From IMG/VR virus record IMGVR_UViG_3300045988_086956, positions 1-33,652 of that record: a DNA stretch of 33,652 bases. The stretch is one strand, 5' to 3'. The translations under genes and the position numbers were made by a program. This document shows positions 1 through 33,652 of this stretch, in pieces. The first letter of the stretch is position 1. Each line of letters starts with the position of its first letter. The notes beneath the pieces were generated by a model, which had not been told where the DNA came from, made no database searches, and worked only from the letters and a program-made list of their open reading frames with translations. The DNA is from a virus.

Positions 1-47
1 TACCGCCTTTCAATACCTGACTTGTCAGGAATCAACCGAATGAAAAG
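1..47. repeat. Left copy of terminal direct repeat (candidate att core)
   Basis: 47/47 identical by eye to 33606-33652. Contains the palindrome CCTGAC-TT-GTCAGG at 16-29. Truncated by the window edge. Confidence 0.85.
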
Positions 48-68
48 CCTGTAAAGTCGGGCTTTTTT
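43..68 (+). terminator. Hairpin plus T-run, possible terminator of a host gene or P-prime arm element
   Basis: AAAAGCCTG (43-51) pairs with CGGGCTTTT (58-66) with one G-U, followed by a T-run to 68. Confidence 0.4.
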
Positions 69-108
69 GATTTTATGTCAGGTTAAATCAGGCTAACTTT
101 AAAAATAT

Positions 109-130
109 TTTGGGGCGAATTTGGGGCGGA
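109..130 (+). promoter_or_regulatory. Tandem 11-bp repeats TTTGGGGCGAA TTTGGGGCGGA, candidate arm-type integrase binding sites (P-prime arm)
   Basis: The same two units occur in swapped order at 33543-33564, directly after the integrase stop. Confidence 0.55.
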
Positions 131-238
131 CTGTTTTTCCTGCCTTATTTTTTGCAAAGTATTTATTTCTATTTTCATGGCTTTTTATACAAACAATCGG
201 TCTATTATCATTGAACAATTGTTAAAATATTTTAGTTT

Positions 239-418
239 TTATGACAAAACCTCTCTTGCATAGCTATACAATTTTTCGGCAGTCAATAACGTCATTTTAT
301 CCATGCTTGTTTTACCACTTCTTAAATCAGCTACAGTTGACCACGGAATCTCTGCTCCTTTAGCAATTGAGCTTGTACTTTCATTACTTTCAAGTAGTTT
401 TTGGATTTCTTCTCTCAT
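239..418 (-). CDS. 59-aa small HTH-like protein (just below the 60-aa ORF-track cutoff)
   Basis: Hand translation: MREEIQKLLESNESTSSIAKGAEIPWSTVADLRSGKTSMDKMTLLTAEKLYSYAREVLS. The helix-turn-helix-like segment is SIAKGAEIPWSTVADLRSG. The RBS is weak. Confidence 0.4.
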   Translation of the reverse strand: MREEIQKLLESNESTSSIAKGAEIPWSTVADLRSGKTSMDKMTLLTAEKLYSYAREVLS

Positions 419-523
419 TTTGGAATTCTTTCTGATTTCATTTTCGTTTATCCTTTAGAATTGCTACAAATACAAAGAACACGAGTACGAATATTGGTAA
501 ATATTTCATTTTTTCGTTTGATA

Positions 524-532
524 TGATATAAT
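524..532 (+). promoter_or_regulatory. Extended -10 (TGATATAAT) of a predicted rightward antisense promoter
   Basis: It sits in a 15-nt block GATATGATATAATCA (520-534) that is repeated inverted at 722-736. No good -35. Confidence 0.3.
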
Positions 533-574
533 CAAAGTAGGAGCAGGGGCTTTCGCCCCCGACCTATAAGAGCC

Positions 575-706
575 TTATTTGAACCGCTTTGCTTTGCGTG
601 GCTTGCGTTCTTTTGGCTCTTTTTTTATTGCCATGATAACACTTGCAATCCCTGTCAACAGGGTTCCGGTTGCTACCATTAAATCGGCAATCTCTGAGAT
701 TTTCAT
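575..706 (-). CDS. 43-aa membrane peptide with basic C-terminal tail (type I toxin-like or moron peptide)
   Basis: MKISEIADLMVATGTLLTGIASVIMAIKKEPKERKPRKAKRFK. Strong SD AAAGGAGGAAAGAT before the ATG at 706, and a near-consensus promoter upstream. Confidence 0.5.
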   Translation of the reverse strand: MKISEIADLMVATGTLLTGIASVIMAIKKEPKERKPRKAKRFK

Positions 707-728
707 ATCTTTCCTCCTTTCTGATTAT

Positions 729-757
729 ATCATATCACGGCACGCCGTGAATGTCAA
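729..757 (-). promoter_or_regulatory. Sigma-70-type promoter TTGACA-17-TATGAT reading leftward into the 43-aa ORF
   Basis: -35 TTGACA is the reverse complement of 752-757 and -10 TATGAT of 729-734. The spacer contains the palindrome TCACGGC-nn-GCCGTGA (735-750). Confidence 0.6.
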
Positions 758-801
758 CACTTTTTACCAACTTTTTTTATTTTTTTTAAAATTTTTACAA
801 T

Positions 802-828
802 AAAAAGCCCTAGCCAAAGCTAGGGTTT
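802..828 (-). terminator. Rho-independent terminator downstream of the endolysin gene
   Basis: On the minus strand: CCCTAGC-TTTG-GCTAGGG followed by CTTTTT. Confidence 0.7.
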
Positions 829-832
829 ACTG

Positions 833-1639
833 TTATCCATAAAGCAAATGATTGACATCCCAAACCGACAGCCAGATTTGACCGCTTGCTGCAAGTGTAA
901 CGTGTCGCCAATAATAACCACCAGAGCCATAAGCTCCCTCACCGTCAGAGACAATCTTATTAGGGTTTATGACAAAATAGCTACCTACTTTTGTCTCTTG
1001 GTCGCTAATCACATTACTGTTTGCATCCACAAGGTCAATATCTGCAACATCAATGCCATTATCTGTCCAGTCAAAGTCAACTGGGCAGAGGTCATCACAA
1101 CGAACTTGCCAGATGCCATTGACAAATTGCAAGTCGTTGACTTGATAGACTTTTAATTTGTTACCCGTTTGTGGTTTAGCTGGTGTAGCCTTTGCTTGTG
1201 CATTTAAGCGGTAAACTGTTTCGCGAGGTCGTCCGTTGATTTCCCAAATTTGATTATAGTCATTTTCGGTCACGCCGTCATAGCCAAAATTACAGTGGAT
1301 CATGGTTGTAGGACTGGTCATAATCACAACATGCCCAAACGCACCTAATGAGCTTGACATATCACGAGGACCCCAAATAACCACATCACCCACCTGGGCG
1401 TCAAAAGAGCCGTCTATACCATCATAAACGCAATTGTACCCAATTGTAGGCAAGTTGCTTTTCAGCGTCTCTGTGTTGTTGTTTAGGCTCAATCCGACCG
1501 CTTTACTGACCGCACTAGAGCAATCATACTCAATTCGTCCGTCTCTGTCTGCGTCATTGCCGTAACGGTCTCCCATATCGTAATAGACTGGGATAGCTGC
1601 TAAGTTGCGCATCTCTGCAATACTAGATTCAATACTCAT
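833..1639 (-). CDS. Endolysin: N-terminal Amidase_5 (Pal-type) peptidoglycan hydrolase domain, C-terminal SH3b-like cell-wall-binding domain
   Basis: Motifs YDCSSAVSKA, GDVVIWG and GHVVIM..IHCNFGYDG, as in Pal-type phage amidases. AAGGAG RBS. Last gene of the late operon, following the holin. Confidence 0.88.
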   Translation of the reverse strand: MSIESSIAEMRNLAAIPVYYDMGDRYGNDADRDGRIEYDCSSAVSKAVGLSLNNNTETLKSNLPTIGYNCVYDGIDGSFDAQVGDVVIWGPRDMSSSLGAFGHVVIMTSPTTMIHCNFGYDGVTENDYNQIWEINGRPRETVYRLNAQAKATPAKPQTGNKLKVYQVNDLQFVNGIWQVRCDDLCPVDFDWTDNGIDVADIDLVDANSNVISDQETKVGSYFVINPNKIVSDGEGAYGSGGYYWRHVTLAASGQIWLSVWDVNHLLYG

Positions 1640-1641
1640 AT

Positions 1642-1926
1642 CTATTCTCCTTTTGTTTCTGTTTCCGTTTTGTGTGGTTCTTCATAACCAAGTGCTCGCT
1701 CTGAGTCGCTAAATCCTGCTGTGGTCGGATCGTTGATAATTCCAATCAAAACTAGTAATGCAAATAGTACGTTAATAAATACTAAAATTTTATCAATCGT
1801 AACCCCAAAATCCAGTTTAATTCCAAAGATGTCTGCTCCTGCTTGCAAAAGCAAAGCAATAGCCGGCACAAGAGCCAGCCAGAAATTCTTGTTTTTGAAA
1901 CGTACTTTCCAGTTGATTTTGTTCAT
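1642..1926 (-). CDS. Holin, phage phi-LC3 family
   Basis: MNKINWKVRFKNKNFWLALVPAI...INDPTTAGFSDSERALGYEEP matches the remembered family signature. Two TM segments. Immediately upstream of the lysin. Confidence 0.85.
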   Translation of the reverse strand: MNKINWKVRFKNKNFWLALVPAIALLLQAGADIFGIKLDFGVTIDKILVFINVLFALLVLIGIINDPTTAGFSDSERALGYEEPHKTETETKGE

Positions 1927-1927
1927 T

Positions 1928-2329
1928 TTATTTTTCCTCTCTAATTTCTAAGTTCGAAAATTTTTCGAACAGTATCTTGATAGCTCCATTGCCACCAAGT
2001 TCGACATAACTTTCAAAGAGACGGGTGAGTTCTTCTAACTCATGCTGGGTAGTCCAGCCCCGTCTCAGTGCTTTTTTTAAATTTTCCTGCAGTCGAAAAC
2101 GCTGCAACCGTTGAAGCCCTTTCTGGATTAGACTTAAATCTTGATTGTTTTTGTTTCCGATATCTTGCACACCGACAACTGCTTCTTTTAAATCACCGAT
2201 TTCTGCGGATAAAACTTGTATTTTTTTATCCGTCTCTTTACTATTTTGAGTTCCACGAAAACTAAAATAGCTTGGAATAATGACGACTAGAATTGGCGTC
2301 AATTTGTCTACAAAACTTAGTAAATCCAC
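1928..2329 (-). CDS. Membrane-anchored coiled-coil protein adjacent to the lysis cassette, function unknown
   Basis: GTG start with GAGGTGG RBS. N-terminal TM segment (LTPILVVIIPSYFSF), helical C-terminal part. Confidence 0.6.
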   Translation of the reverse strand: MDLLSFVDKLTPILVVIIPSYFSFRGTQNSKETDKKIQVLSAEIGDLKEAVVGVQDIGNKNNQDLSLIQKGLQRLQRFRLQENLKKALRRGWTTQHELEELTRLFESYVELGGNGAIKILFEKFSNLEIREEK

Positions 2330-2344
2330 ATTTGGCCACCTCGA

Positions 2345-2596
2345 TTACTTTTCCTTATTTCCAGATTCTAATTCCGAAATAATCGCATCTTCTACTTCAT
2401 AGATTTTGTTTTGAAATTCCGCTTCCTGCTTGCGAATTTCGCGACGATTCTTAGAATATAATTCCGTGTTATTAATCCACTCACTAAAAGAAGTGATTCC
2501 TTTTTCATCGATGTCTGCGGTCATTGTTTTTACAAGGGTATCATCAATCTTAATGTTGCCTACAAGTTTTCTTGTTTTTACGATTTCTAATGTCAT
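2345..2596 (-). CDS. Hypothetical phage protein
   Basis: ORF tightly packed in the late operon. No recognisable motif. Confidence 0.6.
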   Translation of the reverse strand: MTLEIVKTRKLVGNIKIDDTLVKTMTADIDEKGITSFSEWINNTELYSKNRREIRKQEAEFQNKIYEVEDAIISELESGNKEK

Positions 2597-2598
2597 AG

Positions 2599-2793
2599 TT
2601 ATTCTCCTTTTTCTTCGGCTGGCTTCGTTTGTTCTTCAAGCAGAGCTTCCAGCTCTTGCACTCGTGCCTGAAGGTTTTCGTTTTCGGCTTGCGCTTGAAT
2701 CAAGCACGCCTTAAATTCTGCTGCTTCTAGCGCTTTGTCACCGATTTGATTTTTCAAATCAGTAAACATGTAAGTGTATACGTTTTCGTTCAT
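2599..2793 (-). CDS. Hypothetical coiled-coil phage protein
   Basis: ORF tightly packed downstream of the Tal gene. Heptad-like acidic sequence. Confidence 0.6.
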   Translation of the reverse strand: MNENVYTYMFTDLKNQIGDKALEAAEFKACLIQAQAENENLQARVQELEALLEEQTKPAEEKGE

Positions 2794-2804
2794 GCGTTTC
2801 TCCT

Positions 2805-5800
2805 TTAAATAGTTAATTTACTTGGGATAGAATAAGAATATCCGTGTTCAGTTGTTTTATTATGGTGTAATAATTCTACGTTATCAATAAGCGAATTAAT
2901 TCGATTGGCAATAGATTGTAAAATTCCATGCAATGATGAATAGTAAGTCCCCGAATTTTCAAGATATAACCATACATCGCCAACTTGTAAAACAGATTCT
3001 CGGCGGTCTTGTTGCCGTCTCGGATAAATTTGCAGTTTTCCTGTTGTAGAAACTACCCAACCGTCGGCGTTTTCGTATGCTGAACTGGCAAGTCTTACAG
3101 CATCACCTACAACATCAATTGAATCAACTCCATTTCCATTCCATGCCCGAATGCCTACAAAACCACCATCATTAGAGCTTTCACTTCCCCAGCGGTTCGA
3201 ACCAATAACTGTGACCCCAACCTTTGTACCATTTGAGGAACCGGTCGCGAATTTTACAAACTGATTCGGAAAACCACCCGTTACTCGTCTTATAGCCGGA
3301 TCGTCTGTATAAAATTCCAGTGTACCGGAACTTAAATCAAAGCTGGTATTTCCGTTTAACGATTTTAAAAGGCCGCCTTTGATTTGCGTAGCGCTAAAGT
3401 CAATTGTTGACAGTTTATTGATAAACGCTTGCTTAGCTACCAAATTGTTTAACAAGGCATCATCCGCAGTCAACTTGCGAACGAGAGCATAATCTACTTT
3501 TAATTCAGCAGCTGTTACTGCGTCTGCTGCCAGAACTTCTGTCGTCACTGCTCCAGCTGCTAGATGGGCAGTTGTGATTGTATTAGCTGCTAAATTTCGT
3601 CCTGTAATAGACCCGTCCACAATCAAATCACCCGTTATGCGCATAAGCTTTGTAATGGCTTCCATGCTTTCAGGATTTTGGACAAAAAGACTGGCAATCG
3701 TCTTGCCATTAACGACCTTACCTGTCCCAAAACTAATTTGTCCAGGTGTGATATTGATATCTGTCTTTTTCACCATTTCGCCGACAGAGGATTGAAGTTT
3801 TTTAAACTCACCATCTACCGTCTGTTTGTACTCTGCTAACTTCGTGTCCGCATAATTTTGATTATTTTCTGGCGCTGGTTGATAAGCCCGTTTCATCGTG
3901 CCCTCGTATACGTCAATTTCACTAATCCACACAGTAGCGCTTATTCCATTGCTGGAACCCATATTATCAAAACGAATTGAGAATCCATCATAGTTACCGC
4001 TGTTAAACGTAACGGAAAATCGTTGTGCTTCTATAGGGGATAAACGTTGGTGGAATACATTTATTGCATCTTTCCAGACATTGTCTGTATCAGAAAGTAA
4101 GCCTACTAAAACACGAAATCCAGATACATTACCTGACATGAAACCAGTAAACGACAAAGTATATGTTGTATTTTTTTTCAACTTGTTAAATATCACATTT
4201 TGTAAATAAGCTATATTAGGTTCGTTTGTATCAATTACAAACATTGGTTTTTTGCCATTTTTATAAAAAACATGCGTACGATTAGTAAACAATTTGTCAT
4301 CTGTTCCACCCCAATAACGATCCCCAAGTTCAACCGCACCGTTCAAAACCAAATTAGGGCTACCGATATTTAGCTCTTCAAATCGTCTCGTAATTCCTCG
4401 CACATCTTCTGTGTATTGAGATTTTGCGACATAGCTTTCAGACACTTGCTTTCGCAACGCTTCTGTACTGCGTGCTGTTTCCGTGCGTGTGTATTGTTCT
4501 AGCTGCTCTCTTCGCTTGCTGTCATCTGCCACATAAGATTTGACTGCAGTCATGTCCGTGTTCAGACCTTCTGCAGTTTTTTCAAATGTAGCGCGGGCTG
4601 CGGTGATTTGTTCGTCTGTATCTTCAAGCGCTGGTTTAGGCGTTGTGGCTATGTTTCCATCCTCCAGTTGTGGATCTCGGATCCAAATAACGTCACCCGC
4701 TCTCCAGCCAAAACCATAAACAACAAAAGACCAGAACCTCTCAAATTTAACAATAAAGGCTTTTGAGACACGTTGCCATTTATCGGACAACTGGACTCCA
4801 GTTGTGATGTTTCCGCCAGCTTCAAATCCAATATTATATAACTTAATATCAGTCCGATTTGACTTAACATCAACAGACCACGTCATCTGTTTACCTTGCC
4901 ACTCTACACCGCGTAAATCCACCAGCGGCTTGTGAATACCACCATCATTACCTTTAACATTAGTGGCTTTTAACGCCCATCCACTCTTCGCGGTAGGGTC
5001 TTGCACTCGTTCAAAAGTCCATTCGGAACCTGCTATATTAAACGGCAGCAAGCCATCAAAGTCATAATGTCTGATGTAATTACGGCCGCCGACAGAAATC
5101 TGACTAATTTCTTCCCGAATTTTTCCGGCTTCCTGTTTCACTTCTGCCTTGCTAGCTTTATCGCCAAGCTGGCCAGTAATCCGTGCTATATTCTGTGTAT
5201 TGCTTTGTTCGTATGCTGTCTGCTGCGTGCTGATACCAGCCAGGTCAGATTTGACTTGTTTGATGTTAGCTTCTGTACTGCTTTGTAAATTCGTTAAATT
5301 TTGCTTGACTTTACCAATTTCAGCATTAGCATTCGCCAGACCTTGATTAAAATCTCGTTTGACTTTCTCAACGACTTCGCTTTTCGTCTGTTGTAGCTTT
5401 TGCTCGATAGACTGATTGATTTCAGACTTGACTTGTTCCGCTTTCGCTTTTGCTTGTTCAATACCATCGTTGATTAAGCTTTTCTGTTTTTCAAATTCTG
5501 CATCAAATGCTTTATCAGCATTCCTAAGAGCTCGTTCGATAGCAATTTCTTGAGCCGAATTTCCTATTTCTAATATCTCATTAGCAACAGATGATATTCC
5601 ATTAGACACTCTAGAACCGCCAACTCCCGGTTTATCATCAAACGTCAGAGAGATATACTCTTCTGTTAGAGCATTGAACTCATAAGCGATAGCTTTTTTA
5701 AAAATATCTATATTATGCTTTCTGCTCTTAAGATTGACCGTGTCACCGATGTGAACAATCTGACCGTCAAGCTCATAAGCTTCGATTTTAATAGCATCTG

Positions 5801-6617
5801 ACGATTTATCAATACCCTCGTTTTTAAATTTAGCCTCTGCCCACTGTCTCAGTTCATCAACTGTCTTAGCATTGTTATTCTCATACTCTTTTTCATTAAC
5901 GTATGGATAAGAGTTGATAAGTGGGCTGTCTACAGTGACCTTGAGAGTCGTTTCTTGCTCAGCTCCCTCTGATTTAAATGTAGACTTAGCATAGATACGG
6001 GTGGCAACATTTTGAGAATCTTTTGTTCGTTGGTACGATTTTAGATTCTTATGAGTTGTAATGATGACTCCACGGTTAGTCCCACGGTTTTTCTTCACTG
6101 TCAAGGCAAAGTTATCCCGAACCAGTTCACCTTCCCATGTACCCACAATAGAATGCTTTCCATCAAGTAAGATACTATACAACGTATCATCCTCTATAGT
6201 GTTGAAGGTTCTTTTATCCCATATATCGCTGGTAAAAGAGAAGTCTTGAATATCAGCTTTAGCATTTTGAACCATCTGAGATAGTGCCATAGCACAACCT
6301 AGATTTACAACCTTAAGTGGCTTGACAGAACGCTTCATCACATCGTCTGTAATATGATATGCCTGAATTTCCAGATGATCATTATTTTCAATCGGTTTCT
6401 TAATGCGGAAAAGCTGCGGACCTAGCACAGGTGCTGGAGCTTTTATTAACATGTCTTCCTTAATGAGCTGATAAATACCGCTATCAGTAATCGGATAGCG
6501 TACATTCAGGGTGAAGTCGCCATTCTGTTCTTCCTTGACAATGGCAGAATCGGCTTCATGAAGCGGTATGCCATTCCATTTGACAGTTTTTACATTCCTA
6601 TCTAATAAAAAAAGCAA
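2805..6617 (-). CDS. Tail-associated protein (Tal) fused to host-specificity/receptor-binding modules
   Basis: 1270 aa following Dit. N-terminal region resembles phage minor structural protein N-termini. A long coiled coil is followed by two beta-rich modules starting GGRNYI and SPNLVLNG. An Ala/Thr-rich helical segment (ANTITTAHLAAGAVTTEVLAADAVTAAEL) precedes the C-terminal head. TTG start abuts the Dit stop. Confidence 0.8.
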   Translation of the reverse strand: MLFLLDRNVKTVKWNGIPLHEADSAIVKEEQNGDFTLNVRYPITDSGIYQLIKEDMLIKAPAPVLGPQLFRIKKPIENNDHLEIQAYHITDDVMKRSVKPLKVVNLGCAMALSQMVQNAKADIQDFSFTSDIWDKRTFNTIEDDTLYSILLDGKHSIVGTWEGELVRDNFALTVKKNRGTNRGVIITTHKNLKSYQRTKDSQNVATRIYAKSTFKSEGAEQETTLKVTVDSPLINSYPYVNEKEYENNNAKTVDELRQWAEAKFKNEGIDKSSDAIKIEAYELDGQIVHIGDTVNLKSRKHNIDIFKKAIAYEFNALTEEYISLTFDDKPGVGGSRVSNGISSVANEILEIGNSAQEIAIERALRNADKAFDAEFEKQKSLINDGIEQAKAKAEQVKSEINQSIEQKLQQTKSEVVEKVKRDFNQGLANANAEIGKVKQNLTNLQSSTEANIKQVKSDLAGISTQQTAYEQSNTQNIARITGQLGDKASKAEVKQEAGKIREEISQISVGGRNYIRHYDFDGLLPFNIAGSEWTFERVQDPTAKSGWALKATNVKGNDGGIHKPLVDLRGVEWQGKQMTWSVDVKSNRTDIKLYNIGFEAGGNITTGVQLSDKWQRVSKAFIVKFERFWSFVVYGFGWRAGDVIWIRDPQLEDGNIATTPKPALEDTDEQITAARATFEKTAEGLNTDMTAVKSYVADDSKRREQLEQYTRTETARSTEALRKQVSESYVAKSQYTEDVRGITRRFEELNIGSPNLVLNGAVELGDRYWGGTDDKLFTNRTHVFYKNGKKPMFVIDTNEPNIAYLQNVIFNKLKKNTTYTLSFTGFMSGNVSGFRVLVGLLSDTDNVWKDAINVFHQRLSPIEAQRFSVTFNSGNYDGFSIRFDNMGSSNGISATVWISEIDVYEGTMKRAYQPAPENNQNYADTKLAEYKQTVDGEFKKLQSSVGEMVKKTDINITPGQISFGTGKVVNGKTIASLFVQNPESMEAITKLMRITGDLIVDGSITGRNLAANTITTAHLAAGAVTTEVLAADAVTAAELKVDYALVRKLTADDALLNNLVAKQAFINKLSTIDFSATQIKGGLLKSLNGNTSFDLSSGTLEFYTDDPAIRRVTGGFPNQFVKFATGSSNGTKVGVTVIGSNRWGSESSNDGGFVGIRAWNGNGVDSIDVVGDAVRLASSAYENADGWVVSTTGKLQIYPRRQQDRRESVLQVGDVWLYLENSGTYYSSLHGILQSIANRINSLIDNVELLHHNKTTEHGYSYSIPSKLTI

Positions 6618-7343
6618 CTATATCCACCCCCAATTCGTTTCAAATTCGATAGACTGAATACCAGGACCCAGAACTACGCCGACATTTTTATCAGTCTGAT
6701 TAGCATTCAGACTGATAAAATCTCCAGACCATTTTATAGGTTTTCCTTGTTTGTCTAAGAAGCTAGGATTTGCAGGATTATTGGTCATATAGGCCGATTC
6801 TGAGAGCATTTCAAGCCGAATGACCTGACTCCCGACCGTAAAAGTCGTCTCAGAGGCGCTCTGGCCAGTGATAATAATTTTAGGAAATGCCAATGCAGAA
6901 CCTTTCATCACCAATACGCCATTTTTAGACAATATTTGATTATCAACTTTCTTCATGTATTTAGTAGGATGACAGATGAAACGTGCTTCTAGAGAATACA
7001 CTCCAAACTTATCCTTTTCGGTATCACTGACTTTCACCTTATAGCACCACCAGCGAATGAGCTTATTTTGTTCATTCTCAAGCCAAAAATTTCTTTTAGC
7101 AAGCAGCGCACAAAAATCCAAAATTTGTTGCTCTGTAGGATTAACCATTTGAATTGTGTAGGTCTTTTCAATCGGTTCTCGATGTTCATTTGATTGCATA
7201 ATATAGCCACTGATGCCATCGTGGCTTAAAAGTTTTGTTTTAGACTCTCCGACTTGAATTTTAGGAGATTCTAAAATGATAATTTTATAAGGAAAAGACG
7301 ATGTATGTATACCGTCAATTACTAACTCATTATATTTAATCAT
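6618..7343 (-). CDS. Distal tail protein (Dit)
   Basis: 241 aa between the tape measure and Tal genes, the conserved siphovirus position. Confidence 0.75.
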   Translation of the reverse strand: MIKYNELVIDGIHTSSFPYKIIILESPKIQVGESKTKLLSHDGISGYIMQSNEHREPIEKTYTIQMVNPTEQQILDFCALLAKRNFWLENEQNKLIRWWCYKVKVSDTEKDKFGVYSLEARFICHPTKYMKKVDNQILSKNGVLVMKGSALAFPKIIITGQSASETTFTVGSQVIRLEMLSESAYMTNNPANPSFLDKQGKPIKWSGDFISLNANQTDKNVGVVLGPGIQSIEFETNWGWI

Positions 7344-10300
7344 GTATTCCCTCCTTGTAATTCTCTCTTACGTCTTAACTCATAAGCGATTTTATCTGCG
7401 ACCGCAGATGCAATCTTATTGATATCTGCTTCTTCTCGAATGACATTATCAGAGATATTAATGTTGATGATTGGTGCTTGACCCTGCATCGTTTCAGCAA
7501 TACCGCGCCCAATAGCACTCAGGTTTCGCTCGTTGAGAGGTAGGACAGCTTCATTGCCAGCCTCGCCACCAACCATTAAGTTACTACCGTTAGCCCCGAA
7601 TATGGTCGGTTTAGTTAAAATACCGCCTTTAGCGTACCAGTCGATTCCAATACTAGGCAGATCACCTTTCAGCCAGTCAAGTGGATTTGCCGAACCGCTT
7701 ACATGAAAGTGAGGCAAGGGAATATGTGGCCATGAAATTTGAAAATTAAAGAATCCTTTGATGGCATTAATTGCATCACCTACCAAATTTTTAGCAGTAT
7801 TTATTGCGCCTCCTATCGTATCCTTAATCCCATTCCACACATTCGATGCACTATTACTGATGGTGTTGAAAACGTTTGATATTGTACTAGAAATACTATT
7901 AAATACATTTGAGACCGTACTTAAAAGTGAATTCCAAATACCATTCAAAGACGAGCTGATACCGTTCCAGATATTAGAAGCCGTGCTAGAAATAGCATTC
8001 CAAATGTTTGATAGGATTTGAGCTAATGCGTTGAAAATAGATTCTGCTACCGATTTGATACCATTCCAAATCGCTTCGCCTATGCTTTTAATTGTTTCCC
8101 AAGCACCCGACCAATCACCATTAATAATCTGCATGACGGTTTTGATAATGCCTAAAACAACATTGATAGCGGTCTCGACAACTGTCTTAATCACTTCCCA
8201 CGTAGTAGAAATGACTGTTGAAATGTTTTCCCAAGAAGCCTGTATAAATGGTCCGATAATATCCATAACAACTTGTATAACTTGTTGAATACCGTTCCAA
8301 ATCTTCTCAGCTGTAGCTTTAATCAGCTCCTGATTTTCATTCCACCAAGAAACCAACGTACCCCAGATAGACATAACAAAATCTGAAATAGCTTGTATGA
8401 CTGTGTTAATAACAGACATGATAGTGTTCCAAACTGTTTCTACAACTTTACGAAAGCCCTCATTCGTTTCCCAAAGATACTTAATAACAATTACTACCGC
8501 TGCTATTCCAGCCGCTATAGCGGCAGCAATACCAATAATAGGTAAGGCGGCGGCTATCATTCCTCCTATACTAGTCCCTAAAGCGACTGCTGCAGCTTGT
8601 AAAGTGAGAAATATAGGTGCAAGGACACCAGCGACCGTCACAACTGTACCAAGAATAACCACAAACTGTTTAATAGGTCCAGGCAAAACTTTAATCCATT
8701 CAGCAACTTGTTTAAAAATCCCAACTAAAACTTCCAATGTTGGTGCAAATGTTTCAGCAATTGCTCCTCCAACTTCACCCATAACAATTTTTAAACCATT
8801 TTGTGCAGTGGTGAATTTATCAATTGGGTCTAAAGTGTTTTTATATGTTTCGGAAACTAAACCAGCTGAGACTTGTGCTGTATAGCCTAAATCTTCGAAG
8901 CTTAAAGTACCACGTTTGATAGCATCTACCATCTGCGGTGCTTTCTTTGCTCCAAAAATTTCCATAGCTAGACTCATAGCTTCAGTTTCATTCTTGCTAT
9001 TTTTAATAGCATCAATAGTCTCTTTTAGCCCTTCTTTCATAGATTTGCCTTGTTTAGTATAAGCTCCTGCTGCTTTTGTTAATCCAGATAAAGCAGCTGA
9101 CGAGTCTACACCATGTTGTTCCATTTGTCCTATCAAAGTAACCGCTTCATCAAAGCTAAGACCTAACATTTTAATTTGTGGAGCTCCATCAGTAGCCTTT
9201 TTCATCAAATCATCTACTGACACTCCAGTTCCTTGAGCTACATATGTTGTAGAATCTAGTACATCTGATAAATGATCAACAGAAAGACCGTAAGCTTCAA
9301 GAGCTTGCTTAGACTGTATAGTGGCATTCGTCACATCAGAACCATTAATTTCAGCAAACTTGATTATATCTTTAGACGTAGTTTTGAGTGCATCTCCTGT
9401 CAATTGGAATTGAGTATTTACTTCTCCTACTGCTTGACCAATATTGCTAAAATTAGTGGGCATTTCAGTTGCAATGCCTTTAGCAACTTCCTGCATTTCC
9501 TCAAGAGCTTTGCCACCTGCCCCAGTTTTAGTGACGATGGTATCCATACCTTCGTCAATTTCTCTAAAAGCCTCAAGAGCATTCTTCCCAAAATCAACCA
9601 ACTTTTGGCTGATATCTGCCAATTTTTCTGAAAATTGATTAAGAAGCTCTGCCTTTAAGAGATTATTCGTCTCAGATAAGCCGTTACCGGCCTGCTTGGC
9701 TGAACTGCCGAGATTTTCCATCTCATTTGCTAACCCGTTAAAGGCTGATTTGGATTCGTTCAGTTGAGTCTCTAACTTATTGACTTCAACCGAATTTTCA
9801 CCGTATTCTTGTTTAGCTAGTTCTAGCTGTTTCTCCAAACTCGCAATCTGTCTTTCGACAATCTCGCTTTGCTTACCAATTTTTTGTTCTGCCAAAGCTA
9901 ACTTGTCAGCCTCAGAAGCATTGGATCCCATCTGGCTTTCTTGTAGTTTAAAGCTGCTCACAACCTTTTCTGATTCACTAGCCAGTTGCTTCTGCTCATT
10001 TTGTAGTTCTTTGAGCTGCTCTTTATTAGACTTGGTACTATTCCCATTGCCTTCAAGTGCTTTGTTAACGCCCTCCAACTTGTTTTCATATCCCTTTAGT
10101 ACATTTTCAGTTTGGACAACTTCACGCTGAAAAGCTCTGTACTGCTCCGCACCGATATCGCCACTTTTAAACTGCGCTTCAACTTGCTGTTGAGCTCCTT
10201 TCAAAGTCTCTAGCTTTTCCTTAGTTGTATGGACTTGCTTCCCAAGAAGCTCTTGTTTTTGAGTAAGTAGTGTAATATTACTCGGGTCAAACTTGAGTGA

Positions 10301-10429
10301 TTTGTCAATCTCTCGAATTTCTTTAGTTGTCTTACTGGCGGCACTATCAACACCTTTCAGAGCTTTTTGTAAGGGCTGAGTATTCCCTTCGATTTCAATC
10401 GTAATCCCTTTAATGTTTTTTCCTGCCAT
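7340..10429 (-). CDS. Tape measure protein
   Basis: 1029 aa. N-terminal coiled coil, central hydrophobic block, periodic W/F-N-x-I repeats. Follows the G/GT chaperone genes. Confidence 0.92.
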   Translation of the reverse strand: MAGKNIKGITIEIEGNTQPLQKALKGVDSAASKTTKEIREIDKSLKFDPSNITLLTQKQELLGKQVHTTKEKLETLKGAQQQVEAQFKSGDIGAEQYRAFQREVVQTENVLKGYENKLEGVNKALEGNGNSTKSNKEQLKELQNEQKQLASESEKVVSSFKLQESQMGSNASEADKLALAEQKIGKQSEIVERQIASLEKQLELAKQEYGENSVEVNKLETQLNESKSAFNGLANEMENLGSSAKQAGNGLSETNNLLKAELLNQFSEKLADISQKLVDFGKNALEAFREIDEGMDTIVTKTGAGGKALEEMQEVAKGIATEMPTNFSNIGQAVGEVNTQFQLTGDALKTTSKDIIKFAEINGSDVTNATIQSKQALEAYGLSVDHLSDVLDSTTYVAQGTGVSVDDLMKKATDGAPQIKMLGLSFDEAVTLIGQMEQHGVDSSAALSGLTKAAGAYTKQGKSMKEGLKETIDAIKNSKNETEAMSLAMEIFGAKKAPQMVDAIKRGTLSFEDLGYTAQVSAGLVSETYKNTLDPIDKFTTAQNGLKIVMGEVGGAIAETFAPTLEVLVGIFKQVAEWIKVLPGPIKQFVVILGTVVTVAGVLAPIFLTLQAAAVALGTSIGGMIAAALPIIGIAAAIAAGIAAVVIVIKYLWETNEGFRKVVETVWNTIMSVINTVIQAISDFVMSIWGTLVSWWNENQELIKATAEKIWNGIQQVIQVVMDIIGPFIQASWENISTVISTTWEVIKTVVETAINVVLGIIKTVMQIINGDWSGAWETIKSIGEAIWNGIKSVAESIFNALAQILSNIWNAISSTASNIWNGISSSLNGIWNSLLSTVSNVFNSISSTISNVFNTISNSASNVWNGIKDTIGGAINTAKNLVGDAINAIKGFFNFQISWPHIPLPHFHVSGSANPLDWLKGDLPSIGIDWYAKGGILTKPTIFGANGSNLMVGGEAGNEAVLPLNERNLSAIGRGIAETMQGQAPIININISDNVIREEADINKIASAVADKIAYELRRKRELQGGNT

Positions 10430-10470
10430 AGTTCCTCCTTTCTTTTTGTGATAAATAAAGGACGCACTCG

Positions 10471-11057
10471 TTAGAATGCATCCATATCCGTCTGCGTGGC
10501 TTTTCTAGTAGCCCCTTCTTCGTTTTCTGTCCGAAGATTGACATAGTCTGTCTGATAGTCAAGAGCCATACCTAAACTGATGTGCTTCATATCATCTATA
10601 GTCAGACCCGTTTCTTTACAACATGAAAAGTAAGATTCTACTGTAAAGGACTCATTGCTTGCATTTGCGCTTTCATCGACTTTTTTTTGGTCTGCATGCC
10701 CTCGCTTAACATTTCCATCAAAGTCTGCCCGACTACATCGAAAGGAAAAACTTCCATCTCCATGTAAAACTCGACAAAAGTCTTGATAGTGGGATTTGCA
10801 GACTTGGCAAAGATATAAAAAAGGCGTTGGAAGAAAGTCATATCAAAATCAGCCAGCATGGCGATGTCCATATCTTCTGTTTTGAACTCTTCCTTTTCTG
10901 ACATCGTCAAAATTTTCTGCAGTGCCTCGTTATTTTTAAACATGCCTAGCAAATCCTGAAAATAGTCTTTGCCGAACTCTGCTTTATAAGCAATAGGAGT
11001 ATAGGCATTATTAGCTAGCCTATACTCCACCTCATTGATTGCTACTGTACGCTGCAT
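10471..11057 (-). CDS. Tail assembly chaperone GT-like product made by a -1 programmed frameshift
   Basis: A8 run (minus strand, 10681-10688) gives A_AAA_AAG in the zero frame. The -1 frame stays open for 69 more codons to the TAA at 10471-10473. Confidence 0.7.
10638..11057 (-). CDS. Tail assembly chaperone (gpG-like)
   Basis: 139-aa acidic protein between the major tail and tape measure genes. Slippery run near its 3-prime end. Confidence 0.8.
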   Translation of the reverse strand: MQRTVAINEVEYRLANNAYTPIAYKAEFGKDYFQDLLGMFKNNEALQKILTMSEKEEFKTEDMDIAMLADFDMTFFQRLFYIFAKSANPTIKTFVEFYMEMEVFPFDVVGQTLMEMLSEGMQTKKKSMKAQMQAMSPLQ

Positions 11058-11068
11058 ATCGCTTCTCC

Positions 11069-11647
11069 TTAAACTTGATTAGGTTCAAAAGGTTTGTCAA
11101 ACCATTTCTTGTAGGTATCTTCTGGAGTTTCTTCTGTCGTACGCCGTTTCACGACTTTATCAAGCGGACGCGGAGAAACGTTGAAGTTTAGCTCAGTAGT
11201 GTTGATATTACCACCATCTTTCGTAGCAGACCCACCAGACGGACGTTGAGCGGAGCAATTATACAGTACGTGACGAGTTCCTTTAGAATCTCCCTCAATT
11301 TGAAACATCAAGGCAAACCGTTTCTTCTTCGCATTTCCTACCTCAGTCATCACTTTGCTAATAGGATCTAGCACCTCACCCAAGATGTTCTGACAAAACA
11401 AATCGGTCAGTTTAGCGATTTTCAATTTTCCGGTATAGCCATCATTACTTTCGGAAGTATGATAGTTAACATTATCCGCTTTGAAGATATTCGTATCCCC
11501 AGACGGATCTAAAGTCAGTTCAACTGCACCGCGTTGAGGATGGACTGTATTACCATATGTTAATACACCCTCTTCTGACTCACTTTCAATTTCCACCCAA
11601 TGGACATTTTCAAGACCAAAGGTCACTTTATTTTTTTCTGTTGTCAT
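11069..11647 (-). CDS. Major tail protein
   Basis: 192 aa at the conserved position upstream of the chaperones. N-terminus TFGLENVHWVEIE resembles phi13-family major tail proteins. Confidence 0.8.
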   Translation of the reverse strand: MTTEKNKVTFGLENVHWVEIESESEEGVLTYGNTVHPQRGAVELTLDPSGDTNIFKADNVNYHTSESNDGYTGKLKIAKLTDLFCQNILGEVLDPISKVMTEVGNAKKKRFALMFQIEGDSKGTRHVLYNCSAQRPSGGSATKDGGNINTTELNFNVSPRPLDKVVKRRTTEETPEDTYKKWFDKPFEPNQV

Positions 11648-11659
11648 GTAGTTCTCCTT

Positions 11660-11983
11660 TTAATATAAATAAACTGAGTAAGTCACGACAAATAACTCCT
11701 CAGAATCAATGTAAGTTTCATCTTCTTTTTCAAAGAAGAATTTGCTTTGATTAAGCAAGTTTTCTAGTTTCTCTTCTAAAGCCAGCTCTTTCTTATCTGT
11801 TACAAGTTCAACTGTTACAGTATCAACCTTAAATTCCTGTTGATTATCCCCTAGCTGTACGACTGGTCGACCAGTCGTATAAACTACATAAGGAGGATTG
11901 GGAGCTTGACCCTTTTTAAAGCTATGATATTGAATAGTTAATCCTGTTTCAGTCAAGAGTTCAGCAAATTCTACTAATTTCAT
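11660..11983 (-). CDS. Tail terminator / head-tail joining protein
   Basis: 107 aa directly upstream of the major tail gene. Call is by position only. Confidence 0.5.
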   Translation of the reverse strand: MKLVEFAELLTETGLTIQYHSFKKGQAPNPPYVVYTTGRPVVQLGDNQQEFKVDTVTVELVTDKKELALEEKLENLLNQSKFFFEKEDETYIDSEELFVVTYSVYLY

Positions 11984-12330
11984 CCTCGTACAATCCTTTC
12001 AAAGCCTTTTGTGATTTCTTCAATCACCTGTTGCTCAACTTGTGCAATGTGAGGTTGTGCCTTGCTACGACCACCATTCCGCAGCAAATGACTACGTTCC
12101 AGCAAATGAGTAAGGCGATAGGTTTTAGGGGCATTGTGTACAACGTAGTTGCCTTTTTTATTTCTAGTCACTTTCCAGTGAGCAGCATATTTCCCCCTAC
12201 GCCGTGGACTATTCGCTTTCAAGGTTGATACAGCCTTATTAGCTGTTTCCTCTGCCAGTTCGTCCAGCTCATTTTCGATTTCTTCTGAATATTCGCTTAG
12301 GTATTTGGCTATTTCGTTGGATAGGTCCAT
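11980..12330 (-). CDS. HK97 gp10-family head-tail joining protein
   Basis: Position and the NSPRRRGKYAAHWKV-type motif. Confidence 0.6.
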   Translation of the reverse strand: MDLSNEIAKYLSEYSEEIENELDELAEETANKAVSTLKANSPRRRGKYAAHWKVTRNKKGNYVVHNAPKTYRLTHLLERSHLLRNGGRSKAQPHIAQVEQQVIEEITKGFERIVRG

Positions 12331-12632
12331 TACAACACCTCCTCCAAAGTCAACTCCATCTCATTTACATCTACTTCATAGGTTCGTTTCACTTTATAAC
12401 GCTTACCAAGGAATATAGCAAACTCCTCATCTTGGTACTCATAAGTATGGACTGTGACTACCTTGCTTGGTCTCAAGTCAGCTTGCGCAGTTTGTGCTTG
12501 ATAAAATTCAGCGCGAGTCGTTGAGCGAACCTTACACAAAATTTTTGTTTCTCGTTCGTCAAAAACAGGCTGTTTTAACTCATCATAGCCATTTTCTATG
12601 CGCTTTATCAGAGTGATTTCGTCATTCCACAT
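12330..12632 (-). CDS. Head closure / head-tail adaptor protein
   Basis: 100 aa. Position in the connector cluster, with overlapping stop/start codons. Confidence 0.55.
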   Translation of the reverse strand: MWNDEITLIKRIENGYDELKQPVFDERETKILCKVRSTTRAEFYQAQTAQADLRPSKVVTVHTYEYQDEEFAIFLGKRYKVKRTYEVDVNEMELTLEEVL

Positions 12633-12901
12633 TACTGAGCACCTCCCATGATAAGATTATGCAAGCGCCATTGTAAGTGACGAGGCATATTTTCTACCTC
12701 GCCACTTTTATAGCGATAAGCTGCATAATCTACCACAAAATCCACATGGTCCGAACGTTCAGGGTTAAGCTTCAATCCCTGCACATTCTTTAACTCACTG
12801 ATGGATGATTTGATTTTAGATTTCAGGATTTCATCACGAATACTAGTTGAAATGCCAAGCTGTAACTTTAGAAGTTCTAAAATTACTTCTTCTTTCATCA
12901 T
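12632..12901 (-). CDS. gp6-like head-tail connector protein
   Basis: 89 aa, first connector gene after the capsid region. Confidence 0.55.
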   Translation of the reverse strand: MMKEEVILELLKLQLGISTSIRDEILKSKIKSSISELKNVQGLKLNPERSDHVDFVVDYAAYRYKSGEVENMPRHLQWRLHNLIMGGAQ

Positions 12902-13224
12902 TCAGTTTCCTGTTGTTTCGTGCTTTTGCGAGTGCGTTTTTTGGGCTTTTCTTCAGTTTCTGCTGGAAGCTCGTCATCTAAATGAGCATTTTCTACATCC
13001 ACTTCTGGGATATTGTCATTTTCAGGAATGGTTGCTTCCTCTTCAAGAACCAAAAAGATAGAACCGGTTGTATTAGTCCCATCACATAGAGATTGCATAA
13101 AATCATCCGCAGGTTTAAAACCCTCACGAGGATAGGTATCACCAACCTCGTAAGGATAACCATTTTGATGTTCTAGACCTTTATCAGTCGTATCAGCAAA
13201 TGCTCGAATTACTTTATAAGTCAT
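12898..13224 (-). CDS. Hypothetical head-module protein with acidic C-terminus
   Basis: ORF directly after the major capsid gene. Confidence 0.6.
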   Translation of the reverse strand: MTYKVIRAFADTTDKGLEHQNGYPYEVGDTYPREGFKPADDFMQSLCDGTNTTGSIFLVLEEEATIPENDNIPEVDVENAHLDDELPAETEEKPKKRTRKSTKQQETE

Positions 13225-13237
13225 TTACAATTCCTCC

Positions 13238-14410
13238 TTATGCTGGTGCATCTGTATAAGTTACATAATAACCTGCTTTACCATCTGTTTTCTTTGTATC
13301 GAAACGGACAAAGCTAGCCATCAACTGACCATAGATGTTATTGTCTGTCCATTTGATAGAAGCCTGAACACGGTCAAAGAGAGTAGCAAAGGCTTTGACA
13401 TCACCAATAAAGGCTTTCATATCACCTTCATTTTCTCCCATGACTTTGTCTTCGAACTTATGGATAACCCGCCCTGCAAATTTATAGCCTGTTGGAGAAG
13501 TTACATCTGGTTGTAGCATGTAGCGACCATTTTTATCTTTCACTTTATCAAGTGCAGAAAAGAGAGAATCTGTCACAACCAAGTGAACATCATAAACAGA
13601 TTTGATAGAATTGATGACATCTTTCAAACCGTCCAATCCTTGAGCAGCTTTAGCAGTTGCTGTTTTGAGAATTTTAGCAATCTCTACATCTTTTGTATTC
13701 ATGTCTTGATCTGTGATTTCTTCACCAACAAGTCCCATGATGTCATAGTCTGCATCATCAATTAATTCTTGAGACACAGGAATATATCCACGGTAGGTCT
13801 TAATGCTGTAGTCAACATCATTGATGTCTGGCTTTGCTAATTCTGGATTTTTTTCCAATTCTTCAACTGAAGACATTTTCTTGCCAGATTTTCCGATAAC
13901 TGGATATTTACCAGAACCACTATTAACCTTAACGACATTCACCAAGTCCACTAAATGATCATTAGTTGTTGGGACTTTTTGGGGAGCTAACAGTTCTGTA
14001 GGGATAAGCGCCCCGCCGTCAACAGTTTTCAATCCTCCGTCTCTTGTCGCACCTTGTGAGCGAATGTATTGATTTAAAGCTTCACGAATTTCCATTTTTC
14101 CTCCTTGTGCACGCTCGCCAGCTTCTGCAGCTGGTTGCGGTGCTTTTTGATTTAATTTTTCGATTTCATCTTCCAGTTCCTTGATTTCTTGCTCCAACTT
14201 TTCCTTTTCAGCTTTCTTTTCATCAAGTTCTTTTTCCAACGCAGCAAGGTCCTCATCAGCCTTATCTACTTCTTCCTCTGTCTGTGCTTCTTCTGCTGCA
14301 CGCAGAATAACTGCAGAACGTTCCTCCATATCATCAATTTCAGCCAATAGCTTAACCAATGATTCCTGACGCATTTTTACTTTTGCGCCTAAAATAATCT
14401 GTCTATTCAT
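13238..14410 (-). CDS. Major capsid protein, HK97 family, with N-terminal coiled-coil delta domain
   Basis: 390 aa after the prohead protease. Charged coiled-coil N-terminal ~100 aa, then a capsid-like body. Confidence 0.88.
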   Translation of the reverse strand: MNRQIILGAKVKMRQESLVKLLAEIDDMEERSAVILRAAEEAQTEEEVDKADEDLAALEKELDEKKAEKEKLEQEIKELEDEIEKLNQKAPQPAAEAGERAQGGKMEIREALNQYIRSQGATRDGGLKTVDGGALIPTELLAPQKVPTTNDHLVDLVNVVKVNSGSGKYPVIGKSGKKMSSVEELEKNPELAKPDINDVDYSIKTYRGYIPVSQELIDDADYDIMGLVGEEITDQDMNTKDVEIAKILKTATAKAAQGLDGLKDVINSIKSVYDVHLVVTDSLFSALDKVKDKNGRYMLQPDVTSPTGYKFAGRVIHKFEDKVMGENEGDMKAFIGDVKAFATLFDRVQASIKWTDNNIYGQLMASFVRFDTKKTDGKAGYYVTYTDAPA

Positions 14411-14984
14411 GCGAATATTTCTCCTTTAATTTTTGTTTCTTCCGCTCAAGCATGTTTGCTTTTGCCTTTTCCAAATCATTAGCCCTAGCAGCGATTTCCG
14501 TCTGTGGATAGGCCGGAAAAGTACAAGGACTAACTTCAAATAATTCCATGTCCATGATGCGGTCAAGGAAACCATCTTCTGTCTGCGTGCTATCGATTTC
14601 TTTTGGCATGAAACCAAAGCTACAACCGACTACATCACCACGCTTAACACGAGCATAAGCGCCCATTGCTTGCGGGTCATCAGGATTGATAGTAATATCC
14701 CCGCGCAAACCAATTTCATCAACTTCTAGTGTTAGCGTATGATTTCCTGTCCGACCTAAAACCAGCGAAGTATCATGGTTAAATAACGCTCGAATATCTG
14801 CACCATCTAGCGCACGATCTAGCGAATGCTTGTCAATTACCTCACGATAACCAGGGAAAATTTCGGTTTCCTCTTCAAATTTGATAAAGTAACCCGAAAT
14901 AATCAGCTCCTTCTTTTCTTCATTCTCACGAGTTTCGAAAGTCGCTGTACGATAAGATTCACGTTTCATCATTGTCTGTCTCAC
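14403..14984 (-). CDS. Prohead protease (HK97 family)
   Basis: Lies between the portal and capsid genes. The likely true start is the ATG at 14972, which is preceded by GGGGGTGAG. Confidence 0.82.
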   Translation of the reverse strand: MRQTMMKRESYRTATFETRENEEKKELIISGYFIKFEEETEIFPGYREVIDKHSLDRALDGADIRALFNHDTSLVLGRTGNHTLTLEVDEIGLRGDITINPDDPQAMGAYARVKRGDVVGCSFGFMPKEIDSTQTEDGFLDRIMDMELFEVSPCTFPAYPQTEIAARANDLEKAKANMLERKKQKLKEKYSHE

Positions 14985-16149
14985 CCCCTTTCAATTTCTT
15001 TTGATCACCAAGCCTGTCAGCAGGAAGATAATTCTCAAGAACAAGAAGGTCTTCCATTTCATCATCTGGAGCCAAATCAAGCCAGCCGCGAAGTTCATTT
15101 CTTCGCATGGCATTTCGGTCTACTAGACTAGTGCCTGCTGTGACCAGTTCTGTCAAATTGTAAGAATACAAAGAGCGAGCGTTTAACTTGAAATACATAT
15201 TAGGACTATAAAGCAAGTCCCTAGTCAATGTCTGCGAGATAATCAAAGCAATGTCTTTGATAGTCCCGTTGATAAAATTGTTATATTCCTCTTTGTTAAA
15301 CGTTCCTACACCCAACAGAAAAGCAGGCACTCCGATAAGTCCTGCCACCGTTTTTTTATCTAGTTCAACCGAATCATTGATAGCAATATCATTTAAGGTC
15401 AAAGGCTTCACCTGTTGAATATCAAACATATCCTCAGACACTAGCCAAGGCTGCCCTGCTTTGCTGGACTCAAAATATTTCTTAAGCAAATTATTGCGCC
15501 CTTCCTCTGTAGACAGAGTTTCGCTAAAAGCATCAACCTTGATAATCATGCTAGGCAACATCTTATTGCGCATGAAATCATTTTTAGTCTTTGTCGCTTG
15601 ATTAAGATTACTCACAATATCACGCAATGCCACCCGATAGCCCGTTCCCTGAAAATAGCTATCAGGGTCAGGATTCATCACAAAGTGAATAACCTCATCT
15701 GGTCCGTATTCCTGATTGTTGTAGACAATCTTATAACCGTTTGAATTGTCCATCTTATAGCTAACCTGACTCATTGGAAATGGTAATAGATTGCTGATGA
15801 AGCCGTCATGATATTGCACATGAACAACTGAATTGCCATCACCAAATAGCAACAAATCACGCACAATTTTATAAACCCAACTCTTACGAGTCATGTTATG
15901 ACAAGGTCCGATGTCAATCTTACGAGATAGCTCATTAAGAACTCGCTTATCACCTTTGTCCGTATTCTCCATCAAATAGATAGTCATGTTAGACACCAAA
16001 TCCGCAATCTTATTGACTGCGATCAATACATCTGGATTTCTTCCAAGCGGAGTATAGCTATCACTAACCCTCAAACCAAAATCTTGATGAGACAAAAACT
16101 GAATTGTAGGATTTTTATTTCGTTTTCTAAACCGTTCAAAAATTCCCAT
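14959..16149 (-). CDS. Portal protein (HK97 family)
   Basis: 396 aa directly downstream of TerL. Confidence 0.88.
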   Translation of the reverse strand: MGIFERFRKRNKNPTIQFLSHQDFGLRVSDSYTPLGRNPDVLIAVNKIADLVSNMTIYLMENTDKGDKRVLNELSRKIDIGPCHNMTRKSWVYKIVRDLLLFGDGNSVVHVQYHDGFISNLLPFPMSQVSYKMDNSNGYKIVYNNQEYGPDEVIHFVMNPDPDSYFQGTGYRVALRDIVSNLNQATKTKNDFMRNKMLPSMIIKVDAFSETLSTEEGRNNLLKKYFESSKAGQPWLVSEDMFDIQQVKPLTLNDIAINDSVELDKKTVAGLIGVPAFLLGVGTFNKEEYNNFINGTIKDIALIISQTLTRDLLYSPNMYFKLNARSLYSYNLTELVTAGTSLVDRNAMRRNELRGWLDLAPDDEMEDLLVLENYLPADRLGDQKKLKGGETDNDET

Positions 16150-16168
16150 TTTTTCTCACCTCCTTTCA

Positions 16169-17881
16169 TTACCTCAATTCTTCAAGAGCCATACAGGCAG
16201 CAAACACTGTTGCATCGAATAAGTCAATGCGTTGATGGCCACCATCACCATCTAATTTTTCGTATTGAATCATATCATCCGTCTTTTCTATCGCTCTCAC
16301 ATTTCCCACACAGTATTCAAAGGCTTCGTTGTGACAATAATAAAGCTCTTTGTTTTTTACTTTCATTTCAATCCTACGGAAGCCCTCTGATTTCCGCCAA
16401 AAATATTGCGGCATATCCACAACCTTGATTCCTGCCTTACGCATTTTGAGGTAAAACTCACGACCGAACTTACGGTCAAAGCCCACTTTCGGAATGCTAA
16501 AGCCCATTCTGCGCATCTTCAAGAACCAATTCACCACATCATCATAAAGAACTGTTGGAGTATTGCTCATCGTCAGCCATCCGTCATCTTTCCAACCAAA
16601 TAGCGGAATAGAGTCCTCGTTCGCTTTTTTGTGAGCATTGACGATTGGAAAGAAAGCGTGAGAGATAGTAATATCAATCACCTTGCCATCGTTAGTTTTA
16701 TAAAGACCATAGAGGCTGGCAGCGGTCAAATCATGCATCTTAGATAAGTCAGCCCCGCCAAACCACTTAATCGGTAGCTGAGCTAATTCTTCCAAGCTCC
16801 AGTCATAATCTTCATCACTAGCAATAAATTCATCCACATTGAAATAAGCGTTCATGCTATTTGTAAAGATATTCAAAGTCTTGTTCAGAAACTCATTTCT
16901 TGTCTGTGGATCATTCATGGCCTGTAGTGCCTCTTCTCGTAAATCTTCTAACGAGACTGTAACACCTACTGATGGATTAGCTTGCATAAGAACCTCATCG
17001 CTCGTATAGTCTATGACCTCGCCCTCGCTGTTTTGATCAGCCTTGCTGATAAACATAAAAAGAGCCTCGTCTTTGACAGTGCCCTTTAAAACTTTTTGAC
17101 AATATTTAACTCGATTCGCCAAGAAACCATTCGGAATATCTCCAGCAGTGGAAATAATAAAGAGCAGCTTATTTGTATAAGCGCTCATAGTCTTTTTCAT
17201 CAATCCATATTTTTTCGAGTTTCGCATGGTATGCGCTTCATCAATAATGATGACATTCCCATTTAAGGAGTCTAGCCGACTCTCATCATTAGCCAAGGCG
17301 TTGATGTAAAACGACCCCTCTGAACCAAAATTTCCAGTAATAGAGTGCTCAGCATTATTATCTTTGAAGCGTATATTCTTATCTTGCCAGCGCTCCATAT
17401 TAAATTTCATGAAACCAAACGCTTCAAGCGCTTGCTTAATTGAGTTTGCGACTACGTATGCCTTAGAACCACTCATCCGGTCCATCAATGACATGGTGAT
17501 AGTGAGCGCTGCAGTAAACGCAGTCTTCCCATTTTTGCGAGCCAGCATAATGAGCGCCTCTTTAAACCGCCTTACTCCAGTCCCTACATGATAAAAACCA
17601 AATAAGTTTACGACAATAAAGTGTTGCCAGTCTTGCAAGATAAGAGGTTTCTCTCGAATAGATACACCAAATTTGTCATCACCCTGCTGATGCACAATGC
17701 AAGTCTGGATAAACTCCACCACAAAATCAACAATATCAGTATCGATATAGTAATCTGGATTTTCAAGATCTGTTATAAACCTTTGACAAGCAAGCCTTGT
17801 TTCTTCACATGCAACTATCTTACCGCTGATAACGTTAGTAGCGTATATCTTTGCTCTCTCAAGATTTGTAACCATATTCAC
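16169..17881 (-). CDS. terL: Terminase large subunit
   Basis: 570 aa. Walker-A-like ARKNGKT and IIIDEAH (Walker B). Follows terS. Confidence 0.92.
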
Positions 17882-18258
17882 GCCCTACCTTTTGGCTTAG
17901 GCTGCTTCGCAAAAACTTTCAACAAGGGTGATTCTGTATTCTCTTTCTGAATTTCGTCACCCAACGCTTTAGGATTAAGCATAAGCTGATTAGAGTATGA
18001 TAGAATATCTTTCCTCAGAGTTTCCATAACAGTAATTATCGGGAGTTTTCGTTCGTTCTCTGCTCCTGCTTTATTAATATAAGGCTCTGTCACCCGATAA
18101 CCAAGCTCTTCATGTTGCTTCTCGTATTCCTGATATTGATAGAGCATGCCAGCATATATCTCAATAATCTGTTCAAACTCTTTCCGATAAGTTCCCAGTT
18201 CTTTCATCACTTTCTTAACTTTTGAGGCAATAGACTTTTTTGTAATTGGTCTTGCCAA
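17878..18258 (-). CDS. terS: Terminase small subunit (P27-family-like)
   Basis: 126 aa overlapping the TerL start, downstream of HNH and the candidate cos region. Confidence 0.8.
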
Positions 18259-18437
18259 AACATCACCCCTTTCACTTTAATCGTCAATTTTTTCACCCCT
18301 TTTGTTTTGAAACGCCCCGTATTTGGAAAAAGTTCCTCTCCTCGGTCTCCACGACTTCAAAAAAATTTTTTTCAAGTAGGGGGGGTAAAATTAAAAATCA
18401 AAAATTGAAAATTTCAAAAATCGAAAAAATTAAATTT
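18259..18437. other. Candidate cos / packaging recognition region
   Basis: 179-bp non-coding gap between the HNH and terS genes. Contains a G7 run (18379-18385) and a phased A-tract block (18387-18437). Confidence 0.4.
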
Positions 18438-18800
18438 TTATTTTTTTAGATTTTTGTAAAAATCCAAAAATTCTTTTTTTCGTTTCTTTTGCCAATATAA
18501 TCCTTGACCGACTATCTTATCGTTCGTTCGATCATGAAATGTATTATGAATTTTATTGAGCATTGGCAAACAATTCCATTTTTCAAATTCAAGTTCAGGA
18601 TATTCTGAAACTGGATAAATATGATGAACCATCTCTGCTTGCACTCGCTTGCCATAACGTAAGCTTTCTTGGCATAGATAGTCATGTTCTCTCATAATCC
18701 TATCTCGAAATTTAATCCACTTCTTTGTACGAAGATTTTTTCTAACTTCTTTATAAACCATATATAAAAATATACCAATTTTAACCCTTGAATCTGTCAT
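18438..18800 (-). CDS. HNH endonuclease (packaging-associated)
   Basis: Motif CQESLRYGK...VHHIYPVSEYPE...NKIHNTFHD. Located upstream of terS, as in cos-type HNH phages. Confidence 0.85.
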   Translation of the reverse strand: MTDSRVKIGIFLYMVYKEVRKNLRTKKWIKFRDRIMREHDYLCQESLRYGKRVQAEMVHHIYPVSEYPELEFEKWNCLPMLNKIHNTFHDRTNDKIVGQGLYWQKKRKKEFLDFYKNLKK

Positions 18801-18929
18801 ATCTTATATTGTGTTACTTTCGCTTTTGTTCTTAAAACCTGAATTTAATAAGCTCTAGCGTTGCCCTCAAAAACGAATTTACTCTTGCTTCATTATGTAA
18901 CATAATAGATTTTAAAAAATATAAAATAA

Positions 18930-19472
18930 TCATAATGAAAAATTAGCCATCGTTAAATCTAACTGTTCCTGCCTTATACCAATATAGCGAAGTGTAATAG
19001 CTGGACTAGCGTGATTGAACATTTCCATCAATGTAGCAACATCTTTATATTTTTTATAATAATGATAACCAAACGTTTTTCTCATTGTGTGAGTACCAAC
19101 ATTATCAATTCCCAAATCTTCTGCAGCCGTCTTGATAATAGCATATGCTCCCTGTCTAGTTAGAGGTTGATTCTTTCCTTTTCTACTTTGAAAAAGATAA
19201 TGATGTAGTGGTTTTCCTTCAACGTACTTACGAAGAGCGTTTTTGAGAGGACGTGGCATTTTACGTTTAATAATTTTACCAGTTTTCTTTTCTTTGACGC
19301 GTATATGCCAACCCTGAACATCCTTAACTTTTAGCATAACAATATCACTAATACGAAAACCTGAATTTATACCTACAAGAAAAAGCATATAATTACGCTC
19401 GTTCCACTCCATCAAATAATCTTTCATAGCTTGTATATCATCTTTATCTCGAATAGGTTCTACTAAGTTCAT
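18930..19472 (-). CDS. Minimal tyrosine recombinase (catalytic domain only), a second recombinase in the phage
   Basis: 180 aa with R (GFRISD), K (KKTGKIIKRK), HxxR (HTMRKTF), H (NHASPA) and Y (LRYIG). Strong SD AAAGGTGGTGAGAGG. Confidence 0.8.
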   Translation of the reverse strand: MNLVEPIRDKDDIQAMKDYLMEWNERNYMLFLVGINSGFRISDIVMLKVKDVQGWHIRVKEKKTGKIIKRKMPRPLKNALRKYVEGKPLHHYLFQSRKGKNQPLTRQGAYAIIKTAAEDLGIDNVGTHTMRKTFGYHYYKKYKDVATLMEMFNHASPAITLRYIGIRQEQLDLTMANFSL

Positions 19473-19499
19473 CCTCTCACCACCTTTCTTTGTTACACG

Positions 19500-19525
19500 A
19501 AAAAAGCAGAGTGTGGAATCTCTGC
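19500..19525 (-). terminator. Rho-independent terminator after the ArpU-like gene
   Basis: On the minus strand: GCAGAG-ATTCCACA-CTCTGC followed by TTTTTT. Confidence 0.5.
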
Positions 19526-19597
19526 CTCTTTCGTTTTTATCTCATGGTACTAATTTACCAGATTGTTTCTGTCAATTCTACATATTTTTTTGACAAG

Positions 19598-20104
19598 TTA
19601 TAGATAGAGCAGCTTAGCTAGTGTGTCAAGGATAACTTCACGTCTTCGGTAAATCTGCTTACTGTGTCTATACAAATAACCTGTCTCACCGTTCTCCATG
19701 ATATGCCACACTTGAATCCAGTCATATCTAGTATGCTCTCCCCACCTAAGATAAAAGATTTTCTTATCATCGGGTTCAAGCACATCAAGCAGTTTTGAAA
19801 TGGCTGTTTGAAATTCTTCAAGTTTTAGAATCATTGGATCACTAGAATAATCAACAGCTAAATTTTCAGAAGTATTGATTGAAGTCCCACTGCGACTAGC
19901 TCCTGAATCATCGATGTCTGGCATGGTCAGGTTTTTGACTGCATAGACTCTTTCTAACTCATGACGTCGCTGCCCAATAAGTTTGTCAATTTTTAGATAC
20001 TTAGCCTCAAGTTCAAACTCAAGGAAATCACGTCTTGTCTTACTTGCGGTTTTCTTTGTCAAATTGTTCTCCCCATTTTTTCCAATGTTCAGCTGCATTA
20101 GCAA
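19598..20104 (-). CDS. ArpU-family-like late transcriptional regulator (start uncertain)
   Basis: Last gene of the early/middle block, before the packaging genes. C-terminal part KKIFYLRWGE...IYRRREVILDTLAKLL resembles sigma region-4-like ArpU proteins. Confidence 0.45.
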   Translation of the reverse strand: MLMQLNIGKNGENNLTKKTASKTRRDFLEFELEAKYLKIDKLIGQRRHELERVYAVKNLTMPDIDDSGASRSGTSINTSENLAVDYSSDPMILKLEEFQTAISKLLDVLEPDDKKIFYLRWGEHTRYDWIQVWHIMENGETGYLYRHSKQIYRRREVILDTLAKLLYL

Positions 20105-20261
20105 AGGCTACTGCTAAGTTAGTAAATAAATTACTAAGAGCGGTGCCAACACACATCAATGCCTCACGAATCTGCTCAGGATTTTGAACCAACTGTTCCA
20201 GTTCCTGTTGCTTTTTCAATTTGGCTTCCTTAGTTTTCTTCTTCTTGATTCTTTTGTTCAT
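20040..20261 (-). CDS. Hypothetical protein
   Basis: 73-aa ORF with a basic N-terminus. Overlaps its neighbours. Confidence 0.5.
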   Translation of the reverse strand: MNKRIKKKKTKEAKLKKQQELEQLVQNPEQIREALMCVGTALSNLFTNLAVAFANAAEHWKKWGEQFDKENRK

Positions 20262-20370
20262 TTTTAAAAATTACCCTCCATCCGCTGACTACAATAGCTA
20301 ATAATAGAATTATTAAGCTCGCTATGATAATCATAGCTCCTAAAATTTTGATAATTTCAAGCAATATCAT
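20230..20370 (-). CDS. 46-aa single-pass membrane peptide (not in the ORF track)
   Basis: MILLEIIKILGAMIIIASLIILLLAIVVSGWRVIFKNEQKNQEEEN. SD GAGGTGGGAA. ATGA overlap with the stop of the upstream ORF. Confidence 0.45.
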   Translation of the reverse strand: MILLEIIKILGAMIIIASLIILLLAIVVSGWRVIFKNEQKNQEEEN

Positions 20371-20561
20371 TTCCCACCTCTACATGGACTTTTCATCACA
20401 TTTTCCTTAAAATCTTCAATCTCACGTTTGACCTTGCCCAGAAGATTTCGCTCAACCATTAAATCATGTTCATTCGCACCTTCACGCTGAATATAGTATT
20501 GTAAGGCATGTTTCACAATCTGCATGTGTTTATATTTTAGATACATCCTCTCGCCATCCAT
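20367..20561 (-). CDS. Hypothetical protein
   Basis: 64-aa ORF in the tightly packed early operon. Confidence 0.55.
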   Translation of the reverse strand: MDGERMYLKYKHMQIVKHALQYYIQREGANEHDLMVERNLLGKVKREIEDFKENVMKSPCRGGK

Positions 20562-20791
20562 TTTCTCTTATTCGCTCGCTTAGCCATGTCAGAGCGAGCC
20601 ATTTCGTCCCAGACATAATCTGCATTTTCAAGCATGAGATTCACACATTTGTCTTTTAACTTCTCAATCTCTACCTCTTGCCTTTCGATATCTTTGTAAG
20701 CACGATTGTAAAGCTCATCTTCTAAAAATAGAATTCGCTCAACCATTGCTTCTTGGATGATGATATAGGCTGGTTTCTTATGTTCTGTCAT
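20537..20791 (-). CDS. Hypothetical protein
   Basis: 84-aa ORF in the early operon. Confidence 0.55.
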   Translation of the reverse strand: MTEHKKPAYIIIQEAMVERILFLEDELYNRAYKDIERQEVEIEKLKDKCVNLMLENADYVWDEMARSDMAKRANKRKWMARGCI

Positions 20792-21167
20792 CTAGTACCT
20801 CCATATCAAAATCACTATCAATAAATCTATAGGTCAACTCTGGATTAATTCCATTGCCTAATTTTTGATAGATATGGTAAATTGGGCTTGGACCAAACCT
20901 TTTTCCAAGATATTTTCCTAGAAACTCCGAATTTTTCAAATGAAATAAACGGTTTAATTTTTGGTATTTGAATGGGTTAGTTTTTGCAAAATCTCTGCTA
21001 CACCACATAAATAGTTTTGCGATAATGTCACGTCTTGAGCTAACTCCTTTTAAACTAAAATACGTGTTAGTTTTAGGAATGAGAATAACTTCAAGATTTC
21101 TATTGATGTACGACCCGGGAAAACAAGCCAACAATTTTTGTAATTCATTAAAAAGTTCTTCGTTCAT
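20778..21167 (-). CDS. Hypothetical protein
   Basis: 129-aa ORF downstream of ssb. Confidence 0.6.
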   Translation of the reverse strand: MNEELFNELQKLLACFPGSYINRNLEVILIPKTNTYFSLKGVSSRRDIIAKLFMWCSRDFAKTNPFKYQKLNRLFHLKNSEFLGKYLGKRFGPSPIYHIYQKLGNGINPELTYRFIDSDFDMEVLDDRT

Positions 21168-21182
21168 TTTTCTTTCTCTCCT

Positions 21183-21599
21183 TTAGAACGGTAGATCATC
21201 GTCCGAGATGTCCATTGGCTGGCTATTTTCAAAAGCTGGTGGCATCTGCTCGTCCATGCTGCTATGATTAGCAGATTTGTTGCGACTTTCCAGAAGCTGG
21301 AAATTGTCCGCTACGACTTCTGTAACATAAACACGCTGACCTTGCTGATTTTCATAACTTCTGGTTTGGATTCGTCCAGTAATGCCAATCAACATACCTT
21401 TTCGTGTCCAGTTAGCTAGATTCTCAGCCGACTTCTGCCACATCACACAATTTATAAAATCAGCTTCTCGCTCGCCATCTTGATTTTTAAAATTACGATT
21501 GACAGCCAAGTTGAAAGTCGCGACAGCTACATTTGAGGGCGTATATCGTAGCTCAACATCACGGGTCAAGCGACCAATCAATACAACATTGTTAATCAT
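21183..21599 (-). CDS. ssb: Single-stranded DNA-binding protein
   Basis: OB-fold N-terminus [20 protein letters not shown] and acidic tail ending DDDLPF. Confidence 0.95.
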
Positions 21600-21898
21600 C
21601 GATTACCTCCACCAACTCAGGATTTTCATAAATGTTTCCTGCGATTATTACTTCAACTCCAGCAAATTTGCGTCCAGCCTCAAATTCTTTAAGTGTTATC
21701 GGACTAGTCGGATCCGTTCCTATCAAACACCCCTGTTGATTGCATGAGAGTGACTTCGTCTTGATTGACACTCATTTCCGTCACACGTTCCGCATCACCT
21801 ATTTTGTAAACATCAAGACTATTTTCGTCAAAAAGAATCGCCGACACATTACACATCCATTGCAAAGATGGCATCCAAGCTCTAAATTTCGGTATCAT
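21592..21898 (-). pseudogene. YopX-family gene split by a frameshift
   Basis: N-terminal frame MIPKFRAW...LMQSTGVFDRNG stops at the TAG at 21704-21706. The +1 frame continues [39 protein letters not shown] to 21592. Confidence 0.6.
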
Positions 21899-21900
21899 TG

Positions 21901-22149
21901 TTAAACTCCTCTTCTTTTGGCTTCAGGAAGTGGCATCCAGTACAGTCCTTGAGCGTCATTATCTTCAAGTCCTACGGCATCCTCGTCGAACTCTGTCCAA
22001 GCCTCTAACCAAATTGTTATACCATCGCTAACTAAAATCGTTTCGCCAACATCTGGTACAGGGTATTCCCAAATAAATGTCACATTTTCAGTGAAGAACT
22101 CTCGTTCTTCTTGTGTCAAATCTCTTGTTGAAAATTTATTACACTTCAT
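21901..22149 (-). CDS. Hypothetical protein (ends YWMPLPEAKRRGV)
   Basis: The ATG at 22149, preceded by GGAGGAAGATA, is preferred to the TTG at 22170. Confidence 0.55.
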   Translation of the reverse strand: MKCNKFSTRDLTQEEREFFTENVTFIWEYPVPDVGETILVSDGITIWLEAWTEFDEDAVGLEDNDAQGLYWMPLPEAKRRGV

Positions 22150-22468
22150 TATCTTCCTCCATTGATTCAATCAGCCAATCAAGGTTCTTTCTAGCTTTCT
22201 TCAAATCTTCCAACCCATTCTTCTTCTGATGACGGATCAGATATTTCAAGCTATTTCCGAGATAAAATCCTTTTAGCTGTTCATCTGTCATAAAATTTCT
22301 GAGTATTTCAATAGATTCCATGCCGTATCGCCCTTGGTAATGGCTAGGCTTGTTGACGACATCCTGCTCAATCGTTGTGTGAAATGCTTGATCAGGAAGT
22401 GTTCTGCAAGCCCCAAGCCCACTTTTTTTCAAAGCTAAATCAGCAATTTGTTCACTATAGCATTTCAT
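22139..22468 (-). CDS. DUF3310-like phage protein
   Basis: PSHYQGRYGMESIEIL...GNSLKYLIRHQKKNGLEDLKKARKNLDWL matches the remembered DUF3310 pattern. Confidence 0.65.
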   Translation of the reverse strand: MKCYSEQIADLALKKSGLGACRTLPDQAFHTTIEQDVVNKPSHYQGRYGMESIEILRNFMTDEQLKGFYLGNSLKYLIRHQKKNGLEDLKKARKNLDWLIESMEEDNEV

Positions 22469-22469
22469 T

Positions 22470-22802
22470 TTAATTCCCTCGCCCTTTCAAATAATTTGGA
22501 ATCTCATCACCAACTGAAATGTCATTGTATTGCTCTTCAGTTACCAAAAATTTTCCATAAGCGCCAGCGGTCACAGTATAGTGGCCTTGTATGACTTTCT
22601 TTTCTGTAATCTTGCCAACCATCATACCGCCAGCATTATCAGCTTGATGGATGATAACTGTCTTTTTATCCTCTTTTTTCTTCATTTGTTTTTCTAATTT
22701 TTCAATTTGAGGTTTGTAGTAATGCTTTGCTGCTATAAGACCTAGATTAAACATTGATAGCGACAAAGCAATGAGAGCCAGATAAAGTCCTTTCGATTTC
22801 AT
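22470..22802 (-). CDS. Membrane-anchored or secreted hypothetical protein
   Basis: N-terminal hydrophobic segment LYLALIALSLSMFNLGLIAA. GGAGG RBS. Confidence 0.6.
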   Translation of the reverse strand: MKSKGLYLALIALSLSMFNLGLIAAKHYYKPQIEKLEKQMKKKEDKKTVIIHQADNAGGMMVGKITEKKVIQGHYTVTAGAYGKFLVTEEQYNDISVGDEIPNYLKGRGN

Positions 22803-23293
22803 CCCAAATCCGCCTCCTTCACAAATACCCCATCAATCATTTTGCCCTTTCGGTCCTTGATTTCATTGTATGCAAGCTGCAAGCAACTATCTGCTGTGGT
22901 CAGATTGTGGATTGCGACAGCATGGATGGATGAATGCAATGATAGCAATTCAGGCCGAATAAACGGCAACTGTGTTTCGCTATGAAAGATATGCTTGTGA
23001 AGCTTCAGAGCCAATTCTCCCAAACTAGAAGCTAAAAGTAAAAGCTCCATTTCCTGCGGACTAGCTTCAATCTCAGCACCATTCTTAATCTGTTGCTCAA
23101 GACCAATCAGCACCACTTGCATGTCTCCCAGAGCATCTTTGATAAAAGCAGGCTTGTCTTTGGCAATTCCTTCAAATAGCTCACCAGCTTCTTCCATCAG
23201 TTTTTCAAATTGCTTGACTGGATTTGCCTCATGTAGATTGCGGTCGATAAACCACTGTTCAATATTTTCTTCAAGTGTCATTATTTTAGTCAT
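22799..23293 (-). CDS. MazG-like nucleotide pyrophosphohydrolase
   Basis: EEAGELFEGI...DALGDMQVVLIGL motif pair. Start taken at the ATG at 23293. Confidence 0.6.
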   Translation of the reverse strand: MTKIMTLEENIEQWFIDRNLHEANPVKQFEKLMEEAGELFEGIAKDKPAFIKDALGDMQVVLIGLEQQIKNGAEIEASPQEMELLLLASSLGELALKLHKHIFHSETQLPFIRPELLSLHSSIHAVAIHNLTTADSCLQLAYNEIKDRKGKMIDGVFVKEADLG

Positions 23294-23468
23294 TTTCAAT
23301 TCCCCATTCTTTTGCTAAAATTTCTCTGTACCAATCAGTGTATCCGATATTGATAATTGTTTCTTCGTTGACAATGTCGGTTTCAATCAAAGCATCTAGT
23401 GCATCTGCCTTAGCCATCATCAGGTTCCCCTCCTTTATTGGCAATGTCATCATTTGTTCTTTAGTCAT
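23286..23468 (-). CDS. Hypothetical protein (60 aa)
   Basis: The internal ATG at 23468 has a GGAGGA RBS and an ATGACTAA overlap with the upstream stop. The longer track ORF is rejected. Confidence 0.5.
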   Translation of the reverse strand: MTKEQMMTLPIKEGNLMMAKADALDALIETDIVNEETIINIGYTDWYREILAKEWGIEND

Positions 23469-23718
23469 TTTGTTTTTCCTCCGTTTCAACAAATTTCTTA
23501 TAACTCTTCCAGAAATCGTCGAAATTCCCAGAAATGGGCAATTCTCCATAATGCACATAGCATTGAATGGCTTCCTCTAAATTATCGCTGTTATCAGCAC
23601 AAAAAGGTACATTCCTTAGTTCATAATCTTTACAGATTTCTGATAATCGTCTTTCAATCAATAATTGGCTAGCTCGTGCCTCTTTTAGTTTTTTTGTAAA
23701 ATCGTTTCTGTTTAACAT
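23461..23718 (-). CDS. Hypothetical protein
   Basis: 85-aa ORF after the methyltransferase gene. Confidence 0.55.
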   Translation of the reverse strand: MLNRNDFTKKLKEARASQLLIERRLSEICKDYELRNVPFCADNSDNLEEAIQCYVHYGELPISGNFDDFWKSYKKFVETEEKQND

Positions 23719-23729
23719 ACAATCTCTTT

Positions 23730-24404
23730 CTAAAATAATTTAATTTGCATTTTATAGGCTTCAAGTCGTTGTTTAGCTAAATCGAAGATATTCTTATCCA
23801 ATTCACAACCAACATAATCAAATCCTAATTCTTCATAAGCAATCAAGCTACTTGCTGACCCAACGTGAGTGTCAAGTATCTTGTCTCCTTTTTTTGCATA
23901 GGATTGTAGTAGCCAAAGATAAAGATTGACTGGTTTTTGTGTTGGATGAATCCTAACTTCATTAAGAGCTTTATTTCCTTGTTGAATATGACCTTCTGAT
24001 ATTGACTTACCTTGCATCATGCCATTCCACATATAGCGAAACAATCTCACGCTGTCATGGAAACTGCAGTAAGCTAGTTCACAGTCTGAAAAGCTAGATT
24101 GTCCGTTGACCTTGTCCCATACAATACGACCAGAGCCAAAAGAGTAGTCATAGTAATTCACACCCCAAATAATTTGATTTTTTGAAACCCTTAAAAGTTC
24201 ATCAAAATAGTTCTTATTTGGGACTTGCCACTCTAATGTTTGACCGTATAATCGCTGAACACCTATCGGACTTATTTTTCGTCCATAGTATTTTCGCTTT
24301 TCTGGCCCACTGAAGTACGGTGGATCAACAATAGCAAGGTCGAAATAATCATCTGGATATTGACGCATGACATTAAGACAATCAGCGTTGATAAATTTAC
24401 TCAT
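23730..24404 (-). CDS. DNA N6-adenine (or N4-cytosine) methyltransferase, orphan
   Basis: IVDPPY catalytic motif near the N-terminus and a later DTHVGSAS SAM-binding-like motif. No endonuclease gene nearby. Confidence 0.85.
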   Translation of the reverse strand: MSKFINADCLNVMRQYPDDYFDLAIVDPPYFSGPEKRKYYGRKISPIGVQRLYGQTLEWQVPNKNYFDELLRVSKNQIIWGVNYYDYSFGSGRIVWDKVNGQSSFSDCELAYCSFHDSVRLFRYMWNGMMQGKSISEGHIQQGNKALNEVRIHPTQKPVNLYLWLLQSYAKKGDKILDTHVGSASSLIAYEELGFDYVGCELDKNIFDLAKQRLEAYKMQIKLF

Positions 24405-25225
24405 CAATACCTCCTATCTTCCATTTCTTGCGGATAGACAAAGCTATTCCCCGTCACTCCCTCTAAAATTCGACTAGAAAGAGCGCCGTTTCCATAATCG
24501 TCCGCATACAAAAGCTTGATTTCCTTGCTTGTCAGATTTGTATTGATAATCGTATTACTGCGATTATCCAAAATCTCATACAGAATCTGATGTGCCCACT
24601 CGTTGTTGCGAGTGTCAGCCTTTCGACTCTCTTTGCCGAGGTCATCTAAAAACAGATAATCCACCTTTGACAGTAACTCTACCATCTCAGCTTGTGAGTA
24701 GCCGTTATCACTATTAAAACTCTCTTTGATTTTTGTAAAGAGAGTGATAAGCGACACAAAAAGTACCGACTTTGGATTTTCATAGGCCTTGAATTGCTCA
24801 TTCATCCACTTGGCTAAGCCATAAGTCAGATGACTCTTTCCAACTCCTGATGGACCAGTCACAATCGCATTTCCTGTCCCGCCTAACCTGTAAAACTGCT
24901 CCATCCGCTTTGCAAAATTCAAAGCATGCTGGTCAATCTCATCTTTGATCTCGTAATTGTCAAGACTCTTCGCTTTCAGTTTATCTGATACCAGATTGTC
25001 TCTGTCAAAGACCGCATAAGTATCTGCGAGCTTGCTATTGATTTTGCTCTGACTATTTAGCTTGCTTTCAAAAATGTTTATGGCTGCCTTTGTGCATTTA
25101 GGACATTGCTTCAATTCTTCCAGCCTTCCTTTTATCGGTACCTTTGTCAACCACAGTTGGCAACCGTGTACCTCACAAGTCTCGTCCAAAACCTGTTTAG
25201 TTTCAAAATTCTTAAAAGGATTCAT
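24404..25225 (-). CDS. DnaC/IstB-like AAA+ helicase loader
   Basis: Walker A GPSGVGKSH and Walker B LFLDDLG. N-terminal Cys cluster. Confidence 0.8.
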   Translation of the reverse strand: MNPFKNFETKQVLDETCEVHGCQLWLTKVPIKGRLEELKQCPKCTKAAINIFESKLNSQSKINSKLADTYAVFDRDNLVSDKLKAKSLDNYEIKDEIDQHALNFAKRMEQFYRLGGTGNAIVTGPSGVGKSHLTYGLAKWMNEQFKAYENPKSVLFVSLITLFTKIKESFNSDNGYSQAEMVELLSKVDYLFLDDLGKESRKADTRNNEWAHQILYEILDNRSNTIINTNLTSKEIKLLYADDYGNGALSSRILEGVTGNSFVYPQEMEDRRY

Positions 25226-25974
25226 CAAAAACCCAACCTTTCATCAACTGCACAAGCAAAGTTTCTCTTACTTTTTCGTGATTGCTGATTGACATAATTT
25301 TCAAATTTAGAACCAAATAAGGTTACAGGTCTTAAAAACTTAGCAAAGTCAGTTCCTTTCCACTCGTAAGCTTTGACATCAATAACGTGTTTAAAGTCAT
25401 CTATCGTGTAACCTTCTGATAATCTCGCATTGATATGCTTTTGAGTAGCTTGTGAGCTAGCTGAAAATCTAGTTCCAACAGCTTGATTAAGATAGTCAAT
25501 GACTTCTTTAACCACAACTATATTATTATTCTTATCAGTCTTATTCTTATCAGTCTTTATTGTCTGAACTTTTTGAGGGTCGAGAGCCGTATTTTTTGCG
25601 GTTCTGTCTCCCAAATTTTGCGGTTCAAAGCTCGTTTTAGGACCTTTGATATAGAGACGATTCGGTTTTGTTAGTCCCTGTCTTTCTTCGTATAGAAGTT
25701 CGGCTTCTTTCAGCTCTTTTTTAGTTTTAGTTACGGTATTTTCCGAGCAACCCAATTCCTCACAAAATTCCGCATTTGTAAAGTACATAAAGACCTGACC
25801 TTTTGAATCGTGCCAAGCATTGCTTAAAGACAATCCTAGCCGATTAAAAAGCATGGCATACATGAGTTTGGCATTGCTTGATAGACTCTTATATGGCTCT
25901 TTAAAGAGCCATTTGGGCATCTGGATATACTGGTACTTCTCGACTTCTTTTTTAAAAAATGTCTCAGTCATCAT
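25225..25974 (-). CDS. Replication initiator / replisome organiser (RepA_N-like N-terminus, conserved phage C-terminal domain)
   Basis: YIQMPKWLF...AKLMYAMLFNRL at the N-terminus. C-terminus VIDYLNQ..GTRF...INARL..GYT..DF..VI. Lies between the helicase and loader genes. Confidence 0.7.
   Translation of the reverse strand: MMTETFFKKEVEKYQYIQMPKWLFKEPYKSLSSNAKLMYAMLFNRLGLSLSNAWHDSKGQVFMYFTNAEFCEELGCSENTVTKTKKELKEAELLYEERQGLTKPNRLYIKGPKTSFEPQNLGDRTAKNTALDPQKVQTIKTDKNKTDKNNNIVVVKEVIDYLNQAVGTRFSASSQATQKHINARLSEGYTIDDFKHVIDVKAYEWKGTDFAKFLRPVTLFGSKFENYVNQQSRKSKRNFACAVDERLGF
25526..25555. repeat. Perfect 15-bp tandem repeat x2 (TTATTCTTATCAGTC) inside the initiator gene, candidate ori iterons
   Basis: Read directly. 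A degenerate third unit follows at 25556-25564. Encodes KTDKN KTDKN in the interdomain linker. Confidence 0.6.
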
Positions 25975-27305
25975 TCTTCCTCCTTCACACTTGAAAATTT
26001 GGTATATTCCTTATGAAAGTACAGCTTGACAGTTCCAAGACTACCGTGTCGATTTTTGGCCAGAATCAACTCGGTAACATTGCTTTCTGGCTGACCTTCT
26101 TTTGGTTGTTGATAGTAGTCATCACGATATAGAAAAGCTACTATATCGGCATCTTGCTCAATTGAACCAGACTCACGAATATCTGATAAAATAGGTCGTT
26201 TGTCCTGTCGTTGCTCCACACTACGCGACAATTGACTCAACGCAATAACTGGCACTTTTAATTCCTTAGCAATGATTTTCAACTGACGCGAAATCTCTGA
26301 TACTTCCTGCTGCCGATTGACTGACCGTGACCCTTGTATCAATTGCAGATAGTCAATGACTATCAAACCAAGACTGTCAGTTTCTTGTGATAGCCTCCTA
26401 GCTCTTGCTCTAATGTCTCCAATATTGATTCCAGCGGTGTCATCAATATAGATTGGTGCTTCAGCAAGTTGACCTTGTGCATAAATAAGCCGTTGCCATT
26501 CATCAACTGTCAGATTTCCTGTTCTAATGTGATGGTTGATAATTGTACCTTCGGCTGACAACATACGCTCAACTAGACTTTCAGCTCCCATTTCAAGAGA
26601 GAATACAGCCACCGCCTTATTGGACTTAGTTGCCACGTTCTGAGCTATATTAAGAGCAAAAGCTGTCTTTCCCATCGCTGGTCGTGCCGCTAAGATAATC
26701 AGTTGATCTTCATGCAAGCCAGCTGTCAATTTGTCAAAATCATAGAAACCTGACTCAATGCCAGTGATTTGACTGGAATTGTTTGACCGTTCCTCAATCT
26801 TAGTATGATTTTCTAAGAGCACATCATGAATAGGTCTGAAACCACTCTTGTTGCTGGATTGACTGACTGCAATCAGTGACTGCTCCGCTTTTGCGATAAT
26901 CTCATCAATGTCCATGTCTTCGTCATAGGCATTTTCAATAGAATCAGACAGATTTCCAATGATTGACCTTAGTTGTGATTTCTTAGCCACAATCTTGGCA
27001 TAATGCTCAGCGTGTGAGCTCGTAGGAACCGCATTGACAATCTCAGCTAGGTAAGGAATACCTCCAATTTTCTCCAAATCGCCATTAACTTCAAGTTCCG
27101 ATTTTATAGTTAAAGTATCAATCGCCTCACCACGTTCAAACAAGCCCTGCATGATTTTAAAAAGAATTTTATTTGCCGGACTATAAAAATCATCTGATTT
27201 GAGATGTTCAGAAACTGTCACAATTTTATCAGGATTGATTAAGATAGAGCCCAGAACCGCTCGTTCAGAAGCTATATTATGAGGTAATACTTTTAATTCA
27301 TCCAT
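25971..27305 (-). CDS. dnaB: Replicative DNA helicase, DnaB family
   Basis: LPHNIASERAVLGSIL at the N-terminus, Walker A ARPAMGKTAF, and the conserved RecA-like C-terminal domain. The ATG at 27305 is preferred to the TTG at 27317. Confidence 0.92.
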   Translation of the reverse strand: MDELKVLPHNIASERAVLGSILINPDKIVTVSEHLKSDDFYSPANKILFKIMQGLFERGEAIDTLTIKSELEVNGDLEKIGGIPYLAEIVNAVPTSSHAEHYAKIVAKKSQLRSIIGNLSDSIENAYDEDMDIDEIIAKAEQSLIAVSQSSNKSGFRPIHDVLLENHTKIEERSNNSSQITGIESGFYDFDKLTAGLHEDQLIILAARPAMGKTAFALNIAQNVATKSNKAVAVFSLEMGAESLVERMLSAEGTIINHHIRTGNLTVDEWQRLIYAQGQLAEAPIYIDDTAGINIGDIRARARRLSQETDSLGLIVIDYLQLIQGSRSVNRQQEVSEISRQLKIIAKELKVPVIALSQLSRSVEQRQDKRPILSDIRESGSIEQDADIVAFLYRDDYYQQPKEGQPESNVTELILAKNRHGSLGTVKLYFHKEYTKFSSVKEEE

Positions 27306-27313
27306 AACTTGCC

Positions 27314-27532
27314 TCAATCAACAAAGACTTCTTTACGTGTCTTTGGGTTTATATCCACTCTACGTCCTGTCTTATAGTCGATAAATCCAGCCTGAGTCGC
27401 AGGATGCTTAATAACTGTCTCAGCTGATTTCTTAGTTCTGAGAGCTTTCTTTAGCTTAAAATTCATAATGAGTGATTCGATTAAAATCACTGAAAATGCT
27501 GTTCCTACTGCAATAATTTGTAAATTGTTCAT
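27314..27532 (-). CDS. Small membrane protein, hypothetical
   Basis: 72 aa with an N-terminal TM segment. Confidence 0.55.
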   Translation of the reverse strand: MNNLQIIAVGTAFSVILIESLIMNFKLKKALRTKKSAETVIKHPATQAGFIDYKTGRRVDINPKTRKEVFVD

Positions 27533-27556
27533 GTTATAATTCCTTTTTGTTCTTTT

Positions 27557-27841
27557 TTAAATAGCTGTTCTTTGCCAATTCTCGTGATACCATTCAATAA
27601 CTGCATCACGAGGAAATTTGTCACGCTTCCCTTCAATTCGTGGGAAGTCTTTGTGTCGGTAGAAACGTTCATCAAAAGTTCCAGTATCTTTAGTACCTAA
27701 GAGCATTTCAGCACATTGAGACTTGTTTAGCTCCATTGGAAACCGTCTCTTTTCATCTGTCACAACGTGCATGACCTTTAATGCTCTATCCATCAGACCA
27801 GCTTCAAACTGATCCAATAGTTGATTCATTAGATCATTCAT
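27557..27841 (-). CDS. DNA-binding protein, DUF771/excisionase-like
   Basis: The pattern ELNKSQCAEML...FPRDAVIEWYHENW resembles small phage excisionase-like HTH proteins. Confidence 0.4.
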   Translation of the reverse strand: MNDLMNQLLDQFEAGLMDRALKVMHVVTDEKRRFPMELNKSQCAEMLLGTKDTGTFDERFYRHKDFPRIEGKRDKFPRDAVIEWYHENWQRTAI

Positions 27842-27861
27842 GATATAATCCTCTTGTATCT

Positions 27862-28230
27862 TTATATGTGAGCCTGATTGCCGTCAGGCTTTTTTTCTTT
27901 GCCCCAATATTCTTTTAAATTGACCGACATCACAGCAGCAAGATTTTTCTGTTCTGTCAAAATCTGTCTTTGATATGGTGCTAGTCCAGCTTGTCGCTCC
28001 TCCTCCGTCTTCGGTAGATAATAGCCACTAGGATGAGCTTTTTTAGCTACGATTGGCTGCCTAAAGGTCACTCGCAAGCTCTCAATCACTTCTTTTAGCT
28101 TTCGCTTTGAAAGACCTGTGCTTATTCTCAATTCGCTGGCTTGAATTGGTAAATCAAAGCTAGCACCGTTTTTGATAGCGTTTAAAACTTTGATTTCAAT
28201 TTCTGTCATATCTCTGATGTAATTCATCAC
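27862..28230 (-). CDS. Hypothetical early protein (winged-helix-like)
   Basis: 122-aa ORF overlapping the stop of the cro-like gene. Confidence 0.55.
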   Translation of the reverse strand: MMNYIRDMTEIEIKVLNAIKNGASFDLPIQASELRISTGLSKRKLKEVIESLRVTFRQPIVAKKAHPSGYYLPKTEEERQAGLAPYQRQILTEQKNLAAVMSVNLKEYWGKEKKPDGNQAHI

Positions 28231-28439
28231 TCTTCCTCCAAATCTACCCAGCTATCGGAAATTCGCAGCACATCACAAACTCGATTTTTGAGTTTATCAC
28301 TGCCCTTCCCATACTTTAATAACTCTGAGATGGTTGGTTTTTTGACTCCACAAGCTCGTGCTAAATGGGTTTGCGTCATGTTCTCTTCATTCAGCTTGTC
28401 CTTGACAAGTTGAATCCATTTTTTATGTTGTTGACTCAT
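28227..28439 (-). CDS. Cro-like XRE-family HTH protein
   Basis: MTQTHLARACGVKKPTISELLKYGKG is a classic HTH_3 segment. 70 aa. Confidence 0.7.
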   Translation of the reverse strand: MSQQHKKWIQLVKDKLNEENMTQTHLARACGVKKPTISELLKYGKGSDKLKNRVCDVLRISDSWVDLEEE

Positions 28440-28457
28440 ATTTTTCCTTTCTAAATT

Positions 28458-28466
28458 TGGTATAAT
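28458..28466 (+). promoter_or_regulatory. Extended -10 promoter TGGTATAAT for the 227-aa gene
   Basis: Read directly. A GGAG RBS lies 8 nt before the ATG at 28494. Confidence 0.5.
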
Positions 28467-28493
28467 AAAATAAAAACGATTGGAGAATTTCTT

Positions 28494-29177
28494 ATGAAAC
28501 TTAATGTACTTATTGAGTTTAGAGATGCCCGAACAACCATTACAATTGATACTCCTTCAAAATGCCCCCACTGTGGCAGAACCATGTCCCCTCAACACGT
28601 TGGACAAAGTACAAGCTCTGAAAGTACAAGTGCCTCAGAAGAAGGAAGATTTTCCGTTATTTTTCGATGTTCTTTTGAAAACTGCTTAAAATATTTTGTA
28701 ATAGAATACATCCACGATAATTATGAAATAGCAACGATGGTAGACTATTCATACCGTCCACCTATCAAGGTAAAACTCCCTGAAAATATAGAGAAGGTTT
28801 CTCCCGTTTTTGTTGAAATCTATTCTCAAGCAACGGTTGCAGAAAGAGAGGTATTAGATCAAATAGCAGGCGTCGGCTATCGCAAAGCAGCCGAATTCCT
28901 CATAAAGGACTACGCAATTTCCAAAAATCCATCTGACGAAGAACACATCAAATCAATTATGCTTGGAAAAGTAATCGCTGACTACTTGAATGATTTTCCA
29001 AAAATTCAAGCTTTAGCAAAATCCGTCGCTTGGATTGGAAATGATGAAACTCATTATGTCCGCAGACATGACGATAAAGATATCCGAGATTTAAAGAAGT
29101 TCATTCTCTCAGCGGCTCAATTTATTGCTGCTGATTACGATGCGGACGAAGCCTTGGCTTTCACTTCTTCTGATTGA
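28494..29177 (+). CDS. Zn-ribbon plus DUF4145-like (HEPN-related) protein, candidate prophage defence gene
   Basis: CPHC...CSFENC four-Cys ribbon. C-terminal half has YRKAAEFLIKDY...VAWIGNDETHYVRRHD. Own promoter. Opposite strand to the surrounding early genes. Confidence 0.6.
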   Translation: MKLNVLIEFRDARTTITIDTPSKCPHCGRTMSPQHVGQSTSSESTSASEEGRFSVIFRCSFENCLKYFVIEYIHDNYEIATMVDYSYRPPIKVKLPENIEKVSPVFVEIYSQATVAEREVLDQIAGVGYRKAAEFLIKDYAISKNPSDEEHIKSIMLGKVIADYLNDFPKIQALAKSVAWIGNDETHYVRRHDDKDIRDLKKFILSAAQFIAADYDADEALAFTSSD

Positions 29178-29269
29178 GAAATCTTAGCATCCAACTCATC
29201 CACCTTTTCAGCAATATATGTCACGGTCCTCAATATTTCATTGAGGGCTGTTCTTTCTAGTTCATTCAT
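29135..29269 (-). CDS. 44-aa helical small ORF (not in the track)
   Basis: MNELERTALNEILRTVTYIAEKVDELDAKISQSEEVKAKASSAS. SD AAGGTGGGTG. Overlaps the 3-prime end of the 227-aa gene by 43 nt. Confidence 0.4.
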   Translation of the reverse strand: MNELERTALNEILRTVTYIAEKVDELDAKISQSEEVKAKASSAS

Positions 29270-29309
29270 ATTTTCACCCACCTTTCCAATTCTTTCCCCT
29301 TTCTATTTT

Positions 29310-29318
29310 TGTTATAAT
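29310..29318 (+). promoter_or_regulatory. Extended -10 promoter TGTTATAAT for the 176-aa gene
   Basis: Read directly. AAAGGAG RBS at 29334-29340. Confidence 0.5.
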
Positions 29319-29348
29319 TGACTTATTATTACTAAAGGAGATAGTTTT

Positions 29349-29879
29349 ATGCCTATTATCACTAATGAAAATGTCCAAATCTGGACGCTCTATGCGACAG
29401 TTGTTATTGCAATCGTTGGTTTTATTTTCAACACAATATCCCTCTGGCAAACAAAGAAAGCAACCGAGGATATAGCAAAACCATATATCAATGTTTACGT
29501 TGATGCTTACGCTGTCAAATCACAACAACGAGTTTATGCATTCAAAAACTTTGGGCATACGCCAGCGTACATCAAAGATATTAAAATTGACGGTAAATTA
29601 GATAAGTATAATAGCAAACATAACTTCCGATCACTAATTGGTAACATGATTGCTCCGGGTCAGAAGTTAACATCATCTATACATCCAGACTATAAAGGCA
29701 GTATTACATTAAAAATCACCTATACTGATAGCAAGAGACGTCTATATACTGATAGCTTTAAACTCAATGCAGGAATAGCATCTGATATGCTCTATACTGT
29801 CAATGAATCAAATAAAAGTGATAATCCTGCAAGTGCTATCCGTCAATCGACAATGGCACTGTTACGTGACCTACGTTAA
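29349..29879 (+). CDS. N-terminally anchored membrane protein, Sie-like superinfection exclusion candidate
   Basis: TM segment WTLYATVVIAIVGFIFNTISLW followed by a beta-rich domain. Own promoter and RBS. Confidence 0.6.
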   Translation: MPIITNENVQIWTLYATVVIAIVGFIFNTISLWQTKKATEDIAKPYINVYVDAYAVKSQQRVYAFKNFGHTPAYIKDIKIDGKLDKYNSKHNFRSLIGNMIAPGQKLTSSIHPDYKGSITLKITYTDSKRRLYTDSFKLNAGIASDMLYTVNESNKSDNPASAIRQSTMALLRDLR

Positions 29880-30019
29880 ACAATTCTGTAAGCTTCGTTT
29901 ACTTGTATTTCAACTTTAATTATTTCCTTGTCTATTGTATTGGCAAGGATATTATTTTTCATATCAATAGCATCATCAATATTGTTAGCAAAAATATGAT
30001 AAGATACTTTAGCTTCCAT
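29876..30019 (-). CDS. 47-aa small ORF, first ORF downstream of the leftward switch promoter (not in the track)
   Basis: MEAKVSYHIFANNIDDAIDMKNNILANTIDKEIIKVEIQVNEAYRIV. SD GGAGGTGAGGGAG. Its stop overlaps the stop of the 176-aa gene. Confidence 0.45.
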   Translation of the reverse strand: MEAKVSYHIFANNIDDAIDMKNNILANTIDKEIIKVEIQVNEAYRIV

Positions 30020-30067
30020 CTCCCTCACCTCCTTTTTAAAAAATTAACTAAAAAGTTAGCGAACTAC

Positions 30068-30096
30068 TTGACAAATTCTAAAACTAGTTTTAGAAT
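30068..30096 (+). promoter_or_regulatory. Rightward promoter TTGACA-17-TAGAAT with an embedded perfect 20-bp palindromic operator (30076-30095)
   Basis: TTGACAAATTCTAAAACTAGTTTTAGAAT. The palindrome is TTCTAAAACTAGTTTTAGAA. Confidence 0.6.
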
Positions 30097-30217
30097 AAGA
30101 ACATAAAGAAAAGACTTACTAAAATGTAAGGTCGACCTATAAAAACGACGCCAATCAATTTTTTAAGGCTTTATTTTTTAGTTGTCTTGTTCGCTAACTC
30201 TTTAGCTTACGATATAT

Positions 30218-30246
30218 ATTTTAAAACTAGTTTTAGAATTTGTCAA
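30218..30246 (-). promoter_or_regulatory. Leftward promoter TTGACA-17-TAAAAT with an embedded near-palindromic operator (30219-30238)
   Basis: Its reverse complement is 28/29 identical to 30068-30096. Confidence 0.6.
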
Positions 30247-30251
30247 TAGTT

Positions 30252-30270
30252 TTTTAAACTAATTTTAAAA
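30252..30270. promoter_or_regulatory. Degenerate third operator-like site
   Basis: TTTTAAACTAATTTTAAAA resembles the operator with a 1-nt deletion. Confidence 0.35.
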
Positions 30271-30306
30271 TATTTTTTCGTATTGCTTAGAAAGGTTGAT
30301 AAATCA

Positions 30307-30654
30307 ATGTTCTTAGCATTCGACAGAATAAAAGAATTAGCTGATAAACAAGGGATATCTTTAAATATTTTAGAAGAAAGACTTGGATATAGCACAAATT
30401 ATCTTTACAGTTTAAAAAAAGGGAATCCTAAATCTGATAGATTGCAAGAGATTGCTGACTATTTCAGTGTATCTACTGATTATCTTTTAGGTAGGACGGA
30501 TAATCCAGCGATTGCTGGAGGAGGAAGTGAACCGGATGATATCGATAAAATCATAGACCGTGCTATGTTCTTCGATGGAAAGCCTCTAACCGATGATGAC
30601 CGTCGAGCCCTCCGCGGAATAATCTCAGGGTATATGAATAGCAAAGGAGATTGA
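30307..30654 (+). CDS. XRE-family phage repressor (CI/ImmR-like)
   Basis: HTH segment ISLNILEERLGYSTNYLYSLKKGN. The ATG at 30307, preceded by an AAAGG RBS, is preferred to the TTG at 30283. Confidence 0.8.
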   Translation: MFLAFDRIKELADKQGISLNILEERLGYSTNYLYSLKKGNPKSDRLQEIADYFSVSTDYLLGRTDNPAIAGGGSEPDDIDKIIDRAMFFDGKPLTDDDRRALRGIISGYMNSKGD

Positions 30655-30655
30655 G

Positions 30656-31771
30656 ATGTCTCATAAAAATCAAATTGAAATCTATCAATTTAACAGTCGG
30701 GCGAAATATTGGCTAGTTAGAGCAGATGGCGGAAAATATTACGATGATTTTAAATACAATCACTTCATCTCTATTCATCACAACCAAGTTACGCTTGCAG
30801 ATTTGCAGACAACTGACCTACTCCTCACAACAGAAAAAACTATAGAGCACTATAAGCAACAAATAGCGAGAGTGTATCAAGACAAAAGTCTATCAAAGCA
30901 CCAAATTACATTTACTGCTAAACGACTCTATAGATTTATAGAAGATATGAATGTAGGAGATTACGTCGTAGTTCCATCGTTTAAGTCGAATTATTTTTTA
31001 ATCGGACAAATTACAAGTGATGTATATGAAAAAGATATGCCAGACGGACAAGTGACCCTAAATCACGGATATGAACAATCTGAAGATATTAAACGTCGAA
31101 ATGTCAGATGGATCAATGAAGTCCCTCGTTGGAAAGTAAACTCGAAATTTCTATACAGTACACTGACAGTTCATCACACTATCTTTAATATCACAGATTT
31201 ATCAAAATACATCAATGGTCTCATATCTCCGCTTTACTTCAAAGATGGAAAATTACACCTTCAGTTGAGAGTTAACACCAAGGAACCTATCACATCAAGT
31301 ATGTGGAAAAATCTTTATTCTATCATCGATGAGTATAAAAACCCTGAAATTGATGAGGAAATAATTGCTACATCTAATGTTGAGAGTCCAGGTGAAATAA
31401 CCCTACAATCCATAAGTCAATTCATATCGGACAATCATTGGATGCTGAACTCAGGCTTAATAGGACTAGTACTTCTGTTTGGAGATATTGATTTCAAAGG
31501 TATTAAAGTAAAAGGACTTTTTCCTTATTTACAACAAAGAAAAACAGCCAGATTGGAAGAACGCAAACTGACTGTAGAAGTTGAAACGATGGAAAAAGAT
31601 GCTGCCCTGAAAGATATACAGCGAGAAGTAGAAATAGAAAAAACTCATAAAGAATTAGAATTACTAAGAAATGTAAGGGCTTTTGAAATAACCGTCGACT
31701 CTCCTAATGTCTCTTACGAAAACGTACCCCAAACGCAAATGGGTTCCGATGAGAATCAGGGTGAGGGATGA
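30656..31771 (+). CDS. 371-aa protein of unknown function (soluble N-domain, hydrophobic segment, charged coiled-coil tail), candidate abortive-infection/defence effector
   Basis: The ATG lies 2 nt after the repressor stop and has an AAAGGAG RBS. No motif could be assigned. Confidence 0.7.
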   Translation: MSHKNQIEIYQFNSRAKYWLVRADGGKYYDDFKYNHFISIHHNQVTLADLQTTDLLLTTEKTIEHYKQQIARVYQDKSLSKHQITFTAKRLYRFIEDMNVGDYVVVPSFKSNYFLIGQITSDVYEKDMPDGQVTLNHGYEQSEDIKRRNVRWINEVPRWKVNSKFLYSTLTVHHTIFNITDLSKYINGLISPLYFKDGKLHLQLRVNTKEPITSSMWKNLYSIIDEYKNPEIDEEIIATSNVESPGEITLQSISQFISDNHWMLNSGLIGLVLLFGDIDFKGIKVKGLFPYLQQRKTARLEERKLTVEVETMEKDAALKDIQREVEIEKTHKELELLRNVRAFEITVDSPNVSYENVPQTQMGSDENQGEG

Positions 31772-31895
31772 TTTTTACAACAAGAATAAAAGTCACAAAA
31801 GTTATTAAAATAATACCCCTGTCTAAAAAGAAAAAAGTGAGAGAAAAAATAGAATATAACAATAAATATCCCAAAAGGATTTGAATGTTTTTCAT
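31704..31895 (-). CDS. 63-aa hydrophobic two-TM peptide with basic tail
   Basis: SD GAGGAGGAG 5 nt from the ATG, with its own promoter. Overlaps the 3-prime end of the 371-aa gene by 68 nt. Confidence 0.55.
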   Translation of the reverse strand: MKNIQILLGYLLLYSIFSLTFFFLDRGIILITFVTFILVVKIIPHPDSHRNPFAFGVRFRKRH

Positions 31896-31926
31896 ACCAA
31901 CTCCTCCTCTTTGTTTTCTTAATTTG

Positions 31927-31955
31927 ATTTTAGCAAAAACAAACTGTTTAGTAAA
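31927..31955 (-). promoter_or_regulatory. Promoter TTACTA-16-TGcTAAAAT for the 63-aa ORF
   Basis: Extended -10 read on the minus strand (TAAAAT = reverse complement of 31927-31932). Confidence 0.45.
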
Positions 31956-31973
31956 GGAATTTTGCGAGAAAAT

Positions 31974-32357
31974 ATGACAGAAAAAGAATTATTGGATCTC
32001 CATAAAGTTACTTTGCGCGAGTTTACCAGTCTACAATGGTCACGGAACGGCTTCTATGACGATATAAATCGAATCGTCTACATCAATGCCGATTTAAGCT
32101 CAGATGAAAGGCGAAAAGTCCTTTTTCATGAACTCGGTCATTTAGACCACTACCGTAGCCTATATCAAAATGCTCCTTTACTATGTGAGAACGAAGCGAA
32201 TCGTTACATGATTCAAAATCTGGTAGCCGAAGAGATAGCAGAATATGGAGTCGAAAGTTTCAATAGCATCCGATTTATGGAGCGCTATCAACTAAAAACA
32301 TCAACTGATGAAGTTATGATTCAAGACGAATTTTATAAACAAGTTAGCAATATGTAA
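31974..32357 (+). CDS. ImmA/IrrE-family HEXXH metallopeptidase (anti-repressor protease)
   Basis: HELGH plus a downstream ENEANRYM motif. 127 aa counted from the ATG at 31974. Confidence 0.75.
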   Translation: MTEKELLDLHKVTLREFTSLQWSRNGFYDDINRIVYINADLSSDERRKVLFHELGHLDHYRSLYQNAPLLCENEANRYMIQNLVAEEIAEYGVESFNSIRFMERYQLKTSTDEVMIQDEFYKQVSNM

Positions 32358-32473
32358 AAAATCCCCACACTCGCCATCGCCAAATTTTGAGTGTGAGGAT
32401 ATCCTGTATAGTAAACGGCATTAAATGGCCAGTTTTACTATACCCATTTTATCAAAAAAGTGAGGTAAAAACA

Positions 32474-33541
32474 ATGGCATACTTCAGGAAAAGAGAAAAC
32501 GGTTGGGAATATCGAATCTCTTATAAAGACAAAGACGGCAAATACAAGCAGAAATCAAAAAGTGGATTCAAGACAAAGAAACTAGCTCAAGCTGCAGCCA
32601 GAGAGATAGAGGATAATCTGTCCGAAAATATCCTGACAGACAAAGATGTCACGCTCTATGATTTTGTCAAAACGTGGTCCGATGTTTACAAGCGACCACA
32701 CGTCAAGGATAAGACATGGGAGACTTATACCAAAAACCTCAAACATATCAAGACCTATTTTGGAGATTTGAAAGTAAAGGATATTACTCCCCTTTATTAT
32801 CAAAAGCGACTCAATGAATTTGGCGAAAAGTACGCCCAAGAAACTCTTGAGAAATTCCACTATCAAATAAAGGGCGCTTTGAAAGTGGCCGTCAGAGAGC
32901 AAGTGATCAGCTACAATTTTGCTGAAGATGCCAAAGTCAGATCTCAGATAGAAACCAGGTCAGAAGATAATGATTTTTTAGAAGAGAGTGAGTATAAGGC
33001 TCTAATTTCGTCCACACGCTCGAATATTCAATACGTGTCCTATTTTACCCTCTATCTCCTTTCGGTCACTGGTATGCGCTTTTCTGAGGCTCTGGGGCTT
33101 ACCTGGGACGATATAGACCTCAAACAAGGAATCATTGACATCAACAAGGGATTTGATTACTCAAAGACTCAAGATTTTGGAGATTTGAAAAACGAAAGCT
33201 CAAAAAGAAAAATCCCAATCGATAAGATCACGATTGAGACTTTGAAAACTTATAAAAAGAAATACTGGCAAGCAAATATAAAGAATCGAGTCTGTTTTGG
33301 TGTTTCAAATTCGGCCTGTAATAAACTTATCAAGAAACTTGTAGGTAGGCCTGTCAGAAACCACAGTCTAAGGCATACTTACGCATCTTACCTGATATTC
33401 AAAGGGATAGACATTGTGACCATATCAAAATTACTAGGCCACGAAAGCCCAGATATAACCCTAAAAGTCTACTCGCACCAGATGGAAGCTTTAGCAGATA
33501 AAAACTTCGAGCAAATCAAAGAAATATTCCTAACGGCTTAA
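32474..33541 (+). CDS. int: Tyrosine integrase with N-terminal arm-binding domain
   Basis: MAYFRKRENGWEYRISYKDKDGK N-terminus. Catalytic R (GMRFSEA), HxxR (HSLRHTY), H and Y (LGHES...LKVYSH). The ATG at 32474 follows GTGAGG. Confidence 0.92.
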   Translation: MAYFRKRENGWEYRISYKDKDGKYKQKSKSGFKTKKLAQAAAREIEDNLSENILTDKDVTLYDFVKTWSDVYKRPHVKDKTWETYTKNLKHIKTYFGDLKVKDITPLYYQKRLNEFGEKYAQETLEKFHYQIKGALKVAVREQVISYNFAEDAKVRSQIETRSEDNDFLEESEYKALISSTRSNIQYVSYFTLYLLSVTGMRFSEALGLTWDDIDLKQGIIDINKGFDYSKTQDFGDLKNESSKRKIPIDKITIETLKTYKKKYWQANIKNRVCFGVSNSACNKLIKKLVGRPVRNHSLRHTYASYLIFKGIDIVTISKLLGHESPDITLKVYSHQMEALADKNFEQIKEIFLTA

Positions 33542-33542
33542 A

Positions 33543-33564
33543 TTTGGGGCGGATTTGGGGCGAA
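33543..33564 (+). promoter_or_regulatory. Tandem 11-bp repeats TTTGGGGCGGA TTTGGGGCGAA, candidate arm-type integrase sites (P arm)
   Basis: Start 2 nt after the int stop codon. Partner pair at 109-130. Confidence 0.55.
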
Positions 33565-33605
33565 ATACCCACAAAGCCCGATAAAACAATGGTTTTTAAT
33601 CCGTC

Positions 33606-33652
33606 TACCGCCTTTCAATACCTGACTTGTCAGGAATCAACCGAATGAAAAG
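33606..33652. repeat. Right copy of terminal direct repeat (candidate att core)
   Basis: Identical to 1-47. Truncated by the window end. Confidence 0.85.

Follow-up and report, generated by a model that had tools for sequence, protein, structure and literature searches.

What does the small membrane-peptide gene between the lysin gene and the attachment site of a streptococcal prophage do, and how is it controlled? An earlier note had read it as a type I toxin-antitoxin (TA) locus of the Fst/TxpA kind. We analyzed the locus in the window, that is, the whole stretch of 33,652 nucleotides under study, together with a comparison set of about 45 related loci from at least 12 lineages. With a probability of roughly 0.6, we consider it a prophage-borne type I TA-like module built around a Hol-Tox-like membrane peptide and apparently silenced at three levels, the manner in which bacteria and phages keep toxic 'addiction' peptides in check. 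The TxpA-like part of the earlier reading, a small membrane peptide with a convergent overlapping RNA, was supported by the comparison, but the Fst-like arrangement was not.

The peptide gene and its prophage setting

The window is an entire Streptococcus prophage (anginosus group) with att repeats at both ends; the att core of 47 bp is perfectly repeated in direct orientation, at 1-47 and 33606-33652, the former being the prophage end that adjoins the module. The integrase gene is located at 32387-33541. The module does lie in the lysin-att interval that the earlier note had called a moron slot, between the att core at 1-47 and the lysin gene at 833-1639 (Amidase_5 and ZoocinA_TRD domains). 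The holin gene (1642-1926), the lysin gene and the 43-aa ORF are on the same strand, the latter directly downstream of the other two, and the terminator of the lysin gene (808-825, minus strand) divides the module from the late operon. Besides the 43-aa ORF, the interval contains two ORFs on the toxin strand that are absent from the earlier note, at 438-509 (ORF2) and 239-418 (gene 3).

The toxin-like gene (575-706, minus strand) encodes MKISEIADLMVATGTLLTGIASVIMAIKKEPKERKPRKAKRFK, a peptide of 43 aa with a single transmembrane (TM) helix and a Lys/Arg-rich tail, just as had been described. Its best 19-residue hydropathy window covers residues 9-27 (mean KD 2.04), and 10 of the 16 tail residues are Lys or Arg. 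The strong Shine-Dalgarno (SD) sequence noted before is GGAGG at 713-717 (minus strand), 6 nt ahead of the ATG; it was kept in all lineages, and the start and stop of the gene are conserved as well. The ORF was conserved in related prophages with pN/pS values of 0.13-0.36, and the peptide is under purifying selection. A 74-aa ORF on the opposite strand (579-803, plus strand), which appears among the annotated CDSs of phage LF1, was rejected as a gene: it lacks an SD, is variable in both start and length, and has a low pN/pS that mirrors that of the sense frame.

Homologs of the peptide were found in anginosus-group, oral, group B Streptococcus (GBS), S. pluranimalium, S. orisratti-like and metagenomic prophages. 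The exact 43-aa protein of the window was present on 368 contigs and the GBS homolog on at least 1000 contigs; the peptide is common in prophages of human-associated streptococci, including GBS. In prophages of GBS, module and lysin gene have opposite orientations, with other genes between them, and at other loci it adjoins terminase, cI-like or integrase genes. The GBS inversion and the varied neighbours elsewhere, together with the lysin-gene terminator and the module's own promoter, indicate that the module moves as an independent cassette. In GBS, the peptide gene is listed as function-unknown and adjoins paratox.

A profile comparison with known type I toxin families, as the earlier note had proposed, revealed a weak, above-composition likeness to Hol-Tox/TxpA/BsrG toxins but no family HMM match. 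Specifically, the PF16935 HMM matched none of 17 family members at E<=10, the Pfam/NCBIfam type I toxin models were reached neither by the peptide nor by its 17 aligned relatives even at E<=10, and PADLOC had no family for any of them. A PHROGs search with the peptide returned only phrog_3399, annotated as function-unknown, and a PDB sequence search with the peptide profile returned nothing meaningful. When the peptide profile was aligned by hhalign with 25 genuine PF16935 members, a set including TxpA, BsrG, BsrE, BsrH and enterococcal toxins, the probability was only 21% (P=0.0011) and the score was 20.1, as compared with 8.6 +/- 2.0 (maximum 15.1) for 200 column shuffles. This alignment begins at Met1 on both sides; against B. 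subtilis TxpA alone, the probability was 2.8%. The peptide thus appears to be a distant relative of the Hol-Tox (TxpA/BsrG) toxins, with weak profile similarity. UniProt and a TPA phage record label family members as 'Holin-like toxin', and the GBS homolog was named 'holtox', assigned to PF16935 by HHpred and described as holin-like (PMC11357604). Fozo et al. list one TxpA-family toxin for S. agalactiae 2603V/R.

Predicted antisense RNA and start-codon fold-back

A promoter directed toward the toxin gene is predicted at 504-532 on the plus strand, with TTTCAT (504-509), a 17-nt spacer, TATAAT (527-532) and TATG (522-525) as the TRTG of an extended -10. The rightward extended -10 that had been postulated, TGATATAAT at 524-532, was found in place, the full motif being TATGATATAAT at 522-532. 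TRTGnTATAMT occurred in 12 of 12 Streptococcus-like lineages at a fixed spacing to the hairpin that follows, with variable flanking intergenic bases; the TATAMT hexamer was invariant and is not accounted for by the fold-back described below. The -35 hexamer TTTCAT is poor and constrained by the start codon of ORF2, whose ATGAAA is its reverse complement, and owing to this poor -35 a consensus promoter scan missed the promoter.

Folds and covariation predict a cis-antisense RNA of about 90 nt at ~539-629 (plus strand), which would begin with a two-tier hairpin (539-565), continue into a long terminator hairpin (568-621) and finish with a U-tract (622-629). The GGGGC-TTTC-GCCCC stem-loop reported before at 546-559 is present as the inner portion of the two-tier hairpin. 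The conserved promoter and the covarying hairpins thus agree with the transcript from ~539 proposed in the earlier note, but not with its being "fully antisense" to the peptide mRNA, since the predicted RNA is complementary only to the last 17 toxin codons (27-43), the stop codon and the 3'UTR.

In an alignment that was fitted to the two-hairpin model, and in which the terminator falls within coding sequence, 95.4% of cells were paired and 9 of 21 pairs had double changes, while slid controls reached 36-54%. Both hairpins could form on either strand; on the antisense strand, 15 G.U pairs were counted versus 4 A.C pairs. The base stem of the terminator occurred as AGAGCC/GGCUCU, AGAACC/GGUUCU, AAAGCC/GGCUUU, AGAACAA/UUGUUCU, GAACAAC/GUUGUUC or AGAACAGC/GCUGUUCU, and the U-run always lay 3' of it, whichever variant was present. 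On the toxin strand, there was no proper U-run after hairpin 1. A covariance model made from the first lineages gave full-length matches in divergent loci (E 1e-11 to 2e-4), and an Rfam search at E<=10 found no antitoxin family; the sole hit that overlapped the predicted RNA, rli48 at 520-649, was sub-threshold (23 bits, gathering score 100) and was treated as chance. The conserved extended -10, the 5' hairpin and the terminator with its U-run predict an antisense RNA of ~90 nt. The way in which the terminator stem and U-run shape a conserved peptide motif is a clean example of RNA-structure constraint. Note that the conserved antisense-promoter block is partly explicable by the fold-back helix as well.

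On the toxin-strand transcript, the sequence GAUAUGA (703-709, minus strand), which includes the toxin AUG at 704-706, can pair with UCAUAUC (520-526, minus strand), which overlaps the -16 region of the antisense promoter. Compensatory double changes were found in 4 of the 7 pairs of this helix, namely all 4 non-AUG pairs, in different lineages. In a landmark-anchored alignment, 97.9% of cells were paired, a level reached by 0 of 500 shuffles, and the G.U pairs were compatible with the toxin strand only. In minimum free energy (MFE) folds, the AUG paired with the 3' arm in 12 of 13 lineages (z = -5.8 for the window). As judged from these comparisons, the conserved block is the partner of the toxin start codon in an unexpected long-range fold-back. 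This AUG-sequestering fold-back, ORF2 and the AcrIIA15-NTD-like gene treated below had been missed by the earlier note.

Operon control and competing explanations

The toxin promoter (724-757, minus strand) has its -35 TTGACA at 752-757, its -10 TATGAT at 729-734 and a predicted transcription start site (TSS) at ~722. The TTGACA-17-TATGAT arrangement described in the earlier note was found at 757..729 on the minus strand, with 11 of 12 consensus matches and an upstream TG; the -10 of relatives is TATAAT. Also as described there, a 7+7 palindrome, TCACGGC-AC-GCCGTGA (735-750), occupies the promoter spacer; it abuts the -10, resembles an operator and is the sole copy in the window. Among ~25 relatives with TCACGG-N4-CCGTGA, the arms were invariant and the 4-nt centre was variable (at least 6 variants). 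The position of the palindrome corresponds to that of IR2 in the acrIIA15 promoter (PMC10901769).

Gene 3 (239-418, minus strand) encodes a 59-aa helix-turn-helix (HTH) protein and is the last gene of a putative tox-orf2-gene3 operon. Its product matched PDB 8jfr_B, the N-terminal domain (NTD) of AcrIIA15, over residues 1-57 (E=2.8e-7) and the N-terminus of phrog_1529 (E=1.3e-22), and one member of its cluster is named 'DNA-binding protein' at NCBI. By sequence similarity, it is a homolog of the AcrIIA15 N-terminal autorepressor domain (Aca-like). The AcrIIA15 NTD dimerises and autorepresses via inverted repeats, one of them between -35 and -10 (PMC10901769, PMC7104187), and the presence of a gene for such a repressor probably explains the promoter palindrome, which is probably the operator of the gene-3 protein. 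In other lineages, different palindromes were paired with different gene-3 families, including RHH; the correlation was not universal, as lineage L044 has an RHH gene and no obvious palindrome. ORF2 (438-509, minus strand) encodes a very hydrophobic 23-aa peptide, MKYLPIFVLVFFVFVAILKDKRK (mean KD 3.24), and has no SD. Its position, length (21-28 aa) and hydrophobicity were kept in every Streptococcus-like lineage, with synonymous or conservative changes. No separate promoter for ORF2 or gene 3 was found when the toxin strand was scanned.

The type I TA-like model builds on what the sequence comparison shows, namely coding constraint, covariation in the fold-back and in both hairpins, promoter conservation and HTH homology. 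The near-consensus promoter at 724-757 (minus strand) would drive a transcript encoding the 43-aa single-TM peptide, which most likely continues past a weak hairpin into ORF2 (23 aa) and the 59-aa HTH gene. At the level of transcription, we infer that the HTH protein binds TCACGG-N4-CCGTGA between -35 and -10 and shuts the operon. At the level of translation, UCAUAUC, ~180 nt downstream, would pair with GAUAUGA, closing the whole ORF and hiding the AUG, and may act like the hok fbi element or the 5'-3' lock of aapA1. At the antisense level, the extended -10 promoter at 522-532 (plus strand) would make an RNA of ~90 nt with a stable hairpin at its start and an intrinsic terminator, lying within the Lys codons of the toxin, at its end; this RNA would provoke duplex cleavage or decay, as RatA, SR4, SR5 and SR6 do. 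We further infer that the peptide is toxic, and it is likely to help maintain the prophage or to act in suicide or exclusion by damaging the membrane.

An extension of this model, which we hold only tentatively, is that the locus is a hybrid in which a type I toxin has interlocked controls and an autorepressor of the anti-CRISPR type (Aca-like) governs the whole operon. In that case, the 13-nt block at 520-532 would serve as the -16/-10 region of the antitoxin promoter on one strand and as the start-codon lock on the other, and the intrinsic terminator of the antitoxin would be written in the Lys-Lys-Glu-Pro codons of the toxin. Such a cassette, if real, would be a phage-encoded membrane 'dead-man switch' that joins TA biology to the regulatory logic of anti-defence operons; it might fire when repressor and antisense RNA decay upon prophage loss or superinfection or, alternatively, early in infection like Aca-controlled promoters.

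An arrangement of the Fst/RNAII (par) type, in which the RNAs interact via 5'-end repeats, might be read into the convergent promoters and the inverted repeat at both ends of the locus. The inverted copy of the -10 block that the earlier note had reported is present and even perfect over 16 nt (519-534 and 722-737), but its arms are promoter DNA and not transcribed leader. A separated inverted repeat of at least 16 nt was seen in 0 of 1000 dinucleotide-preserving shuffles of 400-850 (longest, 15). The perfect repeat is specific to the window, most close relatives matching at 15 of 16 positions, and it is absent in the GBS and L033 lineages, which retain everything else. Its arms are the -10 regions, upstream of both predicted TSSs, so that they would not be part of the RNAs; moreover, the peptide has no Fst_toxin (PF13955) match in Pfam and no Fst-type sequence. 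An Fst-like role in RNA interaction was rejected because the repeat is lineage-specific and untranscribed. On sequence comparison, it is a lineage-specific promoter-promoter similarity and not a general RNA-RNA interaction element, and we give an Fst-type system hardly any credence. A holin-like or lysis-accessory peptide, or an antiholin pair of the 43-aa and 23-aa peptides that belongs to the holin-lysin cassette and is regulated only in cis, is quite improbable as well, if less so. The gene follows holin and lysin directly on the same strand, encodes a single-TM peptide with a basic C-terminus and resembles the Hol-Tox family, the name of which derives from holin-like activity (PMC11357604). 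However, between it and the lysin gene lie the terminator at 808-825 and a sigma-70-type promoter of its own, and neither the inverted GBS module, with genes in between, nor the terminase, cI-like or integrase neighbours found elsewhere fit a lysis cassette.

Of greater weight, though still unlikely, is an acr-aca-like moron or anti-defence operon under Aca control, with no TA function and no antitoxin RNA, whose peptides would help the phage at an early stage of infection or shield the lysogen (superinfection exclusion, anti-defence). The conserved block would be kept only for the cis fold-back or for translational control of ORF2, and the fold-back indeed accounts for 7 of its 13 conserved bases. 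The homology of gene 3 to the AcrIIA15 autorepressor, the IR2-like palindrome and the gene order cargo-cargo-HTH, with the autorepressor gene at the 3' end of the operon, all agree with this explanation. In addition, lineages L033 and L034 reuse the same promoter, palindrome and 5'UTR hairpin for unrelated genes, and L023 has a nearby full-length protein of the AcrIIA13-15 type, with an HTH and a C-terminal domain. On the other hand, known Acr proteins are soluble, whereas the two cargo genes here encode hydrophobic, basic-tailed membrane peptides; a search of both against Pfam and PADLOC gave no match. An acr-aca operon would also leave unexplained the invariant TATAMT with its spaced TG, the hairpin at the predicted TSS and the terminator-like helix with its U-run. 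Furthermore, the peptide is similar to Hol-Tox toxins, and hiding an AUG in a long-range helix is a typical trait of toxic genes.

Comparison with known systems

Read as a type I TA-like module, the locus resembles TxpA/RatA, BsrG/SR4, BsrE/SR5 and BsrH of B. subtilis prophage-like elements and EF3263 of E. faecalis, which likewise involve a small prophage peptide with a single TM segment. Its likeness to Hol-Tox toxins includes the N-terminal motif E..LM..G, in register from Met1. In Hol-Tox systems, a convergent antitoxin RNA extends over the 3'UTR and into the 3' part of the toxin ORF (T1TAdb paper), and the architecture predicted here likewise places a convergent RNA over the toxin 3' end. 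However, the PF16935 HMM misses the peptide, whose long tail is rich in Lys/Arg and carries the motif KK[EK](Q)P, and the RNA predicted here, at about 90 nt, is shorter than theirs. In addition, a covarying 5'-3' helix is predicted to lock the start codon, and the toxin gene opens a putative operon that also encodes a second peptide and a DNA-binding protein. If the model is correct, a streptococcal prophage family would be added to the type I TA catalogue.

YonT has a TM segment plus a very basic tail. For yonT-yoyJ/SR6 of SPbeta, PMC5848175 describes a polycistronic toxin mRNA with a second small toxin-like ORF downstream and SR6 as an antisense RNA of ~100 nt overlapping the toxin 3' end. 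This polycistronic layout with a 3'-overlapping antisense RNA, as given there, resembles the module, but the sequences are unrelated, and the RNA predicted here starts before ORF2 and does not overlap it. In Clostridioides difficile, prophage type I TAs such as CD0977.1-RCd11 have peptides with a TM segment and a Lys-rich tail and overlapping antisense RNAs, and they contribute to prophage maintenance, according to PMC7699646. No sequence similarity to them was detected, and their RNA arrangement is different.

In hok/Sok (fbi) and aapA1/IsoA1, the initiation region of the full-length toxin mRNA is held in a helix with a 3' element, and this mRNA is therefore untranslatable. The fold-back proposed here would work in the same way, without homology; in contrast to these systems, it belongs to a Gram-positive phage, its 3' arm overlaps the antitoxin promoter, and there is no leader ORF. 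It would, if true, be a Gram-positive case of hok/aapA1-style long-range translational locking.

With the AcrIIA13-15 NTD and Aca proteins, gene 3 shares an alignment across the whole NTD (E=2.8e-7), and their operons, as here, have a strong promoter with an inverted repeat between -35 and -10 and the repressor gene last (PMC10901769, PMC7104187). Unlike AcrIIA15, gene 3 stands alone without the inhibitor C-terminal domain, the operator sequence differs, and the base-contacting residues S25, Q26 and K31 of AcrIIA15 correspond to P25, W26 and D31; the cargo here consists of membrane peptides instead of soluble Acrs. Our model, if true, would mean that AcrIIA15-type autorepressor domains control cargo besides anti-CRISPRs.

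GBS 'holtox' is a direct homolog (68% identity), and its locus shares ORF2 and the predicted RNA elements with the window; the GBS module differs in being inverted relative to the lysin gene, and neither its gene 3 nor its promoter palindrome is that of the window. Holtox lies beside a hypothetical gene and is divergent from prx in the account of Wiafe-Kwakye et al. (2024, PMC11357604), who reported it without a function, antisense RNA or RNA structure; our literature search found no account of an antisense RNA or a type I TA at this gene. The model presented here, which comprises an antisense RNA, a locked start codon and a repressor of the Aca-like kind, would, if true, provide a mechanism for the holtox gene.

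The 43-aa peptide gene and its prophage setting

The window is a complete prophage, delimited by a perfect 47-bp direct repeat (att) at 1-47 and 33606-33652. A tyrosine integrase gene (32387-33541) lies inside the repeats at one end, and the genes for the holin (1642-1926) and the lysin (833-1639, with Amidase_5 and ZoocinA_TRD domains) lie together at the other, confirming that the cassette occupies the lysin-to-att interval, as the earlier note had placed it. The left 1 kb was 97% identical to Streptococcus phages Javan110 (S. constellatus) and Javan73 (S. anginosus), and positions 1-200 showed 82-84% identity to unannotated stretches in phages LF3, Str03 and phiGBSVK-B. A hairpin at 42-67, which resembles a bidirectional terminator, overlaps the att core. 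Elsewhere, two copies of the 22-nt palindrome ATTCTAAAACTAGTTTTAGAAT (30075-30096 and 30218-30239), 143 bp apart and near lysogeny-module genes, probably serve as repressor operators in the genetic switch.

The 43-aa ORF was recovered at 575-706 on the minus strand, together with the expression signals proposed for it, namely a Shine-Dalgarno (SD) sequence, GGAGG, with the ATG 6 nt downstream, and a near-consensus promoter, TTGACA-17-TATGAT with an upstream TG (11/12 matches). The most hydrophobic 19-residue segment of the peptide spans residues 9-27 (mean KD 2.04), and its tail carries 10 K/R among 16 residues. [quoted passage not shown] Between lineages, pN/pS of codons 1-31 was 0.13-0.36, indicating purifying selection; the ORF is almost certainly a real gene. 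The GBS cassette has the opposite orientation relative to the lysin and adjoins paratox, and outside GBS its neighbours are terminase, integrase or cI-like genes. Given these differing orientations and neighbours, the cassette moves as an independent unit.

Several Javan records carry no annotation at the toxin locus. In phage LF1 (locus L002), a 94-aa CDS was deposited opposite the toxin gene (1542-1826, plus strand) and the 41-aa gene was omitted, probably a mis-annotation; we rejected this opposite-strand ORF as a gene, as it lacks an SD, starts at varying positions and has a low pN/pS that reflects the sense frame. Seven consecutive A on the toxin strand (620-626) lie in Lys codons (codons 27-29), and many public homologs (P0008, P0011, P0017-P0022) have frameshifted C-termini beginning at this run, through either assembly errors or genuine slippage.

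Pfam and NCBIfam models, including Hol_Tox (PF16935) and Fst, matched none of the 17 aligned members of the peptide family. When the family was compared by hhalign with a profile of genuine PF16935 proteins (TxpA, BsrG, BsrE, BsrH and enterococcal 'putative holin-like toxins'), a gap-free alignment from Met1 was obtained (probability 21%, P=0.0011), and no column-shuffled control reached its score of 20.1 (n = 200; 8.6 ± 2.0, maximum 15.1). The comparison with known type I toxin families thus gave no match to database models and a low-probability Hol-Tox similarity above shuffles; the peptide is probably a remote Hol-Tox relative, and by the HMM test not a member. Members are named 'Holin-like toxin' in UniProt and in a TPA phage record. 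The peptide has already been noticed in the literature: the GBS gene was named 'holtox' (PF16935 by HHpred), function unknown, in a 2024 study of GBS prophages (PMC11357604), and for S. agalactiae 2603V/R, Fozo et al. (2010) list a single toxin of the TxpA family, which may be the same gene. Judged from sequence, the 43-aa peptide is reasonably likely to be toxic.

A predicted antisense RNA and a probable start-codon fold-back

We examined the antisense (plus) strand on the module alignment together with ten further divergent loci. The rightward extended -10 described earlier was present (TGATATAAT, 524-532), within a block at 520-532, G-A-T-A-T-G-A-T-A-T-A-(A/C)-T, that matches the Gram-positive extended -10 pattern TRTGnTATAAT and is kept in 12/12 Streptococcus-like lineages, with variable bases on either side. 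Variation inside the block falls on positions that promoters tolerate, namely the 'n' (A/T/C/G) and hexamer position 5 (A/C). The -35 position is always a poor (T)TTCAT, the reverse complement of the ATGAA start of ORF2, a small downstream ORF.

A two-tier hairpin (539-565), which includes the GGGGC/GCCCC stem already pointed out, begins 6-8 nt downstream of the -10 in every lineage, and both of its stems covary. In a second, long hairpin, codons just past the Lys-Lys run pair with bases that directly follow the stop codon, and this base stem is formed by six different complementary pairs across lineages (AGAGCC/GGCUCU, AGAACC/GGUUCU, AAAGCC/GGCUUU, AGAACAA/UUGUUCU, GAACAAC/GUUGUUC and AGAACAGC/GCUGUUCU). 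The U-run given by the Lys codons always lies 3' of it on the antisense strand, the layout of an intrinsic terminator. Both hairpins were recovered by RNAalifold, and full-length antisense-strand matches in divergent loci were obtained with a covariance model of the first lineages. On an alignment fitted to this model, in a partly coding region where the hairpins could form on either strand, 95.4% of cells were paired, with double changes in 9/21 pairs, against 36-54% in slid controls; on the antisense strand, G.U outnumbered A.C by 15 to 4. An antisense RNA is likely on comparative grounds, predicted to run from ~539 to ~629 on the plus strand. It would overlap only codons 27-43 and the 3'UTR, rather than being fully antisense to the peptide mRNA as had been supposed. 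A sub-threshold Rfam match to the Listeria sRNA rli48 at 520-649 (plus strand; 23 bits vs a gathering score of 100, E=0.3) is probably chance.

In the MFE fold of the toxin-strand transcript (z = -5.8), GAUAUGA, the start codon with its flanks (703-709), pairs with UCAUAUC (520-526), the reverse complement of promoter-block bases 1-7. On an alignment anchored only on the ATG and an A[GT]TATA landmark, and fitted to no structure, this helix was 97.9% paired. Compensatory double changes have occurred at all four pairs outside the AUG, each time in another lineage, and 0/500 shuffles reached these counts of pairing and double change. The arms read GUUAUGA/UCAUAAU in L041, GGUAUG/CAUACC in L043, GAUAUGG/CCAUAUC in L046 and GACAUGA/UCAUGUC in L047, and L045 has A-U at the outer pair. 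G.U pairs are compatible with the toxin strand only, and the helix occurs in the MFE of 12/13 lineages folded separately. The helix very probably exists, and the toxin-strand transcript must therefore read past the two-tier hairpin. Such a long-range 5'-3' helix would lock the toxin start codon. The fold-back accounts for bases 1-7 of the block and leaves its TATAMT hexamer, which is invariant, unexplained. A dual role of the block, as antisense promoter and as fold-back arm, is most likely.

The inverted repeat reported around the two -10 regions proved perfect over 16 nt (519-534/722-737), and 0/1000 dinucleotide-preserving shuffles contained a separated repeat of at least 16 nt. Most close relatives have 15/16 matches, because their toxin -10 is TATAAT, not TATGAT. 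The arms are the -10 regions of two convergent promoters and lie upstream of both predicted start sites, and GBS and L033-type loci lack the repeat while retaining promoter, hairpins and fold-back. An Fst-like role in RNA interaction was therefore rejected; in the window's lineage, the repeat reflects two extended -10 promoters of nearly the same sequence.

Downstream genes and a putative operator palindrome

ORF2 (438-509, minus strand) is unannotated and encodes a hydrophobic 23-aa peptide, MKYLPIFVLVFFVFVAILKDKRK. Despite strong divergence, every Streptococcus-like lineage has a hydrophobic peptide of 21-28 aa with a charged end at the same site, and both synonymous and conservative substitutions were observed. 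No SD was found at ORF2. Its product may itself be toxin-like, or it may act together with the 43-aa protein.

Gene 3 (239-418, minus strand, 59 aa) matched over its whole length the N-terminal HTH domain of AcrIIA15 (PDB 8jfr_B, E=2.8e-7), and is a stand-alone homolog of this autorepressor domain; the base-contact residues differ (S25/Q26/K31 in AcrIIA15, P25/W26/D31 in gene 3). The AcrIIA15 domain is an Aca-like dimeric autorepressor of its own promoter via inverted repeats, one of them between -35 and -10 (PMC10901769, PMC7104187). The palindrome located earlier in the toxin promoter spacer (735-750), the sole copy in the window, has the same position. Its arms, TCACGG/CCGTGA, are invariant in ~25 relatives, and its 4-nt centre has at least six variants. 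Other lineages have different palindromes abutting the -10 along with different gene-3 families: GTAYATRTAC with a KKW..N.EH..YL..RS.AR.FI protein (GBS, L040, L033), and GCACGTGC with a ribbon-helix-helix (RHH) protein (L041). This correlation is suggestive, not universal, as L044 has an RHH gene but no clear palindrome. In L033 and L034, the same promoter and palindrome serve unrelated genes as well. From these comparisons, gene 3 would autorepress transcription, and we somewhat favour binding of the repressor to the palindrome.

Related loci vary further. At ~1985-2030 of L033 and L034, a second copy of the toxin promoter, complete with palindrome and 5'UTR hairpin, lies downstream of gene 3 and drives small genes, for a 65-aa Zn-ribbon-like protein and a protein of 135 aa, which suggests a shared regulon. 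Near the toxin cassette of a related phage (L023, 2397-2819, plus strand), a longer protein combines an HTH N-terminus of the same type with a C-terminal domain, an AcrIIA13-15-like architecture, and is a candidate anti-CRISPR. In L041, L044 and L050, an RHH protein replaces the HTH protein (weak DUF6290, NikA-like and RHH_1 matches), and L043 has an extra 51-aa TM protein inserted.

Overall reading and comparison with known systems

We read the locus as a type I toxin-antitoxin-like cassette, with a probability of roughly 0.6, in which a Hol-Tox-like toxin would be combined with an antisense RNA overlapping its 3' end, a lock on its start codon and an autorepressor of the Aca kind. A moron or anti-defence operon under Aca control, which would have no RNA antitoxin, is unlikely. 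A lysis accessory, next to the lysin here and beside other genes elsewhere, appears less likely still. Of the Fst/TxpA-type affiliation first proposed, the TxpA-like part received partial support (Hol-Tox similarity and a 3'-overlapping predicted RNA), and the Fst part, with no Fst model match, did not; an Fst-type module is highly improbable.

Prophage type I systems with 3'-overlapping RNAs are well known, as in TxpA, BsrG, YonT and C. difficile. Our literature search turned up no account of an antisense RNA, an RNA fold or a regulator for the holtox gene. The features that, to our knowledge, are new comprise a start-codon lock that covaries, the overlap of this lock with the putative antitoxin promoter, a predicted terminator placed within the KK[EK](Q)P codons, and an autorepressor of the AcrIIA15 type linked to the cassette. 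The proposed lock itself would act like the fbi of hok or the long-distance interaction of aapA1, in both of which a 3' part of the toxin mRNA pairs with the region of translation initiation.

Follow-up and report, generated by a model that had tools for sequence, protein, structure and literature searches.

We propose that the two plus-strand genes embedded in the early region of this Streptococcus temperate phage, here named A and B, are probably unrelated cargo genes that share a hotspot: A would encode a RAZR-like protein and B a lone membrane-anchored resistance factor. The original prediction had treated them as a candidate two-gene defense or exclusion cassette. The window, i.e., the whole stretch of DNA that was analyzed, is 33,652 nt long.

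Reading Frames and Expression Signals

The features of the locus are listed below; every promoter call is predicted, from sequence matching alone.

28227-28439, minus strand: cro-like HTH gene, 70 aa (Pfam HTH_3; phrog_1468, 2.1e-16), the conserved left flank of the cargo region
28436-28493, plus strand: promoter and RBS module before gene A (sequence match)
28458-28466, plus strand: extended -10 of A, TGGTATAAT (sequence match)
28467-30027, no strand: variable cargo region of 1561 bp, two tandem units
28482-28485, plus strand: GGAG RBS of A, 8 nt 5' of the ATG
28494-29177, plus strand: ORF of gene A, 227 aa, ATG start
29135-29281, minus strand: orf48 (phrog_4488, 7.5e-24), convergent with A and overlapping its 3' end by 43 nt
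29223-29251, plus strand: predicted terminator-like hairpin 3' of gene A with a weak T tract (pattern scan)
29310-29340, plus strand: promoter and RBS before gene B (sequence match)
29310-29318, plus strand: extended -10 of B, TGTTATAAT (sequence match)
29337-29340, plus strand: GGAG RBS of B, 8 nt 5' of the ATG
29349-29879, plus strand: ORF of gene B, 176 aa, ATG start
29876-30028, minus strand: orf50 (phrog_24874, 1.6e-6), convergent with B, 4-nt overlap
30068-30096, plus strand: predicted rightward promoter TTGACA-17-TAGAAT, facing the leftward promoter
30218-30246, minus strand: predicted leftward (lytic) promoter TTGACA-17-TAAAAT, 11 of 12 consensus positions

The two plus-strand ORFs, their extended -10 boxes, and their GGAG RBSs were all recovered where the original prediction had placed them. 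A and B had also been described as the only plus-strand genes left of the switch, which holds for ORFs of at least 100 aa that do not overlap a minus-strand gene. Both are real genes: in addition to this ORF layout, they match PHROG families (1.5e-58 for A and 3.3e-66 for B), they have 1554 and 50 database homologues, respectively, and the positive AT skew across them matches that of the plus-strand lysogeny genes. As first proposed, each presents its own promoter-like signals antisense to the early lytic operon, and both lie in the interval from the cro-like gene to the leftward promoter (30246-30218), itself close to consensus. The operator at the leftward promoter is a 22-nt palindrome, one copy of which (30218-30239) overlaps this promoter while a second (30075-30096) overlaps the rightward promoter. 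The promoter scan found no further strong minus-strand promoter between the leftward promoter and cro, and an Rfam scan of the window gave zero matches.

Both extended -10 boxes are of the TGnTATAAT form. Neither site was among the predictions of a generic -35/-10 scan because a good -35 box is absent at both. The sequence TGNTATAAT is found in six copies in the window against 1.84 +/- 1.38 expected (at least six copies in 1 of 100 shuffles), and the copies at 27532 and 27841 are probably by-products of the RBS-to-ATG spacers of minus-strand genes rather than cargo promoters. A TGnTATAAT box located 32-37 nt 5' of B is kept in 22 of the 26 homologous loci, although the sequence farther upstream diverges. 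The -10 box of A sits inside a flank that is common to related phages bearing other cargo, and it is therefore not private to gene A.

A Cargo Hotspot between the Early Promoter and cro

The region 28467-30027 is a recombination and cargo hotspot with swappable genes. The cro-like gene on its left is 80-99% identical to its counterparts in the related phages Javan457, Javan26, and Javan110, and homology with these three phages stops at 28466 and restarts at 30028. The length between these flanks is 88 bp in Javan457, 546 bp in Javan110, and 660 bp in Javan26. The inserts of Javan110 and Javan26 contain other genes and the slot of Javan457 contains only a 25-codon remnant of a Javan26-type cargo gene. 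We rejected Javan457 as an empty site: its promoter, with the TGnTATAAT box, and its RBS are kept along with this remnant. In the window, each of the two cargo units is composed of a plus-strand cargo gene and a convergent small minus-strand ORF.

Parts of ~28436-28505 recur 5' of other cargo genes with 79-97% identity (loci L001, L007, L011, L013, L016-L018, L020-L022, L025, and L026). A largely similar promoter/RBS stretch precedes A in the window and B itself in L018 and L020. The other cargo of the early-region slots is mostly located behind copies of this module; it comprises a PD-T7-4 homologue (PADLOC 3.1e-16; phmmer 3.7e-9 to 9y9c_OA), a TIR-like protein (PADLOC TIR effector 5e-15), an HExxH-containing protein, a multi-TM protein, and a DUF2513 protein. 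Our literature search found nothing on a streptococcal promoter-cro cargo hotspot. A and B would represent morons, each in its own unit between the leftward early promoter and cro and each pointing toward the repressor gene with its own extended -10 promoter and RBS, an arrangement which suggests that their expression probably occurs in the lysogen and does not depend on the lytic operon.

Domains and Family of Gene A

The protein encoded by A is organized into a Cys4 zinc ribbon (residues ~1-84), a linker (85-98), and a DUF4145/HEPN-like domain (99-227). This four-Cys ribbon followed by a DUF4145/HEPN-type domain had been anticipated in the original prediction and agrees with three comparisons. 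Pfam DUF4145 matched A with E = 2.7e-4 and 21.4 bits, just below the curated cut-off of 23.1 bits. The A family aligned by hhalign to a canonical PD-T7-4-like DUF4145 family of streptococcal prophages, that of SM1 gp7 and L016:5067-5744 (87.9% probability; E = 3.3e-6), over 149 columns that run across the two Cys pairs and the linker and take in the GN...H motif. Foldseek with the A model retrieved the HEPN proteins 2q00 (probability 0.91, TM 0.63) and 1wol; with the full-length model, these two alone scored usefully, nothing was found at E <= 0.001, and RAZR was not recovered. The assignment of the C-terminal domain to the DUF4145/HEPN type thus appears to hold, as a remote match. The AF2 model of A is beta-rich in the zinc-ribbon region and is poorest precisely at the GNDETH motif. 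When A-family profiles were searched against solved structures, we obtained zinc-finger/RPB9 matches only, which were weak (E ~0.09 for RPB9 zinc ribbons), and RAZR was not found.

The A family contains 2375 clusters at 50% identity. All 72 diverse relatives that were compared retain the cysteines C24, C27, C59, and C64, and the motifs YRKAAEFLIKDY and WIGNDETH, the latter with two near-invariant acidic residues, contain most of the invariant or nearly invariant positions (R130, E134, K138, G182, N183, and H187); K201 is likewise invariant across the family. The two domains evolve at different rates: mean pairwise identity is 52% for the zinc ribbon versus 82% for the HEPN domain among close relatives, and 20% versus 45% among distant ones. 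Several relatives are mosaics with 37-40% identity to the window protein in the zinc ribbon and 90-98% in the HEPN domain (respectively, 39% and 98% for P0065). The PADLOC profile of PD-T7-4 (PDLC04109) did not match A at E <= 0.1 and matched only 1 of the 72 diverse relatives (E = 1.3e-3), while the L016 protein, used as a positive control, scored 3.1e-16. These results suggest that A is a member of a sister family of RAZR/PD-T7-4, large and remote, which the PD-T7-4 model misses.

Gene B and the Exclusion Protein Sie2009

B encodes a TM helix (residues ~9-31), an Ig-like beta-sandwich (47-140), a disordered stretch, and a conserved C-terminal helix (IRQSTMALLRDLR), the fold being taken from an AF2 model with a pLDDT of 76.6. 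No relative of known function was detected: Pfam and NCBIfam searches were empty and B matched none of the defense models of PADLOC. Foldseek searches of the PDB and of viral models yielded generic matches of the TM helix plus beta-sandwich type only (archaeal pilins, TRAP, PmoB, and unnamed phage proteins). A relative of B with 25% identity presents the same antisense placement beside cro-like HTH genes. Lysines and arginines are absent before the TM helix in 33 of the 41 members of the B family and two to four of them follow the helix; from these flanking charges, the body of the protein is predicted to be cytoplasmic.

B had been likened to Sie-type exclusion proteins, and its size was confirmed and a single N-terminal TM helix and a beta-rich body were likewise predicted, but the Sie-type match itself was not supported. 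Sie2009, the 172-aa superinfection exclusion protein of Lactococcus phage Tuc2009, is similar to B in size, in its single N-terminal TM helix, and in being encoded by a prophage in the orientation of the lysogeny genes. However, seven lysines or arginines are found in the 18 residues preceding the helix of Sie2009, which predicts an external body, whereas the N flank of B is neutral or acidic with lysines past the helix, which predicts a cytoplasmic body; this opposite orientation is a prediction of the positive-inside rule only. Moreover, Sie2009 is located between the repressor and integrase genes, whereas B is on the cro side of the switch. We rejected homology between the two proteins: neither sequence nor profile similarity was found outside the TM helix (BLASTP E = 17; hhalign probability of 0.2%, on the TM helix only). 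Our literature search found no B-like streptococcal exclusion protein.

Proposed Roles and Alternative Explanations

We favor independent roles for the two genes. A would be a remote relative of RAZR (PD-T7-4) acting as a single-protein abortive-infection system: its fast-evolving and swappable Cys4 zinc ribbon would probably recognize a protein of the incoming phage and its conserved DUF4145/HEPN-like domain would probably be the effector. B would be a membrane-anchored Ig-like beta-sandwich protein with a predicted cytoplasmic body, and most likely another, self-sufficient superinfection-resistance factor expressed by the prophage. We infer these defense roles from the architecture of the proteins and from their hotspot neighbors, which for A make such a role plausible. 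More tentatively, the promoter-cro site as a whole may constitute a defense hotspot of streptococcal prophages whose cargo is expressed in the lysogen only and, upon induction, faces opposition from the lytic transcript. In that case B, perhaps acting with the small ORF that converges on it, would be a new membrane-anchored anti-phage determinant, and the arginine-less A family would be an immune sensor with a remodeled site (N-D-E-x-H with R130, E134, and K138) instead of the canonical HEPN RNase site.

It is unlikely that A and/or B serve lysogeny control or host fitness rather than phage resistance, whether as a DNA-binding regulator, a leader of the repressor transcript, or a lysogenic-conversion membrane protein. 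The functions of morons can be many, PHROG and RefSeq name the A family 'DNA binding protein', and our scan found no terminator-like site between B and the repressor gene, so that read-through into cI is possible. However, we found no support for the DNA-binding label, the Pfam search of A returned neither an HTH nor another DNA-binding family, and the cargo is dispensable, as illustrated by the remnant in the slot of Javan457. In addition, a PD-T7-4 homologue and a TIR-like effector are found among the sister cargo, and the zinc ribbon evolves much faster than the effector domain, which is typical of an arms-race sensor.

The small ORFs orf48 and orf50, unmentioned in the original prediction, interleave with A and B. 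Their starts are probably the ATG at 29269 for orf48 (44 aa) and the ATG at 30019 for orf50 (47 aa), the latter being the first gene past the leftward promoter. Across 61 streptococcal phage records, most show 90-97% identity in the N-terminal 31 residues of orf48, and this conserved part constitutes the right flank of A's slot. It could be imagined that the functional units are the convergent pairs, B with orf50 and A with orf48, in which the small protein, as the first product of the lytic promoter, would be an antidote silencing the lysogen-made cargo of the prophage itself at induction; we regard this as rather improbable. An orf50 homologue is indeed found 3' of B in at least 17 of the 24 genomes with B (17 by ORF scan; tblastn adds L016), at B identities of ~56% to 98%, and orf48 is present in ~30 of the 37 streptococcal phage records that have an A relative, which it adjoins wherever coordinates were compared. 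In the swapped cassette of Javan110 and Javan26, the 3' end of the plus-strand cargo gene is likewise overlapped by a minus-strand ORF, a different one of 54 aa. However, orf48 also follows unrelated cargo, the HExxH-containing protein in L018 and the TIR-like protein in L021, and more than 20 phage records contain it but no A relative. Its conservation, limited to the N-terminal part, fits a recombining backbone flank. Furthermore, Javan224 presents an orf50-like ORF but no B match, and the neighbor of the most remote B relative is an unrelated 60-aa protein.

A and B are not co-conserved, and the predicted two-gene cassette failed on this check. An A-family gene was found within 6 kb of B in none of the 24 species-representative streptococcal genomes with B. 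In the phage collection, A relatives are present in 47 records, B in 12, and both in a single one, Javan366. Two of the 24 genomes, L016 and L017, carry a different, canonical zinc-ribbon/DUF4145 gene directly 5' of B, so that zinc-ribbon/HEPN proteins may have a loose functional affinity with B. Although A and B are neighboring and co-oriented in the window, co-occur in Javan366, and have a parallel in L016 and L017, it is highly improbable that they form one RexA/RexB-like defense or exclusion system in which a cytosolic sensor/effector would work with a membrane partner, as B is absent from 46 of the 47 A-carrying records and an A-family gene from all but 1 of the 12 B-carrying ones, cro and other genes separate A from B in Javan366, each gene has a separate promoter and RBS, the neighbor of B in L016 and L017 belongs to another family than A, and RAZR functions as a lone protein (PMC13017515). 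The adjacency of A and B is best read as a coincidence of neighboring cargo units.

Significance

The pairing of A and B, from which the apparent novelty of the locus arose, would thus reflect the chance neighboring of two cargo units. If A is active, RAZR-type immunity would also encompass a Gram-positive sister family of very large size which the defense-finding models in current use do not detect, and a family without the supposedly essential arginine of RAZR would raise the question of its HEPN chemistry. The conserved flanks and the common promoter module provide a positional handle on new resistance genes in the prophages of streptococci, which include pathogens and oral commensals; immediate candidates are B and several of the other cargo genes that lack annotation.

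Comparison with Known Systems

RAZR, the ring-activated zinc-finger RNase or PD-T7-4 (E. coli UMB1727, 219 aa, PDB 9Y9C; PMC9519451, PMC13017515), is a described abortive-infection system made of a single protein, which cleaves RNA and is activated on assembling around ring-shaped phage proteins (PMC13017515). The catalytic R-x7-H pair of RAZR-Ec consists of R146 and H154, both needed for defense; its zinc-finger domain, likened to the RPB9 zinc ribbon 1QYP, is the most variable region and sets phage specificity (PMC13017515). The pairing had not been recognized as a described system, but the architecture of A is that of RAZR/PD-T7-4 (PMC9519451, PMC13017515). Both are single proteins of ~220 aa in which a linker joins an N-terminal Cys4 zinc ribbon to a C-terminal DUF4145/HEPN domain, and both are carried by mobile elements, probably with their own promoter. 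The histidine of the GN...H motif is kept (H187 in A, invariant), and in both proteins variability peaks in the zinc ribbon, which acts like a module that can be exchanged and which in A would likewise determine specificity. The zinc-ribbon domain is longer in A than in RAZR. In addition, the A family never has a conserved arginine aligned with R146: this position is A179 in the window and A, T, S, V, or another non-basic residue elsewhere. The absence of this R-x7-H arginine from the whole family suggests that the chemistry of A may depart from that of the RAZR RNase. The homology is transitive only, from A to the canonical family by hhalign and from there to RAZR-Ec, whose chain 9y9c_OA was reached solely via the canonical streptococcal homologue; when the A family was compared directly with residues 76-193 of RAZR-Ec, a fragment from the HEPN region, the result was E = 0.044.

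The canonical streptococcal family is similar to A in architecture, size, and presence in early-region cargo slots, and its members in L016 and L017 use the same promoter module. Unlike A, it carries the motif LRxIGNIGAH and is well recognized by Pfam DUF4145 (1.1e-14) and by PADLOC PD-T7-4. No cross-detection was observed between the two families (tblastn at E <= 1e-4; family HMMs at E <= 1e-3), and SM1 and IPP16 each hold one gene of each.

The rexAB genes of phage lambda sit in its immunity region. Together with the defense hotspots of P2 prophages (PMC9519451), they resemble the streptococcal site as fixed sites with conserved flanks and interchangeable cargo that is in part defense-related and probably expressed in the lysogen. 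The streptococcal site differs from both in that the early lytic promoter and cro enclose it, so that the lytic transcript has to cross the cargo antisense, in that the TGnTATAAT box of the cargo promoter is within the common flank, and in that a convergent small ORF accompanies every cargo gene.

Genome organization and lysogeny switch

All 76 megablast matches of the window were Streptococcus phages. It represents a temperate phage of Streptococcus, of 'Javan' prophage type, read here in reverse orientation, with the lytic genes on the minus strand.

Features of the switch and of the antisense region
28494-29177, plus: gene A, 227 aa
29135-29281, minus: orf48, converging on A; phrog_4488 (7.5e-24)
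29349-29879, plus: gene B, 176 aa
29876-30028, minus: orf50, converging on B; phrog_24874 (1.6e-6)
30068-30096, plus: near-consensus promoter of the switch, facing the minus promoter
30246-30218, minus: leftward promoter, 11 of 12 consensus positions, overlapped by the operator
30075, 30218 and 30250: three copies of the 22-nt palindromic operator ATTCTAAAACTAGTTTTAGAAT within the switch (30040-30283)
Right end of the window, plus: lysogeny module (repressor at 30283-30654, a 371-aa ORF, an M78 peptidase and the integrase)

Scanning between the leftward promoter and cro, we found no minus-strand promoter of equal strength. It is therefore reasonable to expect, as originally predicted, that the lytic transcript crosses A and B in antisense. 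The switch also contains a 17-nt inverted repeat (30048-30064 / 30189-30205) that is found in the streptococcal phage Javan457 as well. The repressor ORF, which lacks an RBS, starts with a TTG at 30283 (ATG in Javan457), and a TAAAAT is located at 30266-30271; its mRNA may therefore be leaderless. The 371-aa ORF (30656-31771, plus strand), which follows the repressor and precedes the M78 peptidase, matches the defence candidate family PDC-S02 of PADLOC (E = 2.3e-17) and phrog_10226, and may represent a further prophage-borne defence candidate. Near the left end, a 43-aa ORF (575-706, minus strand) resembles a small membrane toxin or holin-like peptide: its product has a single hydrophobic helix and a highly basic tail, MKISEIADLMVATGTLLTGIASVIMAIKKEPKERKPRKAKRFK. 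A TGATATAAT box (724-732) stands just upstream on the same strand.

Two antisense genes with their own signals

The two plus-strand genes with their own signals are real: both ORFs were found where the original prediction had placed them, as were the two TGnTATAAT boxes and the two GGAG sites. A and B belong to PHROG families (phrog_1305, 1.5e-58, and phrog_9607, 3.3e-66, respectively), and AT skew flips across them as it does across the remaining plus-strand genes. No further substantial plus-strand ORF clear of minus-strand genes was found left of the switch. The sequence TGNTATAAT is present in six copies in the window (1.84 expected), and an extended -10 box is located at -32 to -37 of B in 22 of 26 homologous loci, with different sequences further upstream. 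Additional plus-strand TGNTATAAT matches, at 27532-27540 and in the 27841-27891 region, both overlap RBS-to-ATG spacers of minus-strand genes, and a terminator-like hairpin with a T run (27870-27891) stands behind the second, likewise on the plus strand. These extra matches could be due to chance, or could reflect a small antisense RNA or an empty site for cargo.

A and B are separate cargo of a recombination hotspot

The two genes had been proposed to form a two-gene cassette, and their lack of co-conservation argues against it. In the phage collection, tblastn picked up 47 records with an A relative and 12 with B; both genes are present only in Javan366, where cro and other genes stand between them. 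Family HMMs identified no A-family gene within 6 kb of B in any of the 24 species-representative streptococcal genomes with B; a canonical RAZR-like gene was found near B in two of these (L016 and L017). The phages SM1 and IPP16 possess one gene of each zinc-ribbon/HEPN family, at different places. A and B are not a pair, and the pairing, the feature that made them look new, falls away.

Homology with Javan457, Javan110 and Javan26 extends up to 28466, where the -10 box ends, and resumes from 30028, the start of orf50. The promoter/RBS stretch of A (~28436-28505) recurs in front of other cargo at other loci.

Content between the common flanks
This window: 1561 bp; A with orf48, B with orf50
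Javan457: 88 bp; remnant (25 codons) of a Javan26-type cargo gene, with promoter and RBS
Javan110: 546 bp; gene of 119 aa on the plus strand, with a convergent 54-aa ORF
Javan26: 660 bp; gene of 156 aa on the plus strand, with a convergent 54-aa ORF

Cargo behind copies of the promoter module, by compared locus
L016, L017: PD-T7-4 homologue
L021 and others: TIR-like 221-aa protein (PADLOC TIR effector, 5e-15)
L018: HExxH-containing protein, 240 aa
L007: multi-TM protein, 160 aa
L013: DUF2513 protein
L018, L020: B itself

Common flanks with differing content, together with the recurring promoter module, indicate that the window contains two tandem cargo units inside a recombination hotspot. All the cargo genes seen point against the lytic operon. 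The TIR-like protein (221-228 aa; L021:7439-8104, L037:918-1604) is an antisense cargo near B for which no Pfam family was found. Prophages of the S. parasanguinis group carry it, and so does a distant metagenomic phage with a B relative of only 25% identity. Family assignment yielded nothing for L018:1038-1760 (240 aa, HExxH), L007:5438-5920 (160 aa, multi-TM) and the 119-aa and 156-aa cargo proteins (L033:1775-2134 and L035:1717-2187); these antisense genes are candidates for prophage-expressed functions.

The small ORFs orf48 and orf50, overlooked in the original prediction, interleave with A and B and look mainly like flanks. In most of 61 streptococcal phage records, which come from several host species, the first 31 residues of orf48 show 90-97% identity, even beside an A relative of only ~34% identity, and orf48 is also found behind non-A cargo. 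A hairpin (29223-29251) is located inside this conserved stretch (in the interval 29178-29281), so that the constraint on orf48 may act on the nucleotide sequence itself, whether as an RNA element or as a flank for recombination. The link is tighter between B and orf50, a homologue of which accompanies B in at least 17 of 24 genomes; on this ground a small ORF acting as antidote to its cargo gene is a possible but improbable reading.

Gene B

The B family is small (50 matches) and every named match is from Streptococcus. Weak relatives in Eubacteriaceae, Bacteroides fragilis and mycobacterial genomes (L028-L032; family HMM E = 2e-38 to 4e-12) indicate, at the level of profile similarity, that the fold family is wider than this genus. 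B had no matches in Pfam, PADLOC or NCBIfam. Its AF2 model (pLDDT 76.6) presents a long N-terminal helix with a TM segment and a six-stranded beta-sandwich (residues 47-140), followed by a disordered stretch and, at the C-terminus, a helix, IRQSTMALLRDL, whose conservation is among the highest in the protein; matches from fold searches share the gross layout only. B had been likened to Sie-type exclusion proteins, but it presents no homology to Sie2009. The N-terminal flank of Sie2009 is strongly basic, whereas 33 of 41 B-family members have no K/R before the TM helix and all 41 have two to four after it. Under the positive-inside rule, the body of B is predicted to be cytoplasmic, opposite to Sie2009.

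Gene A and the RAZR family

The original assignment of A to a zinc ribbon fused to a DUF4145/HEPN domain proved good. Pfam DUF4145 matches residues 125-203 (E = 2.7e-4), although at 21.4 bits this is below the cut-off of 23.1 bits, and PADLOC gave no useful match. In the AF2 model (pLDDT 76.8) the N-terminal domain is rich in beta structure and the C-terminal domain is helical; the best Foldseek matches were two HEPN proteins, 2q00 (probability 0.91) and 1wol. The family comprises 1554 matches in a word-indexed search and 2375 clusters at 50% identity in an exhaustive profile search (E <= 1e-3), nearly all of 215-250 aa and aligned end to end. Across 72 diverse representatives, C24, C27, C59, C64, G126, R130, E134, K138, I161, H187 and K201 are invariant and W180, G182, N183, D184 and E185 near-invariant.

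This architecture is that of PD-T7-4, an E. coli abortive-infection system described as 'Zn finger-HEPN' (supplementary table, PMC9519451), renamed RAZR and characterised in 2026 as a single 219-aa protein whose Cys4 zinc-finger domain senses ring-shaped phage proteins (portal, Gp77) (PMC13017515). The connection runs through a 226-aa protein of S. infantis (L016), encoded immediately before a B homologue and itself preceded by a copy of A's promoter module; this protein matches PADLOC PD-T7-4 over nearly its full length (3.1e-16), DUF4145 (1.1e-14) and the RAZR chain 9y9c_OA (3.7e-9). Aligned by hhalign, its family and the A family matched (87.9% probability, E = 3.3e-6) over 149 columns. The alignment begins at the first CxxC, takes in the second Cys pair and the linker, and ends at the GN...H motif. 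By this bridge, A is a remote homologue of the RAZR-type family with the same architecture. It falls outside PD-T7-4 as now modelled: only one of the 72 A relatives touches that HMM, and direct comparison of the A family with the HEPN-region fragment of the E. coli protein RAZR-Ec gave E = 0.044.

RAZR specificity is set by the zinc-finger domain, its most variable region (PMC13017515). The zinc ribbon of A likewise evolves far faster than its HEPN domain (mean pairwise identity 52% vs 82%), and mosaics exist, such as a relative (P0065) 39% identical in the ribbon and 98% in the HEPN domain. In contrast, the catalytic site differs. The RAZR DUF4145/HEPN domain cleaves RNA and needs R146 and H154 (PMC13017515), whereas the R146 position is A179 in A, and A, T, S, V or another non-basic residue family-wide; the motif reads W-I-G-N-D-E-T-H. 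A 2013 survey described the HEPN motif as 'mostly conserved (80%)' in DUF4145 (PMC3710099). The A branch may be an RNase, may use an alternative basic residue or may have a different chemistry.

Proposed mechanism and relation to known systems

We infer that A and B would be expressed in the lysogen from the predicted extended -10 promoters, A as a putative sensor-effector abortive-infection protein and B as a putative resistance factor working on its own at the cytoplasmic side of the membrane. Antisense interference would affect both upon induction. A protein already made would persist past this point, so that, to be spared itself, the phage would also have to make proteins that do not trigger A. 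Relative to known systems, B remains an uncharacterised candidate; A, whose pairing with B had originally not been recognised as a described system, is of the described RAZR/PD-T7-4 kind, as a divergent branch that current models leave undetected.

Follow-up and report, generated by a model that had tools for sequence, protein, structure and literature searches.

Facing promoters with exchangeable operators in the predicted lysogeny switch of a streptococcal phage family

Described switches and the locus under study

In phages 186 (pR/pL) and P2 (Pe/Pc), the lytic and lysogenic promoters face each other and the 5′ ends of their transcripts overlap. The repressor acts at the lytic promoter, and repression there can relieve interference on the lysogenic promoter (drawn in part from PMC5001618 and PMC3675496). 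Face-to-face switches are thus already known from P2 and 186, and the locus analyzed here resembles theirs in its predicted layout and proposed regulation. Convergent promoters with a long 5′ overlap are also found in a Gram-positive setting, at prgQ/prgX of the E. faecalis plasmid pCF10, where interference and antisense pairing produce a bistable switch (Chatterjee 2011, as cited in PMC5001618). The pCF10 locus differs from ours in being a plasmid conjugation switch under the control of peptide pheromones, with a 223-nt overlap and an attenuator terminator, of which we found no convincing counterpart.

The immR and xis promoters of ICEBs1 are divergent, in contrast to the convergent pair predicted here. 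What ICEBs1 shares with our locus is an XRE repressor combined with an ImmA-type protease as the induction mechanism (PMC12637031). Among streptococcal phages, TP-J34 and Sfi21 (Crh, Rir, Coh) likewise pair an XRE repressor with a metalloprotease partner. TP-J34 has three intergenic operators, according in part to Koberg 2015 as cited in PMC12637031. Unlike those described below, its promoters stand back to back and diverge, with a 168-bp spacer and no transcript overlap (annotation and sequence of HE861935).

The cI–cro region of phage MM1 (NC_003050) is homologous to the one analyzed here. Its TTGACT-17-TAAAAT faces TTGACA-17-TAAAAT, and a third site, an ImmA gene and the same repressor leader are present as well; operator class and backbone sequence are different. 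In the GenBank record of MM1, the left module is merely one of six 'putative' promoters. MM1 CI is reported to bind, and a 2020 review states that it 'represses elongation' of both transcripts (PMC7600539).

The DNA analyzed here, referred to throughout as the window, is a stretch of 33,652 nt (IMG/VR record IMGVR_UViG_3300045988_086956). It is the lysogeny module and early region of a temperate phage or prophage of Streptococcus, in flipped orientation. The closest record is Javan73 of S. anginosus, at 94% identity over 55% of an 11.6-kb query. The genes and signals around the switch are as follows.

28227–28439, minus strand: 70-aa HTH protein (phrog_1468)
29876–30019, minus strand: first ORF of the leftward operon, 47 aa (phrog_24874, putative ORF)
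29925–29963, plus strand: terminator-like hairpin (29925–29949, −10.8 kcal/mol) with a U-rich tail, downstream of a plus-strand gene of 176 aa
30307–30654, plus strand: repressor gene, 115 aa, XRE/HTH_3 (Pfam HTH_3, E = 2e-6; phrog_8)
31962–32357, plus strand: ImmA/IrrE-like metalloprotease gene (Peptidase_M78, E = 2.7e-8; phrog_87, E = 2e-30)
32387–33541, plus strand: integrase gene

Rightward, the XRE repressor gene is followed by a 371-aa ORF with no assigned function, the metalloprotease gene and the integrase gene. Leftward lie the 47-aa ORF, further on the 70-aa HTH protein, and then replication genes including DnaB. The gap that holds the switch, between the 47-aa ORF and the repressor gene, is 287 nt long. 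The first leftward ORF has a Shine–Dalgarno element GGAGG at 30032–30028, and the repressor has GAAAGG at 30290–30295, upstream of an ATG that is conserved across alignments of relatives. Like other modules of the ImmR/ImmA type, this one has a small XRE HTH repressor that lacks an S24 peptidase domain, and its operon also encodes an M78/IrrE-like protease; in the window, the 371-aa ORF stands between the two genes. The metalloprotease is likely the repressor's induction partner. On the opposite side, the hairpin at 29925–29949 would keep transcription of the 176-aa gene out of the switch.

Facing promoter–operator modules and their conservation

Within the gap, we assigned two promoters, three operators and a region predicted to be transcribed in both directions.

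30068–30096, plus strand: promoter–operator module P_left, with −35 TTGACA (30068–30073), a 17-bp spacer and −10 TAGAAT (30091–30096); predicted start at about 30103
30075–30096, no strand assigned: operator OL, the perfect 22-bp palindrome ATTCTAAAACTAGTTTTAGAAT, which fills the spacer and −10 of P_left
30103–30211, no strand assigned: predicted two-way transcribed region of about 109 nt, between the predicted starts
30218–30246, minus strand: promoter–operator module P_right, with −35 TTGACA (30246–30241), a 17-bp spacer and −10 TAAAAT (30223–30218); predicted start at about 30211
30218–30239, no strand assigned: operator OR, a palindrome with one mismatch, within P_right
30250–30272, no strand assigned: third operator O3, a degenerate copy 77–78% identical to OL and OR

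The two modules form an inverted repeat with 30-nt arms (30068–30097 and 30217–30246; 97% complementary), lie on opposite strands and point inward. Each matches the sigma-70 consensus TTGACA-17-TATAAT at 11 of 12 positions, and they are the two best matches in the region. Across the 33,652 nt of the window, TTGACW-N17-TANAAT occurs at P_left and P_right only, against 0.09 occurrences expected from shuffled sequences; none of 100 shuffles reached two. From outer edge to outer edge, the modules span 179 bp (30068–30246). The leader predicted from P_right runs for about 190 nt to the early genes, and its path crosses P_left. In the other direction, the predicted transcript of P_left crosses the opposing promoter and O3 before it reaches the repressor–ImmA–integrase operon, with a predicted repressor leader of about 204 nt.

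An earlier note on this DNA had proposed much of this arrangement. Its two near-identical TTGACA-17-TA(G/A)AAT modules facing each other are borne out by the 30-nt arms and the 11/12 matches. Its convergent promoters, with about 108 nt of 5′ overlap, find support in the predicted starts, which give about 109 nt. A palindrome had also been placed in the spacer and −10 of each module, perfect in the left copy; we extend it to 22 bp, with the single mismatch on the right. The degenerate third operator, put by the note at 30252–30270, was recovered at 30250–30272 and proved to be class-specific and conserved in relatives.

Elsewhere in the window, no site within three mismatches of the operator palindrome was found beyond the left and right copies. 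The center of O3 lies ∼32–33 bp, or three helical turns, from that of OR, and O3 overlaps the A/T-rich stretch upstream of the P_right −35. We make no claim of DNA looping between OL and OR, whose center-to-center distance varies over 127–151 bp with no helical phasing.

The intergenic region is common to 112 GenBank records of streptococcal phages, 71 of which share it over at least 80% of its length. The hosts are S. pneumoniae, S. mitis, S. oralis, S. pyogenes, S. dysgalactiae, S. agalactiae, S. iniae, S. equi, S. suis, S. anginosus, S. parasanguinis and S. thermophilus, and all DNA relatives found are streptococcal. Homologous switch regions include those of MM1, SM1, SpSL1 and the IPP/Javan phages. 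We fetched 190-odd loci with two motifs that lie outside the promoters, one in the center of the region and one at the ribosome-binding site of the repressor. This gave 160 distinct upstream regions, picked independently of the hexamers. In 156 of them (97.5%), each strand has one TTGAC(A/T)-N17-TAnAAT and the two face each other, with a span of 164–188 bp (mode, 180 bp); many of the 160 sequences are closely related, so these counts overstate the number of independent events. The four exceptions show single-base differences or a 1-bp change in the spacer. The layout was also read directly in MM1, SpSL1, SM1, phi3396 and the virulent S. thermophilus phage CHPC577.

With MM1, SM1 and SpSL1, the window shares the facing modules, a class-specific operator in three copies and long-range complementarity on the leftward transcript. 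It also carries the conserved repressor leader and ribosome-binding site, CTTAGAAAGGTTGATnnnnCAATG, followed by the XRE repressor. Judged from sequence, the convergent layout is the standard one in a very large family of streptococcal phages and no oddity of the phage in the window. The earlier note had set the layout apart from the divergent one usual for streptococcal and lactococcal temperate phages. The difference from TP-J34 stands, but in a family of 112 GenBank records the arrangement is the rule rather than an exception.

Long inverted repeats around a short segment also resemble, in their geometry, invertible promoter switches. The 30-bp repeats might accordingly not be promoters but sites at which the 119-bp segment is inverted, or else the termini of a small mobile element. 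However, not one of the 160 distinct relatives has the segment turned around, the repeats differ between repressor specificities in the manner of operators, and no invertase gene adjoins the region. We rejected this reading because the center is inverted in no relative, and give it almost no chance of being correct.

Returning to the modules as promoters, we compared their hexamers with the sequences between them. With one representative per class (20 classes, 156 sequences), the hexamers are invariant at 2.0 bits, a value that the regular expression for finding the modules partly dictates, and the spacers carry 0.1–1.4 bits. Among the 156 relatives, the left spacer shares 77% identity with the right spacer of its own phage, as against 47% between phages. 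The spacer/operator sequences fall into ∼20 classes, each with its own N-terminal HTH in the repressor, and OL, OR, O3 and the repressor HTH switch class together. O3 matches its own class at 15.8 of 21 positions versus 13.2 of 21 for other classes. The distance between OR and O3 is 30–35 bp in 143 of the 156 sequences, most commonly 33 bp. Because the hexamers and the 17-bp spacing are kept while the spacers, O3 and the repressor HTH vary by class, we take class-specific change at constant hexamers as the mark of promoters that stay fixed while their operator cassette is exchanged, as far as these comparisons indicate. The overlap (30103–30211) is better conserved across operator classes than are the operators themselves. 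A CGCCAA hexamer in the center is frequent among relatives, though not invariant.

Promoter candidates closer to the genes show no such conservation. In the stretch from P_right to the repressor ATG, no rightward site matched the consensus at more than 9 of 12 positions in any relative, and in 96 of 156 the best one matched at 7 or fewer; none was conserved. The best leftward site adjoining the first lytic gene reached at most 8 in 144 of 156, again with none conserved. Since gene-proximal sites show no conservation, rightward or leftward, the only conserved promoters are the two facing modules, and the window lacks the conserved divergent promoters of the TP-J34, Sfi21 and TP901-1 type. The earlier note had likewise seen no convincing divergent promoters adjoining either gene, and had assigned the left module to the repressor and the right module to the early genes. 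Both points gain support, the former from the proximal candidates in 156 relatives and the latter from the layout of 156 of 160 relatives together with the lack of conserved gene-proximal alternatives. Five phages of one backbone have an extra TTGACA-17-TAATAT adjoining the first leftward gene.

Could the real promoters nonetheless be divergent and adjoin the genes, the repressor being served by a weak promoter at O3 and the early genes by another near OL, with the hexamers acting as extended operator or architectural sites? The window does contain a weak proximal rightward site, TCAATA-17-TAAAAT (30243–30271; 8/12), which could contribute to transcription. The GenBank record of MM1 lists a putative TTGTCA-N19-TAAAAT promoter adjoining cI, plus several others, and the review cited above terms the MM1 promoters 'divergently oriented' (PMC7600539). 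Yet the proximal candidates are conserved in neither direction, and a role as operators only would leave the fixed TTGAC(A/T), TAnAAT and 17-bp spacing unexplained while the operator changes ∼20 times with the repressor.

Phage SpSL1, which has the same architecture as the window, provides further evidence. Its cI 5′ UTR is 140 nt long by lysogen RNA-seq (Furi et al., PMC6755750), and just 31 nt separate the annotated cI start from the right module at its outer edge. Together these distances imply that the cI transcript starts to the left of the lytic promoter and runs through it. Such a leader rules out a start 0–30 nt from the gene (PMC6755750). The leader predicted from P_left of SpSL1 is 178 nt to the annotated start, versus the reported 140 nt; the RNA-seq value thus supports the distal layout of the cI start, but not the exact position of P_left. 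Gene-adjoining divergent promoters are quite unlikely on this evidence. Convergent promoters with overlapping 5′ transcripts are supported at the level of sequence and comparison, and indirectly by RNA-seq (PMC6755750). The remark that MM1 CI 'represses elongation' fits roadblocking, given that MM1 has the convergent architecture.

Antisense RNAs such as P22 sar and lambda oop are known in phages. The left module might drive only a short RNA of this sort, which would end in the T-rich tract at 30169–30180 and act on the lytic leader, with the repressor transcribed from elsewhere. A conserved T-run, TTTATTTTTT, indeed follows a weak hairpin at ∼30147–30167. But the hairpins that precede U-runs in the overlap are weak (−4 to −6 kcal/mol) and show no conservation from backbone to backbone, and the MFE fold places the T-run in the paired part of a longer stem. 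In addition, the repressor has no other conserved promoter, and the cI mRNA of SpSL1 has a long leader (PMC6755750). An exclusively antisense role for the left module is therefore very unlikely.

A search for terminators in the overlap gave none that was convincing, and neither did a general scan. An Rfam search of 29800–30400 at E up to 10 returned only matches at chance level. We dropped the idea of a small RNA or attenuator in the overlap, since the hairpins before the U-runs are weak and not conserved. An inner inverted repeat (30108–30125 and 30174–30192) forms a plus-strand hairpin in window-like backbones only, and is not general.

A long-range stem in the predicted lytic transcript

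Folding of the predicted leftward RNA from its start at 30211 pairs its 5′ end with a segment on the far side of P_left.

30189–30207, minus strand: 5′ arm of the stem, nt 5–23 of the predicted leftward RNA
30046–30064, minus strand: 3′ arm of the stem, nt 148–166, beyond P_left, ending ∼13 nt upstream of the GGAGG of the first leftward ORF

These arms include an 11-bp inverted repeat that had been noticed before as flanking, and so bracketing, the left module. The repeat is real, conserved and longer than described: as DNA it extends over 17 nt at 94% (30048–30064 and 30189–30205), and as minus-strand RNA over 19 bp. Rather than a bracket, it most plausibly represents an RNA stem within the lytic transcript. 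Equivalent stems are present in IPP19, MM1, SpSL1 and the loci L107 and L081, with unrelated arm sequences. In six lineages, the stem starts 0–6 nt from the predicted P_right start, that is, at nt 1–7 of the transcript.

For 140 distinct arm pairs, the mean duplex energy (kcal/mol) is −24.1 for the minus strand, −20.0 for the plus strand and −8.8 for shuffled arms, and the minus strand is the more stable in 134 of the 140. In an alignment of 32 sequences, 91% of cells are paired, 6 of the 19 pairs show changes on both sides, and several pairs are G-U on the minus strand. The covariation score of the stem is 0.159, compared with 0.099 for shuffles (none of 500 reached the observed value) and 0.018–0.048 for slid partners. 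The left arm (30046–30064) is outside the rightward transcript, and no long-range stem was found in the repressor leader (−9.5 versus −8.3 kcal/mol for shuffles). Conserved through compensatory and G-U changes on the lytic strand only, the stem appears to mark the leftward start and supports its predicted position. Because this conserved stem begins at the predicted +1 of P_right, it also argues against divergent promoters adjoining the genes. We know of no counterpart, in 186 or P2, of a long-range 5′ stem in the lytic RNA. The region is not mentioned in the S. pyogenes RNase III targetome.

The arms at 30046–30064 and 30189–30207 might instead be paired DNA sites for a conserved protein, each arm containing a quasi-palindrome GTTnGCnAAC. 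The candidate binder would be the 70-aa HTH protein, which does not vary with operator class and might recognize conserved backbone sequence. Consistent with this, HTH variants with a different recognition-helix region accompany a different arm sequence, GTTAGTAAA. On the other hand, HTH variants that share only 45% identity are found with one and the same arm sequence. The better pairing on the minus strand arises through G-U, which is not expected of a double-stranded DNA site. Moreover, four backbones have unrelated arm sequences, yet keep the complementarity and its position at the 5′ end. We therefore consider paired DNA sites unlikely as an alternative to an RNA stem, with some chance of being correct. 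The two readings are not mutually exclusive.

In IPP19, MM1 and SpSL1, the 70-aa HTH is the first lytic gene, at the position expected for Cro. IPP19 belongs to the same operator class as the window, and its first lytic gene encodes a 69-aa HTH protein that is 87% identical to the product of 28227–28439. We ruled out an operator-specific Cro function for this protein, since eight different operator classes are accompanied by versions of it with at least 85% identity.

Proposed mechanism and significance

Taken together, the layout and our reading of its mechanism probably describe a convergent switch of the 186/P2 kind in an unrelated family of Gram-positive phages with ImmR/ImmA-type modules. 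The likeness is one of layout, and no homology is claimed. The locus differs in having a 115-aa XRE repressor paired with an ImmA-like protease, and its hosts are Gram-positive. Here, both promoters are near-consensus and almost identical, with an operator inside each, whereas pL of 186 is weak and not directly operator-controlled. The overlap is ∼109 nt, whereas the start sites of 186 are 62 bp apart.

From the arrangement of sites, we infer interference, roadblocking, OR–O3 cooperativity and a function for the stem. By analogy with 186 and P2, transcriptional interference would set the decision. The repressor would shut both promoters at initiation and, when bound to the opposite operator, would be a roadblock in the path of each transcript. 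Since O3 overlies the A/T-rich stretch upstream of P_right and is separated from OR by three helical turns, we expect the lytic promoter to be silenced first, with cooperative binding to OR and O3 silencing P_right at a lower repressor level than OL needs for P_left. At low levels of repressor, repression of P_right would then relieve head-on interference on P_left, amounting to indirect self-activation; at high levels, occupancy of OL and the roadblock at OR/O3 would lead to negative autoregulation. Once the repressor is inactivated through ImmA, P_left and P_right would both fire, each into the other. Induction through the ImmA-like protease is presumed, in line with PMC12637031.

The stem would form only after RNA polymerase has passed P_left and OL. 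It may stabilize or license the full-length lytic mRNA, either by protecting the 5′ end or by acting as a processing site, and the complementary repressor leader may compete for its 5′ arm. More tentatively, we propose that in this streptococcal family (pneumococcal, S. mitis/oralis, S. pyogenes/dysgalactiae, S. agalactiae, S. suis and S. thermophilus phages) collision, roadblocks and antisense pairing of the leaders replace an operator-specific Cro. The 5′ stem would serve there as 'proof of passage', marking lytic mRNAs that have got past the repressor's promoter, and the specificity of operator and repressor would be swapped as a cassette within a fixed scaffold. This wider proposal is possible, though somewhat doubtful.

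In the literature covered by our search, we came across no account of a convergent switch in a Gram-positive phage. Obregon et al. 2003 (FEMS Microbiol Lett 222:193) reportedly studied the MM1 cI–cro region; if the MM1 starts were mapped there, part of the finding is already known. What appears to be new, and seemingly undescribed, is the face-to-face layout in the streptococcal family, in more than 150 related phages.

Major human and animal pathogens, among them the pneumococcus and streptococci of groups A, B, C and G, commonly carry prophages with this switch, as do dairy strains, and induction of these prophages has effects on virulence, competence and gene transfer. Should the convergent layout hold, the textbook picture of divergent cI and cro fails for this streptococcal family, and regulation would rest on transcriptional interference, roadblocking and RNA structure. 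Immunity groups would then be readable from the spacer of two fixed promoters. With ∼20 operator–repressor pairs in one scaffold, the family offers a natural series for the evolution of specificity and for building orthogonal switches.

Centre of the switch and its hybrid and derived forms

The centre of the switch (30103-30211), where transcription is predicted both ways, is more conserved between phages of differing immunity classes than are the operators. Among related phages it occurs in about four unrelated backbone versions. In the window it includes one arm of the long-range stem of the leftward RNA, together with a second repeat:

30108-30125 and 30174-30192, inner inverted repeat, which folds the 5' end of the rightward RNA into a long hairpin

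This hairpin buries the T-run at 30169-80. Its predicted stability is -20 to -26 kcal/mol on the plus strand versus -15 to -20 kcal/mol on the other, and only in the window-like backbone is the plus strand the more stable.

In the related locus L060 (IMGVR_UViG_3300045988_080737), the left-module operator comes from one class (TTGACATTTTTAAATAAATGATTTAAAAT), unlike the right module, O3 and repressor, which are of the window's class. Sequence comparison places the class junction within the conserved centre. The L060 switch region is a hybrid, whether natural or from assembly.

Other relatives depart from the window around the left module. An additional strong leftward promoter (for example, TTGACAACTGAATAGCGATATGGTAATAT) is predicted in the phage loci L107, L109, L124, L154 and L170, ∼45–75 nt left of the left module and back to back with it; the spacer of this extra promoter lacks the class-specific operator. 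Streptococcus phage CHPC577 (L192; NC_070901), from S. thermophilus, retains the facing modules at 1410-1640, with the left-module -35 weakened to TTGAAA. The record annotates no repressor CDS at this switch (NC_070901, 1410-1640); a repressor-like frame there seems to be cut short past the start of its HTH.

Genes flanking the switch

Two stretches of additional coding sequence flank the switch in the window:

28458-28466, plus strand, extended -10 of the 227-aa/176-aa gene pair, TGGTATAAT
28494-29879, plus strand, opposite-strand two-gene insert separating the 70-aa HTH gene from the switch
29925-29963, plus strand, terminator-like hairpin of the same gene pair
30656-31771, plus strand, 371-aa ORF, phrog_10226, a family of unknown function

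The 371-aa ORF, for which a Pfam search gave no match, separates the repressor gene from that of the ImmA-like protease; these two genes adjoin in most relatives. The insert encodes proteins of 227 aa (phrog_1305, with a weak DUF4145 match) and 176 aa (phrog_9607). Judged from sequence, both look like lysogen-expressed genes. The lytic transcript has to traverse them in antisense.

The 70-aa HTH protein

Beyond the insert lies a small leftward gene:

28227-28439, minus strand, 70-aa HTH protein, phrog_1468

Members of this family are encoded by the first lytic gene in the streptococcal phages IPP19, MM1 and SpSL1. A classical operator-specific Cro is ruled out for this protein, because it maintains at least 85% identity over eight operator classes. 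Variants that differ in the recognition-helix region accompany a different stem-arm sequence.

Follow-up and report, generated by a model that had tools for sequence, protein, structure and literature searches.

Genes and features of the locus

Between a XRE-family prophage repressor and an ImmA/IrrE-type metallopeptidase, the window (the whole stretch of viral DNA analysed here, 33,652 nt, IMG/VR record IMGVR_UViG_3300045988_086956) carries a gene for a 371-aa protein, hereafter X, and, on the opposite strand, a small gene, hereafter Y, which converges on it. The features of this region are as follows.

30068..30273, both strands: genetic switch, with facing promoters at 30068-30096 (+) and 30246-30218 (-)
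30283..30654, + strand: XRE-family prophage repressor (HTH_3, E 2e-6; phrog_8; capH model, E 1e-11)
30643..30649, + strand: ribosome-binding site of X, AAAGGAG, within the 3' end of the repressor gene (sequence read)
30656..31771, + strand: gene X, 371 aa (ORF; phrog_10226; family alignment; AF2 model)
30695..31252, + strand: PUA-like (YTH/EVE-type) domain, X residues 14-199 (PDC-S02 HMM, Foldseek, hhalign)
31226..31420, + strand: small beta-beta-alpha-beta-beta domain, X residues 191-255 (family alignment, AF2 models)
31439..31495, + strand: conserved hydrophobic helix SGLIGLVLLFG, X residues 262-280 (hydropathy)
31517..31684, + strand: long charged helix, coiled-coil-like, X residues 288-343 (AF2)
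31704..31771, both strands: antisense 3' overlap of X and Y, 68 nt, in which Y codon position 3 falls on X codon position 2
31704..31895, - strand: gene Y, 63 aa, two-TM hairpin, convergent with X (ORF, HMM, alignment, substitution pattern)
31901..31909, - strand: ribosome-binding site of Y, GAGGAGGAG, conserved in all streptococcal loci
31927..31955, - strand: promoter-like site for Y, TTTACT-17-TAAAAT with a TG extended -10
31962..32357, + strand: ImmA/IrrE-type M78 metallopeptidase, 131 aa, HELGH (Peptidase_M78, E 2.7e-8; phrog_87)
32462..33541, + strand: tyrosine integrase, prophage end (Phage_integrase, E 3e-23)

The repressor ORF, for which ATG 30307 is the probable start, ends at 30654 and X begins with an ATG at 30656, leaving a single base between them. 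This spacing, with neither promoter nor terminator between the two genes, suggests co-transcription, and the + promoter of the switch region, in which the palindromic operator TTCTAAAACTAGTTTTAGAA occurs in three copies, presumably drives the repressor-X transcript. A previous reading of the locus, made from the sequence only, had described an ORF with its own ribosome-binding site directly after an XRE repressor and flanked by a HEXXH peptidase. All of these elements were found (HTH_3 for the repressor, Peptidase_M78 with HELGH for the peptidase), as were the peptides it quoted, KYWLVRADGGKYYDDF, VGDYVVVPS, RRNVRWINEV and WMLNSGLIGLVLLFGDI, each of which is present in the X translation. Its proposal that X is co-expressed with the repressor is plausible because X starts 1 nt past the repressor stop. 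That description was accurate for X and incomplete for its surroundings, as the 190-bp 'gap' between X and the peptidase gene holds the minus-strand gene Y, the true conserved partner of X, which had been overlooked.

X is a real conserved gene. The protein matched phrog_10226 (E 9e-55), 53 homologues were recovered in a database search, and the family comprises 382 representatives of 50%-identity clusters at E<=1e-30; the protein is large, strongly conserved and under purifying selection. Pfam, NCBIfam and PDB sequence searches, run with the single sequence and with a profile, returned no match to X, and the database tag PF28530 was absent from the Pfam copy searched and from the results of a literature search. 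Together with Y, X makes up a two-gene prophage cassette that is widespread and uncharacterised.

A small antisense gene at the 3' end of X

The Y protein is built from the motif MKxxQ(I/V)xxGY, two transmembrane segments (TM1 and TM2) and a C-terminal PHPxxxx(N/Y)PFAF motif, in this order. It was detectable by HMM, convergent with X, in 68/68 core-family loci (Firmicutes), and it overlaps the 3' end of X by 23-158 nt in 67 of the 68, the exception being a locus with a truncated X (L010), where Y lies 17 nt beyond the X stop. Distant X subfamilies carry analogous two-TM ORFs, and in the 33888/Javan339 subfamily a 13-nt gap separates X from Y in place of an overlap. The base-rate control for Y beside X gave 60/63 against 24/186 (p 6e-34), and a reciprocal search started from the Y of S. 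aureus found X alongside. The weakest match to the Y profile (P0234, E 5e-5) lay in a co-directional phage operon of no relation to the cassette and was set aside as spurious. Upstream of Y, the TGnTAAAAT element of the promoter-like site is kept across loci.

In the part of Y that lies outside X, the variable sites by codon position amount to.57/.37/.73, a coding-type pattern, and within the overlap the counts are 15/21 for Y position 3 and 6/21 for Y position 2 (Fisher p 0.013). Judged by these substitution patterns, the alignments show that Y is protein-coding and that the Y frame dominates selection in the overlap with X. Y is missing from the domain and family libraries searched (no match in Pfam, PHROGs, PADLOC or NCBIfam) and is uncalled in some public phage annotation (e.g. 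Javan339). The 3' antisense overlap, in which selection is dominated by the frame of the small gene, illustrates overprinting cleanly in nature and offers a ready test bed for the control of convergent transcription; both the absence of Y from those libraries and the overlap result hold whatever the function of X-Y.

Such an arrangement recalls type I toxin-antitoxin (TA) systems, and X-Y might be an addiction or stabilisation element of this kind, in which Y would be a small hydrophobic membrane toxin and the 3' end of the X (repressor-operon) transcript its antisense antitoxin, the X protein being secondary and Y being freed upon loss or silencing of the prophage. Y is indeed small, hydrophobic and separately promoted, and lies under a convergent antisense overlap (68 nt in the window); a stretch of 23-158 nt of its mRNA is necessarily complementary to the transcript of X, all loci retain the convergent geometry, and no terminator separates the two genes, RNA folding and a terminator scan of the overlap having returned neither hairpin nor terminator. 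The same 3'-overlap geometry occurs in prophage systems such as SPbeta yonT/SR6 (PMC5848175). However, X is more than a carrier of antisense RNA because it is large, conserved, under purifying selection and equipped with an identifiable sensor domain. Typical type I toxins have a single TM, whereas Y has two and its cytoplasmic tail is conserved, and the 33888/Javan339 subfamily dispenses with the overlap altogether. Rfam and tRNA scans of the window gave no match, and hence no Rfam antitoxin family, and no known type I toxin family was matched. As an account of the cassette this is unlikely; it is compatible with the explanation preferred below and may form a regulatory layer of it.

Relation of the cassette to the prophage switch

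The sequence-only reading had taken the XRE repressor, X and the ImmA-like peptidase as a trio, possibly of Rosmerta type. The three would then form a single unit grafted on the immunity switch, in which the ImmA-like protease would control or cleave X, an effector or toxin, in the manner of regulated defence systems of the Rosmerta or CapH/CapP type. The order XRE-X-Y-ImmA-int is found in the window and in several streptococcal prophages, and also in SF39, a 26%-identical subfamily; the repressor matches the capH model (E 1e-11), and X is closely coupled to the repressor at the translational level. A survey of non-redundant, distinct flanks (43 downstream and 44 upstream genes) showed, however, that X does not always lie between an XRE and an ImmA gene: an M78 peptidase occurred downstream in 8/43, and HTH proteins upstream in 19/44, 8 of the 19 being self-cleaving S24 repressors. 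Cassettes 93-94% identical to that of the window (L006 and L010) sit behind an S24 repressor without ImmA. In GBS phages the ImmA gene precedes X; in Aerococcus both XRE and ImmA, and in S. aureus XRE, are two genes away from X (the 153-aa gene beside the S. aureus repressor had no family match); and in Bacillaceae X-Y adjoins endolysins with no switch nearby. Phage OlisA2, for which a literature search gave irrelevant matches only, has lost X-Y by a deletion that left scars, yet retains its repressor and IrrE. As for Rosmerta, the ImmA-like peptidase matched RmrA only at E 0.018 over 60 residues, and neither X nor the repressor matched a Rosmerta model. The trio does not withstand these observations, and the Rosmerta and CapH/CapP readings were dropped because the association with X is not conserved; a single XRE-X-ImmA unit is very unlikely. 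The repressor and the M78 peptidase are context, belonging to the prophage's own switch, and are not conserved partners of X.

The cassette is both mobile and dispensable. It occupies sites between repressor and integrase or beside endolysins, is also found in satellites, and one and the same cassette is found alongside different repressor types. Genes adjoining it include Abi_2, Abi_alpha, PemK and lipoprotein genes. The position beside endolysin or holin genes in Bacillaceae and some other loci, together with the resemblance of Y to class II holins in size and in its two TMs, would fit a phage-internal function other than defence, in which X would regulate Y, a holin- or antiholin-like protein, in lysis or lysogeny. 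Against this, the streptococcal cassette lies on the strand of the lysogeny genes, where it is probably transcribed together with the repressor, OlisA2 does without it, satellites that have no lysis genes carry it, and the sites beside lysins are classical moron sites too, all of which makes a role in the control of lysis or lysogeny highly improbable.

Domain architecture of X

X is made up of a PUA-like sensor domain, a small beta-alpha domain, a hydrophobic helix, a long charged helix and an acidic tail. In the N-terminal domain, the residues Y18, W19, L20, V21, R22, A23, G25, G26, Y29, F32, D102, P107, K146, R148, W152, E155 and R158 are invariant in the family alignment, the aromatics among them being Y18, W19, Y29, F32 and W152. 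The AF2 model of the full protein (pLDDT 74, pTM 0.71) reaches a pLDDT of 80-94 across this region and predicts a PUA-like beta-barrel. Searched against the PDB with Foldseek, the model returned YTH domains only in its top 50 (probability 0.93-1.0, best E 4.5e-4), with TM values on the target of 0.33-0.52, which denote likeness at the fold level only, and a structure search of BFVD placed an EVE-domain protein at rank 5. At the sequence level, neither the curated Pfam EVE/YTH/ASCH/SRA models (no Pfam family at E<=1) nor PDB searches with the single sequence and a profile linked X to EVE or YTH proteins.

Homology was found elsewhere, to the N-terminal half of the PADLOC model PDC-S02 (E 2.3e-17; X residues 17-188 on model positions 3-156 of 324), a match repeated in five other X subfamily members, and, by hhalign, to a Salmonella protein which joins this N-domain to Mrr_cat (probability 97.7%, E 1.7e-12). 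Together, the YTH structural matches and the homology to the N-domain of PDC-S02 and of the Mrr_cat fusion bear out the previous hint that the N-terminal ~190 aa are 'PUA/EVE-like'. By inference from these relationships, the X N-domain would bind nucleic acid, possibly with modified bases; modified bases are, however, not known to be common among phages that infect these hosts. Enzymes that fuse a PUA domain to a nuclease act in modification-dependent restriction (PMC6765204, PMC7641849). The Salmonella relative carries its Mrr_cat at E 2e-23, whereas no Mrr_cat or PD-(D/E)xK half was found in X, PDC-S02 model positions past ~175 being unmatched and Pfam giving no match.

The C-terminal module of X begins with the small domain, which holds an invariant NV(E/Q)SPG motif (N241, V242, S244, P245, G246), followed by the hydrophobic helix and, directly after it, a GxKxKGxxP hairpin. 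The 19-residue KD maximum of the helix ranges from 1.07 to 2.07 among 31 family members and straddles the 1.6 threshold, so that the 'hydrophobic segment' noted previously is at best a borderline TM (19-residue KD 1.1-2.1); it may anchor X in the membrane or be the helix onto which Y docks. The charged helix is predicted as two helices (H288-312 and H318-341) in the full-length AF2 model and as one 55-residue helix in a model of the C-terminal half. Foldseek of the latter against the PDB gave no significant structural match for the module, the best hits (E 0.13) being generic ferredoxin/ACT-like folds only.

A candidate defence cassette of prophages and satellites

The most likely role of the X-Y cassette is anti-phage defence and not partnership with the repressor/ImmA switch. 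Defence had already been proposed by the sequence-only reading and remains the best interpretation of X: we put at about 0.5 the probability that X-Y is a self-contained mobile accessory cassette, carried by temperate phages and satellites of Firmicutes, which provides a lysogen-expressed defence with a nucleic-acid sensor and a membrane partner.

For the ligand of X, its contact with Y, the action at the membrane and the defence phenotype, we infer the following scheme. X is a cytoplasmic protein, which in the window is probably translated from the repressor transcript and so present in every lysogen, and its N-domain is of the kind that is fused to an Mrr-type nuclease in related proteins. 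The place of the nuclease is taken in X by the C-terminal module of beta-alpha domain, hydrophobic helix and long helix, which may couple X to Y, the two-TM protein with its conserved cytoplasmic tail, whose gene has a putative promoter of its own and converges on X. On sensing nucleic acid of a superinfecting phage, the X-Y complex would perturb the membrane, by depolarisation or by blocking entry, and the infection would be aborted or excluded. Through the overlap of the convergent 3' ends, the X transcript probably exerts a further control on Y, by antisense pairing or by transcriptional interference.

A bolder version, which we put forward only tentatively and consider rather doubtful, is that X-Y represents a new class of prophage defence: a PUA-like reader, possibly of modified bases, would have exchanged its restriction nuclease for a membrane output through a dedicated two-TM partner whose gene overprints, in antisense, the 3' end of the reader gene, with the X protein activating Y and the X transcript restraining it in the style of type I TA. 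A literature search for an anti-phage system combining PUA/YTH/EVE domains with a membrane protein found none.

Protection might also be exerted at DNA entry and not by abortive infection. Sie2009 and the Ltp proteins, encoded between int and repressor in phages of lactic acid bacteria, block or intercept injected DNA, and a membrane complex of Y and X could act in the same way. The cassette occupies the int-to-repressor slot of classical sie genes, includes a membrane-protein partner and has a nucleic-acid-binding domain plausibly held at the membrane. Nevertheless, searches of the family libraries revealed no homology to known Sie or Ltp proteins, and X has neither signal peptide nor lipobox and is in bulk cytoplasmic, so that superinfection exclusion of this type appears improbable.

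If the defence interpretation holds, it would mean that the domains with which type IV restriction enzymes read modified bases can be redirected from a nuclease to an output at the membrane, and the cassette would be a widespread addition to prophage immunity in streptococci, lactococci, staphylococci, lactobacilli and bacilli, hosts of relevance to dairy fermentation, phage therapy and pathogen evolution.

Comparison with known systems

The XRE and M78 flanks of the cassette in the window are of the type known from ImmR/ImmA (ICEBs1, phi105) and CapH/CapP, but X-Y interrupts such a pair in some streptococcal prophages only, and elsewhere occurs independently of it.

The only link of X to a defence library is PDC-S02, a PADLOC candidate in which a PUA-like N-domain is joined to an Mrr_cat PD-(D/E)xK nuclease. 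Its ~170-aa N-domain is homologous to that of X, and the two have the motifs WxxRxDGGKxYDDF, GD, LIGxIxSD and RxVxW in common. The match covers model positions ~3-175 of 308-346 and the nuclease half is wholly absent from X, which, unlike PDC-S02, ends in a C-terminal module of non-catalytic appearance and has an obligatory partner in a small membrane protein. PDC-S02 is a single-gene and itself unvalidated candidate, a representative of which gave no protection from T4, T5 and T7 in E. coli (bioRxiv 10.1101/2024.09.26.614923). X shares, in its predicted model, the fold class of the YTH/EVE readers of type IV and modification-dependent restriction enzymes, and with it their modular logic of reader plus effector (PMC6765204, PMC7641849, PMC11090510), but it has no Pfam EVE/YTH sequence match and its effector is neither a nuclease nor a GTPase.

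The small hydrophobic genes of the prophage type I TA systems SPbeta yonT/SR6 and bsrG/SR4 are, like Y, convergent with and 3'-overlapping their partners (PMC5848175). In X-Y, by contrast, the 'antisense' partner is a 371-aa coding gene under its own selection, and Y differs from type I toxins in its two TMs and conserved soluble tail.

The best functional analogy for X-Y is provided by RexA/RexB of lambda and gp30/gp31 of mycobacteriophage Sbash, to which it has no homology; the Pfam search of X did not return DUF4747 (RexA-like). Rex-like prophage systems are lysogen-expressed (rexAB with cI) and consist of a cytoplasmic sensor and a small membrane protein (PMC6426596). Y has 2 TMs (two hydrophobic segments) where RexB has 4. 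The Rex genes form one operon and run in the same direction, whereas Y converges on X and overlaps it.

Gene X and its sensor-like domain

The 371-aa ORF X described in the sequence-only reading is present exactly as reported (30656..31771, plus strand), with all quoted peptides in its translation and the AAAGGAG ribosome-binding site at 30643-30649. The upstream XRE repressor ORF ends at 30654, leaving 1 base between its stop and the ATG of X. The window is a Streptococcus prophage in which X is flanked by this HTH_3/XRE repressor, a 131-aa Peptidase_M78 (IrrE/ImmA) protein with an HELGH motif, and a tyrosine integrase. For the repressor, ATG 30307 is a more probable start than TTG 30283; the longest integrase ORF opens at TTG 32387, and its true start is probably ATG 32462 (MAYFRKRENGWEYR...), since this codon has GTGAGG upstream and matches the starts of homologous integrases.

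On sequence grounds, X is not a chance ORF. An identical S. constellatus protein is on record as hypothetical, X matches PHROG phrog_10226 (unknown function; E 9e-55), and homologues down to 33% identity occur in Streptococcus, Lactococcus, Aerococcus, Bacillus and Lysinibacillus. An exhaustive profile search with X returned 382 representatives of 50%-identity clusters at E<=1e-30 and 1577 at E<=1e-3. No family name was found for X or for its partner Y, described below; the database tag PF28530 was missing from the local Pfam copy, and no mention of it was found in the literature.

An AlphaFold2 model of X built from a 31-sequence alignment (pTM 0.71) was confident at residues 10-250 (pLDDT about 80-94). 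The best 50 Foldseek matches in the PDB were all YTH domains (best E 4.5e-4, probability 0.93-1.0, TM on target 0.33-0.52) and an EVE-domain protein ranked fifth in BFVD, so the suggestion of a PUA/EVE-like N-terminus holds at the level of the fold. Residues 17-190 also matched the PADLOC models of PDC-S02 over their N-terminal half (E 2e-17); PDC-S02 is a phage-defence candidate combining an N-domain with an Mrr_cat nuclease. This match was present in every X subfamily tested, and in none did it reach the second half of the models. A Salmonella relative identified by tblastn joins an X-type N-domain to Mrr_cat (E 2e-23); it aligns to X residues 14-199 (probability 97.7%) and shares the motifs WxxRxDGGKxYDDF, GD, LIGxIxSD and RxVxW. 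Experiments have shown fusions of PUA-superfamily domains with HNH or PD-(D/E)xK nucleases to be modification-dependent restriction enzymes (PMC6765204), and EVE/YTH-like domains are common across prokaryotic type IV systems (PMC7641849, PMC11090510). Because of its matches to the N-terminal half of PDC-S02 and to the Mrr_cat-bearing relative, X is best described as sharing a homologous sensor domain with a restriction-like family but having had its nuclease swapped out, the replacement comprising:

Element 1: beta-beta-alpha-beta-beta domain with an invariant NV(E/Q)SPG
Element 2: conserved hydrophobic helix, straddling the TM threshold (19-residue KD 1.07-2.07)
Element 3: GxKxKGxxP hairpin
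Element 4: helix of ~55 residues

Modelled separately, this C-terminal half gave no significant structural match (best E 0.13).

A convergent partner gene overlapping X

The 190 bp between X and ImmA hold Y, a 63-aa ORF which converges on X and overlaps its 3'-terminal 68 nt. Its features are:

31704..31895, minus strand: Y
31901-31909, minus strand: strong ribosome-binding site of Y, GAGGAGGAG
31955-31927, minus strand: promoter-like site with an extended -10

The conservation of this arrangement marks Y as a genuine gene and as the true conserved partner of X. Using an HMM built from ten Y sequences, a convergent Y was found beside X in 68/68 core X-family loci (E 1e-7 to 1e-31), from streptococci, Aerococcus, Lactiplantibacillus and six Bacillaceae genera. 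The overlap with the 3' end of X spans 23-158 nt in 67 of the 68; locus L010 has a truncated X, with 17 nt between its stop and Y. Distant X subfamilies carry an analogous convergent two-TM ORF of 56-73 aa at the same position, including those of Streptococcus phages 33888 and SF39, satellite Javan339, Staphylococcus phage SP276, Lactobacillus phage G2-Guo and GBS phages. As a base-rate control, a Y-like ORF accompanied 60/63 unique full-length X genes vs 24/186 other genes of >=150 aa within the same loci (Fisher p 6e-34). Reciprocally, a profile search led to a Y homologue in S. aureus, and the gene converging on it is a 380-aa X homologue (hhalign probability 100%, E 4e-47). No Y was found beside the relatives having only the N-domain of X (L020, L022).

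The Y alignment shows MKxxQ(I/V)xxGY, two strongly hydrophobic segments (KD 1.4-3.1 in 17-residue windows), basic termini and a C-terminal PHPxxxx(N/Y)PFAF; the hydrophobic segments and basic termini suggest an N-in/C-in hairpin with the conserved tail in the cytoplasm. Y had no family match in Pfam, PHROGs, PADLOC or NCBIfam, and its database homologues are all unnamed. Phages 33888 and SF39 have the gene annotated as hypothetical, and the records of Javan339 (L003 4548-4721) and SP276 (L002 4630-4833) omit it, so the family appears to be under-called in phage annotation.

Substitutions among 20 unique streptococcal loci support Y being protein-coding, with its frame dominating the overlap. 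The proportions of variable sites at codon positions 1/2/3 were 0.57, 0.37 and 0.73 in the Y-only stretch and 0.58, 0.32 and 0.89 in the X-only stretch. In the overlap, where Y position 3 is X position 2, variation fell at 15/21 sites of Y position 3 vs 6/21 of X third position (Fisher p 0.013), which points to the Y C-terminal motif as the primary constraint. The acidic tail of X (QTQMD) is disordered (pLDDT about 30), and its apparent conservation is probably largely a by-product of Y.

Relationship to the lysogeny switch

The proposal that X is functionally coupled to the flanking XRE/ImmA pair fails, as the flanks vary and one phage dropped X-Y while retaining the switch. Of 44 distinct genes directly upstream of X, 19 encoded HTH proteins, eight of these carrying Peptidase_S24 and thus being self-cleaving repressors that do not need ImmA; other upstream genes encoded one M78 peptidase, about seven endolysins and one Abi_alpha. 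The 43 distinct downstream genes included 8 M78 peptidases and 12 recombinases (11 tyrosine integrases, 1 serine recombinase), as well as YolD, PemK toxins and an amidase. Cassettes at L006 and L010, 93-94% identical to that of the window, follow an HTH+S24 repressor and precede an Abi_2 gene and then an integrase, with ImmA absent. Aerococcus has XRE next to ImmA, with X-Y two genes beyond; GBS phages have ImmA on the upstream side of X; the S. aureus repressor is parted from X by a pair of unrelated genes; and in Bacillaceae X-Y sits beside the lysis genes, at the other prophage end.

The most direct evidence against such a tie comes from Streptococcus phage OlisA2, whose repressor and IrrE genes share 74-84% identity with those of the window. 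Between them lies an unannotated deletion scar (L094 2412-2500) which keeps the 19 nt that open X and a 62-nt fragment from its interior (equivalent to window 31510-31571), the equivalents of 30675-31509 and 31572-31936, including all of Y, having been lost. These remnants imply that X-Y was ancestral in that lineage and was then deleted while the switch genes were kept. X-Y is accessory cargo, and X is not tied to XRE/ImmA.

A 20-bp palindromic operator, TTCTAAAACTAGTTTTAGAA, occurs three times in the switch itself (30068-30273), at positions 30075, 30218 and 30250. Two of these copies lie within a 30-nt inverted repeat carrying two near-consensus promoters, at 30068-30096 (plus strand) and 30246-30218 (minus strand), 119 nt apart and face-to-face rather than in the usual back-to-back layout.

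Neighbouring cargo genes

Two plus-strand genes of the window lie amid minus-strand early lytic genes and look like additional lysogen-expressed morons, possibly defence genes:

28494-29177, plus strand: DUF4145/phrog_1305 zinc-ribbon protein, 227 aa
29349-29879, plus strand: phrog_9607 protein, 176 aa, with an N-terminal hydrophobic segment

The interval between integrase and repressor acts as a defence hotspot. Genes found beside X-Y include Abi_2 (AbiD/F-like) genes in S. pneumoniae and Streptococcus sp. prophages (L006 6605-7528, L010 6779-7729), a PemK/MazF toxin gene in Javan339 (L003 4862-5416) and, in phage G2-Guo, an Abi_alpha-type gene (L004 2336-3091) that is probably the DUF4393 gene preceding X. 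Phage SF39, with a divergent X-Y, has two annotated Fst-family type I toxin genes just upstream of its repressor (L021 1769-2173), so antisense-controlled small membrane toxins already occur in this neighbourhood. In Lactiplantibacillus prophages (L055-L070, L082-L086; ~3710-3930), an ORF upstream of X beginning MTGIEPATTAWKAVVLPLNYTRI... looks like a putative antisense translation of a tRNA gene; if so, X-Y there has the tRNA attachment site on one side and the integrase on the other, right at the prophage edge.

Proposed function and comparison with known systems

Together, these observations point to X-Y as a mobile two-gene cassette occupying classical moron/defence slots of temperate phages and satellites, adjoining other Abi and toxin genes. 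In the window, X is placed for predicted production off the repressor transcript. The best-supported reading is that X-Y is a putative lysogen-expressed anti-phage module; the defence role envisaged in the sequence-only reading is thus likely, although not on the basis of XRE/ImmA coupling. The PUA-like domain of X would sense nucleic acid, and X would act through or alongside the membrane protein Y instead of using a nuclease; the output may be abortive infection or entry exclusion. PDC-S02, the only defence-catalogue link for X, is itself a candidate without validation, and one representative gave E. coli no protection against T4, T5 or T7 (bioRxiv 10.1101/2024.09.26.614923).

The conserved convergence, the 3' overlap and the finding of no terminator or hairpin between X and Y make it likely that Y is controlled by the X transcript, through antisense or transcriptional interference. 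The same features would suit a rival reading in which the locus is purely a type I toxin-antitoxin system, prophage examples of which control the toxin by such antisense means (PMC5848175). For the proposed anti-phage module, control of this kind is, by analogy, a probable regulatory layer. The overprinted antisense gene Y, which the earlier reading had not noticed, is the key element.

In the literature, no account was found that pairs a PUA/YTH/EVE-like reader with a membrane partner. The proposal follows the same logic as lambda RexA/RexB and Sbash gp30/gp31, in which a cytoplasmic sensor and a small membrane protein are made by the prophage (PMC6426596). X-Y is not homologous to either pair, however, as X lacks DUF4747, Y has two TMs and not four, and the genes are convergent. 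In kind, X-Y falls among prophage-encoded defence candidates that combine a sensor with a membrane protein, and among domain-shuffled relatives of type IV restriction readers.
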